DNA from: Corallochytrium limacisporum Hawaii
Lineage: Eukaryota > Protista > Pluriformea
Direction: 5' to 3'
Length of the DNA: 62,278 nt
Assembly (NCBI GenBank): GCA_002811645.1
Contig: PDIP01000131.1
Span: 10,849-73,126, forward strand
Below the pieces are notes generated by a model. That model was not told the DNA's origin, made no database searches, and worked only from the letters and a program-made list of their open reading frames with translations. Shown here in pieces: positions 1 through 62,278 of this stretch (position 1 is the stretch's first letter; every line of letters starts with the position of its first letter). The position numbers and the translations under genes are program-made.

Positions 1-989
1 AATGGAGAAAAAATCAGAATCTCCCTCCTTATATTACGGTGCATGTTTTTAGGCAGATTCCTCCTTAACTTATGGGGCAGAGGTTGGTACCAACCAAGGA
101 ATTCACCTCATCAATTCTTGCTCAGGGAACCCCCCCTCCCGCGCCCTTTCTCTAATAGTAACAGGGGGCCAGACTATTGGCAGCAAACGGGTCGTTGGTT
201 ACTTGGGGTCACTCGGACGGGTAGTGAGTATGTGATCGATATCGAAAACATATTTGATGATACCACTAGTGCAGAGCTCTGACCGAATTATTCGACAAAT
301 CTCGGGTTCTCTATTTTGTTGCACTGCTCTCAATCGGAAGGTGCCCAGCGCTACGGTGTTTGAACCCGGTAGCGAACGAAAACGAGAGCGACAAACCGAA
401 GAACGAGGAATTGAGCCAAATATGGGCATGCAAGCAACAAGACGGGAGAAATGGGAAAGAAAAAGTGGAACAGTCGTCCCAACCGGTGGAGGGTGGCATC
501 CCCGGGCGGGCTTTGTCTTCTAATACATGAGGGAAACGTCTACCCATGAACACCTACATACGAATAAATACAAACGCGTCATAGTAGTGAGCACGAAATG
601 GGCGAAAAGACATTTCTTGGGATGCCATGCGTACTGGTACCGTACTGGTACTGTATGACCGCTATTTCTAAAGATATGAATGCCAGTAGCGGTAGTATGT
701 ACACAGATACCCAAAAATCCCGTCGAAACTTTGTCGGTTCGATCAGCGAGACAGAACACAGACGACGGGAACGCCAACTTCGTTTTCTCAATGAGATTCC
801 CGCCTTACTTCGCTTGGTGGAATCTAGCTCTCGAGACCTTGGAGAGCATGAAATTGATGATCCGGTGTGCTTTGGGTTCCGATTTTGGGTTGCTCTGCAT
901 GCAGCTCTTGATGCGACCGGTATTCATTCAAATTTTAAATGACTGTAAGTACCACACTAATGCAATCGCTTGACAAACTCTGCATATCC

Positions 990-1110
990 ATCATAGTGGA
1001 GTTTGTTTGTTGTTCTCGTTTCCACCGATGGTATTCATACCGTAGTAAGTGAGGACGTGGACGCAATCTTGGTATTCGAACCTTGCCACACCCACAAGGG
1101 CATGGCTTTT
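990..1110 (-). pseudogene. Decayed ankyrin-repeat-like coding remnant
   Basis: Minus-strand frame reads *KSHALVGVARFEYQDCVHVLTYYGMNTIGGNENNKQTPL*W, resembling the ankyrin consensus (ALhxAaxxGhxDcVxxLlxxGaxxxxxxxxxxTPL). It is bounded by in-frame TGA stops. Confidence 0.4.
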
Positions 1111-2317
1111 TCAAAGGCTCAACACAAATGGCTGTTCGGGTTGCCAAGAAAAGCAATTGCTGGAGTATCTCCAAAGCATTACCCTTTTGGTTAGAATGGA
1201 CATGAATTCTGTTGCGGTGATGCTCACTATCGCTCTTCTCTTCGCTTTTCCGACTTGCTCTCGAGCTCCTTCCTCTGACTATCACTTTCCCACCATGTCA
1301 CAGGCACCGTCTCTCAGAGGTACCTCCATTGATGCGCTCAATCCTCTTGTTCACTGTGGGGCTACCGAGCTTGGGGAAGCAAAGGACCATTAATTTTCAC
1401 CGTGATATCGGAATGAAAAATCCAACACGATCGACGTTGTTCGCAACTTCAGATACCTGGTCTGTGGGCACGCCTTTCCCTTGCTCACCGTTCTCCCGAG
1501 ACCAATGCTTTTGCAAACCTTAAAGCGACAGCAAGCAAACGGCTACCCGTGCGCTCTCTCGGTGTGTACGCACCTCTTTAGATCCCCTGCTCGATCAAAC
1601 CATTCCTACCCTGCTTACCATAAACAGCACACTGTGCTGTATTGCCCAGCCTCTTTGGATTCTTCGATAGGACCCCGGGTTTTTGATAAGGAATCCCCGC
1701 TTTTCTCGCTACTGGGCTAGTTGACTATAAAATGACGTCCGCTGAAGGGGGTTGGCAGGTTTTGGAAGGAGTGGATGGTCCGTGATTTCTCCGCGACCAA
1801 CCGCTGATTCAGTTTTTACAGGGCCGTCTGGTGGCAAACCCAGTGCTCGATAAGGAAACCGGTTTATAGATTTGCTGTGGTTCTCTTTAGGGCAGGCTCC
1901 TGCCCTAACAATTGTTTTCAGAATCGATCGTTTCTTTTCTTCCGCACCGATAGTGAACAGGGGTCCGTCCAACGGGCCAACACCAGCCGTAGGATATGCT
2001 TCTGTTCCGCGTACCACATACCACTCTCAGCGTTGCCAATGCACATGGGTTACCGAAGCTAACCATAAGGATAATATATCATCGTCCAGAGTACCCGTCA
2101 GGGCAGTAGGTATTCGCCATCCAAGCCAGTACACGAAGGCCAAGTTGTTAGTCCCTGCACCCCCACGTATTGTTATCATCTGTGATCTTCCGTGGATGCA
2201 AATTCGAGTGTGGTTTGAATTGGTTCAACGAATAAGGAATGAGGTGTACTGTAGAAGATTTGTACGGGCGCATGTGAGCAGGGAAGTGTTCTCTTTGGAG
2301 CTGCACATCGTCCCATT

Positions 2318-2463
2318 CCTACTGGTAGTCTGTGTGGACACCCTACTGGTAGTCCGTGTGGACACCCTTCTGGTAGTCCGTGTGGACACCCTTCTGGTAG
2401 TCCGTATGGACACCCTTCTGGTAGTCCGTGTGGACACCCTTCTCTGCTGGTAGTCCATGTGGA
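2318..2463. repeat. 24-bp minisatellite, ~5.5 copies (TWCTGGTAGTCCGTGTGGACACCC)
   Basis: Direct reading; it produces the LLVVRVDT / QKGVHTDY repeats in spurious ORFs. Most units carry a GTCC-N4-GGAC mini-hairpin. Confidence 0.95.
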
Positions 2464-2967
2464 TCACAATCGGTACGCAAAGGTCTGGATTTCGGGCGCA
2501 GGACCCGAATCGGGAAGGGGCCTATTGGGGGCCTTGCCTGCAAGAGAAAGAGGGGAGAAGGGGGGGGAAGGGGGGGGAAGGAGAGAAGTGGGAACCAGTG
2601 CAAAAAGCTAATGCCCTGCAGTGTCTCTTACATTCCACGACAGCAAAACACATTACGCTTACAGTAAACCTGCCTGACGTTTGGTCCGGTGGGCCACAAG
2701 TAACACTAGTGAACAATACATCAAAAGAGTATTGTCTCGATACAATTGGATAAGATCTGTTTGGTGTGATCGCAGGAAGCATACAGTGCCACCCCAACAA
2801 AGGATTGCAGTCACTCTCACTCTTCAGCGTGAAAGAGCACCTGATGTCGCCACAGAATACGTGTTGGGATAAGGACAAATCGAGTGGGTTGTTAAGAACG
2901 GACGTTGGGGAAGGAGGTCCCTCAGCAGCGATCCTTAAAGCGTGTCGTTCTACCCAACGCATCCATC

Positions 2968-4980
2968 ATGGTTCCAGCATTCTGGGTCCTTGCTGCGGCC
3001 TTTAGTGGCACAGCACTTGCCCAAACGGATCTCGCGTGTTCACTGCCGACTGGAGTTGACCTTACCAATGGTGCTACTCTGTTTTGTACTCGCCAAAGTG
3101 CCAACTTGGGTTGTTCCAGTCTAACCACGGGAGGAGACAACGAGATTATCGCTGCCTACAACGCCGTATTGACCCCGGACGTGCCTTACGACTCTTTGAT
3201 TACCTTGTTCGGTGTCAATGGAGGAGATGCAGGTGAAGATGGCAAGTACGAACCACCAGAGGATGTTCAAACTGTGTTTGGTTGGGATCCATTGTACAAG
3301 GACCAGGGCACACCCGAGCAAGAGCTAAACGGATATACGGTCAAGAACACTCAAGAACCATTGCCGTCTTTCGTATTGTGCAAAGCCTCCAATGGATACA
3401 CTCTGTACTTCAATCCTGCCAATGGAGAGGACGTCATCTGCCCAGATAACAAAGGTATCTCTAACATGATCATATGCTACCCGCCGCAGGCTCCAAACAC
3501 CTGCCAGGACTTCTATGATAGCACTGGATGCGGTGCCGGCACCATGCCGAATGGTAACAACTCCACGGAGTGCGACACGGACGCTGCGTGCCAGAATGAC
3601 TGCTGTGAAGACATTCCAAACACCTGCCAGGACTTCTATGATAACACTGGATGCGGTGCCGGCACCATGCCGAATGGTAACAACTCCACGGAGTGCGACA
3701 CGGACGCTGCGTGCCAGAATGACTGCTGTGAAGACATTCCAAACACCTGCCAGGACTTCTATGATAACACTGGATGCGGTGCCGGCACCATGCCGAATGG
3801 TAACAACTCCACGGAGTGCGACACGGACGCTGCGTGCCAGAATGACTGCTGTGAAGACATTCCAAACACCTGCCAGGACTTCTATGATAACACTGGATGC
3901 GGTGCCGGCACCATGCCGAATGGTAACAACTCCACGGAGTGCGACACGGACGCTGCGTGCCAGAATGACTGCTGTGAAGACNNNNNNNNNNNNNNNNNNN
4001 NNNNNNNNNNNNNNNNNNNNNNNNNNNNNNNNNNNNNNNNNNNNNNNNNNNNNNNNNNNNNNNNNNNNNNNNNNNNNNNNNNNNNNNNNNNNNNNNNNNN
4101 NNNNNNNNNNNNNNNNNNNNNNNNNNNNNNNNNNNNNNNNNNNNNNNNNNNNNNNNNNNNNNNNNNNNNNNNNNNNNNNNNNNNNNNNNNNNNNNNNNNN
4201 NNNNNNNNNNNNNNNNNNNNNNNNNNNNNNNNNNNNNNNNNNNNNNNNNNNNNNNNNNNNNNNNNNNNNNNNNNNNNNNNNNNNNNNNNNNNNNNNNNNN
4301 NNNNNNNNNNNNNNNNNNNNNNNNNNNNNNNNNNNNNNNNNNNNNNNNNNNNNNNNNNNNNNNNNNNNNNNNNNNNNNNNNNNNNNNNNNNNNNNNNNNN
4401 NNNNNNNNNNNNNNNNNNNNNNNNNNNNNNNNNNNNNNNNNNNNNNNNNNNNNNNNNNNNNNNNNNNNNNNNNNNNNNNNNNNNNNNNNNNNNNNNNNNN
4501 NNNNNNNNNNNNNNNNNNNNNNNNNNNNNNNNNNNNGGTGCCGGCACCATGCCGAATGGTAACAACTCCACGGAGTGCGACACGGACGCTGCGTGCCAGA
4601 ATGACTGCTGTGAAGACATTCCACCTACTTGTGCGGACTACTATGAGTCCCCGGGCTGTCTTCCTGGCAGTGACCCGATCGGGGATGAGGAACTTGTTTG
4701 TGGAGAGTTCTGTCAGGAATTGTGCTGTGAGGCCATGGGATCGGGTGGTGTTGTCCCTGATGATGACGACGCCAGCCAAGGTGACGGTTCGAGCCAGACA
4801 ACGGGTTCCGGCGATGACGGAACCAGTCAACTGTCTTCTTCAGCGACAACTATAATAAGTGCTACGGTAGCTGCTGTGGTCGGCATTGCTACTATTGCTG
4901 TAATTGCTGGCTATGCTTACAAGAAGCGGGGGCAAGCTGCGAGACATGAGGATTCCATCAGCATCCCAGAGGCTGCCTAA
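2968..4980 (+). CDS. Cys-rich tandem-repeat type-I membrane/surface protein (acidic paralog)
   Basis: ATG at 2968 begins a signal peptide (MVPAFWVLAAAFSGTALA). It is followed by a unique Cys-containing N-domain, 41-aa six-Cys repeats, a Ser/Gly/Asp linker, a TM helix (IISATVAAVVGIATIAVIAGYAY), a KKR stop-transfer and a short tail. Spans N-gap 3982-4536. Confidence 0.88.
   Translation: MVPAFWVLAAAFSGTALAQTDLACSLPTGVDLTNGATLFCTRQSANLGCSSLTTGGDNEIIAAYNAVLTPDVPYDSLITLFGVNGGDAGEDGKYEPPEDVQTVFGWDPLYKDQGTPEQELNGYTVKNTQEPLPSFVLCKASNGYTLYFNPANGEDVICPDNKGISNMIICYPPQAPNTCQDFYDSTGCGAGTMPNGNNSTECDTDAACQNDCCEDIPNTCQDFYDNTGCGAGTMPNGNNSTECDTDAACQNDCCEDIPNTCQDFYDNTGCGAGTMPNGNNSTECDTDAACQNDCCEDIPNTCQDFYDNTGCGAGTMPNGNNSTECDTDAACQNDCCEDXXXXXXXXXXXXXXXXXXXXXXXXXXXXXXXXXXXXXXXXXXXXXXXXXXXXXXXXXXXXXXXXXXXXXXXXXXXXXXXXXXXXXXXXXXXXXXXXXXXXXXXXXXXXXXXXXXXXXXXXXXXXXXXXXXXXXXXXXXXXXXXXXXXXXXXXXXXXXXXXXXXXXXXXXXXXXXXXXXXXXXXXXGAGTMPNGNNSTECDTDAACQNDCCEDIPPTCADYYESPGCLPGSDPIGDEELVCGEFCQELCCEAMGSGGVVPDDDDASQGDGSSQTTGSGDDGTSQLSSSATTIISATVAAVVGIATIAVIAGYAYKKRGQAARHEDSISIPEAA
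3493..4623 (+). repeat. 123-bp coding tandem repeat (PNTCQDFYDNTGCGAGTMPNGNNSTECDTDAACQNDCCEDI)
   Basis: Units start at 3493, 3616, 3739 and 3862 and are near-identical at DNA level. The array resumes after the N-gap; true copy number is unresolved. Confidence 0.95.
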
Positions 4981-6106
4981 AGGGAGTATCCAATGGTCAA
5001 ATTATCATACCTTAAACTATAAATCCAGCCACCTAAAATTTTAAAACACAGATATTTAATGCCAATCGAGAACGAGTGGCGAACTTAATCTTAATGGCGC
5101 ATTAGCCGAACATGTTCCAATCAGCAATACAGTTGGCATCTTATTAACATCAGATCCATGTTTAGGTAAACTGTGCAGAACTTTTATGTCACATCACTAA
5201 TGTTGCAAAAATGCACTGGACGTCCAATGTCAAAGACCCGCCAGTGGGTCTCTGGACACTCTGATGTGCAAAGATAAGTGGGGTCGTTGGTGTGAATCCC
5301 AGTTCTGTGGCATGTAAATGAGGGACTGCGGGGTTAGCGACGGTGCTTAGGGTCCTTCAAGTCAGCATGTTGCCAAATTACGAACCTACTGCGCATGACA
5401 CGGGGATTGCTCGCAAATCCAACTCACAAGCAGTCGGCGACCTGGTCGAGTACTGTGCTTTGACAGAGAGATATATGGGGAGTGAGCCCCAGTGATGCCA
5501 AACGAGGCAAGCGCCCGGCCCGCCCACATCCCTCTCCCGCAGGAGGCTGTGGGAATTCAGACCCCAACTCTGGAATTCCGCAAGCCTGCCGCAGTGTGCC
5601 ACTTACGAGCGACCTTACAACCACTTCGAGTGCTTGCTGTTGGCCGTGTCATTTGGATCGAAATCCAAAACCACAGAATGTTCGACCATGCAAAGAATCT
5701 GTCTCGTCAACTATGCTCCTATCAACGGCGAGAAACGGCATTGAATTTGACCTTCTTTGAGCTTCATGGGTAGGCAGAACTAGGGTTCAACATGCAACTC
5801 ACCGCCTAAAACCGGAAACACAGCCCCCACATTCTCTTAAGTAACATACACCCCCGGCAACATTCCAGTGCGCAATGTACCCCTGAATTCCACTTACACA
5901 GAACGGTAGTGGCGTTTCGATTACTGCGTCCTTCGAAGGCACTCCCTGCGCTCATCTCGCGGATCCCCCACTGGCTCCTTGGCCCCACCTTCGATCCACA
6001 CACACACAACATAACACACACACTGGGCCTCTATTAGCGGCAAGGCATCCAAGCCATCCATAACCGATTTCCACCCTGTCCAATTCTTGCACTGCGCGAC
6101 ACGGAG

Positions 6107-7865
6107 ACGAGGAGGGTACCCACCTGAGACGAGTAGGGCTGCTCGGCAAAACTTGGCCACCGCATTCCTTCTTGGGCCCCCAGCGTGCGCAGAGTAAACT
6201 GACACACATTCCAGAAGATCATACCCAGGACATGTACTTTGGACAATTTCTTGCCTAATTAGCTCACCGGACGACACCACCAATTGGAAAGCATATCAAT
6301 CAATCTTGCTGATGTCTGCATAATTATGTATGTGATCGTCCACTGCGATTATTTACGCTTGCGCGGTCGCACCCCTCTATTATTCACCACGCACGGTCCG
6401 TCCTCCCGCCCCCCTCCACGCAACGAGAGAATAGACACTGGGGCCGTGGGCGGGTGTCAAAACTACGTAGTGGCCGTGTTGCGTGCTTACTCCGGCTGGA
6501 GAACGAATGTGGTGCCGCCGGGTGGAAAAACATGAACCCGTAACCCAAAAATCGAATTGATTAGGGCAGACATATCATAAGGATCGAAGTTGGTGCCGCG
6601 GGATTTTGGCAGGAAGAAGAAAATTGTTGTATTTGGGGTTGTTGGGTGTCCGCAATGTCGCAAAACCTAAGCACACTTGGTCCTCACACCCTGAAACCGC
6701 AGTGTACCTGATCGGGTAAAGAGGGCCAATGCGGACCGGACCTTAAGAGGGGGGGGGCACGGAAACTTTCGTCGGCGGTTGTCCCCTGGTCGGTCCGCGA
6801 AAGAATAATCGCCATCTCTGGACACCAATAGGTTTGTTTTGATAATATTTGGTACGTGTTTTGCTTTTCCGAAGAATATGAATAAATGCCAATTGTCACC
6901 CCAAAACGAAACGTAAACAACCGACCAAAAAAACCCGCAATCAGAGAAGACTTTTGTCTATGGCTCAGCACGAATAACCAGGACACGAGGAGGGTACCCA
7001 CCTGAGACGAGTAGGGCTGCTCGGCAAAACTTGGCCACCGCATTCCTTCTTGGGCCCCCAGCGTGCGCAGAGTAAACTGACACACATTCCAGAAGATCAT
7101 ACCCAGGACATGTACTTTGGACAATTTCTTGCCTAATTAGCTCACCGGACGACACCACCAATTGGAAAGCATATCAATCAATCTTGCTGATGTCTGCATA
7201 ATTATGTATGTGATCGTCCACTGCGATTATTTACGCTTGCGCGGTCGCACCCCTCTATTATTCACCACGCACGGTCCGTCCTCCCGCCCCCCTCCACGCA
7301 ACGAGAGAATAGACACTGGGGCCGTGGGCGGGTGTCAAAACTACGTAGTGGCCGTGTTGCGTGCTTACTCCGGCTGGAGAACGAATGTGGTGCCGCCGGG
7401 TGGAAAAACATGAACCCGTAACCCAAAAATCGAATTGATTAGGGCAGACATATCATAAGGATCGAAGTTGGTGCCGCGGGATTTTGGCAGGAAGAAGAAA
7501 ATTGTTGTATTTGGGGTTGTTGGGTGTCCGCAATGTCGCAAAACCTAAGCACACTTGGTCCTCACACCCTGAAACCGCAGTGTACCTGATCGGGTAAAGA
7601 GGGCCAATGCGGACCGGACCTTAAGAGGGGGGGGGCACGGAAACTTTCGTCGGCGGTTGTCCCCTGGTCGGTCCGCGAAAGAATAATCGCCATCTCTGGA
7701 CACCAATAGGTTTGTTTTGATAATATTTGGTACGTGTTTTGCTTTTCCGAAGAATATGAATAAATGCCAATTGTCACCCCAAAACGAAACGTAAACAACC
7801 GACCAAAAAAACCCGCAATCAGAGAAGACTTTTGTCTATGGCTCAGCACGAATAACCAGGACACG
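6107..7865. repeat. Exact 878-bp tandem duplication (6107-6984 = 6985-7862)
   Basis: Identical ORF translations at 6284 and 7162 (offset 878); identity holds wherever compared, including a G9 run. ACG microhomology at the junction. Confidence 0.95.
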
Positions 7866-9328
7866 GCCAAGGGTCCACACGCGGCCCTCCCCCTTCTTTG
7901 GGTCAGGTGAAACATTGGCTGCTGAGGACGGGCTTGGGTACGCAGGTACCATTATTGGCACTGTTTTGAAACAACGGAACTAATACTATGTATTACCATC
8001 AAAAACTTGAACCACCACCTGTGGCGCGAAATGTTTTGCTCTTATGTAGTTTTGCCTCGCTTTCCCCAGCACTGGCGCAGACCTTTACCCGGCGTAAGGA
8101 TGCGCAAATGTATCGTCCTTTTTGCCGCAGCAACGGGCACACAGCACAGGGTGCTCGCTCAGTCGCCTGTGTGTTATGCTTTCTGTGTGCGGACCCAGTC
8201 CTGTGAGTGTCTTTATAATATAGCTCAATATCCTCCTCATTGTCCCCTTCGTTCCTGTTGCTCGCGAGCTTGCTGTATCTGAACCATCAATTCATACCAT
8301 GCTGAGCCATGTTACCAAAGTTGTATGCACAAGAGACACCAACCAACCTGCACACTGTAGAAATGTAACAACTCCACGGTCGGAGAACAATTCTGTCACG
8401 GCAACACACTGCAAGAGAAAACAAACTGTCGACGTATTCTACTACATTTACCTAGTCTGGGCACGCTCCGCCGGCTCAGGAGCTGTGCTTGCGGGCACAG
8501 ACAGTACGATCCACCCAGAAGGAAGAGGCACGGTCCGTGCTCTCTTGCTCCGAGTGAACACGGCTTGGGACATTATTCGATCATTTGGTTGGTATCGCTT
8601 CTTACCTTCTTTGCCATAAATGGAATCCTCTCCCTCCCTCCCACTGTCATTCCATTTGCCGCTTCGTTTGATTTGGTGACAATGTATAGTGCACTGTCCT
8701 TTTGCTTGGATCGATAGAGTGTGATTTGCCGTGGTCCTGGAAAGTGGAATGTCTTCGATTTTCTGCGCACTTTTGTTTGGGTCCCCGTTCGTGCTCGCTT
8801 TGGTTGACGTTTGGCTCAAATCGGGACATGGTGAAGTGTCTATGATCACAACGTGGATGCCCCATCGAGGTGGGGTGAAGAGGAGTCAGGGAGCAGGTTT
8901 CAGGGAGGGAGAAGGGAACGGGGGAAAAGGCAGAACGGCGGACATTTAAGTGTGTATCACAATCAAATGCAACCGGATAACGGTGCTACAGTCAGACGGC
9001 AAATGAATTGAAGAAACCTCTGGGAGTGCATCACACGAGAATCAGCTAGGAATCACAGGGCTGCTTTGCCAACACAGCTGGAGAGTCTTGCTCTGTAAAG
9101 TCTGTGATCAACGTACCTGTGGCCCATCAGAGAGGAACGCAACTCTCTACAGCGGAAGTACAATACTGGTGTCCCCAGAAATTAAGTATGATGAGGAGGC
9201 AATCACTTCATCACCTCTTTTGTAATGTTGGTCAGATCACAGGATCAGGTGCTTAAGGCCAGAAATTTGGGAATTGTATACTTTGGCAACGATTAGTTAC
9301 TCCTATTGGCTTGTTCAATATCGCAGAG

Positions 9329-11361
9329 ATGAGGACGACGTTGTGGCTCATTGTCGCTGTTACCCTCTGGGGTACTACGACTGCTACCTCTGGAAAAACT
9401 TGTCACGATTTCTTTGGCGCCGAAGGCTGTAGATCTGGAACCTTTGCACTCGGAGACCCTGTCAAAGAGTGTGATAATCACAGACAAGCATCTTGCCAGG
9501 ACGTCTGCTGCGGTGATCGAGAAACTTGTCGGTACTTCTATGACCATGACGGCTGTAAGTCTGGTACCACTCCAAATAACAACTTTGGTGCCACCTGCGG
9601 CAAATACGGAAAGCCTTGTCAAGAAGTGTGCTGCAAACCCAAACACAAGTGCGAGAATTGCAAGGATTTCTACGACGACGACGGTTGTAAAGATGGTACC
9701 GTTCCAAACAATAATGATCATGCAAAGTGTGGCACACTGTTCAAGCCTTGCCAGAAGATCTGCTGCAAAACTGAGAAGACTTGTGCAAACTTCTACAAGG
9801 ACGACCGTTGTGACCGTGGCACCGTTCCCAACGGCGACAACGACGCCAAGTGCGGTACTTACGGCCACCCGCCGTGTCAGAAAGTCTGCTGCAAACACGA
9901 AACTTGCAAGGACTTTTACAAGGACGATAAATGCAAGAGTGGTACCGTTCCAAACAATGATAAGGATGCTCAATGTGGTACACTGTTCAAGCCTTGCCAG
10001 AACATCTGCTGCAAACCAGAAACGTGCACGGACTTCTACAAGGACGATAAATGCAAGAGTGGTACCGTTCCGAACGGTAATAAGGATGCCAAGTGCGGCA
10101 CGCTGTTCAAGCCTTGCCAGAAGATCTGCTGTGAGCCCGAGGAGACTTGCAAGGACTTCTACAAGGACGATAAATGCAAGCGTGGCACCATNNNNNNNNN
10201 NNNNNNNNNNNNNNNNNNNNNNNNNNNNNNNNNNNNNNNNNNNNNNNNNNNNNNNNNNNNNNNNNNNNNNNNNNNNNNNNNNNNNNNNNNNNNNNNNNNN
10301 NNNNNNNNNNNNNNNNNNNNNNNNNNNNNNNNNNGCTGAAGCCTTGCCAGAAGATCTGCTGTGAGCCCGAGGAGACTTGCAAGGACTTCTACAAGGACGA
10401 TAAATGCAAGCGTGGCACCATTCCCAACGGCGACAAAGACGCCAAGTGCGGCACTCCCGGCTATCCACCTTGTCAGGAAGTCTGCTGCAAAGAAGAAACT
10501 TGCAAGGACTTCTACAAGGACGATAAATGCAAGAGTGGTACCGTTCCGAACGGCAACAAGGATGCCCAGTGCGGCACGCTGCTGAAGCCTTGCCAGAAGA
10601 TCTGCTGTGAGCCCGAGGAGACTTGCAAGGACTTCTACAAGGACGATAAATGCAAGCGTGGCACCGTTCCCAACGGCGACAAAGACGCCAAGTGCGGCAC
10701 TTACGGCTATCCGCCGTGTCAGGAAGTCTGCTGTGAGAGGAAGGAGACTTGCAAGTCTTTCTACAAGAACGACGGTTGTGAGCGTGGTACGGTTCCAAAC
10801 GATGACAACGACGCCAAGTGCGGTACTCCCGGCTATCCGCCTTGTCAGGAAGTCTGCTGCAAAGAAGAAACTTGCAAGTACTTCTACAAGAATGATAAAT
10901 GCAAGAGTGGTACCGTTCCGAACGGCGACAAGGATGCCCAGTGCGGCACGCTGCTGAAGCCTTGTCAGGACATCTGCTGTGAGCCCGAGGAGACTTGCAG
11001 AATCTATTATGACACTACCGGATGCTTGCCTGGCAGTGATCCAAACGATCACTATGACGTTGTTTGTGGCGACCGCTGCCAGGAGCTGTGCTGCGAGGGC
11101 ATGCATTCTGGCGGTGCGTCCCCTGACGATGACGACCCCGGCCAAGGCAGTGACTCAAGCCAGACCACTGGCTCCGCTGATGACGGGAACAGTCAAATCA
11201 CTTCTTCCACTACAACTATAATTAGTGCTACGGTCGCTGCTGTGGTTGGAACTGTGGCCATTGCTGCGGTTGCGGGCTATGCTTACAAGAAGCGCCGTGA
11301 CGCTGCCGGACATGAGGATTCCGCCAGTATTCCCGATGACGCCTCTGCGCCCGCGGCGTAG
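9329..11361 (+). CDS. Cys-rich tandem-repeat type-I membrane/surface protein (Lys/Asp-rich paralog)
   Basis: ATG at 9329 begins a signal peptide (MRTTLWLIVAVTLWGTTTA), followed by more than 12 six-Cys modules (TCxxFYxxDxCxxGTVPNxxxDAxCG...PCQxxCC). Linker, TM and tail resemble those of the 2968 gene. The frame change lies inside N-gap 10192-10334. Confidence 0.88.
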
Positions 11362-11683
11362 AGGATGAGCTCATTCCCTGCGTTTACAAATTATCAAGGG
11401 GACATTCTGCTCCTCTTGTTGTAACCTGAAATAAACCAGCTATTCGATTTGTAAGCTTGGGACCCAATTAACCGTACAAAATACTCGACTGTCGCACAAG
11501 AGAAGTCGTAGTATTTCGCTAAACTCATATTATCGCACATATACAAGCAAGCAAGCAATGTCCGTTCGCAATGAAACTCGTTTCGTGATCACAGCATCCT
11601 TATTTCATGCAAAATGAACGTCTGCGTCCCGCCGTCCCACTCTATATGATCAAGTTTAGTCTATTTGGTTTCGCTCTTCCCAT

Positions 11684-12589
11684 TTATTCCTGCTTGTCCG
11701 CAAGTCGCTTCCTCTTGGGACCCTTTAGGATGTAGGTCTGAATAAAGAAATTGGAGAAGAGGACAGCATAAGAGGCGTACATAGCCATGCACACCCACAG
11801 ATTCAGTACATGCTCCTCTGGACATGACCCGCTGGAATACCATGCATAGGTCACGTAGATTCCCATGAACATTTGGGCGATCTGAAGTGTAGTAATTGTG
11901 GTCTTGAATACGGACACTGACCGGATGCCTGCGCCGGCAGCTGCATAGTAAGCATACATGATGGTGTGGACCACATAGTTCATGGTGGAGAACCACAGTC
12001 CAGTGGATGTCTTTGCCTTCCAGCTCCACAGACAGTACAAAGAGGTGGCGATGTGGTGATACCAATGCAGGAAAATCAGAGGCTTGCGGCGCAGCACGAT
12101 CAAGTATGTGTCAACGTATTCGGGAAACTTGCTCAGACAAAAGAGGAACACCCAAAGGGCAACTGATGGGTCTTGTACATACTCGATGGAGGTCACCGTC
12201 GTCAAGAATCCGTGATGATACCAGGTGGACAACAAGTAGGGTACAGTTCTCAGAGCACCAAAGAGTGAGAACAGAGAGAGAAAGGCGCTCCATGCGACCG
12301 CTGTCCAGCGTAGGTCAAAAGCTTTCTTGTCTTTCATGTATTGTTGAACACCGAATATGACAGGGACATAGACAATTGCGCTTACTACGAACATCCACTC
12401 GTTGCCATCGAGCCACCGGTCGAAACCGTCGGCTCCGGTGGCATTCATATAGCCCTTAATGTAGGTCTCCGTGGTATCAATTAAGCTATTCATCGTGCCA
12501 GAGTGATCTACCTGAAAGTGTCCGTGCCCGCTATACTGTATCCAGTCAACGCCAATGTCGTCCAGCGACTCTCTGCTCGTGATCAACAT
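11684..12589 (-). CDS. Fatty acid elongase, GNS1/SUR4 (ELO) family, ELOVL6-like
   Basis: Motifs SKFPEYVDT, FLHWYHH, MNYVVHTIMYAYY and ITTLQIAQM; multiple TM segments; basic C-terminus. The true start may be the ATG at 12493. Confidence 0.95.
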   Translation of the reverse strand: MLITSRESLDDIGVDWIQYSGHGHFQVDHSGTMNSLIDTTETYIKGYMNATGADGFDRWLDGNEWMFVVSAIVYVPVIFGVQQYMKDKKAFDLRWTAVAWSAFLSLFSLFGALRTVPYLLSTWYHHGFLTTVTSIEYVQDPSVALWVFLFCLSKFPEYVDTYLIVLRRKPLIFLHWYHHIATSLYCLWSWKAKTSTGLWFSTMNYVVHTIMYAYYAAAGAGIRSVSVFKTTITTLQIAQMFMGIYVTYAWYSSGSCPEEHVLNLWVCMAMYASYAVLFSNFFIQTYILKGPKRKRLADKQE

Positions 12590-13011
12590 TCTATGTTTCG
12601 TGGTTATGTACCTTTGTGACTACTGTTTTCAGGGAATCTACAGGTACCTTGATGCCTAACATTAGGCACACATAACTAGAAAAATGTCACCTAACCGTGG
12701 ATCCACGCTGACTACGCAGGTCTCGGAAGCTATAACTACAGAATGTGGTCCAATGGCCGACTCTTCTCACCCGACTTTGGTGCTGATCGCCACCAGAGCC
12801 GAAGAGAATTGCGGAAGGTCTTTGTGCCCTCTGTGTTTGGGGCGATTGATCGTCGAAGAGCATGGCACGCATCGATAATAATGCGTTCATGCAACACACG
12901 AACTGGTCGAAGTGGAAAGTTGGGTCATCAGTCAAAACAGGCGCCGAGCGTGCTCTGCTACCCGCCCTTTTCCCCCATTGTGGGGTTTTGACGCACTAAC
13001 CTACTCAGGCC

Positions 13012-13900
13012 ACACACACACACACACTCTCTCTCTCTCTCTCTCTCCCCACGTTTTTTTCCCTTTGCTCCAAGCACACATACGGAAAGAAGGAGATTCG
13101 GGTACAGGAGGTTTGGGTGTTTGTTTAATGCAACAGTCACGGCAATTTCTTGTTCCATTGTTTTTAAGCGGTTCCTTTTCTTCATTTCCGTTTGTTCTTG
13201 GTTTTCTTCTGCTGTGGCTTTCCTGCCAACCAAAAAGAAACACACACACACACACACACATACACACGGGGGAAGGATTTAAGGAGGGGGGGAGGGGGTT
13301 GGTAAAAACCCGACTCTGTGCGTCTGCGTGTTCGGCGTGTGAGAGACTGTGGGGTGCATCAGCAACATTTCCCCCCTCCCCTCCCCCCCCCCAACCTCCG
13401 TTACGCCGCTCCCTTTTTTCTTTTCTCTCTCTCTCCTTCCACCTCCCTCTGCTTTTTGTTGAATATTTTTTCTCCTTTGCGCGCCGCTGGGCATGAGGTT
13501 GGGGACCCACCCAACTCCTAATCCCGGGGAGGTTGGCGGGAGGACACACCAACAAACGGCCGTATTTGCTTTCCTCTCCACATCTCCCATCCATAAAAGT
13601 CTCACTCGCTCACTCTTCTGCTGTCTATATCGGTTTGCGATGATGCCTGTCTGCATCGTGGCTCTTCGCCTGGATGTCTGTCGGTGTTCTCTTGAGCTCT
13701 TGTGAGAGATCGCGGGAAAACGAGGAAGGGGCACGCTGACAATTGCGGCAGAAGCTGCAAAAAAAAAAGTTTCCGTTCGTCTCGGAAAAAGTAAAAAGAG
13801 CACCAACGCGCATAAGGAAAAGAAGGAAAAAACTACCACCCGCAGAGGCCCCCCCCCCTTCCCTTCCTGCCCTCTCCTCAGGTTTTGGGGGAAGGGTTTG
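13012..13900. repeat. (CA)n/(CT)n microsatellite and homopolymer island upstream of ELO
   Basis: Direct reading of CA, CT, poly-C, poly-G and poly-A runs. Confidence 0.8.
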
Positions 13901-16201
13901 GTCCGGGGGCAGTCTGCGTGGAGGTTTTGGCCCGGGGGGCCCTGGTGAGTGGAGCGGGGGCCTTAGAAACTCAAATTCCGCTCGGGCACATGGGAAAAAT
14001 AGTGTGGTCGACGGGCAGAGCGACACAATGGAGAGAGATCGTAGCCTTGTATTCTGTGGTGTGTTTCTTTTGGGGTGATCTGCCCGCAACTTTTGCCTGG
14101 TCAGATACGAATTGATCCTGAGCGATCCGCATGTGCGTAGAGGTGTCGGCCATGGTCTGAACGGGTCCTGGTAGGCAAACTGGTCAACGTCGTAGGCGGC
14201 AACACATCAGCATGACTGCATAATACATGCCCATCGAACACCATAGCCACTATGATCACAATTTTTCAATAGTACGCAGGACGGCGTTTCGGATCTCTGG
14301 TCCATTACCGTTAATGTGTTGGATGTCCGAGCCGCTGACTTGGTGTGACCACTGCCAACGGTGAAGGATAGAGGGAAAGCCATACATGCGCGGTGGCCAA
14401 AGTGTGGGACCCGCAACCACCGCTTTTCTCGCTCTGGTGCGATCTTTGTTCCGACCCTACGCGATGGGTACAGCTTCCAGTTGTGGAGACATGTGACTAA
14501 CAGCGCCCATTCCCTGCTATATTGACAATGCTTCTCCGGAGAGCGATACGGTCAATATAGACCCCTCAAGCCAGGGCCGAGCGTTTCAGATGTCCACAGG
14601 AGCAAAACAAAAAATTGCGCAGCCGCGGCGGGTCTACCGACCCAAAAAAAATTAATCTCTCCGGGAAAAATTGGGGTGTTCTCGGGCCCGTACCCAATGT
14701 ACCAATATCACAACCCCCAAATTTTAAATTTCCGTGGGTGGCCGCCACCGAGCGGCCATTTTTTTTTGGGGTAGGAACCGCTGGGCTTTCGGCTTCCCCA
14801 GGGAGAACTAGAGGCTTGCCCGGGATGAACAATCGTACTCTGTGGTTATCTGCGCATGTAGCTGACATCTTTAAAGCAGCGGGTACGTATCGGACACTGA
14901 AGACTCATTGTGTTTGCCTTATGTCAGTATCATGTGGACCCGCGAAGAAACCGAACCGTCGATAGCTGGCGCATTCAAAGTAACCGCCGCTACAACTGCA
15001 ACCCGTCGCGTACCCAACCCCTGTGCTCTTCGGCCCCTTCCTGTACCGAGGAAACTGACGATGAGAAAACCTTCTATTTTTGGGCACCCATCCGACGAAA
15101 CAGACACGGCTTGACACCGGGCAGAGACCACCGTGCGTGTGTGCGAGGAAGCTCCCGGCGGTTTGCTGCTCAGCTGTCACACTCTTGGGAAACCCCCCTA
15201 AAGCGGCTGATGAAACTCTTGTTCACCCACTTCGGTGACGCCCCCCCCCCCTTTCCCGGGGGTCAGGCATGACACAGTGGAAGGGACAAAAAAACACCGC
15301 GGACGGGTTTTTGAGGCATACAAAAAAAAAAGAAAAAAAAATACAAGAAAGAATAAGCAGAGGAAAAAATACCCTCCCTTCCGGGTCCCGAACGACTGGG
15401 GACCACACAACGAAAACACAGAAACCTCCTCCTTTACTACCCCAGTCTTCCCTCGTTCTCTCCCTCTCTCGTCCCCTACCCCCATTTTCACTTGCCTCTC
15501 CACCGTCGTGTATCTTCCCGTGGTTCTTAAACTGACTTTTTTCCCTGATCTCTCTACCCCCAGCCCACATTCATCCCCCTCGGGGGGGGGGGGTGCTCCT
15601 TTTTCCCGAGGGAGCGGTAGGGCGGTGTGAGGCCGGATGACGTAGGACCGAAATTCGAACGTTGTTATTTTTACTTTTTTTTCTTTTTCGGTTTCCACTG
15701 TTCGATAATGACTGGGGAACCAAATCAAACTGTGGCTGAATGTATCTGCCCGGAATTTGGTGACGAGACGAGGCACGCCGAGTGCGTGTACCACAGCGCA
15801 GCACGCCAGGTCCGTGTTGTCTAAAGAAGCTTGTCCGTCAATCACGGCTGACAATGCATGTGACTTTGGGCTGCTGTGGAAGAAATTGAGATCCTCACCT
15901 TATGCCCCGTGGAGCGCGATTTCCTCTCTCTCTCTGCGTGACATACTGACGTCTTTTAAAATATGCTATCCTCGGAGTCGAAATAGACGAGGTTGGCCTG
16001 CTTACCCCAGCTTACGATTGAGATTGTGACGGTCGGGGGAATGAAATGAGAAAAACGAGGGAAAAGTTTAAAAAAGGGTAGACCCGTCGTCCCGGACGAT
16101 TATTTAGCGCTGGTGAGGGAAAGACGGATGGAGCAGGATTGCTGGGAACACTTGACATGCTCCCCATTGACACTTAATCCCCTCATTACACCTATGTGAA
16201 A

Positions 16202-17793
16202 TTACAATTTATTAGCTTCTTGTCGACCCGAATACCCCAGTGGATGACATTGTTTGCGACCGCAAGCTCTTTTCTTTTGTCGAGCAACCCAATTGGGTTT
16301 TGACGAACCTCTGAGGCCAATCCCGAGTGCATTGACGATTCTGGAGGCCGCAGCACTGCCTCCCATGAGGTTCAGTGCGCCGGGTCCAATTCTGAGCCCT
16401 GCGTACTGGCCCATCATGAATACATTGAGGTCTTGATGCACTCTCAGGTCTTCCGTCACTATCGGTAGCCCGTCCAGAACTTCGATGCCGTCACCGTCAG
16501 ATTGGCAAACACATCTTCCCCTTCAAAATTCAATACTGTGCCCGTGGCACACCAAATGGCGTCAAACTTTTCCGATCCACCATTGTCGTATATGGTGGTC
16601 CAGTGATGGAGACCCTCCACAAACTCCACACTGACGACTTCCGTGTTTTCGATTATGTCCAGCTGGCTTGTCTCTGCATACGCCGCGAGGTCGCGCAGGA
16701 CCTCAGGCGACATGCTTCCACCGTTCTTGCTGCGCTTCAGAACTTGTGCACGTTCCTCCATGCTCTCAATACCCCAAAACTCAGCCAAACTATTGGTTCG
16801 TTTCATACCCATCCATTCCAAATCAAGGTCAAACTGGCGCTGGAGGATGGTCCGCCGCGCGACAAGAGTCACATGCACGTCTGGCCGGGAACGCAACGCA
16901 CACAGAGCTAGATGCCCGGCTGTGAGGCCTCCGCCGACCACGAGTATTCTGCTTCGGACGCCATGGTTTGTCGTAGAGGACAAAAATTCCATGACTTCAT
17001 TGGCGTGAAGCAGGGAGCCTCGAGCAGCATCACTGGTGCGGTATCTCTCGCGCGCTTCCTGGGCCCAGTGGGGGAATGCGGGGGCATTCAATGACCCTCG
17101 CGCCACCACCACATTCCTGGCAAGGACTGGCTGCTCATTATCCATGTGAATCTCTAGCAGTGGTGGTGATGAAGTATCGTTCTCGTTGGTTGGCAGGGAA
17201 TCAATGCGCGTCACACTTCCCTTGGTGACCATGTGTTGGAGATTGTAGCGCGAAATGACGGATCTGCAGCAGTCTCTGAATAATGCAGTCGATGGCACTT
17301 CGAATGGCCCATGATATGCTTTGGAGCGGTCAAGATCAATGTCAACGGTATCATTGCTCCGGCGTTTAGTTTCGTCGGCAAAAAAGTGCAGCATATTGCT
17401 GTCAACTGGGTCCGGGTGAGCGGACATGGTTGACCGTAGTGCGGGAATGTGCAATGCTTTGAACTGTTGATCCCATTGGCCCATCCATTGCCCTCTCTTG
17501 TCAATGATCATGCAGCGCTGTAAAAGGTCAAGACGCCTGGCTCGATATTTGGCACATGATGCTTGTTTTACAGTACTCCGGAGATCCTTGTACAGGCTCG
17601 TTCCTTTGGCTGCTGCTGGTTCATTGTCATAGCGAGCTTTCACGCCGGCCCCTCGATGTTGTTTGAATAGTGTTGTGTTCTGTGGGATCTCTTCCTGCGG
17701 ATCCACCCGTGGCTCCAACAGCTTGGACATGAACGCCAATGCATGTGGCCCAGCCCCAATCACCACCACGTCTAATATATTTTCCTCCATCAT
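16202..17793 (-). pseudogene. FAD/NAD(P)-binding oxidoreductase (lysine-monooxygenase-like fold), split by one frameshift near 16490
   Basis: Two Rossmann motifs (DVVVIGAGPHAL, ILVVGGGLTAGHL), LRS, HPDP and WCATG lie in ORF 16459-17853. The C-terminal GLPIVTEDLR...FMMGQYAGLRIGPGALNLMG continues in the -1 frame to the stop at 16202. The shift could be an assembly error in an intact gene. Confidence 0.8.
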
Positions 17794-19056
17794 AAAGGTC
17801 TTGTATCCATCATCATGTTCTTGGATCAACTTTTCTGGTTGGCAACGTCTCAATAAGGACCCCCTCCAGGGTAAGCGTCAGCAAAATGTCGGTCGCCACT
17901 TCCCTCGGAAGGGATCCATTTTCAGTACTGAAGAGGCCTAATTGCTACGTCGGTCGCGAGGGGCACGGGGAGTGGGTTGCGGGGGATGGGCGATTTTCTT
18001 CTCCGTGACATACTGACGTTTATTAAAACAGGGACTTTAAAATGGACTCCCATAAATAGACTCCTGTCCGCTCCATTTCGGACCCGGTGGTAATGGCCAT
18101 GGGGGACCATGGTGGTGTCACCTCCATGGCTCTGGGTGATCGTCGCCAACACTACTGTCCTATTCGTCGGTTCCATGTCGATGCGGCTGTTGTGGATCTG
18201 TCGGCTCTTAAGCTGTCCTAAACTATACCTGCAGAGTATGACCGCCACAGCCATCGTCTCGGCTAATGGGAGACATCACATCCTTGTGTAGATTTCTTTA
18301 TTTTCATATACCGTCTTCATAAAATACTTCAACAGAGTCTCCTTTAATAGTACAATTCTAATGAATACGTTCCCAATAAACATACGGACTATTATAATTA
18401 TCGTTGCCTGCGTCTCCCCTAAGAAACCCCAAATCCCCATTTCAGAGAGATACTCGTCTCATATCACTTCGTAGTGGTACAAGCGACGAAGGACCAGAGA
18501 AGGCAGGGTAAAATTAGGGGGTCGGAGGGGGACCAAAGAAAACAAAAAGGAAAAACAGCAGGAGATGGGGCATACAAGTTTCCTACCTCCGGCCCGGTTT
18601 AGTACGGACGGCAACCAGGCCTCGTCCTGGGGCGGGCGGGCGGTACGAGGTTGTGTGTGTGTGCTTGAGCAGCAGACTGGTGGCACTTGTTCGTGCCCTC
18701 CACGGCCGGTTGAGGTCCAGCCCACAGAGGAATGTCTAAGTTTTGTGCATCGGGGTGAGAAGTGCAGATGAAATGGGGCCTCGGATGTGGTGAGCCAATC
18801 TGTTGCTGGTTTGTTTCTGCACGAAAGTGGTTGTTGGTGAACATTTTCATTGGTTTCCATTTTGATCCTATATCGCACAGGACATGGTCACAGACAAAGG
18901 TACATAACTGACGCATGGGAATATTATGCACTGTTGATCAACAAACACAGAAAGTCATATTTGCTGTCGCACGGTGGGATTTCTTTCGGGTGGAGACGCT
19001 GGTAGAAGAAACAACTAAGCCAAAGGCAAGAGAAAGATCCAAAACACAAACAGACA

Positions 19057-20133
19057 ATGGCTCTGCAAATTCCAGTTTCCGGGGACACATCGGCCAAGCT
19101 TCTCGAGCGTCACCACGTAGGAGGACTGGTGTTCTGTAAGCCAGCCCTCTACGACACTCACATTCGCACATCTCAGGAGCGGCTGCTGCGCATTGCAGCC
19201 CAGCGTTCCATTCTGAGTGTTCCTGTCTGGAACGATGAAAAGGATTGGTGGGAAGGCATCTGCCACGTCTTTGACGTGGCTCTCGATCTGGTCAGACCGG
19301 TCGAAGGCGGGGGTGCCATTGACGCGGCAGTGATGGAGCAACGGGCGAAAGAACTGAAGGAACGGACCGTTGTGCAGGCTCTTGCCACCACGGGCCGTAC
19401 TACACCACCCCAGATTGCCGCGGACACATCAATCCTCGAAGCGGCGCGTCTGCTCTGCTCCCGGGAGAAGCAGTACGATGCACGGGCCATTGTGCGGCAG
19501 GTCAACACTCCCATCCCGGACACCATCAGCAGGGGTTCGTCGTCCTCCAACAACAGTAATGGTTTAATCTCCCCTAGGCCCTTTACTTCGGGCCTGACAA
19601 TTGAGGACCTTGACCCGGACGAGGCACGAAGCTCAATGCACCGCCTGGTCACCCTCACGGACATTGCGCGGTACATTACCTTGCACAGCCAGGTCACACA
19701 AGATGTCGGTAACAAAACTTTGGAGCAGGTCGGTGCGCTGGCCACAGGTGATCAGAATTTGGTCACAGCAGACATGGTGACCATTGAATGTCTGCAGCAT
19801 CTACAGGGCACCGGTCGGGATGGCGCCGCAATCGTGAACAGCAAGGAGGACCGAAAGCTGGTCGGTGGCATTAGCACATCGCAGATCCGTGGTCTGCGCA
19901 GTAACAATGTCAAAGACCTGTTGCAGCCATGCCTGCAATTCGTAAAGAATGCTGTCGCGGGTAGATTCGGCACGGAGCAGACGCTTACTGCGAGTCCCTC
20001 GGACACGCTCCTGGACTGTTTGAACCGATGCCTGGCCGGACGGGCGCATAGGATCTTTGTGGTGGACGACGATAACCGGCAGTTCAAGTGCACCCTGTCC
20101 TTCGTTGATCTCATTAAACCGTTTCTGGGATGA
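19057..20133 (+). CDS. CBS (Bateman) domain protein, AMPK-gamma/SDS23-like
   Basis: CBS-like segments ILSVPVWND...EGI, AAIVNS...LVGGIS and AHRIFVVDDD...LSFVDLI; 358-aa ORF with clean ATG context (ACAATGG). Confidence 0.8.
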   Translation: MALQIPVSGDTSAKLLERHHVGGLVFCKPALYDTHIRTSQERLLRIAAQRSILSVPVWNDEKDWWEGICHVFDVALDLVRPVEGGGAIDAAVMEQRAKELKERTVVQALATTGRTTPPQIAADTSILEAARLLCSREKQYDARAIVRQVNTPIPDTISRGSSSSNNSNGLISPRPFTSGLTIEDLDPDEARSSMHRLVTLTDIARYITLHSQVTQDVGNKTLEQVGALATGDQNLVTADMVTIECLQHLQGTGRDGAAIVNSKEDRKLVGGISTSQIRGLRSNNVKDLLQPCLQFVKNAVAGRFGTEQTLTASPSDTLLDCLNRCLAGRAHRIFVVDDDNRQFKCTLSFVDLIKPFLG

Positions 20134-20304
20134 GGACATCGGTTGGGCAGGGTTCTAAATCGCAAAGGGATAGCATTGCGAGTGATACCTTCGACATGTA
20201 TCTCAGACACATATATGCAATTTATATACTATAGTTGAAGAAACAGTTCAAACCGTGATTTCACATTCTACAGGAAACTTGTATCCGTTAATCCATGGCC
20301 GTAG

Positions 20305-20994
20305 CTATGATCCCTCAACGTCCCGCGGCACACAGAACCGCCGGCTCCAGTACAACAGCGGCCGCGGTCCGCCCTTGGTCGGAGCACCGGGCGGCCGGAT
20401 TACCAAGCGCACGTCTCCAAACCAAACGAAATGGTCACCCATAGCCAACGGAGCCCCACGCGTGGTGCAGACTAGCGCACCAATAGAATTTTTGAGAATC
20501 GGAATCCCAGGGCCGTCGATAATCTCTGCATCTTCCTGGACGCTCCATCCCCGACTGCTAACCGTCCAGGGCGGCGATTTGCCTACTCTCTCTGTGCCTA
20601 TCACATTGTCGTTGTGCTCTGAGATGGGGGAAAAGGCCTGCTTCACGTACCGCGGATCATTGTGCAGTCTATATCGAATGTCTTCTGTAAACTGTCGCTC
20701 CACCAGGGGCGTGGCGAAGTGCTGTGCGATAGTCGTCTGGTCATCGGATAAGAAGTTAATCGCGAAGCGTTTGTTCGCGAGAATGGCATCATGAAGCCGT
20801 GACGGTGGTTTGATACAGAACGAAAAGATGGGGGGACTCAAAGACACTGAAGTGTGTGAGTTGCTGGTCGCACCGCGTGGTCCGTGGTTATCTGCTCCAC
20901 AGTTTGGCGCCGTGACGATTGCTACAGTTTGGGCAGTGTTCCGCATCAGCAACCGGAGCGTTTCACCCAGTGCGGGTCTGATGCCCGCTGTCAT
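20305..20994 (-). CDS. Flavin reductase-like protein (Flavin_Reduct family)
   Basis: LRLLMR...VAIVT, GATSNSHTSVSLSPP, FAINFLSDDQ...AQHFA, GDH and PLLY motifs; first ATG at 20994. Confidence 0.92.
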   Translation of the reverse strand: MTAGIRPALGETLRLLMRNTAQTVAIVTAPNCGADNHGPRGATSNSHTSVSLSPPIFSFCIKPPSRLHDAILANKRFAINFLSDDQTTIAQHFATPLVERQFTEDIRYRLHNDPRYVKQAFSPISEHNDNVIGTERVGKSPPWTVSSRGWSVQEDAEIIDGPGIPILKNSIGALVCTTRGAPLAMGDHFVWFGDVRLVIRPPGAPTKGGPRPLLYWSRRFCVPRDVEGS

Positions 20995-21780
20995 AATGTT
21001 CAAAAAAAAAAGGTAACTTTCTAGAAGAGGTGATGTGCTGTATCAGTTTACTTCACCATGGTTGTCTCGTACTATTCACATTTGTATACAATCCCCCGGT
21101 GACACGAGTCACACATCCTGCACGTCGTCGCACTATAACAACAGGAGGGAGCCAAAAGAAGCGGTCGTTCCTTTTCTCTTCTGCCAGTCCCGTACCTATC
21201 TCAACAATAAACAATTGCTAAACATCCTGTCCCGCATCAAACTCCCTTTGATTTACCTTTAGTTGACCTCGGTGCGCCCTGCCTCTTTCTGCAGGGCACG
21301 GATTCGCGTGGGATCGGGTATTGCTTGCGCGGGCCACTCGGTTTGCACTGCCCAGGAAACCCTCGGCCCCCCCCTCCCCGGAGGGGGGAGGACCCCGGGT
21401 CTGGCCGTCCGGTCAGGCAGGGGCTGCTTCTCCTCCGGTGGTTCATTCGATATACTTCCTCATTGCGAAACTGCGAACTCCCAGCCACCGCTGAAATGGC
21501 GATCTGTGATGAATTCCCGGTGTCGGTGACATATGCACGATGGCAACCGAAACTGTTCGCATTGGGGTTTTCTGTTTCAGGGTACATCGAGGAAGATACC
21601 GTATGTTTGAAACCAAAAGTTCCGGGTCCCTGCCATCTTCTAGTGAATGAAAGCACACTGCTTACGTTTATCTATTCTTACAACAAAGGTAATCGCACAA
21701 GGTGTTCTGTAACGGATGCGTGTTCCCAAAAGCAGAACGGATCTAGTGCATGTTCCTGTATCCTTCTTTCAAATCGTCTT

Positions 21781-23760
21781 CTACAATTCAACTCCCGCAG
21801 GACAGACGGGGAATGTAGCCACTTGCTCTTCACCATACACAATCTTGATGATCATGTCCTTTGCACTCAGCCCGGCCGCCAGCAGACCCGCTGCCCCACC
21901 TACCACAGCAATAAAGATCCACAGGCCTTGCATACCTCGGGAGAGGGGCAAGTCCAATGTACGCGTGGCAATGACACGGAAGACACAGGGAAGCACAAGG
22001 CCAATGATGGCCGCCGTACTGCCTCCTAGGATACCGATAATGTCACCAAAGTAAGGCAGAACAAGTGCGGTTGCCAGGATAAGCAGCACCATGGTGCCAC
22101 GCATGACATAGTTCCACAGGTTGGGCAGCTGCGGGTAGGTCGCTGTGTGACCACCGAGCTCGGCCATCTTCGCCTCCAAGTGAGCAAAGAGTGGATTCGT
22201 ATAGACCGTGAAAGCTGCCAATAGCTGAAGCGTGAAAGCGCCACTGATGACGTACCATAACGGTGTCATGCGCACGTCCTCAAGAATATTTCCCGTCAGG
22301 CGACATCCAAGCATATAGTAGCTCACCACACCGAGCCACATGTACAATGCTGTCGAGATGGCTACAGCCACCAGCACTGACCACTTGAGCAAGTGTGGGC
22401 GGCGCATGCTCTTCGCCACGGCTGGGAGGATGGGCTGGGGTCCATAGGAAAACATGATGGTGGCAAAGCCGAGCAGCATAGTGGCTGGTTTCATTTCCGC
22501 AGGAATCCACTGCCATGTCTGGATAGGATCTTGTGATTCCATAGTCATGCTCGTGTCCTGAGCCAACCCCGTCATGTTATCGCTTCCCAGCTGCGGCTCC
22601 GTGCCTTCTGCCATAAAACTATCTGGTTCTGCCAAGGGCGGGGAGGTATACTCGATCAACGTGATGAACAGGGCTGCCAATGCACAGGCCGCCACTCCAC
22701 CCAAGCTCACGTAGCTCAGCTTGCCCATGTCTCGATACATGGCTGGCCACATGACAATAAAACAGCAGATGATGGAATAGTGCGTGGGGGTTAGGACGGG
22801 AAAGACGTGTCCCAGGATTCGTGAAATATTCTGGCCGCTGCCGACCAGGTACAGCACGGCATCGCCGTAACATGTCGTGAGCTGACAGGCCAAAACCGCC
22901 CTCCGCCCCCAGTCTCCAGCAATGTGGAAACCCAGATCTGCATAGGTCATGGCCTGACCGTCCGGCACCCCGTCCCGCATGTGGCGTTTCTCAAAGCTGG
23001 TCACCGCACGATGGCATTCACTGATTTCGCATACGTCGCCGTTGGCATGGACGTGGAACCTACCGTCAGCGCTGTCGGATGTGTGGGTGTGCAGCAGACG
23101 CTGGTGCTCCTGGTGGTGCAGATGCCGCTGCTGGTATTCGAGATCGCATTCACTGTCACACTCGATAGGGGGTGGACTGCTAACCAGGCGCGCCGTTTCA
23201 ATGTAAAGCGGACTGGCCGCAATCATTGTGTCGCTCAGAATGGACTGTCGCGACTCTTCCGCTCCCGTTGAATCAACACCTACACTAGTGCGACTATGGC
23301 CGTTGACTATCCCGTCTCCATTTTGGACACGACGGTCGGTTACGCTTGTCCGATTGTTAGGATGCTGTACCCCAGCGATGCCATCGGCGAGCTCTGTGAA
23401 TTCGCCGGAGACCCGCGTGATGGCAACCAGCGGTTTGTCTTCGTCAGTAGCACCGTAGGCGGTCTGCATGGTCTCAGGTCCTGGGCTCGCGACGACCCCG
23501 GGAAGGGATCGAGTGCTGTTGTGGTAGCTGGCATACTTGCCTTGCGCAATCAAAAGGTCGACAATGAGCAGGGAGGTTAGGGTTTGCAGCAGGGCGGCAA
23601 ACGCCAGCACAAACCCTCCGTACCAGCCAAAGGCCGCCAAAGCCATGGGAATGCCCAGAATTCCCGCGCCCATGATAGAACACAGCACGGGGAGAGATGC
23701 CTTCATGATCTCCAGGACGACACCCATGCGAGCATCGGGTTCTCCGTGGCAGGTCGCCAT
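21781..23760 (-). CDS. Amino acid transporter, AAAP/Aa_trans (SLC36/38-like) family, with a large loop insertion
   Basis: IMGAGILGIPMALAAFGW, TYADLG, FATIMFSYG and LPYFGDIIGILG...LVLP; ~11 TM segments; first ATG at 23760. Confidence 0.92.
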   Translation of the reverse strand: MATCHGEPDARMGVVLEIMKASLPVLCSIMGAGILGIPMALAAFGWYGGFVLAFAALLQTLTSLLIVDLLIAQGKYASYHNSTRSLPGVVASPGPETMQTAYGATDEDKPLVAITRVSGEFTELADGIAGVQHPNNRTSVTDRRVQNGDGIVNGHSRTSVGVDSTGAEESRQSILSDTMIAASPLYIETARLVSSPPPIECDSECDLEYQQRHLHHQEHQRLLHTHTSDSADGRFHVHANGDVCEISECHRAVTSFEKRHMRDGVPDGQAMTYADLGFHIAGDWGRRAVLACQLTTCYGDAVLYLVGSGQNISRILGHVFPVLTPTHYSIICCFIVMWPAMYRDMGKLSYVSLGGVAACALAALFITLIEYTSPPLAEPDSFMAEGTEPQLGSDNMTGLAQDTSMTMESQDPIQTWQWIPAEMKPATMLLGFATIMFSYGPQPILPAVAKSMRRPHLLKWSVLVAVAISTALYMWLGVVSYYMLGCRLTGNILEDVRMTPLWYVISGAFTLQLLAAFTVYTNPLFAHLEAKMAELGGHTATYPQLPNLWNYVMRGTMVLLILATALVLPYFGDIIGILGGSTAAIIGLVLPCVFRVIATRTLDLPLSRGMQGLWIFIAVVGGAAGLLAAGLSAKDMIIKIVYGEEQVATFPVCPAGVEL

Positions 23761-24199
23761 TGTGTTACTCTTGTGGCCAAGACTGCGAGCCAAACCGAGA
23801 TGAGAGAGGTGCCTTCTTACAGCGATTTACGGCAAGCTATCTTGAAAGCGTTCTCTCAGACCATCTGAGGACGTGATCCCGGCGCTATCACTCCCCTTGG
23901 GTTCCAAACACGCTCAAGACCAGTCTGTTCAAACACGCATTGCGCGCTTGCAAGCTTGCCTACTCCTGATTTACACTGGTCGAACGGTAACAAAAAGTGA
24001 CTCCATCGTGCTCAATATGGAGATACCCCATGGCTCTGCATCTCAAGTAGCCAGGCGTAAGAGATACTGGGATTCATGGCACCAGTGCTCCGAATTTTCC
24101 CGCCTCGGTGCACCAGAAAAGGTGGAAGGTTGCGAGCAAAAGGGTCCAAGCGAGAGAGAGAGAGCGAGGCAGAGATCTCCCCCACACCGCCCCGCCAAC

Positions 24200-24361
24200 T
24201 GCGAATTTGTCCCCCCCCCCCCCCCCCCCACCTGCCAATTTGTCCCCCCCCCCCCCTCCACCTCCGACCGAGCACGGGCGCCACTTCTCCCTCCCTTTTC
24301 CCCGCTGGGGAAGGAGGGAAGTCTCCCGACTTCCCTTTCTACGCACACGCAGACACGGGGT

Positions 24362-24411
<50 letters not shown>

Positions 24412-24572
24412 NNNNNNNNNNNNNNNNNNNNNNNNNNNNNNNNNNNNNNNNNNNNNNNNNNNNNNNNNNNNNNNNNNNNNNNNNNNNNNNNNNNNNNNNN
24501 NNNNNNNNNNNNNNNNNNNNNNNNNNNNNNNNNNNNNNNNNNNNNNNNNNNNNNNNNNNNNNNNNNNNNNNN

Positions 24573-24615
<43 letters not shown>

Positions 24616-25815
24616 CACTTGCGAGGCGCCACGCTCCAGAGGGGGAGGGTTTAAGCGCGGGGAGATTTTTTTCTTTTTCCTCGAACCCAGCCTTGTTGCG
24701 GGTAGGAAAGGAGGAGAGGCGAGGCCAGGGGAGGCAGGCAGAGAGGGGTAGAAAGGGGGGGGGATGTTTTGGAGTATTTTCTTGGGCTTTCTATTTTTTT
24801 TTCTTTGGATGTGGAAGCAACGGCGGTGGTAAAACCCCGACCGGGGAGGGAGGAAGGGAACCGCCAAAGGCGGACGATTTTTTTCTTCTTCCTCTTTTTT
24901 TTTTCCTTTTGGGCACGGGGGTATTATATTTCCTGGTCCAAGGGAAAAGGGAAGGGAGAGAAAGAAAGATAGACAAAGGGAAAATAAAAACGAGAAAGGA
25001 TGGGCAAAGAGACAGAGAGACTACCCAACCATCGCCAGTTTCGGTGGTTTCCGTAATGGTGGTGGTGGTGGGAGGGGGAGCAGCAGCAGCAGCAGCACGC
25101 GTATCAAAAACGGCAAAAGCCCACACACACACACAAAATCGATCAAGAAAAAAGGGAAAAAGAAACCGGGGGGAAAATGCGCCATAAAGCCGTGGGTAAT
25201 GAACTTGGAACTGGGGAAATAAAAGATAGCAAAAGAGCAATGCGGCACACACACACACCGCACCCAAGAGACAAAATTACAAAAAAAATAGGAAAGTTTT
25301 AAAGTAAAAGTCTACAGAACCCCCCCCCCCCCCGGGGGGAGGGGCACCAAATCCCACTCCCGCACCCACCGACACATTCCTTACCCAAAAAAACACAAAA
25401 GCATTCTTAACCACCCCTCCCCAAAAAAACCTCGGTATTTTTACTATGGATCCTGGAGGAGGGAGCGCCTCCCCCCGGGGGGGGGGGGGCGCGTTCGGAA
25501 CCAAGCACGAGTGTTGTGCTTTTTTGGTTGTGTGGGAAATAGGCGGTGCCGACGACTCATGACAACGACCCCTGGTCTTTCCCTCGCAATTTCGGTACAT
25601 TCACTATAAAATACGGGAGTCGATTTATGGGTACCGGTCCGGGGCCTAATTAGATCATCAGGAGTGATGGCAAGTCCTCCCCGGGGGGAGGCCAAGGCGC
25701 TTAGGGAAGAGGGGGGGTTACCTTCCGCTGCTACCACTATCGCCATCACTTCCCCCCTTTGCACACGATCACCAACCCTTCCTTTGTGCAAGCAGGACAT
25801 ACGTCCTCTGCGAAA

Positions 25816-25846
<31 letters not shown>

Positions 25847-25900
25847 CTTCTCTCCACCTCTCACTTTCTTTATCCCTTTCATCTCCTCTCCCTCCCCCTC
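24200..25900. repeat. (CT)n/(GA)n, (CA)n, (GCA)n and C/G/A homopolymer island with N-gap
   Basis: Direct reading; gap 24412-24572 lies within a (CT)n tract. Confidence 0.85.
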
Positions 25901-26005
25901 CATCGTGCGCTGAGATACCACTCTCCCTGTTCTCCACCCGTCCCGGGGGCCCTCCACCATCGGGACCGGATCTCCGCGGTTGGGTGGCGCATGGTTTGTG
26001 CGCAC

Positions 26006-26686
26006 TTACTGCTGCTTTATGGGCTGCTGCCAGGCCTCCTGCATGATGTCATGCAGTTCCACCAGACCTGCTGCAAAGTAATGTGCCATGCTATCGTGCT
26101 GGGTGTTGTAGTCCTGTCGGATCATGCAGGTTAAACTATTGGCCGAGAGGCCACAGGTTATGTCGTCCGGGTGATCACCAACCATCAGCAGATGCTCCGT
26201 GTCTACCTGCATGACAATGTCTGCGAGATGGTGGAGCGCTGCAGGATTGGGCTTGCACGGCTTGAAATCTCGCGTGAGAATTTCCACGAACACATCATGG
26301 CGTCCAACCTTGTTCAGGAAGGCATCGACCGCGAATCGATTGTTTCGCGTAACCAGTCCTACCGGATAGCGCAGATCGTCCTTCAGCCAGCTTAGCAGCT
26401 CAACAGTGCCGTCCATGAGCTTTAGGTGCTCTAGTGCCTCTGTCTCGACATCTTCGATAACCTGGAGACAGCGATCCCGTTCTTCCGGTTCGAAGCCCAT
26501 GACCGTCTCCAGGATCGGCTTTCCCGTTGGCACGTTGGTTAGGCGCCGCATCTTGTCAAAGTCAATGGCAGGGATCGTCAGGGTCCCGTCCATATCGAAG
26601 ACAACTCCTTTTACATGTGACTTGAGTGCTGCTTTAAAGGCATCCCGAGCCATGCGTCGGTTAGTTTTAACAGCCGTTCTGATCAT
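26006..26686 (-). CDS. HAD-superfamily hydrolase/phosphatase
   Basis: Motif I FDMDGTL, motif II LVTRN, motif III KPNP and motif IV MVGDHPDD; Arg-rich, acid-free N-terminus. Confidence 0.93.
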   Translation of the reverse strand: MIRTAVKTNRRMARDAFKAALKSHVKGVVFDMDGTLTIPAIDFDKMRRLTNVPTGKPILETVMGFEPEERDRCLQVIEDVETEALEHLKLMDGTVELLSWLKDDLRYPVGLVTRNNRFAVDAFLNKVGRHDVFVEILTRDFKPCKPNPAALHHLADIVMQVDTEHLLMVGDHPDDITCGLSANSLTCMIRQDYNTQHDSMAHYFAAGLVELHDIMQEAWQQPIKQQ

Positions 26687-27138
26687 TTTTCAGTCTGGTA
26701 GTTTTCACCCGTCCTGTTCATTCCTAATCACCAACTCTCTCACGCAATATTTTCTGGTCCATGAGCAGACAAAGTCCGTCAGTGTACACAAACTAAGCAT
26801 AACAGTACGGAAATCTACCGATCCGAACCAACCGAACAAAGAGAGAGTCCCTTGACAAGCACGGACAAGTGAGCGCGAGTGCTGGAATCCCACCCAAAAA
26901 GAATACCTTCCTCCGCAGCGGGTGGGGCGGGGCCGGCCTTCGCGAGCGCAGCCCCTCCCCCGCCTTTTTCCCCGGGGGGAGCCCCACGCGCTGAAGTGCG
27001 CAAGCACAGCGGGGGGGTCCACCCTTCGGTACCGAACCACGATAACGAGCCTTACAACGCTTTGTTTGGATCTATTTTGAATCTTGTAAACAGTTTGAGT
27101 CTTGAAAAACCACCACATCCAGAGAAAGAGAGACACTT

Positions 27139-29700
27139 TCACCGTACGAACTCCGTGCTACGCAAATGTTGGAGCCGCAACTGTACTTCGTCACCGCGCG
27201 GTTGGTCCAGGAAGGACAGACGGTGGCTACGGTAGGTCCGGTAGATCCGCGCTATCGAATTCTCCACGGCGTCAAAGAGAGCCTCAATGTCGTGATGCAC
27301 GGCCAGCGCGGCACGACCGTCAGCAACGGGCGGGGGCAGCTTCGAAAGCATCGCGAGATTGGCGTCAAGCAGCAGGAGACGGTACATCAGTCCGTCCAAA
27401 ACGGTAAACACAACCCCTTTCGTGTCTTCCACTCCAGCCTTCTCGAGTAGGTCGGTTGTCAATTCCAGGACCGTGAGGTAGAGGTGCCAGGGTCGGAGAA
27501 TGTGATGCTGGTCAATGACGGTAGGCCCCTTTTCCGGCCCAGACGATCCATCGCCGGCAGCCGTAATTGTGGTTGGACCGGCAGTCTGCGGGCGTTCGGT
27601 GCCTACTCGGCGTCGTCCTTGGGCCGTTGTCGGCCTGATCCCAGCAGTGGCGCCCATAGGTGGGCCAAAGGGTGTCACGTAGCGCTGGGCATGATGCTGC
27701 GATCCTTGCCCATAGCCCTGTCCAATGCCTTTCGTGAGGCCCAGCAAAGGAAGAAGCGTGTCCTTCACCGATTTCAACGCTGTGTCAATGCCAAAGAAGA
27801 ACGATCCTTGGCGGCGCCCGTGGCTAGTGCCTGGTCGACTCGCACCCGCTCCGCGCCGGTGCTGCGGTTGCTGCCACAGAGCGTCCGGAATTGTTGAACG
27901 ACCGGCACCACCACCGCTAGGGCGACGGTGAGTGAATTTTGTGTGCGCAGGAGCCGCTGCATAGGTTGGTCGACCGCGTCCTCCGATCCCCGCCGCATCC
28001 GCTGTGGCTGGTCGACTGCCCGCTCCGCCCGAAGCGCGGTGGTAGTGATCCGTAACGCCCTCCGCAGTGGACGCCACGTTCCGACGAGCTCCATCGAGCA
28101 GTGTCTCAGTCTCTGCGGTAACATCCTCTAGCAGTCCGGCCACGAACTCCATCAGTGCCATCCATCGCGCCATGCTAGCGCTGTGGCCGTCACCAATGAG
28201 TCGAAGGCGCCGCGAGCGGTCGTGAGCGATAGCCTGGCGCAGGTCGATTGCCGCAGCCAAACGGAAGCACGAGTCACTTGCGTCTTCGCGCATCGCCGCC
28301 CCGGCAGCCAGTCCAACATCATGGAGTGCACCGGTAAATGGGTTCGAGCGTGCCAGGGGAGTCATCATTGCAGCGATACAGAGATCATTGACGTCCGTGC
28401 CCGGCGGCGCGTACGCGGCCCAGGGCTCGCGCTGGGGCAGGGCGATGACCGAGTGCACTACCGCGCGTGCGACCGCGAAACGGTATTGAACAACGGCATG
28501 GATGGCCATGACAATTGCCACATTGCCCCCGAGCAAGGCGCTGTGATACAGTGTTGTAGCTAGCGTAGCGTACACTTCGGCGAGGAACATGGATGTCGAC
28601 GCCGTGCCGGAGATGGAAACGCTTGGCGTCTCTTCTGCTCCACCGAGAACCGCGGTTTGCACACCCTGCACCATGCCAACCAGAGCGCTAAGCAGCAGCG
28701 CTGAGCCTGACTCAGACGCAGGATCACGGTCCAAATTCTCGAATAGTGTCTCTGCGTGGCTCCGGCGCGTGCCACCGATGCCAGCTCCTTCTGCACCGTT
28801 GCCAGTGCCGCTGCTCAACAGCGACGATCCCACTCCCCCGAGGTCTTGTACTGTCGCGACACTTACGGTGAGGACCGCACAGGCCATGGCCACTCCCACA
28901 ACCGTCAACGGCAGAACGGTCGATCGCTGTGACTGCTGAAGCTCGTCCCGAACGAGCTGGTACGGACGCTTCGGAATTGGAGCCGGTGGACAGTAGTCTA
29001 AGTTCCGCAGCTGATGCCAAAGAGCACGGCAGAGACCAGCGACCGCACCATGGGCTGCAATGGTCATCGGGCAAGGCAAAACGTTGGCGCCGTCGCAAGC
29101 AAAGGGCAGCAAATAAGCACCTGAGGGTCCTGCTTCTCCTGCCGCGAGCCCAAGTAGCGCATAGAGCACCCACGCTGTAACCGCCCCCGTTACAGCAAAA
29201 GCAAGATCTAGCGCTAAAGAACGGAGGCGAATCAGTCGCAATGGACGCGCTAGAAAGCGAGTACGGATGTTGCCGTGGCCACGGTAGCAGTGGGCCCGGG
29301 CCTGGAGCATGCCCGTCGTGAACAGGTCGTTGACAACTAGAACGCCCCAGAGCAACAGGAAATAGAGAACGTACACGATTGTCTTGCCGACGGCGCCCAT
29401 GGCTCTTCGAGTGGTGCGTGATCCAGCACGCCGCCCGCCGCCTCGCGTGCTGTCATTGCTGGTTCCAAAGATGTCACTGTCCGCTGAGTGTTCTGTCGGA
29501 TCACCGCTCTTGCTACTACTGTTCACGTCCCAGGTTAATAAGAATAGCCGTGCTACGATCATCCACCCAACGCACATGAGTAGGAAATGGAAGGCAGTGC
29601 GGGTATTGGCGCGAATGTACTGATCTCTGGCAATGGATCGGCGCATGCCAAAGATCTGGCGCAGGCTGGCACTAGACCCGGTCCTGAGTGCCGGGTTCAT
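27139..29700 (-). CDS. NDC1: Transmembrane nucleoporin NDC1-like
   Basis: Several N-terminal TM helices, a low-complexity middle region and the C-terminal block LLEKAGVEDTKGVV...LDGLMYRLLLL...IARIYRTY, resembling the Ndc1 'SxxEDxxGxVQ' and 'lxxIxxxF' blocks. Confidence 0.7.
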   Translation of the reverse strand: MNPALRTGSSASLRQIFGMRRSIARDQYIRANTRTAFHFLLMCVGWMIVARLFLLTWDVNSSSKSGDPTEHSADSDIFGTSNDSTRGGGRRAGSRTTRRAMGAVGKTIVYVLYFLLLWGVLVVNDLFTTGMLQARAHCYRGHGNIRTRFLARPLRLIRLRSLALDLAFAVTGAVTAWVLYALLGLAAGEAGPSGAYLLPFACDGANVLPCPMTIAAHGAVAGLCRALWHQLRNLDYCPPAPIPKRPYQLVRDELQQSQRSTVLPLTVVGVAMACAVLTVSVATVQDLGGVGSSLLSSGTGNGAEGAGIGGTRRSHAETLFENLDRDPASESGSALLLSALVGMVQGVQTAVLGGAEETPSVSISGTASTSMFLAEVYATLATTLYHSALLGGNVAIVMAIHAVVQYRFAVARAVVHSVIALPQREPWAAYAPPGTDVNDLCIAAMMTPLARSNPFTGALHDVGLAAGAAMREDASDSCFRLAAAIDLRQAIAHDRSRRLRLIGDGHSASMARWMALMEFVAGLLEDVTAETETLLDGARRNVASTAEGVTDHYHRASGGAGSRPATADAAGIGGRGRPTYAAAPAHTKFTHRRPSGGGAGRSTIPDALWQQPQHRRGAGASRPGTSHGRRQGSFFFGIDTALKSVKDTLLPLLGLTKGIGQGYGQGSQHHAQRYVTPFGPPMGATAGIRPTTAQGRRRVGTERPQTAGPTTITAAGDGSSGPEKGPTVIDQHHILRPWHLYLTVLELTTDLLEKAGVEDTKGVVFTVLDGLMYRLLLLDANLAMLSKLPPPVADGRAALAVHHDIEALFDAVENSIARIYRTYRSHRLSFLDQPRGDEVQLRLQHLRSTEFVR

Positions 29701-30559
29701 TCTTGCTTTGTTTGCGTTGTCTATGTTCTATTGATATTTTACAAATGTACCCCCATGACCACGTGTGTGCACGCGTTACATATGTGTGTGTTTCTCAGGA
29801 TGTAAGTGTATAATCTTGTGTGCCTATGCGAGTTCACATGTCTGGTCCCGGAGCTTTCATTACCTTTGGGTTCGTGCGCGTGATCGCAGTTGTTTGTGAC
29901 TGAGCAAACGGACCTTGGTCACACGGGTCAGTATTCGAAATCTCAAATAGCCACCTGTACACAGAGCACACACGTTCACTCACCCCCGGTCGGACGAACC
30001 CTCCGGTGACGTGGACTCCAGCGGCCAACCCAATCCTTCGTGCACCTTCAAAACGGGAAACGAGGGGGCCACCACCGCACACGGACCGAATGGGCCGTCC
30101 GAGCTGGGAACACCCCCCCCCCCTTTCCCGCGGGGCCACCGCTCTGTTTCCACTGTTGGCTCCCTGCTTCGCCCAGGGGATCTCGCTTTCCGAACCCCTA
30201 TTCCCAGGATTTGCGGCCCTGGGCAACATCCAGTGTTCAATGGGGCCCGCATATGGGTTGATACTACATTGGCAGGACGTAGCATGTCCCCTGGTGGAAT
30301 CACAGCTGCGATCACACATTGTGTTGTTGGGCAATACCCAGTGCGATCTGTTTGCATGCATGACTTCACAAGTCTTCTAGCATCCTTGTCTCTCTCGTTT
30401 GCCCTGTCTCCTCTATCGCTCTTCATGTCATCTGCGGTGTCTTGTCCTCGTTGCAGGGATGGTGGTGACCCATATTGTTTTCTTTCCTTCCGTGTGTTGG
30501 TGAAACCCAGATACAGAGGAGCCGTTTCGGTCTCCGAACGACCGAGAGGCACCAATCAC

Positions 30560-30913
30560 AACACACACGCACACGCCGTCACCGTGCCCGCCGCCCGCCC
30601 CCCCCNNNNNNNNNNNNNNNNNNNNNNNNNNNNNNNNNNNNNNNNNNNNNNNNNNNNNNNNNNNNNNNNNNNNNNNNNNNNNNNNNNNNNNNNNNNNNNN
30701 NNNNNNNNNNNNNNNNNNNNNNNNNNNNNNNNNNNNNNNNNNNNNNNNNNNNNNNNNNNNNNNNNNNNNNNNNNNNNNNNNNNNNNNNNNNNNNNNNNNN
30801 NNNNNNNNNNNNNNNNNNNNNNNNNNNNNNNNNNNNNNNNNNNNNNNNNNNNNNNNNNNNNNNNNNNNNNNNNNNNNCACACACACGCACACGCACAACA
30901 GCAGAAAGTATCC

Positions 30914-30988
<75 letters not shown>

Positions 30989-31042
30989 CGCGTGTGTTGT
31001 TCCTTTGGCGCACACACACACACTACCCCCAACCGCGAAAAG

Positions 31043-31076
<34 letters not shown>

Positions 31077-31382
31077 CAGGGCACCGGGCCCTCTCAAAAA
31101 CCGGGGCCCTCGCCGGGGGTTTTTCGCGCGCTTCTGGCGCTCTCGCTCTCGCTCTCTCTCTCTCTCTCTCTCCCGCTCTCTCTGCCGGCTTGGCCGGGAA
31201 AAAAAGGCCGCGGAGAGAGAGAGGGGGGCCCCACCAAAGAAAAAAAAAAAGAGAAAGCAAAACTTTCCTGGGGTATTGCTTTGAAACATATTCCGGGGGC
31301 ATAGAATATATTTATATATTTGTAATCATAAAATCTATTGTGCCGGATTCACCCGGCCGGCAGTTGGGTGGGGGGGGGGGTT
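30560..31382. repeat. (CA)n/(CT)n/(GA)n microsatellite island with N-gap, upstream of NDC1
   Basis: Direct reading; gap 30606-30877. Confidence 0.85.
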
Positions 31383-34300
31383 TTTGCCGGGACTAAGGGG
31401 AAGTGTGCGATGGCGGAGCTTTGCACACCAAGCGATGGTGTGGACACAAATCCTCCAAAAGAAGGAAAAGAACGAAACTCCAATAGACGTGGACGAGCAA
31501 AATGCAACGGTAGTACAGCGAATTGTATGAGGTTGGTAGAAAAATGGAGAGTAGATGGTTAATGATGATGGACTGGGAAAGAACAACGCGGACAACAAAG
31601 ATGTGCAGCGAGAGAAGAGCGCGATAAAACAGAAAGAGGTAGGGGAGCGGGAGGGGGCCAAAGTGACAAGCAGAGAATTTTCAGATACCTTGCGTAACGA
31701 TTGCAAAACTGTAGCGCCCTATTGCGCTTGCCATGGGGTCACAGTGAGACAAGGGGGACCTAGGGCATCATTGTAGGCAGAAAAAGGGAACAAGAAAGTG
31801 CAGCACCGCTACGTGTGTCAAAAAAGGACGACCTTTTATTAATGCTTTCACTTTCTTGCTGCTTGAAGAAATTTTTCGGTAGTTTTTCTATGGAACATCG
31901 ACTGGAACAGATGACAAATAGGGCAATGGCGCGTTACATACAGTGTGGGAGATAACGGTACCTGCCAGACTTCAAAGGGTGGTACATGGCCGTACTTAGT
32001 TGTTACATTCGTGCGTGTAAGATATCCAACCCTCACGTAGGCTCTCGGGGTAGAGAAAGATCAAGGAAGCCCTATGCGCCAATACCATGTTTCTTAGGCA
32101 CTCTTTGTATTTAGTTGAATAGCAAGCGCTCGCTTACCCCGAACAGGAAGCGCCTTTCGTTGTTGAACCCCTCCCGTATTCCAAACAATCCCGTGATCCA
32201 CGCTATGGTCACCGTCGACGCATACCAAAAGGAGTGGCACGCACTACTACTTCTGCATAATGCTTCCACGTTGGTTACGTTCCGGTATTTGTTCAGTTCG
32301 AAGTAGTTGCCGCCCGACACATCATTCCCGGCCAGCTCACCCTAAGGGGCGGGGTCGGGAGAGAGCGTCAGTCAGGGATCGGCATCTGTGCTTCAACGGT
32401 AACGAACACACGAAGACTGACGGGACGGGAGACACGCAAAGGGACCGGCATCGGCAGGCACCATTATCGCAGTACAGGTGTTAGTTAATTCGGGGTTTCA
32501 TTTCATGATGTGTAGGCTACCCACTTGTGGGCCCATTAAGATATGATCCACCAAAAAATTGCCCGCTGCCAGCAATTACAGTACTATCTATTCGTTGGCT
32601 GCACCACACAGGGCCGACCATGCCTCGAAAAGCTGCATTTTGGATTCTCGTACCCTTAGGATACTTTAACAACTATAAAGCTTTTTGGAATCAAAATATA
32701 AATAAATCAAAGAATATATTTTGCCTTTAAGATCTATTAAATAGTATCTAGTAGCCTTGTTCCGAGTTTTTCTATAATTTATGAATCAGAATGAAACTTA
32801 ATCAATGTCTATAATAATATGTACCGGTGTACGGTGCCCGGGATTCGATCTGCATGCGAGAGAACACCCGGCAAACAACGTTAGGGCCGAGAGCGCGAGA
32901 GTTGGGGGGGATTTTGCCCCCAGGGGTTTTTGCCAATTGCGGCTCCGAGAGCTGTATCCCTCGGGGGTACAGAATTCTAAATGGCAAGGGAGGGAAGAAA
33001 TCGGAGCGGCGGTAGGAATCGGACTGACTGCACTGTGCTAAAATTAGCACAGGCAAGGCAGTGCAGGAGGCCCAAACACCAAGCAAACAGGCGAGCTTGC
33101 CTGCCAAGGAATGGTGTAGGGAGGTTGTGGTCCCGCGAAGTTGCCTACATCGCCGGTTATTGACGGGCGGAACAGTTCCAACGTGCATGCAAGAAGCAGA
33201 CTTGCAACTGTAACGGTCGAAATAACAAGCACTGCAGCAAGCATGGGAAGTATGTCCTTCTTCGAAACCATGTATGCTTCGGACGGGTTGTAGCTGTTCT
33301 CGGACCGATAAGTGATGCTCGGAAGCAATCTTCGTTGTTGTGAGTGCAGCACTGTACAATGTCGGGTTCCCGTCAAATGATGCCTCTGTGACACAGTGGC
33401 ATGCGTCACCGATTGGGCAACTGCGTGTGGTCTTGTTTGAGATAGAAGTGGAACACAAGAGTGCAAACGTTCATCATCATCATCATTGCATGCCACGATC
33501 CCGCAATGCTTTCGATCCAAAGCTCAGACGTCTGCAGTCTCGCACTAAGATGATCCTAGAGGTTCCCGGATGAAAAGGTGAGCGCCCGACACCAACAGAG
33601 GATTGGGACACCTACGCAAGCTTTTTTCCATCTCTTTTCGTCTTCCCTTTTCATGCCCGTTGGGACGTCAGTTGAATTCTGATCGCGACAAGCCGGATGT
33701 ACATGCATGTTAACCCAGAGCTCCTTCGCCGATGAAAGTGCCTGGTGTTCGAGAGTGGCCATCATCAACAGCTCTCCACGGTACCGGACCAATGAACAAT
33801 ATAGGTGTATTCATAATACCTGGTGTGGTCAGCGTCCATGTGGGACAAATTTCAAGCCCTGCAAGCGTTGCGAAAGGGACCGCTCCTCTTTAGCAGTCGG
33901 TTTATGAGCGTAGCAACTAGATGCGCAGTTTTTTGAATCACTGAGTGTACTTCGAACTGGCGCGCGCGCCATTGGGTGGTTGTCCAGTTGCCTTACCAGT
34001 GCTGCCGTAAAATCCGCTTGATGACAACAGCAGCTGTAAACACAATGTTCAAGGCAGCACTTCCGCCCTAGGTCAGACCTACACTAAAGCCCACTTTCAT
34101 GCGAAGCCGACAATGAGTGTTCAGAATCACGGGGTTTTGTGAGAAGCCTTGATACAATGTTGATGACGGCAAGTGATTATCATCTATCAAAATATCAGCC
34201 GCAATTGTATTGGTTGTAGGACTCCGTCCGCTTTCACTGAGAATCTCAGGGTGAATGCTGCCCCATCCCCTGGTGGCAGAAACACATGTTTTCAAGGACC

Positions 34301-36078
34301 CGCGCGTCATTGTGCAACATGGCAATGATGCTGCATCATGTGCATCTGTGGCATTTGCTTCCAGGCAGCCCCCATCTGGATGATACATATGCGGATTCTG
34401 CATGTGTGTGCGTACGTACTCGAAAATAGCTAACGACATGCAGCCTGCATAGTGCAAAATGCCCGCTTGGTCAGATCCGTTGGAATAGAATTGACTAAAG
34501 GCTCTGGACATCAAATGGGCATCATCACAATCATCCAAGCTGCTAATAGAGTCTTGGATTTCTCTGTACAACAACTCACCATGTCCAGTCTCTTCCGTAT
34601 CTTGCGTCCTCATCTCTTGGTCTCTTCATCCAAGGACGGAACAAGCACATATCAACAGCAGTCTATGATACCCGACGCATGATCCAACTGTACACCGTAC
34701 TAGTTTAGTGATTCGATGTTGATCGCAGTTCAAGTGGTCATTATGCAGAAATGACCACGAAGACGGACGCCGACAAAAACCTCCGGACATCCGTAATCCC
34801 CTTAAACTGTGCCAGCCTCCAGCAAGGCACTGTAAGTACTCTTTCTCATTGAAATGGTTGACGGGAAACTGAAACTGATCTCATTTACTCACTGGCAGTG
34901 CCAGCAAACGAGGGGGCCAAATTACCGCATATGCCACCCATTCACAATGTTCAGCATCCTGACGGCGCCTAGGACCCACACAATTCAGGAAGCAGCGGCA
35001 CCAGCAGCCGGCTACCTTGCAGAATATTCCCCAAGAAAAAACGTTGTTGCAAGAGTGGGCGGGGGCGAAGCTTGGGAAGGAAGGAGGGGGGAGGGGGGGA
35101 GAGAGAGAGAGAGACAAGCGAGAGAGCAGCAGCCCACCCGTGCCGAAACAACCCTGTCCCGCTGTCTCCGGGTTCGGTCCAAGGCAGATTTCTCCTTAAT
35201 TTGCGAAAGTCCGCAGTCCAGGTGCCATCGGAGAGATCTCTCTTGGTCAGGCCTAGAATGGATGTACCAACCTTAAATTCAACGGCTAGGCCGCAGTGCC
35301 GTTCTGTGCTATTTTTACCACACCTTCACTTGGCCCGTGCTGCGTAGATCTCGCGTCTCTGGAGTTGTTTAAGGGGTGCCAAGGGAGAAATATATATATA
35401 TATATGTTCCAACTCTCCTCCCTGGCGGGTTGCAGTAGTGAAACTATGGATACTCTGGCCCCAAACCGAAAACTATGTGGAGCAATCTAGGGTAAGGGGG
35501 GGGGAGGGGAGAGATAAGGGAAAGGAGACAAAGGGGGAAGGGGGTCAGACACACACAGAGAGAGAGAGCGAGAGAGAGAGAGGGAAGAAGACGATTCGGA
35601 TCTGTTGCGCCTTGTAAAGTCTCTTTTCGGTGGCCCGAGGATGATGGGTGCCCAGAGTGGGGGCGGGGTGAGATGGGAGGGGCGAAGTGGCGATAAAGAA
35701 TAAAAAAAGGGGGGGAGAGCAAGCAGATCAGAGAGAGAGAAGAAAAAATAGAAACAGAAAAAAAACAGGCAGAGTTGGCAAGAAAAAAAAATAGAGAACA
35801 AAAACGGGAAAAAGGAATCTCTCATCTCTTTGTCATACTTTTCGTGGTTTCTTAACCCTTTGTTTGTTGCCTGCCTCTTTTTCTTAATTGTTCCGCACAC
35901 ATACCAGACGATTTCGTTTTTAGAGAGATACCTAGAAAGACTGGCTGAAATGACTCTCTTTTCCTCCCCCCTCTCAGATTAGAGTCAGCTCTCAAATCGC
36001 TCGCCGTCTATCTGCCTTGGTTTTAGACTCTCTCCCTCGCTCGCTCTGTCAGTTTTCTCTGTGCGCGGAAGGTGAGGG

Positions 36079-36086
36079 TATTTAAG
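36079..36086 (+). promoter_or_regulatory. TATA-like element TATTTAAG
   Basis: Lies ~40 nt upstream of ATG 36121, embedded in G-rich sequence. Confidence 0.4.
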
Positions 36087-36120
36087 GGGGGCAGCCGGTG
36101 GGTTTCATTCCCGACCAAAC

Positions 36121-37196
36121 ATGGAAAGTAAGTTGTGAATTGTCCGTGGTGAAATCACAAACGCTAAAGGACATAGAGACAAGTCTTTTTTGTCTGAGTA
36201 GTGAACTTTTTAGAAAAATTAATCATGGCCAACATTGAGCGGATTGAGCTGCACCGTGGTGGTGACACCGTCATGGAGCACTGGCGCGTGGACTGGTGCA
36301 ACTGGGACATTATCAAGGACAAGCCCCAGGCCATTGCGGACTGCAAGGCTATCCTCAAGGATGGCTACATTATCATGGAGAACGTTGTTCCCCCTGAGAT
36401 GCTGAAGGAAGCTCAGAACATGTGTGACCAGGAGTTTGCCAAGTGTGGCAAGGGATCCAACGCTTTCCTCGGCTTCGAGACCCGCCGTATCCACAACCTG
36501 GTTAGCAAGGGTAGGGTATTTGAGAACTTGGCTACCCTGCCACGTGTGACCGACGTGCTGGATGCATTCCTGCAGCCGGGCTACCTTCTGTCCGTCGGCC
36601 AAGGTATTAACATTGGTCCCAACAGTGCTCCTCAGCCCCTGCACTTCGACGACAGCAACTACCCTCTGCCCCGGCCACGTGCCCCCATGCAGTTCGCCAC
36701 TGTCATTGCCATCGACGACTTCACTCCCACCAACGGTGCCACCGTTGTCTTGCCCGGTAGCCACACCTGGGGTCAGAACAAGACTCCTCCGGACCATCTG
36801 CGTCTCCGCAAGGGTAACCTCGGCTACGGCTCTGGTACACGGGACGCCATCGTTGAGAAGAAAGAAGACGACCTCGAGTTGATCTCTGCAGTCATGCCTG
36901 CCGGTTCTCTGGTGCTCTTCAGCGGCACCCTCTGGCACGGAGGCGGCAAGAACGTGTCTAGTGGTTTCCGCCGCTCTGTGACCTACCAGTATATCAACCC
37001 CTACCTGCGTCAGCTGGAGAACTCCATGCACGCCATCCCATGGGACCGTGTCAAGACTATGGAACCAAAGATGCAGAGTCTACTTGGATACTCTGTGCGG
37101 CCGCCGTTCATTGGCCACATTGAGGGCCAACACCCCATCGCATGGGAATTGGCGCGCGAGAAGCGGGAAGGTAAGCGGGAGAAGGCCCAGCTCTAA
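36121..37196 (+). CDS. Phytanoyl-CoA dioxygenase (PhyH) family Fe(II)/2-oxoglutarate dioxygenase; probable join(36121-36127,36214-37196)
   Basis: DGY, HxD (LHFDD), NGATVVLPGSH, MPAGS, LWHGGG and YLRQLEN motifs, with strong C/G-ending codon bias. An upstream ATG GAA A splices in frame. Alternative start is the ATG at 36225. Confidence 0.93.
36128..36213 (+). other. Putative 86-nt spliceosomal intron (GTAAGT...TTTTTAG)
   Basis: Perfect donor and T-rich acceptor, phase 1 on both sides, giving M-E-K-K-L-I-M-A in frame. Confidence 0.7.
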
Positions 37197-37601
37197 AGAT
37201 AGGCGTCCTAAGGTATAGAGGACTTAGAATGGGCGGTGACTGGTGTAACATCTATCATTCCGATGCTGGACATCCACCCTTCTCTAGTCTTTTGTCATCA
37301 CCTTCCTCATCGACTGAATGTTTTCGGATGAGGACTGTGTGATGAATGAACAAGTTTGTTGACTTGAGTTCCTTACCATTGATTGACTATCGGATAACGA
37401 CACTCACACAACCATAACCAAGTACTCAGATATTTGTTTCTTTGCTTCCTGTGGATTACAATTGAAACTTTTCCATTTTACATATCTCCATTCTCCGAGT
37501 ATTCCGTCGATTGTTTTTCCAAACCCATTTTGAGTGCTTTGTTTGTGATGATGTGTTGCTTCGACCACGTTCCTGTCTTCTTTCGTTCACTGTTCTGTGG
37601 A

Positions 37602-37694
37602 ATGCAAGGGATATCGCGCAGCAAACAACATGGAACGATGCAAGGGATATCCCGCAGCAAACAACATGGAAACGATGCAAGGGATATCCCGCAG
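37602..37694. repeat. 36/37-bp tandem repeat, ~2.5 copies, containing palindrome GGGATATCCC
   Basis: ATGCAAGGGATATC(C/G)CGCAG units start at 37602, 37638 and 37675. Confidence 0.9.
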
Positions 37695-40600
37695 GTAATA
37701 GTTTGGAACGTGCTTGCTGTTGACACTGACGGTTTAGCCGTGCACTGCATGGGAGGGGGGGATATGAGGTGATGGACGACAGCAAGGCTTGTGGTCCCAT
37801 ATTTCATCGGTATTTCCTCTGGCATCTTACTGTCCCACTAAGGACAGGAAGGCACGGTTCGGCGATGATCTCAGAATCGCACAGAACCAAACGCGGACCG
37901 GCACACAGGAAGTCTTGCCCCGTTCACTCTGTTGCCTGCTTTGCGGCATCGGCGTCTGTTCTGGAAGGTGTGCCAGATCTTGGCAGAACTATTCAATCAT
38001 ATTCAAGTCCCGGGGCCCCCCAATCCCAACGTTCACATTCGGACTGTTCCATATCCGACTGCTAGGAACGCCGTAGAACACTATGGACCAATCATGGGCC
38101 CCTCGGGTGATGGTAATTTGGGTCGGTTAACAGTCCGGTCGGGACATGGGCTACACATTGTGCCTCTAGTATGCATCTGAGATCGAATTCTGCCGTGGTT
38201 GCTGTGCTTCCAGTTTCAAGGAGGACCAAGACCCACGCAGACACCCCAAAAAGCATCTATATGAGGGCACTGCCTGGGTTTGTGGGTCGGAGAGTTCAAC
38301 GACTGCGCCTGGGCGAGGAACACGATTAGTTTGCCCTGTGTCATCCGTTTACACCACCAGAAGGCCTTGGCTCCGCGTGCCGCGTTGCCCCAAAAGTATG
38401 CAGGAGACGTGTTCTTGTATGCTTGCTGCAACGCCGCTAGGAGCACCTTTGCCGGGCACGTTTGGACCCTTCAGACTGTGCCTCATACGCTGCAGCTCCT
38501 GGATACAAATTGAAAGTTTTCAGTCCGATACTGCACAGATATTGTACCAGAAGCGATCCTTCACCGGCATCGATGACCTCCAATTGGTGAAGATGTGCCC
38601 GTCTGTTGATTACCACCTTCTTGACATCATTTGTCTGTTGTTATCAGATCGATATCGACCTGCAAGATGCTCAAGTAGTGAATGAGTCTACATACTAAAT
38701 GTACTGCCCAGAAATAAGGTATTGCAAGTCCTTCCATTTCACACGGAGCTCAACCCCAAGCTGCCTTATGCAAATGCTGAAACACGTGAATTGTTCCTTC
38801 ACTGTTCTGCCATGCACCGAATATCTCTAAACTCCCGGTCCCCTCGAGCATATTCTGCATGCCATGGTCATCCCGCCCACATTGCCATCAATTCTGCTCA
38901 CCGGAACAATCGGTCATTCATCACTCACTTCTTACTGACCATCGCTCTGTTCCTTTTCGATCTCAATATCCATATGAATAGAATGACAAGCCATGGACCA
39001 TGTTTTTTCCGGAAAGCACATGTTCTTAACAAATCATCCAAACACGGGACACCGCCTGAACCTTGTGCCCATGGAACTTCAGAAGGGAGGCGTATTGCCC
39101 ATATGTTCTCCTAATCCTTCTCGATTCCACTTCTCCGTGCAGATAGTGTAACCCTTGCACATCTGTGATAGTCTTTTGTGCCGTATCTGACCAGGTGTGG
39201 TCAACTTTATGAACAATGCTGCTGCAAAGATGCTTGAATATGTACCGGATCCGTGTACCTTATTCAAACTCCCCCACTGTCCTGGACGGCTCCACTGTGC
39301 AGCACGGGCGGGTCTGGCTGTTGGTCCGCACACCGTCCGAACGACATTGCGTCAGGAAAAAAAGTTACGTCCTCATCAAAGTCTACAAAATATCCATATA
39401 TCCAGTATTACATTCGATTTTTTCCTCCTTCAGGTGTCGCTCACAGGTCTCTCCGTCCACTCTCGAAAAAAAAAATCCGAGCCTTCAATTTTCTCAGACG
39501 ACCCTTGCTCCCAAGAAAACCCGCCCTTTCCCCCCGTCTCCCTGGGTTCCCCGAGAAAATAGACTCCCATATGAATCATAAATATTAATCATTAAATATT
39601 TTCGGATTTACACAATATTGATTTCTATACTCAGCAAGGGGTGCCGCAGTGGTTGCCTGCTCACTCTCTCGGGCCCAAATCGTAAGAACCACAGGAACAG
39701 CCCAAGCCCCTCCGTGTCCAAGATTTTTTGCAGTACGTTCAGTCCTAAAAAGTCCCCTTTACTCCGAGGCACGCCCACCCTAGCGAACACGAACCGCGGC
39801 AGTAAAACCGGTGCCCGCGTTTTCCCACCCCAACACCCCCCCCGGGGGGAGGGGGTTGGATTGGTTTCGCTGAGCAAAGTAAAAAACATCGCAGTATGTT
39901 CACTACTGGCCTTGGTGGAACACTGCACGTCGGGTGCAAGCGCGCGCGAAAACAGCAGATAAAGAGCGCAACAAAAAAAAAAGGAAGAACTAAAAAAAAC
40001 ATGGAAGAAATGAAAAGAAACAAAAATATATAAAAATTAGAACAAAAGGCAAAGAAAACTGCACTGGCGTAAGTACCAAAAGTTTTGTTTCGCCGTTCAC
40101 CTACCGGGAAACCAACCACCCCGCCTTTCCTTTCCTTTTCTCTATTTCTTCCGGCTTCTCCCTCGGTCTCTCTGTCTGTCAGACTCCGATAGCCACAGAC
40201 CGGCGCTCCGGGGCCAAAAAGAAAAAGAAAGGGGGGGCGGGGGGNNNNNNNNNNNNNNNNNNNNNNNNNNNNNNNNNNNNNNNNNNNNNNNNNNNNNNNN
40301 NNNNNNNNNNNNNNNNNNNNNNNNNNNNNNNNNNNNNNNNNNNNNNNNNNNNNNNNNNNNNNNNNNNNNNNNNNNNNNNNNNNNNNNNNNNNNNNNNNNN
40401 NNNNNNNNNNNNNNNNNNNNNNNNNNNNNNNNNNNNNNNNNNNNNNNNNNNNNNNNNNNNNNNNNNNNNNNNNNNNNNNNNNNNNNNNNNNNNNNNNNNN
40501 NNNNNNNNNGAGGGAGGGAGGGAGGGAGGCCCAGTGTTGCCCCGGGCAGGGGGCCGAGCACCGCCGCTCCGCGGTCTCTCTCGCTCTCTCTCCCCGGCCC

Positions 40601-41312
40601 GAAAAACCTCAGCGGGGCAGCAGCAGCAAACCCCCCCCCCGCGGGGGGGGCCTGGGGGCCGCGAGGCCGCGGGCGGTGTGGTTAGCCCTCTCTCTCTCTC
40701 TCTCTCTCTCCCCCCCCCTTCCTCCGAAAGGGCGCAACACTGCCTCGGTACCCCGACCCCCGGGGGGCCTCCCCTCCCCTTTCCTCCGCGTCACATGTCC
40801 CCGTGGAAGAAATTGCACTTGGGATTTGTGTGGCTTTTTTGTTTGCAACGGTCGCGGCCGTGTGGTGTTGTGGTGTGGGCAAGTTTTTTTTTTGGTTTCT
40901 TGTCGGTGCATTTTGGTGCGTTGTGATATTGAAACGTATTGTGTTTGTGTGTATGCGTACACTGTATTTACTTTTGTGGGCCAGACCGGACGCGGTGATG
41001 TTGTGGTTTCTTGGGATCGTGTGGCTATTTCTTAGCGTAGAGACGGGTAGCTGTAGAGCTTTGCCATACTAGTGGTAGATTTTACGCAGGAGACTGACCA
41101 GGCTTTAAAACATTTTCCTTTCGGGTTTGTATCATAGATCTAAAGAATTGCTTTCTCTTCTGGTTCAGTTCACAAGCGACGTTGCGGTTGCTCACTTCAT
41201 GGTTGGCATAGAAATATGGGAGCTGTGAGGAGCTAGGCAGTAGCGAAAATTCGGAAACTGGCTGTCAATTAAACCGAAAAAGAATATCAGATCTGATACG
41301 TTTGGTTTACCT

Positions 41313-41427
41313 GTAAGTGTTTAAAGGAATTCTCCGAGGAAGGCAACGGGATCAAATCACAAGAGGGCTTCGAGGCTTTGCAAATCCTAAGCAAAACACA
41401 CAAAGCCTCTTTGAGACTGTTCCACAG
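41313..41427 (+). other. Candidate 5'-leader intron of CK2-alpha (GTAAGT...TTCCACAG)
   Basis: Consensus donor at 41313, a CTAAG branch-like element and a CAG acceptor at 41427; no transcript support available. Confidence 0.4.
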
Positions 41428-41956
41428 ACGTTGGGTATACATTTGAAAGATTTGGTTTCTGGCTTCTGCGAGGGTTGGCCTCGCCACGTATAACAGCAGT
41501 GGCATAAACAGCATCAGTGTTTTTGGGACCCGTAGCAGAGGAGTAGCCACACGACTGGCATCCACAGTTCGGACAACCACACAGCCTAAAAACAACGGCA
41601 AAAGCAACAATCACAGTGGCACTGCCAAGGCTTCCAAGGCAGCATCACTGAAATCAAAGAATTCGAAGGCATCAGCACACGCAGCGCGCGGGTTTGACGT
41701 TGGCGACTCAGCGGCTGTGAAGAAAGCGCTCGGTGAGGCAGCTAGTGTAGATCCTTTGGCCCTTTGGCAAGACGATCCGTGGGAGATTGAAGAGCTCAAG
41801 GACGTCAACAACAAGTACTTTCGCAGGCAACGGTTAGAACAGGCCAAGAAGGCAGTCAGGGAGCGTGAAAAGAACGCCCTTTGGACCAAGGCAGCAGAAG
41901 CAGCCAGCAGCAGCAACCCTAAACACAGACTACGACTCGCTGCCAGCGAAGACATC

Positions 41957-43114
41957 ATGTCAAGTGTAAGCAGAGCCCGCGTGTACGCGGATATCAACAT
42001 CAACAAACCCCGGAGTGCATGGGACTACGACAAGTTCCAGATCACCTGGGGAGGACAGGATAAGTACGAGGTAGTACGGAAATTAGGCCGTGGCAAGTAT
42101 TCGGAAGTGTTTGAAGGCGTGGACGTGACACAGGACCGCAAAGTAGTGGTTAAGATCTTGAAACCCGTAAAGAAGAAAAAGATCAAGCGTGAGATTATGA
42201 TTCTTCAGGCCCTGCGGGGTGGACCCAACATTATCCAGCTCCTGGATGTCGTGCGTGATCCGCAGTCCAAGACACCATCTCTGATCTTTGAATACGTCAA
42301 CAATATTGACTACAAGGTTCTCTACCCGACCTTCACAGACTATGATATTCGGTTCTATCTCTACAAGGTCCTGCAGGCCCTCGATTACTGTCACAGCTGC
42401 GGCATTATGCACCGTGACGTCAAGCCGCACAACATCATGATTGACCACGAACGTCGGGAATTGCGCCTAATTGACTGGGGATTGGCAGAATTCTATCACC
42501 CGGGACGGGAATACAACGTGCGCGTAGCCAGCCGCTACTTTAAGGGACCCGAACTATTAGTCGACCTGCAGGAATATGATTACTCGTTGGACATGTGGTC
42601 TCTCGGCTGCATGTTTGCGAGCATGATTTTCCGCAAGGAACCTTTCTTTCACGGCAATGACAACTACGACCAGCTGGTCAAGATTGCCAAGGTCTTGGGC
42701 ACGGACGAGCTCTTTGAGTACCTGGAAAAATATAACATTGAACTCGACCCACACTTTGACGAGATTCTGGGACGGTACAGCCGCAAGCCTTGGAGCCGCT
42801 TCATAACTGCGGAGAATCAGCGCATTGTCACGTCGGAGGCCATTGATTTCCTCGACCGGTTACTCCGCTATGACCACAATGAGCGTCTGACGGCCAAGGA
42901 GGCAATGGCCCATTCGTACTTTACACCTGTGCGGCCCTACCTGGAGCTGAAGGACCCGCCAAAACCCGCACAGATGCCTGTACCTGCAAACGAACAAGCT
43001 GGCAGGGGCGCTGGCGGCGCTGAGGGAGGTGCCCCAACGACCATGGACGGAATGGCGGGTGACGGTCCCAACGGCCCGGTGTCGAACGGTGGCAGTGGAC
43101 CTATGCAGACCTAA
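41957..43114 (+). CDS. CSNK2A: Casein kinase II catalytic subunit alpha (canonical AUG form; frame is open upstream to 41447)
   Basis: SRARVYAD N-terminus, [43 protein letters not shown] and [12 protein letters not shown] are CK2-alpha signatures. Confidence 0.98.
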
Positions 43115-43347
43115 GCGGACACAAGACAACCTGGTGAGACCTCGGGAAACAAAGGAGAAGTGGTTACAGTGGGACCTCTGTTTTAACTTTGAAGTAACGG
43201 ATTCAAACCGTCACTGACCGGAAGTAAGAAATTAAAGCGAAGACATACTAAAACATGCGCCAGTGAACACATTTATACAATTGCTAACTAAATGGAATTC
43301 GGGCCCTTGCATCAAGCATTGATGATCGTGACGTCCTTCAAGTTTAT

Positions 43348-46197
43348 CTACCGTCGCGGCCTCGCTACGCCACCAATCCCTGTACCGGACGAGGGGTCAG
43401 GACCTGAAGGTATCCCTGTCGCTGCCGGTGCTCGTTTGGTGAGGTCGCTGCGGTTGTCCCCTGCACCACTGTTTGCAAAGTACCCAATGGCTACACAGGA
43501 CTCGTGAATCGCCTGTTCGTAATTGAAATCCGGTAGAGTGGACGCCACTGATTTCAGACGGGTGGCCGTGCTGCATTGCAGAAATTTGGTCCGCATCGCA
43601 CGCAGTGTCGTGTAGCAGAGACGGTACAAGAACTCAAAGACCCGGTCCGGTTTACGTGCCATGACGACTACACTGTTCCACACCAGCTCGGTCATGGTTG
43701 TCGGACAGGAATTTGCGAAGCAGCTGCTCATCCACGAGAACACAAGGTGCTCTAAGGGCCAGCCAAGTTTGAAGAAATGGTCGGGCAAGGTCCCCAGGCG
43801 ACTGTCCGAACGCACCTCGGCCATGAAGCGACGTACGGAGGGCCCGAGGACGCGACGCATGCCGCTGACAGGCATGAGCAAGTTCAACTTCCGGCTCAAA
43901 AGCCACAACAGCCAATACGCATCTACGGGCTCGTCACAGAGATGGAGTAGAAACTCGGCCATGGCCCTCAGATGAAGGAGTTTGCTCATAGCACACTGTA
44001 GGAGGAATTGGTTCTGCGATGTCAGAGCGACCAGACGTACCAATGTTTCAGGGCGTAGATCGTCACTCTCTTCGTCCCAGGATTCGGGATTGAAGCTCTC
44101 GGAGCGAAGCATGAGGGTCTGCACGCGGTCGACTGACGGAGATGGCGTTTTCTGCGGCGGTGTCATCGCTCCCACAGCGCTTCCGGGAGTTGTAGGCGGC
44201 GCTGTGATCCCTGTTGAGTGCTGCCGTGAAACACTCCGCGATGAGGATGTCGATGTGGGTTTCTGTGACGGCTGTGATAGTGGCACAGTGGCGGTCGCGT
44301 GTGGTGACGATAACGGACGGTATGTACCCGAAGGAGTCACGAGGTTCGATTTCGGCGTCGCGGAACCCCCCGAGGGTGCTGTAGGAGACGGTTGTGGTAC
44401 AGGAAGGCTGGGTGATGGAAGTAGGCCGGTTGTCGGCTGCATGGGCTGCGCTTCGGGTGTGGTTACTGAAGGTGGTCCCTGCTGGGAAGCGTTCCGCAAC
44501 ACTGCATCGGCGCCCGTCGATGCGCTGCGGACATGGGATCTACCGTCACCTAGAGGCATCTTTGCTTGCGACGATGACTTCGGATGACGGTGTGCAGTAC
44601 CTCGCGCCGTAGTCTGGGGCGTTGCAAGTGACAGCTGTGATAGTGACGCCGTACTGGCATCGTTGATGGCAGTGCTGCTACCCGCGGTTGCTCTCAAATT
44701 GGCGGCGTACTCCGCCGGGGGCCGGTCCGGAGGGAAAAAGCTGTTCCAGAACAATACACCACCTCCACCAATGCCATCTAACCGCTGTGCCTGGGATGAT
44801 GATGGCGTCTGCAACGATGACTGTTGTTGTAACAGTGATTGTTGGGACGATTGCTGCTGGTGCTGAAGAACACTGTTGCTCAGAGGTCCGGCTGCACCTT
44901 GAGATCCCGGAGTCATACTACCGCCCCCACTGCCCCTTCGGGCTTCTGCTTCCAACGCAACATGAAGCATGAGGTCCTGCCGCCGCAGATTCTGACGCAG
45001 GACAAAGTCAAGAGTGCCGAGCACGTCTTTAAATTGCAGCAGGCGATTCTTGATAACCGCAGGCCAGGCGTCTGGATGGGTAGGCAAGAAGCCTAGCACA
45101 AGCTTCCAGCACAAGACTTGCAGTCCGGGCGGAGGCGGGCCCATGTCACGGTGGAGATTCACCAGGGCAGGCAAGGAGATGGAACCGCTGCTGCTGCCTC
45201 CGCCATCACCACTGCGTGCGGCAGTGGCACCGTTCGGATTGTTCGCACTGAGCACCTGCTCGTAGGCATGCCGCACCGCGGGATCACCGTGACGACCCAA
45301 ATGGCCATAGTACACGGCCCGAAAGTTCCTCCCCGATGGCTCTCGTTGCGGTACGGAACTCAGAAACTGCTTTGAGGAACGCTTTGCACGATCCGCCTGG
45401 GTCGGATATGTTTGGTGCTGTTGCTGAGGCACGTTAGGGACTCTGCGATCTCTAGAAGTGCTACTGTTCGTTGTGGCGTTCACCGCAGATGACGGTGGTG
45501 CTTTAGACAGCATAGACACGCCTTTGACAAACACGCCGGAACCTCTGCGGCTACTGTTATTCATTTCTGGGCCACTGCCGCTGCTCCGACCTGTCCGAGA
45601 CTCCGAGTGACCGCTGCCGACACTCGCACTGCTGTCCTCGTGCAAAACGTCCCCAGCTAAAGTACCAACGGTCCGTGGCTGTATCATTGACACCTCCCGA
45701 GAAGGGGGTAACGACAGATCTGCGGGGGTCATGGGATAGTGATAGCCGCGGGTGGGTGTGCGATTCGGAGTGGTATTCGTCGGTCGGATCGTGCCAGAGG
45801 CAGGCCCTGATGGTGAGTTTGTTTCCGAGCCACCGCCGGAGCTTCCTCTGACCTCGAGCGGCGTGAACGGAGGGCCTGTGGCCACATCATCACTTGCTCC
45901 TGCTAATGGCGCTATTGCCCCTGTGCTGCTTCCACTCCCTTCCCGGGATGGTGTCAGAGCCCCGTTATCGCCTCCAATGCTCTTCAGATTCAGTGTCGGC
46001 ACCCTCTGCACGCTTTGGGCCATTGCCCGAAGACCCGGACTGAGGGCGCGTCCACCAGGTCCCAAATCCGATGATTTTGACGACTTCCTTGCTGCCCCAC
46101 CTCTGCGACCACTCAGTCTCCGAGGCAGGGACGGCGGAGATTCACCGTCTTTTCCAGAGCTCCAGGGGTCCTTGGGTTTGTTCCGACTCGCTGACAT
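43348..46197 (-). CDS. TBC1D7: TBC1 domain family member 7-like protein with long low-complexity extensions
   Basis: RNFRAVYYGHLG resembles the TBC1D7 N-terminal RNFRSVYYEKVG; also CWKLVLGFLP...QFKDV, DAYWL and WMSSCFA...LVW. Confidence 0.78.
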   Translation of the reverse strand: MSASRNKPKDPWSSGKDGESPPSLPRRLSGRRGGAARKSSKSSDLGPGGRALSPGLRAMAQSVQRVPTLNLKSIGGDNGALTPSREGSGSSTGAIAPLAGASDDVATGPPFTPLEVRGSSGGGSETNSPSGPASGTIRPTNTTPNRTPTRGYHYPMTPADLSLPPSREVSMIQPRTVGTLAGDVLHEDSSASVGSGHSESRTGRSSGSGPEMNNSSRRGSGVFVKGVSMLSKAPPSSAVNATTNSSTSRDRRVPNVPQQQHQTYPTQADRAKRSSKQFLSSVPQREPSGRNFRAVYYGHLGRHGDPAVRHAYEQVLSANNPNGATAARSGDGGGSSSGSISLPALVNLHRDMGPPPPGLQVLCWKLVLGFLPTHPDAWPAVIKNRLLQFKDVLGTLDFVLRQNLRRQDLMLHVALEAEARRGSGGGSMTPGSQGAAGPLSNSVLQHQQQSSQQSLLQQQSSLQTPSSSQAQRLDGIGGGGVLFWNSFFPPDRPPAEYAANLRATAGSSTAINDASTASLSQLSLATPQTTARGTAHRHPKSSSQAKMPLGDGRSHVRSASTGADAVLRNASQQGPPSVTTPEAQPMQPTTGLLPSPSLPVPQPSPTAPSGGSATPKSNLVTPSGTYRPLSSPHATATVPLSQPSQKPTSTSSSRSVSRQHSTGITAPPTTPGSAVGAMTPPQKTPSPSVDRVQTLMLRSESFNPESWDEESDDLRPETLVRLVALTSQNQFLLQCAMSKLLHLRAMAEFLLHLCDEPVDAYWLLWLLSRKLNLLMPVSGMRRVLGPSVRRFMAEVRSDSRLGTLPDHFFKLGWPLEHLVFSWMSSCFANSCPTTMTELVWNSVVVMARKPDRVFEFLYRLCYTTLRAMRTKFLQCSTATRLKSVASTLPDFNYEQAIHESCVAIGYFANSGAGDNRSDLTKRAPAATGIPSGPDPSSGTGIGGVARPRR

Positions 46198-46742
46198 GAC
46201 TTGGTTTGCAAATCTTCAATGTACTACCACAACAACAAAATTGGACTCATTTTGGCCGATTCAAACGTCTGCATTTGACAGAATATTCTATGTCACATGT
46301 TTGTGCGAATAAACACAGAGCCTGACTAACGATTTGATTATTCTCGCAATGAATCATCAATACGTCTTCTCGTACGAACCCTGAACTGTTGGATTCATTC
46401 AGTTGCAAACCAAAAACTTCTCATTCCGCCGAGCTTATCATCTACCTTAAATTCTATTTTGCAGTTTTCATTCACGACAACACATATCCTAAGACCACTG
46501 ATACGTCGTGACCGTTTACATACCACGACCACATCAACCCACAGCTCCCTAGTGTGGTTTGTGTGTGCGTGCAGGTGCGGGTCTCACACCGCAAGAAAAA
46601 GCCAACACGAGCCGGGGACACCCTTCCCCGCCCCTACACTTCTATCCCGTAGAATAAACACAGACCAACAGGACCACTGTGGTTGCGACCAAGTTTATTT
46701 GAAAATTTTATTCAATTTTGGTTGAGAGCGTGAATGCGATCC

Positions 46743-47135
46743 CTAGATCATCATGTAAATGATAAAGAACACAAAGAGTACAAAGAGCACAAGTACACAC
46801 ATGTGGGATCCACCCTGGCTGCCAATTAGGCGGTCAAGGCGTCCCATTGTCGACTTGAGCAGGGCTCCGGCGCCAAAGAAATCGTCACCCATGCCGTCGA
46901 GCATACGATTCTGACTCCGCACCTCATCTCCAATATTGATAGTCAGCGATTTGAGGGCTGTAAGCTTCCCTGTTAACTGATTGACCATATTGTCATTCTC
47001 AGACTCCATTTGATCCTCCATATTCTGGCCCAACATTCGCTCCCGGGCAGGGTCGGACGCCGAAGGCATGCCTGGGTACGCCTGGTTTGGATACCGATTC
47101 TGTCTATAGCTCATGTTTCGCCCATTTGCGGCCAT
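46743..47135 (-). CDS. BET1: BET1-like Qc-SNARE (ER-Golgi)
   Basis: MESENDNMVNQLTGKLTALKSLTINIGDEVRSQNRMLDGM SNARE motif and a C-terminal TM anchor. Confidence 0.93.
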   Translation of the reverse strand: MAANGRNMSYRQNRYPNQAYPGMPSASDPARERMLGQNMEDQMESENDNMVNQLTGKLTALKSLTINIGDEVRSQNRMLDGMGDDFFGAGALLKSTMGRLDRLIGSQGGSHMCVLVLFVLFVFFIIYMMI

Positions 47136-50100
47136 TCTTTCTATTAAGTTTTGCCTATGCCAATGAAGTTAGCTACGCACGCTGATCTTTTTCACGGCTG
47201 CGTTGCTGTCTTTCCACACGTCCGAGTGGACTTTTGAGCTCTTACGGTCGTTATTTCTTTCGATCGCGTTCAAAAATTCTTTAAAGTATCGCACGAGTTC
47301 ACTGCTGGCTGCATATGGTTGACGAGAGACAATTTAACCAAATACCCGGCTATTCTGTTAAGTACAATCCGAGTGAATACAATAACAAACACTGCCCCCT
47401 TTCTTTCCAAAGCCTCGAACGACTGCCACAGTTCCCTTTTTTCCTTCAGTCCTTGTGCCCCCTGCCTGACGTGGACCGAAAGAGGGACTGTTGGAGGGTC
47501 AAGAGGGCGGCAGATTGGGCTCAGCTATCAAAAACCATGACCCTAACTATAGTCATTAGCTGATTTTAATCGTCCGCCGTTTCAAGCGGGATATTTAAGA
47601 GACTACCAGGTGTTAGGTCTTTCAGTTTTTTCATGATGACGGCGATTAACTGGCTTGCCATCGTGCATGTTCTGGTTTCCACCGCAATTCGTGTTCACCC
47701 GCTTAGACACCCTGCTGCCATCTGTCACCCCACAGGCAAAGCTGATCGTTTGCATCTCGCACAGCACGGCCTACAAACAAGGTCAAACTCTGACGGCACA
47801 GCGCACTAATCATCGGGACCAAAGACGCGGTCGTCATGGTTTAGCTGGAAAACAAACCAATGGGCTTGGAAGGTAAGTATGATGTGGATCCTGTTTTTGT
47901 TGTCCGAAGGCCCTGCGTCTCTATCATTCCTAATGGACCGGCGACATCTCCAACCCCCCGGGGGTGGGGGGCCTATCCACAGCTACAGATGTTTGACGTC
48001 ACTGCATATCCACACAGTGGCCGACGGCCGAGGTGTGTAAGTATCACCCGGACAGTTTCCATTTGTGCAAGGGAATGGGAAGGGGGGGGGGACCAGGGGG
48101 GGGCATCGGGTAGCAAAGGGGGTCTTTTTGTTCCTGCTCCATTCCCAAGAATGAAGCACGCAGGCAATGGTGCCAACACAGCAAACTGACAAAGGTCAGG
48201 CAAGCCTTTTTTCACAAATTTTTCCGCTTTGACAGCCACTATTATCGAACACTTGCAAGGACCCACAGCCTTGGACCCACAGCCTTGGCGGACACCACCT
48301 CGAACCGCACCGACCAATTAAAGAGCGAGCTGATGGTGTGGGTATCCAGCTCGTTAAGTGTCCGTCTTTCCATAGGGTATGTAGATACGGGTTGACCACT
48401 GTGTCCAGATTCTTGGTAGCTCTCTTGTGATATTGTCCGCGACAATTGTAACAGATAAAACACCTATGGACACTTTCTTCAGAGTGCCCAAAGAAGGTGC
48501 GGTCCCTCGCTGTGTCCCAGCCTTTCACTCCTCACGGGCGTACACGTCCCAACCAATATTCCTATCCCAATAGATTAGGCCCCTCTAAGATTCCATTCCT
48601 GTTCGATATATGCTTCATGAGGTTTGGCAAAGGCCCTGCAGGCATGATTTTGGATTTGGTGAAAGGTGTGTGCGATCACCAAGAATGAAGCGCTTTGCAA
48701 CAAAACATCAGAAGTTTGTACGCATCCCTTGCCCATCCGCAGAGACCATCGCAAGAGCTGCCCTATTGGCTTTGAGGTTTCATTTTGGGTCACATCCGGC
48801 TTCTCCTTGTCTTTTTGCGCGCACACGTCGCTTATTCTTCATGTCGTGAAGGGTGTCTTACACACCCTCGGTCCGGTCTCTCGGCCACCCGCAGAAACTT
48901 TCTTTGTGTGGCTACCATGAAGGCGGTGCTGGCATTGTGTGGGCTGGGAAAATTCAAGGGTCGAAACGCACCTTCATTCGCCGATGCCAGGTCTCTATTG
49001 GCATCCCGCACTGAAAACTTTCCTTTTGGGTTTTAAAATAAAAAAGTATATGATAAAATATGCCTAAATACTTACATAGTCCCCATATCGAAAACATTTC
49101 CGGACAAGTATATTCAGCTGCAAATATCTGAATGCAACCTTCGGGGAACCTCATCGCAACAGAACCCAAACAGAATTCTTCTGGTCGCAATCATATGAAA
49201 GTTTGAAACCCACCGCACGTACCTTCATAATTGAAACGGGTGGCGAAGATCGAGAACTGTCCGTGAACTTCGCTTGAAATTCGCCGTCATCGCCAACGCT
49301 CACATTCATCAGTGTACGAACCCTACTAAACAGGTTCGATTGTTTCTAGAGATTTGGAACCGGCGCGATGATGTTGTTGTACGACTCTAAAAGGAGAAAC
49401 CCGGCGGGCCCTGCATCGTAACATCTTGGTCTGATGATGATGGTTGCGTTGGACAAACTGGTGCGCGCGCTGCGTAATGGTAGTGGCAGCTGGGGACTTT
49501 TGTCTCGCTTGCGTCGGTTTCTTACGCCGCCTTGGTGTTTTGGGCTGAAGGTGTGTGGGTCCCGTCTTGGGGGCGAATCCCGTGACCTCAAGACATGTGC
49601 GCCCAAGTATTCTTTACAGTTGCTCCCTTATTTGATTAAACAAACAAGGATTACGTCTGTGTCACAGCCGATACTGACGGCAACGCCCGTTTCATCCCCG
49701 TCTGCAAAGGGTCTGGCTGGACGGATGCCGGTCCTTGTTCTGTTCCTTTACATACGTTGGATTAGGCTGTCGAAACCGAGCGTCATGCGATACACATTAC
49801 ATGTGCATCGAAAAAATGTTGATACATGGAAAAGATAATCGAGACATTTCTAGCCAACATCTAGACCCTGGATAACAAGTTCCACAGACCTATGCTCCTG
49901 TGGATTTGTACAACATTTCTAGAGCCCTCAAAATGGGCAAAACACACACAAGGAAGGCTGAAGTAAGGATAAACGAGCCCTTTCTCCTACCACATCCCCC
50001 AGGCGCACCTGGAGAATGCAGCAGGGTTTGGCGTCTGAAATCTGGTATTTCATTTAATTCGGGCTGCCACATCGAACGGATTAAGGTGCGTAGGCAACTA

Positions 50101-53100
50101 AAGACTATGAAGGTATGTGCACTGAGCATGGGCAACAAACGAAGAAAATCTCAGTTGACCACAGACTGCGAGACAAAGAGCGGGTGTGTTGGCGAGGATT
50201 GGCAGTGCTTTGTGATGGTAAGCAGCCGCAATGATCCTTATGCTGTTGTTAGCGCGAACCTCGGAGTCATGCTGATGGGCACAGAAGCAGCCCCGCTTTG
50301 CAGAGTCTTCGGCCGGGTGTGTTTGGGGGAAGCAATGTTTGCCATAGACTGTGATTTGTCTTGGCCCATGGGATGGGCAACTGCCGCGCCCTTACAAGGA
50401 CCTCAGAAAGAAACAAGATCGTAACTTTGCGCTTGCCATCGAAGAAGTTTCTAATGTATTGGACTAGTTTCGCGGGTAACCGGAGCGTCGAACGCCCGAT
50501 GGATCATGCGAGCTCCGAATCTCTCCAAAACCTCCCTCCGTGTCTCAGTGTGCCGCCGCGTCGTCTTGCCCATTGCATGAGTAACAAATACAGTCAACAC
50601 TGGGAAAGTTTGTTTATACGACCGCCGTTCTATCCTGGGCACCATTCAACACGTTCTTCCGACCCAAACGCAGCGGCTGCCGTATTCGCTGGGCGGAACG
50701 AGTGTGCTCGTGTGTGTTACTCAGCTGACCAGCCACAGACTTGAAGACTGCATGTGGGCTTAATTGATACAACAACACCTATCCGCCCCCGCGGTAAGAC
50801 CGAAGTTCGCCTTTACTATTCGTCTCTTGCCCGCAGTGTTTGGCCAATGTGAAATCTCTCTTCGTTCTTTCTGAGCATCTACGTTTTGGCACAATACGGA
50901 ACAGGGTGATCCGAGGGCACACAGCTGTGGTGCGTCTCGAAAACGAGCAGAATGAAACTGAGAAACCAGGAAGATTCTGGGGATTGCTCTTTGGCTATGC
51001 TTCCATTCCCAACCCACAAGAACTCTGCCGAACTTCTCCCCCTTTCTCGAAGACTCTGAGGGTTCCTTCCTACTACCTTCCTTTAAAGGAAGGAAATTGA
51101 AACAGTAACCAAAATTCTGCCTTACACAGGCAGTTTTCTTTCCCGAAAGGGAGAGAGAGAAATGGCACCACAGTTTTCGGCAAAACTAGGGGCCAGGCAA
51201 AAAAATTCCTTTTGCCGGTGAAGGTGCCAGGACCCCGTACACTTGTCATTGTCAAGTACGTTATCCATACTGAAAGTATGGGCTTCGCGACCAACGTTGA
51301 ACGCACCACCACAAATCAGAGGGATGCTCCAAAATTACACGTACACTGCAGCATCGGCATTGGGTTTGATTTTGCACCCCGGTTTGTGCAATATTTTACT
51401 ACGGAAACGTGCAGTGTGAGTAAACCCCCGTTTTCTTAAATTATCAACAAACAGACACACTTCAGTAGTAATCGTCGAAGGGAACTGATGGGTTCTTTTG
51501 TTTGCGTAGTAGTACGTTACATACTACTGCTTCATTCGTTGGAATGCGCGGCAGTCGTACCGGACGAAAGCCGAGACGCGATCCCAGCTCTTGGTTTTCC
51601 ATTGCATAACATGGACAAAACGGCGCAATAACCGCTGAATTTTGGTCTGCTCTTTCCCTGTGAATTTTTGTCCTTTGGTGCACTCTGACCATTGTCCATG
51701 TTTTCCGGCATCTTTGTGTCCTAGCTCTTCCCACTCACCAACGGCTCGTCCTGGAAGTGGTTTCCCAGCCTCCCGTACCCTACAGACTTCTCAACAAAGA
51801 AAAGAAAGACGAGGAATAAGTTTTCAAGGTGGAGACGTCGCTGCGAGCAGGAAGGACCATGCCACCCTGTGAGAGCAAAAGTTTTAGTTGGCCCCCATGA
51901 GATCATTAACTTTCCTTTGAACCTGGAAAAGAAAACGTATGGGCAAAGAAATCTTTTGACTTGCGACCGCATCCTTAATACGCCCCCCTCCCCCTCGAAG
52001 ACTTTTGATTAGCCGACGTTGTGCATTGATCGCAAACTACGGGGAGCCAGTTGAATCTTGCTATTTCCGTGAGGGCAGGAAAGGAAAGGAGTCTTCTGAG
52101 CACCATCATGAAGCGCCCTCGGCAGCGCGGTGATACACCCCCGCCTTGTGAGCAACGATATAACCTTAATTGAATTGACAAAACATACAGCAAATGAAGC
52201 CGAAGGCGGGGGCAATTTCAATTTCCATTTCTTGTGTCACTTACAAAAGCATCCTCTGGCGGCGGGCACGAAGCACGGGGTCAGGTTTCCTAATTCAGAA
52301 GACCCGTTGGCCGAAATGGAAATTGGTGGGCTTAGGAGCCCGAGGCAAACCAAAAAGCCACAACCGTGCTGAACCCAAGTCGGCAGCCTGAAGGTAAGGC
52401 CGCTTGCTCGCGGCCCCAAATCTGTAATCAGAGGCCATCATCTATCATCATCCTCTTTCATCCATGTGGACGACTTCTTTGCCATGTCCCTTCACTGGGA
52501 ATCATGTCTCGTTGTTCTTATGTATTCTTCGCCGCAGATGCTCTTCCGTCGTACTCTTGGTTTCTTGCTCATGAAGCCCTGTATTGCTGTCTTGGATTCC
52601 CAGGTGCCCCGTGCAAGATCTAGGGACAACCACACTGTGATGCCCCGAATAAGTAAGTTTTTTTTCTAAATTTTAGCGTTCGAATACATTTTCCACAACG
52701 AAATCAGAAGCCTTTCGTGCTGTCTGGGCGTTATCAGATATAATCCTTCTGCACGAGGGTTTAGAGATCACCTGTCGCTGGTCCGTTCAGGGTTTCGGGC
52801 CCATCCCGTCGGAAAAGGGAAACATAAGGAACGGCCACGCGAGCGTGCGGCGCAGGTCCGGTCGGTAGATGGAGCCCACGCACGGACCGATACCCGACAG
52901 AGGCAGGAGTCACAGAGACTCTAAACCAGTCGCATTCACGGGGGTGTAAACACTGACCTGCAGCATTGAAAGTGGGTTCCCCGGCAAGAGCGATCGCATC
53001 GTACTTCACAATTGCAACTGTTGCTAACAAAGGCACAGGGGCCCGACCCAAAGTCTTCGTTTTCTACTCCCCGCAGCCAGCAAAAGGGACAGCCAAATTC

Positions 53101-54239
53101 CAGAGCATCACTTTCCGTGGCCACCACCACCATGTATTCTTTCGATTCTATTCCACCGCTCGGGGTACCCGCTCAGTCCGCGTTAGTCTTCCCCTCAAGG
53201 CGAAGTGCACGTAGAATACGAGCTGTTGAGTGGCCCGTGCGGTGTTTGTGCATGTGCTAGTCTCGAGACGCCTACTGATAAATGTGTTTTAGAGCGCAGC
53301 TATTTTCTGGGCTCGCTTATTGATGGAACTGATGAGACGTGAAAGCATTGTGGATTCTCGCCGTTCTCGCCGACAGCATTCTCAGCGGACGGCTGTCTCG
53401 CGTGGATCCCCTGATTCAAGTATGTTCCTTTCTGCATGAATTGAAGTTTAACGAGGAAATATGGTGGATCTGGGCCCAACATTTGTAAACAGCACTACTT
53501 CTTTTATCAACAAATCAACAGCATGGCCACAACATTACAACACCTCGATCCTGGTGAGCCATCAAACTTTCGAACACGAACGAGTACGCCTATACAATTG
53601 AACCCGATGGGTACAACTTAGACAGAAGCCAACACCTTTTCCTTTCCTTACTTGCTTATTTGCTATGTTCATGATGATGATGGTGATGAATGGAATGGGT
53701 GATGAATGATGACGACGGTGGGCGGGATATCGCACCGTAGGCGTAGCCTTGCTTGATAAATACGCGGAAAAGTGGGACATCAGCTTTGGTGTTTCAAGAA
53801 TTAGGAATTACCGATTGATGAAAGGGTCGTTGCCCATAGTAAATGGAAGATGGTTACATCTCCTCTCAATGAAGCTCGATTTCTTCGGACCTGTCAGCGT
53901 TTGTTCACGTAATTGTTCATTAGACATCACCGGTTGTTGTTTAAAGTCTCCCTGTTGCACGCTCACTCCATTCCGCCTGATTCTTCTGGATGACTGTGCT
54001 GCTGGATACCCAGGTGTTCAAGACCAAATCACTAAACCGTCACAACCTGCGGTCATGTCCACGCACACAACCGACCAAAGGATATGCTCCATCCGACGGT
54101 AACCGCTCGTTTGAAGACGTTGACACCCTTGGAGGACAAAAGCAAAATCATCCACTCACAGTGCAGCAAAATGGCGCTCTGGGCAGCCCCCCTTTGGTTT
54201 GTACCTAACACGGAAAACGAATAACTCACACACTTTTTC

Positions 54240-55500
54240 CCCGAAAGAGAAGGAAAAAAATAAAGGAGGAGAGAGCGAGAGAGAGAGAGAGAGAGACAAA
54301 GGGAGATGAAAATGAATATGAAAGCAAAAACAAACCAAAAAAATGACAAAGGCCTGCACAGCGAAGTGAAAACCAAAAGAGTGAGGAATTGTTTCCTTCT
54401 TGTACTTCACACAAGCACAGCTGACACTTGCCTACTGCGATGAATTCAGGGAGCAGGAAAACTCGGTCCGTATAGATCCATAGTCATCCTTCCTAGTACA
54501 GATCCCACTTCTACAGAAACCCAGGTGCCAGGGCCGGAGTGTATCTGATGGTTCTTAGGCATTCCAGCGGTGTACAATGGCACTTCTTCCTTCACCATTC
54601 GTCCTCAATGTTCCTTCGTTTTCATTCTATATACAATTTCTTGTTTATCCTATTACTAGTGTACTGATATCTTTTGTCCAATATGCGTCGCGTTCGGGTG
54701 CTGCTGCTGCTGCTGCTGCTGCTGAAATCTCCCTTTTTTTTTGTTTTCAAGATTTTCCTTCTTTTTTTTGTGTGTTGGGTTGTAAAGCGTGTGCGCTTGC
54801 TCCGGCCTTGCCATTCTTCTCTCTCCCTCTCCCTCTCTCTCTCTCCTCTGTGTGTAACGTCTTTGTCTAAATTCTCTGTATACGTGTGATTTCTGTGAGA
54901 CTGTAGGGAGGGTTAGGTGTCGACTTCCGGCACGCGCTCGCCCGCCAAGTGCAGATTTCTTCTGACAGCACCCAACTCCGAAGTGTAGAATGTCCTTTTT
55001 CTCTTTAACCGCCGGGAAGCCCATATGCAAAAAAAAGACAACCAAAAAAATATCGTCGGCCTGCCCTTGGTGTGTGTATGTGTGTACTATAGCCACACAA
55101 CCCACCTCCCTCTTCTTCTTCTTCTTCCTTTTTTTTTCTCTCTTTCTCTCCCACCTCCCTTCCAAAGGAAAGGGGAAGAAAACCCCCTTTTACCCCGCGG
55201 TCCGCGCCCTGGAGCCATCCTCCTTCCATTTTTTTTTCTTCCTCGAACTATTTCACTGGCTTGGCTGCCTGGTNNNNNNNNNNNNNNNNNNGGGGGGGGG
55301 GGGGGGGGGTTGGATCCAGAGCCCTGACAGAGCGAGACAAGAGAGAGAAGGTGGGGGTGGTTCTGTCCACGCACCCGCACCTTTGTCCTTCTCATTCCAG
55401 TAGTTAATGTACTCCACTGCGGATGCAATCTGTCCTGCGTTTTCTTCATCTGCTTGGTTTCCTGACCGTCCTTGCTCTCACTCTCTCTCTCGCTCGCGTC
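54240..55500. repeat. (GA)n, (CTG)n, (CT)n, poly-T/poly-G island
   Basis: Direct reading; small gap at 55274-55291. Confidence 0.8.
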
Positions 55501-57930
55501 GGGTCCCTCCCGTCCGCTTCCTGCGTGATCCGGAGGTTCGAGGTTTTTAATTCTGGCTCCTGAATTTCCAGCCCATTTCCATTGTAAGGGTCCTCGATCT
55601 TTTTCTCACGGACGGTCATTTCACGGCGAATTCTAGAATGCCCATACTGAACATACTGTCCCTTGCTACCCCCAGAATCCCGCTACCTTGGTCTTGTGTT
55701 CCGTAGTGGGGCCCCAAGCCCTAAGCTCTGAGCGCAGGGCAACAGCAGCAGCAGCAGCAGCAGCAGAAAACAGCGGGCTCCGGCCAAGTCCGCTCTGCAG
55801 CAAAAAAAAAATATTGAAATTCTCTCCGCTTTTCTCGCGTTCAAGAACTGGAAGTTTTAACATCTACTTCTGTCTGTGTTTTTTCTTGTTTTTTTGCCCG
55901 TCTTTTCCCACCGCTCCGAGAAAAGAAAACTTTCCAGAGCTCAGAAAGTATGCTCGATTCAGTACTTAAACAATTATGATTTTGTCCACCACCGTGTCAG
56001 GAGAGAGAAAAGTATGGAAAGGACTTTTCTCCTTCCCAGTAAAACGTTGCGCGAGACTCCCCACGGACGGAGCGGCCACTGTTGCTGGACCTCTACTGTC
56101 CAGGCCAGGGCAGGGCTGTCCGGTCCGTAGTAGTTAGTGGAACCCTGAAGCCGTGAAACAACCAACATTGTGTGGGGGAGTAGGGGGAAGGCGAGGTACG
56201 GACGGCGCACCCGTTTAATGAGATGGTCCAAAAGGACACCGCTTTTCCAGGAGTAGTTTTCCCAGCTCCTCCCATTATTTTTTTTTTGCTGCCGTTACTG
56301 AATTTTCAGACGGCGATTGACGCGCCCATAAGTCTCAGCCGCGAAGGAGTGCCAATGGAGGTTCACGGACAAACACTGTGATGTCAACGGAACCTCAATG
56401 CCGCACAGAGAAGCGGCGGTCGGCGATGCTGATGACGATGGTTGTTTCTCAACTCAATGGTTTCAGCAAACTCAACTCCGAGGTTCCGGTGTAGGGAGAG
56501 TGTTGGCTGGCACAAGTGGGACAAAAGTTTGACACGGCTTGTGGTTGGGTTACCTAAACGGACGGATGCCTTTGTCTGTCCATGCCCGAAGCTCTTGGGG
56601 CTGCAGTCTTCCATTGGCGATTGCCATGCCACCACAACCACTAAGCGATCTTGACTTCTGCAGTAATTCCGTGTCATCATGCTTGGCACCGTTAGCAGCA
56701 GCGGCGGCCGGTTAGTGTGGCCTTACCCTTTACATCTCATTGTTGGTCTGGGACGCATCTGTTAGATGGCAAGCCTGAAACGCTGGTGGTTTCGGTCCCA
56801 GCCGCATTCATCCAAACGCCCTACGGGCCAAACCTGAAAAAAACACAAACACTCGCCAAATCGCACCCGCGCGTATACACTGGAACAGGGATCCATGACC
56901 CCGATATGTTCTCAATGTTAACAAGAATTTTCACACCGCTACTGGCAATTCTCTGCATGGGCAAAGCCAAGAGACAGTTCCGCCCAGTCCATCCCAACGT
57001 TTGGAAGAGAAAAAAAGGAGAGGCGGTATTATCAGGGAGATATCGTCCGGAAAAAATGGGACAGTTTCGGGCAACTGAGAAAGTTAAAAAAAAATAAGAG
57101 AAAAAATCTCTTGGTGTCCGCGAAACGTGGTGGTGCATCCGAACGCGGAGAAGTATTCTCATCGCCCTTCAAATCCTTTTCTTTGTGGTAGAATGGTATA
57201 TGTGAAGAACAACCCGTTAGCCACCCGCCACACCGGTTTGCTAACCAGAAACAGCGACCAAGATACACAAGTGCAATCCCATCAGGCAAACACCATGCCC
57301 GTAAACCCAGGTGGGCTCACCGGGAGATTTGAACTCATCCGGGTAGTTTCGGAGGTTCGCCTTCCGTTCCAAGACCAGTGGGTGTCGCGGGCGTCGGATA
57401 TGCCGTGCCACCCGGGGCGTTTTGTTGGCTGCCGTTCCAAAGGCCACAGTGAAGTTGCCTGTGGGTGTTTGATTGCTTGGGTGAGAAGTCAGAGTTCTGA
57501 AGAACCTATCTCTACGTGTTGTGTCAAGGCCGACTATTGCACGCAGAATACCCCGCCATCATAACTCCCCGCCGGATCAAATTTAGCTGTGAGCCCAACA
57601 TGACCTTGTCAATCGGTGACGAAGAAGAAGGAGATTAGCGGTGACCATCACACGTCCAACGGGCAGATTAGGGCAAAAACTGTGACACTTTTGCACATGT
57701 CAAATGGGAAATCGATCGAGGGTACTATGGAGTGGCTGTAGCCATCGACACCGGCCGAGAAGAACGGAGGTGGAGATTACTGCAGAACTAAGTCGTCCGG
57801 TGCTCGTCGTCAACCTGCACACCCACCCACGCAAATTCATGGACTGACTCGCTCGCGAGTTTCCCCCCCTTCCCGGGTTCAATATGCCGAAGAGAGGGAG
57901 CGGGGTGCGGGTTTAGGTCCCAAACCAAAG

Positions 57931-58068
57931 AAAAAAAAACCTTTGAAGTGGAAGCAGATACACCCTTCAAACCGTGTAAAAAAACCTTTGAAGTGGAAGC
58001 AGATACACCCTTCAAAACCGTGTAAAAAAACCTTTGAAGTGGACGCAGATACACCCTTCAAACCGTGT
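57931..58068. repeat. 45/46-bp tandem repeat x3, each with an internal inverted repeat TTTGAAG...CTTCAAA
   Basis: Unit AAAAAAACCTTTGAAGTGGA(A/C)GCAGATACACCCTTCAAACCGTGT; no unique spacers. Confidence 0.95.
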
Positions 58069-60403
58069 CGTTGTCCGACCTGCCGCTATCCAGGAGGACA
58101 GAACCGGAGGAGAGCGGGAGAAGAGGAGAGCAAGAACTCCGCGACGCGACGGGAGGAAGTGTAGCTGCTTTTCTGCCACTCTCTCGCTTTCTCTCTCTCT
58201 CTCTCTCCCTATTTTTTTTCTTCCTTGTACTCTTCCTTTGATTCATCAGTTGTTCTACTTTTCTATATTACACGACTGCAGCGCACCTATCGCGAATCTC
58301 ACCAAAAAAAATTCCCTCCTGCGCACACACTCCGGCCCCCCCTCCCCTCCTCTCTTCTTCCGAGGCCTCTCTCCCTCGCTGGTGCCCGCTCGGTGGTCCC
58401 CCTTTCCAACCCCTCCCCTCCAGGGGACATCCGACTTCTCCTCTCTTTCCCTTTTTTCCTTTGTGGCTGACTGCCGCTCCCCTTTTTTTTTAATTTTTAC
58501 TCTCCTTTTTTTTTAAACGCCATCGTTTGCCAACCCTCTCTGTCTGTGTCTGTGTGTCTTTCTTCTGCTTCTCTCCCTCCGTAAGCTTCCAACCGTGATC
58601 AGGCCAGTTCTTCAGCCAAACCAGCCAAACCCCGACTGATATATTTTTTCTGCCCCTCCCTCCCTTTCTCCCCTTGCCACTGGCTGGTTTCATTTCAATG
58701 TCCCAGGATGGGGGAAAGAAAAGAAACGCAAGGGTGGGTTTATTTATTTAGCAGGAGCAAAAAATAGTTTTGAAATAAATACTGGGTCCCAACACCAAAA
58801 TTATAGAAAATATACCCTTGCGATATGCATTCTCCGGTATTCGACAATGAAGCAGAGACAGACAAAAAAAGGTCGTGAGTTGTGTGTGGCCGCCACCAAG
58901 TGACCTTGTTATTTCCGTCGTAGAATACCCAAAAAGACAAAAAGATAATTTGATGTCCCATTTTGACCTACTTTACCCACTCGCGCCATTTCAAACGGCC
59001 AGAGAAAAAAAGAGGGGAGGGGGGGAGGAGGGCGATTTTCGGGCAAGAAAAATTATGCCACCAGTCAAGCGAACCGCACTATTCGTTTGGTATGTGCGTT
59101 TCCCAGAATCTTTGCGATAAAACACTACGGGTTCGTTCTTGTGTGGAGTGGGAAAATCATCGTGGACGCAAGTAAAAAATGGGTAGGGTCAAGGCCGCGA
59201 ATAAGAAAAGCCACGTAGAAGTGGTACGGAGAAGCAAAGCCAAAGTGGGCCGAGCCATACGCAGCAGGGGACGACCGAGGGTGGGTTTGGGTTGGATTGG
59301 GTTAGGTTGGGGGAGGAGNNNNNNNNNNNNNNNNNNNNNNNNNNNNNNNNNNNNNNNNNNNNNNNNNNNNNNNNNNNNNNNNNNNNNNNNNNNNNNNNNN
59401 NNNNNNNNNNNNNNNNNNNNNNNNNNNNNNNNNNNNNNNNNNNNNNNNNNNNNNNNNNNNNNNNNNNNNNNNNNNNNNNNNNNNNNNNNNNNNNNNNNNN
59501 NNNNNNNNNNNNNNNNNNNNNNNNNNNNNNNNNNNNNNNNNNNNNNNNNNNNNNNNNNNNNNNNNNNNNNNNNNNNAGAGCGAAGGGGAGAGAGCGAGAG
59601 GGAGGCGCCCGGGGAGGGGGGGGGAAAGGAAAGAGCGAGCGAGCGAGAGAGAGTGAGGAGGAGGGAATAGAAGGGGGGGGGGGAAAACCCTTAAAGCAGG
59701 ACCACCGGGGCGGCCCTTTCAAAGTTGGTGGCCCACCGGGGGGTGTGGTAATGGTCAGTGCTCTTCTCCATTGTCGGTGACGGGTACTGTGTAACTGAAA
59801 TCTACATCGACCTTTTCTTCATACCCCCTTTCCTTATAGCGGTAGTGGAGAGAGAGCGCTCGCGATCTTCTGTCCTGGAAGAACGACCCAAACACAAACA
59901 AGCAAACTGCAGCTGCTCGCTTTGCGTAAAGGGAGACGGGAGAGGGGAACGAGCCGGGAGAGGAAACACCGAAGAAGAATGTTTGGAGGCCGTGGCGGGT
60001 TTCCAGTTAGGTTGAATTGGGATACGGTTGGTGTGGTGCGTGCGGTTGTCATCACACAGCCTGTAGATTTTGCTGGCGGTGGACTTCACAGTTTCCGGTC
60101 ATTTCATTTTTGAGTTGGTATCCTTGGCGTTTCAGAAAAGAGATAGGCCCGCCAGCACGACAACGGGAAGTTTCAAGGAATCGTTGACTGGGAAAATAAA
60201 GCTATATGGGAAGTGCTGGATCAGCAGCTAACATAAGAATGGTTCACTATAACTAAGGTATAAAGAAAACAAGACATTTGATTCCGCGAACGGGTAGCTT
60301 CTTGGAGGTCAAGAATCCAAGTAAACAAGACAAGTACAGCACTCCACTCACCCAGACTTAAAGTTTTAAAGAAGGAGTCTAAAACAGAACACGCAAACAG
60401 AAC

Positions 60404-61000
60404 ATGACAGAGCCAACAACACCACCTCCGGCGGCAGCAGCAGCAGCAGCAGCAGCAGGTGCTGCACCAGCCGGCGAGCCTTTGAAACCGGAGCATTCAC
60501 TGAAGAGCGAAAGGAGCGTCGGGCCTGCACCTCCTGCGTTCCTCATGGGATCCTCTCGTAAGCAGAGCGCACAGATGCAACAGATGAAGCCCAGTCGGGC
60601 ACGGCAATGGATTTCACGAATCACAGTCGTTTTGGTCGTCCTCCTCCTATTGGCCTGTGCTGTTGCCATTGGACATGCCGCACATATTTACAAACTGGAA
60701 AAGATTGCTCTCATTGTGCTGGTCATTATTGTGTTCGTGCTCTGCGTTGCCTTCTGCGCCTTCTACATTGCTAAGCGTGTGGCGGCGCGTCGGGAGATGA
60801 CTCAGTGGGACGAGGAAACCCTGCACCACCAAAGCACACAGGAAATGTCCACAGCAACTCTGAGCCCGCAGATGCCTGGCAGCAAGCTTCGTAACTGTCC
60901 TCAGTACACTTTGGCGGCGTCCCATGCATCACAAAACCCCATGGGCAACCAATATGTCTACGCAAATGGTCGTATGCAGTTTGCCCCCACCCGAGTGTAG
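60404..61000 (+). CDS. Hypothetical 198-aa membrane protein with two TM helices
   Basis: ATG in AACATGA context, (GCA)n-encoded poly-Ala, two long hydrophobic helices separated by a short loop, and a C-terminal ...PTRV. Confidence 0.7.
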   Translation: MTEPTTPPPAAAAAAAAAGAAPAGEPLKPEHSLKSERSVGPAPPAFLMGSSRKQSAQMQQMKPSRARQWISRITVVLVVLLLLACAVAIGHAAHIYKLEKIALIVLVIIVFVLCVAFCAFYIAKRVAARREMTQWDEETLHHQSTQEMSTATLSPQMPGSKLRNCPQYTLAASHASQNPMGNQYVYANGRMQFAPTRV

Positions 61001-62278
61001 TTTAGGCCGAAAGGCGCCCTCTAGCAACAGCACAATCACCCATTGTGATTAGCTCAACATCAATCATCCATTCATCCATCCATGTTCATCCATCATGTAC
61101 CATTTGTTCATAGTTCTCCCCGAAACACTATTCAAAGCGCACGGAGTATCCGTGTTCACTGCTTTTTGTGTTGTGTAAACTACAACAGTTGAAAGCCACA
61201 TCGATACAATAGATCAACTCTTGCTAGTCCAGCTTATTAGCTGCCGCTGCTACGATATTGAGGCCCGTCAGGTTCATGTCTTGTTCAGTGCCGACCATTC
61301 TCCTGAAACTTGTAACGTACCACACGTGCCAAAGTATTCCACCGCCACACCTTCCTTTACCACATCACGCTGCGGCCCATATCCCGGGGGCAAAGCCTTG
61401 AAGGAACATATTGCGCAAACGAAGGCTATGGACGATGCTCAGCATGGAACAGTACGACAAAAGGCGGCTTCGTCGCAAACAGATGCTAGATGTTACACCG
61501 GGGTACACTGATGTCGCGCACCCTGCTGGCCTTCTCTTGTCTTCCCCCTCCCCCCTTCCCTTCTCTCTTCCAGCTCCCCTATGGTTTTTGCTCTCCGCTC
61601 CCCTAACCGGTTCTGTCCTCATTCTGCCTCTCTTTTTCCTCGGTATTCGAGACAGCCATCAGCAGCCACAGGAAGGCTGGGCGAGGGGGGGGGTAAGATT
61701 CTAATAGATTGATACGCCTGGATCAGTATTTTCATTGATTTATAATAAAAAAATTGATTGTTTTATTGTGTACACCATTTCTATAGTGAAATAAGGTCAC
61801 GTGAGGGGAACAATATTGATATTCTGAACTTCCTTCTCCAAAATTAACTTATCTAGCATGATGTACACCGAAAAGTAAAGAATATACTGTGATTCGATTT
61901 TTGGCATGGTTCATCCGTCACAAGAGCACGACACACGGTCCGGACCAGACCGGCATGCCACTGGCTATAAGCAAAACCCAAGCAAGCTGTTTTATATCCG
62001 GCTAAATATAATATTGAAAAACCTAGTGGGAATAAACCATATTAGTATATTGACAAATCCCCAAATTTACATATACTGACTGTTATAAAATCTTCACCCA
62101 CTGGTTCCTGCTGACTTTCGGCCGGTTTTTGTTTCTTTCTTCCCAAATTTTCCTCCCTCCTTCGTACTTTTGCCCGTTAGCTCAGCGCGCCCCTTCGGGC
62201 CCCGTGGGGCAGTCGGTGGTGGGTGGTGTTGTCTGCGGCTACTCTCTCTCTCCGCTCCCCTCCCCTCTCCCCCCCCCC

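Follow-up and report, generated by a model that had tools for sequence, protein, structure and literature searches.

N-terminal extensions that begin at near-cognate codons are known from cpc-1 of Neurospora crassa, from mitochondrial isoforms of yeast proteins, and from PTEN. The cpc-1 leader is longer than 700 nt and contains two uORFs and a long AUG-free in-frame extension with several near-cognate candidates (PMC5487733). An inhibitory uORF2 follows these near-cognates, which are conserved across 100 species at a dN/dS of 0.35 (PMC5487733). In yeast, acid-free basic leaders are found on Ala1, Grs1, Hfa1 and Hyr1, mostly as extensions of <25 aa on otherwise non-mitochondrial proteins (PMC6582344). 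The signalling enzyme PTEN has long CUG- and AUU-started N-terminal isoforms with changed location, PTEN-alpha and PTEN-beta; their starts have been mapped experimentally, and PTEN-beta has a conserved downstream hairpin (PMC5376652). CK2-alpha itself carries an N-terminal extension in plant pCKII/CKA4 (At2g23070), roughly 100-120 aa before the conserved start motif, where it is the AUG-started transit peptide of a separate paralog (PMC4189921).

The CK2-alpha gene of Corallochytrium limacisporum probably also yields a version with 120-170 extra N-terminal aa, and its extension may work like those of cpc-1, the yeast isoforms and PTEN-beta. As in cpc-1, a long leader with two uORFs is joined to an AUG-free in-frame extension with several candidate near-cognates. 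However, here the open frame starts only after both uORFs have ended, the product is a kinase, and the extension is known from C. limacisporum alone. The proposed near-cognate start and the acid-free basic leader on an otherwise non-mitochondrial protein recall the yeast cases, although the extension, which contains an acidic motif and a long helix, is at 120-170 aa much larger than most of those. The likeness to PTEN is that of a signalling enzyme with a long second N-terminus, but no hairpin of the PTEN-beta kind is evident in the CK2-alpha leader. Unlike the plants, C. limacisporum is a plastid-less opisthokont with a single CK2-alpha gene, and its extension has no sequence similarity to that of pCKII. 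The single gene and the dissimilar extensions exclude membership in the plant plastid CK2-alpha group. In the literature searched, neither an N-terminally extended, non-AUG CK2-alpha isoform nor this locus is described.

The CK2-alpha locus

The window is a stretch of 62,278 nt from contig PDIP01000131.1 of the 24.1-Mb assembly of C. limacisporum, a species whose CDSs are almost without introns (PMC5560861). The features of the locus, all on the plus strand, are:

41087 to 41089, plus strand: 5' end of the RNA-like contigs of either sample, with an acceptor-like CAG/G
41199 to 41228, plus strand: uORF1, 9 codons, weak context (18th percentile)
41216 to 41236, plus strand: uORF2, with 6 codons in register with CK2-alpha, G at +4 and A at -3; the public spliced model begins at its ATG
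41225 to 41449, plus strand: predicted intron of the public model, 225 nt, GTGAG...AAG, unspliced in both contig sets
41447 to 41590, plus strand: front of the open frame, acid-free, Arg/Ser/Thr-rich and presequence-like, of insecure coding status
41591 to 41956, plus strand: coding-like part of the extension, 122 codons, in which a disordered, Lys/Ser/Ala-rich stretch is followed by a Trp-acidic motif and then a long predicted charged helix
41957 to 43114, plus strand: CK2-alpha catalytic subunit, 385 aa, encoded without introns by a single-copy gene whose ATG has a strong context

The ORF at 41957-43114 is a true CK2-alpha. It matches the Pkinase domain (2e-65), is 80% identical to CK2-alpha across 322 aa, and has CK2-alpha for all of its top matches in a PDB search (3e-175). 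The Ser/Thr kinase domain, the basic lysine cluster and the conserved N-terminal segment are all present. The genome has one CK2-alpha gene, the next-closest kinases being 32-35% identical, and two CK2-beta genes. ATG 41957 is the usual CK2-alpha start, at the conserved CK2 N-terminus; CK2 homologs mostly begin 1-16 residues ahead of the motif at which it sits. Its context is at the 78th percentile among 73 starts of the species.

An open frame without ATG

Upstream of this start, the CK2-alpha frame is free of stop codons for 170 codons, from 41447, directly after TGA 41444-41446. The plus-strand ATGs are at 41199 and 41216 and then at 41957, with none in 41219-41956 in any plus frame. The initial annotation had reported both the open frame and the missing ATGs, and its coordinates are correct; CTG 41459 does have G at +4 (and T at -3), the first Asp is 79 residues downstream of it, and a GTGAG donor does occur at 41225. 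The annotation had also called the extension hidden. The frame is a real outlier, but the extension is already part of the public protein Clim_evm13s35.

The frame is the longest pre-ATG open frame among 75 long ORFs, drawn from the window plus 200 kb of a second contig (backgrounds consist of 73-74 genes). The runner-up has 133 codons and is non-coding by codon score, and the rest have at most 39. In dinucleotide shuffles, the probability of no stop in the pre-ATG frame is 0.006. The same kind of shuffle predicts about 7 ATGs in 41219-41956, where none is observed (P = 0.0002). None of 224 real 510-nt CDS windows is ATG-free (mean, 10.4 ATGs each). When the extension peptide is held fixed, the absence of out-of-frame ATGs has a P of ~0.01, and the lack of Met has a P of 0.014. 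The depletion is strand-specific, since CAT is undepleted (7 copies).

AUG depletion had been taken as a signature of non-AUG initiation. It is non-specific: an intron-retained mRNA, present beside a minor spliced form, would need an equal purge to make the short kinase, and the depletion therefore cannot separate a near-cognate start from a spliced-in AUG.

Coding signal of the extension

When scored with a codon model built from 44,561 C. limacisporum codons, the 170 codons of the extension receive 0.103 bits per codon, which is the median of real first-170-codon windows. The score exceeds those of 216/216 leader frames and 20,000/20,000 shuffles, and the other two frames of the region score negatively. 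Within the extension, 41591-41956 (122 codons) scores +22.7 bits, like real coding sequence. In contrast, the 47 codons of 41450-41590 score -6.2 bits, at the 47th percentile of ordinary leader and the 5th percentile of real N-termini. Leader frames are open in 12% of cases and acid-free in 3%; as 41450-41590 is both, it is modestly likelier to be coding than non-coding. The proposed presequence is nevertheless the least secure part of the extension, because these first 47 codons score as leader.

Inside the extension, the two samples that we compared differ by a silent change and by a replacement of Ala with Val, and neither a stop nor an indel occurs; these changes are consistent with coding and too few for a selection test. 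A single-sequence fold model is poor, being confident solely for one long charged helix. The ATPase inhibitor IF1 (PF04568) was tried as an identity for this helix and rejected; the IATP profile does not match it, and the genome's IF1 is on another contig. Overall, the extension is quite likely to be translated.

Homologs of the extension were sought widely. Its sole match in a set of 5.8 billion proteins is itself (Clim_evm13s35). No homolog was found among 1.84 billion representative proteins, in Pfam or the ESM Atlas, or in metagenome contigs and encoding contigs. The C. limacisporum genome has no second copy, and the N-termini of about 120 CK2 homologs show no similarity to it.

RNA-like contigs

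The contig evidence comes from two 2015 runs, whose RNA nature is our guess; genes differ in depth within one run, and upstream of 41087 cover is absent. With ~30 differences between them, the runs probably represent the two known strains. Each sample has one contig that begins at exactly 41087 and continues unspliced, with no joints, through leader, extension and kinase. The main contig has a depth of ~140 and is unbroken across both proposed junctions in both samples, whereas minor variants at other places were enough to interrupt it in one sample. Contigs of this kind drop rare variants, give one flat depth and carry no strand. At 41393, shortly before the open frame, the second sample lacks 1 nt.

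The edge at 41087 probably reflects splicing from a short first exon that the contigs do not show and that might lie in the N gap at 40245-40509; otherwise it would be a sharp transcript start. No CAG/GT donor is found between 39445 and 41087. Trans-splicing may be a further option; the contigs show no loose end and the literature searched reports none.

The contigs also reveal features outside the extension. The C-terminal tail of CK2-alpha (43030-43115) is variable, with 21 nt inserted in frame after 43057 in the second sample and several short variant contigs in the first. CK2-alpha and the TBC gene overlap at their 3' ends. The leader of this TBC1D7-like gene (46198-46527, minus strand) is unspliced in the contigs despite about nine ATGs; either a retained leader intron or transcription running on from the SNARE-like gene upstream may account for this cover.

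Candidate start codons

Both uORFs of the leader terminate ahead of the open frame. Real starts of the species have A at -3 in 55/74 cases and T at -3 in 4/74. The near-cognates in 41447-41590 are ATT 41450, CTG 41459, ACG 41486, ATA 41504, ATC 41513 and CTG 41555. Their contexts, ranked against real starts, are at the 1st (CTG 41459), 15th (ATT 41450), 18th (CTG 41555), 40th (ACG 41486) and 42nd (ATC 41513) percentiles, so that none is in a top context and the best are at the 40th-42nd. CTG 41459, originally proposed as the initiator, fares worst, with T at -3. Start context is known to weigh more for non-AUG than for AUG initiation (PMC5666671). RNA structure downstream of the candidate starts is not unusually stable (z=0.58). 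Initiation spread across several weak near-cognate codons would fit best, by analogy with Neurospora cpc-1 (PMC5487733).

The frame start is also one of just two sites in the 24-Mb genome of a near-identical word of 15-17 nt, at 41438-41454 (plus) and at 46209-46223 (minus), the latter 11 nt ahead of the ATG of the convergent TBC gene. The pattern was picked post hoc and may be due to chance.

A possible second isoform

The reading we prefer, to which we give roughly an even chance, is that one mostly unspliced mRNA yields standard CK2-alpha from ATG 41957 and a minor long isoform from a near-cognate start. The single CK2-alpha gene would produce an mRNA with a leader of at least 870 nt, mostly unspliced from 41087. 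Ribosomes would bypass the two tiny uORFs (9 and 6 codons), or reinitiate after them, and scan the AUG-purged stretch of 738 nt. For the majority, initiation would be at the strong AUG 41957 and the product ordinary CK2-alpha, and a minority would initiate earlier at one or more in-frame near-cognates, with ACG 41486, ATC 41513, ATT 41450 and CTG 41555 likelier than CTG 41459. The resulting isoform would be 134-169 aa longer, its extension most likely a localisation or docking tag. Translation of the extension, its start codon, reinitiation and any targeting are what we infer; the frame and its lack of AUGs, the codon scores of 41591-41956, the contigs and the strong context of ATG 41957 are what we observe.

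In favor of the near-cognate start are the outlier frame, the codon score, the AUG purge, the contigs of two samples, the single gene and the cpc-1 precedent. Against it are the absence of an extension homolog, the mediocre contexts of the near-cognates, the location of the best starts within the leader-like 47 codons, the limits of the contigs, and the TBC contig, which likewise crosses a uATG-rich leader. That one gene makes a standard and a longer CK2-alpha, as the initial annotation had it, is likely in view of the upstream coding signal, the unspliced contigs in two samples and the strong ATG 41957; the CTG start and the mitochondrial destination that were part of that proposal do not share this standing.

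Splicing and other alternatives

The long isoform might instead come from a minor mRNA in which an AUG micro-exon is spliced onto the extension, at AAG 41449 or CAG 41584, while the retained major mRNA gives the short form. The AUG would be ATG 41216 via the donor at 41225, ATG 41199, or one in an exon hidden in the N gap. The first of these is the public gene model (EukProt protein Clim_evm13s35), which was also the alternative of the initial annotation; this model is a consensus that includes ab initio predictors (PMC5560861). Its intron contains four in-frame stops and the second sample's 1-nt deletion. Since the contigs of both samples cross 41225-41449 unspliced, the intron is probably not the major form, and a spliced product would be a minor one. 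The acceptor AAG 41449 is weak, and a better but out-of-frame CAG lies 22 nt upstream. An open ATG closely precedes GTGAG in 17/39 other leaders, so its coincidence with the donor at 41225 weighs little. However, leader splicing in this species looks real. In the 300 nt upstream of 73 genes, GTGAG occurs 39 times in sense and 13 in antisense, TAG is found 74 versus 35 times in the last 50 nt before the ATGs of 73 genes, and U1 is present in the genome, consistent with introns confined to leaders ahead of intronless CDSs. Also, the in-frame CAG acceptor 41584 adjoins the coding-signal peak at 41591. Because of these two points, and with the AUG purge equally well explained, we hold the spliced-AUG source to be unlikely but well above negligible.

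It is less likely still that the extension is untranslated today, being a recent coding relic or a chance-open, AUG-free 5' leader, and that only standard CK2-alpha is made. The lack of homologs and the poor fold apart from one helix would be explained; any scanned leader is expected to be AUG-free, and among ~7,500 genes a few long open leaders are possible by chance. However, the coding score of the 122 codons is specific to frame and strand, and the second sample maintains the frame intact. We consider it very improbable that the signal is the shadow of an antisense gene or that the long form arises by other recoding, such as frameshifting or readthrough from the uORFs. A minus-strand ORF of 137 codons (41611-42024) does overlap the extension, but the sense frame scores 0.186 versus 0.003 for the in-register antisense, which rules out the antisense gene. 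uORF2 does share the CK2 frame, but the four in-frame stops and the sample-specific 1-nt deletion lie between it and the extension.

Where a long isoform might go

The first 83 residues of the extension are without Asp or Glu and rich in Ser, Ala, Lys, Thr and Arg; an acid-free N-terminus has a P of ~0.03 under a local non-coding null. The amphipathic helical moment of this N-terminus, 0.37-0.41, is between the median and the upper quartile of all proteins, and presequence-like controls from the same genome have moments of 0.43-0.57 (HSP70 0.56, ETF-alpha 0.57). Thus, of the mitochondrial presequence originally proposed, the acid-free, Arg/Ser/Thr/Ala-rich composition stands, but the moment is below those of the HSP70 and ETF-alpha controls and the first 47 codons are leader-like. 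Were translation to begin at 41555, or splicing to join 41585, little of the presequence-like part would be left. Mitochondrial import, if the extension is translated, is doubtful. Presumably, the basic disordered stretch with the Trp-acidic motif and the helix could equally serve as a docking tag, or as one for the nucleus or for binding nucleic acids. In the PDB, the extension has a single weak match (E=0.011): the Asp-Asp-Pro-Trp motif with its flanks (41765-41800) resembles the N-terminal tail of the transporter SLC34A2, possibly by chance or by convergence on a short (docking) motif.

The mitochondrial outer membrane is a known site of CK2 (Tom22, Mim1; PMC7912454). In the most far-reaching version of the near-cognate reading, a uORF-gated non-AUG start on the single CK2-alpha gene would yield a presequence-bearing isoform that is imported into mitochondria, and the mRNA would be one of several that are AUG-purged for leaky scanning. 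We regard this version as improbable. If it were true, a close relative of animals would have a translational equivalent of the plastid CK2 paralog of plants.

At a minimum, the public CK2-alpha model depends on an intron that is absent from the available RNA-like contigs. Stable transfection of C. limacisporum is possible (10.1101/2020.11.12.379420), and the isoform question is therefore directly testable. The long isoform, if real, would show how translation can diversify a master kinase in an organism with one gene for it.
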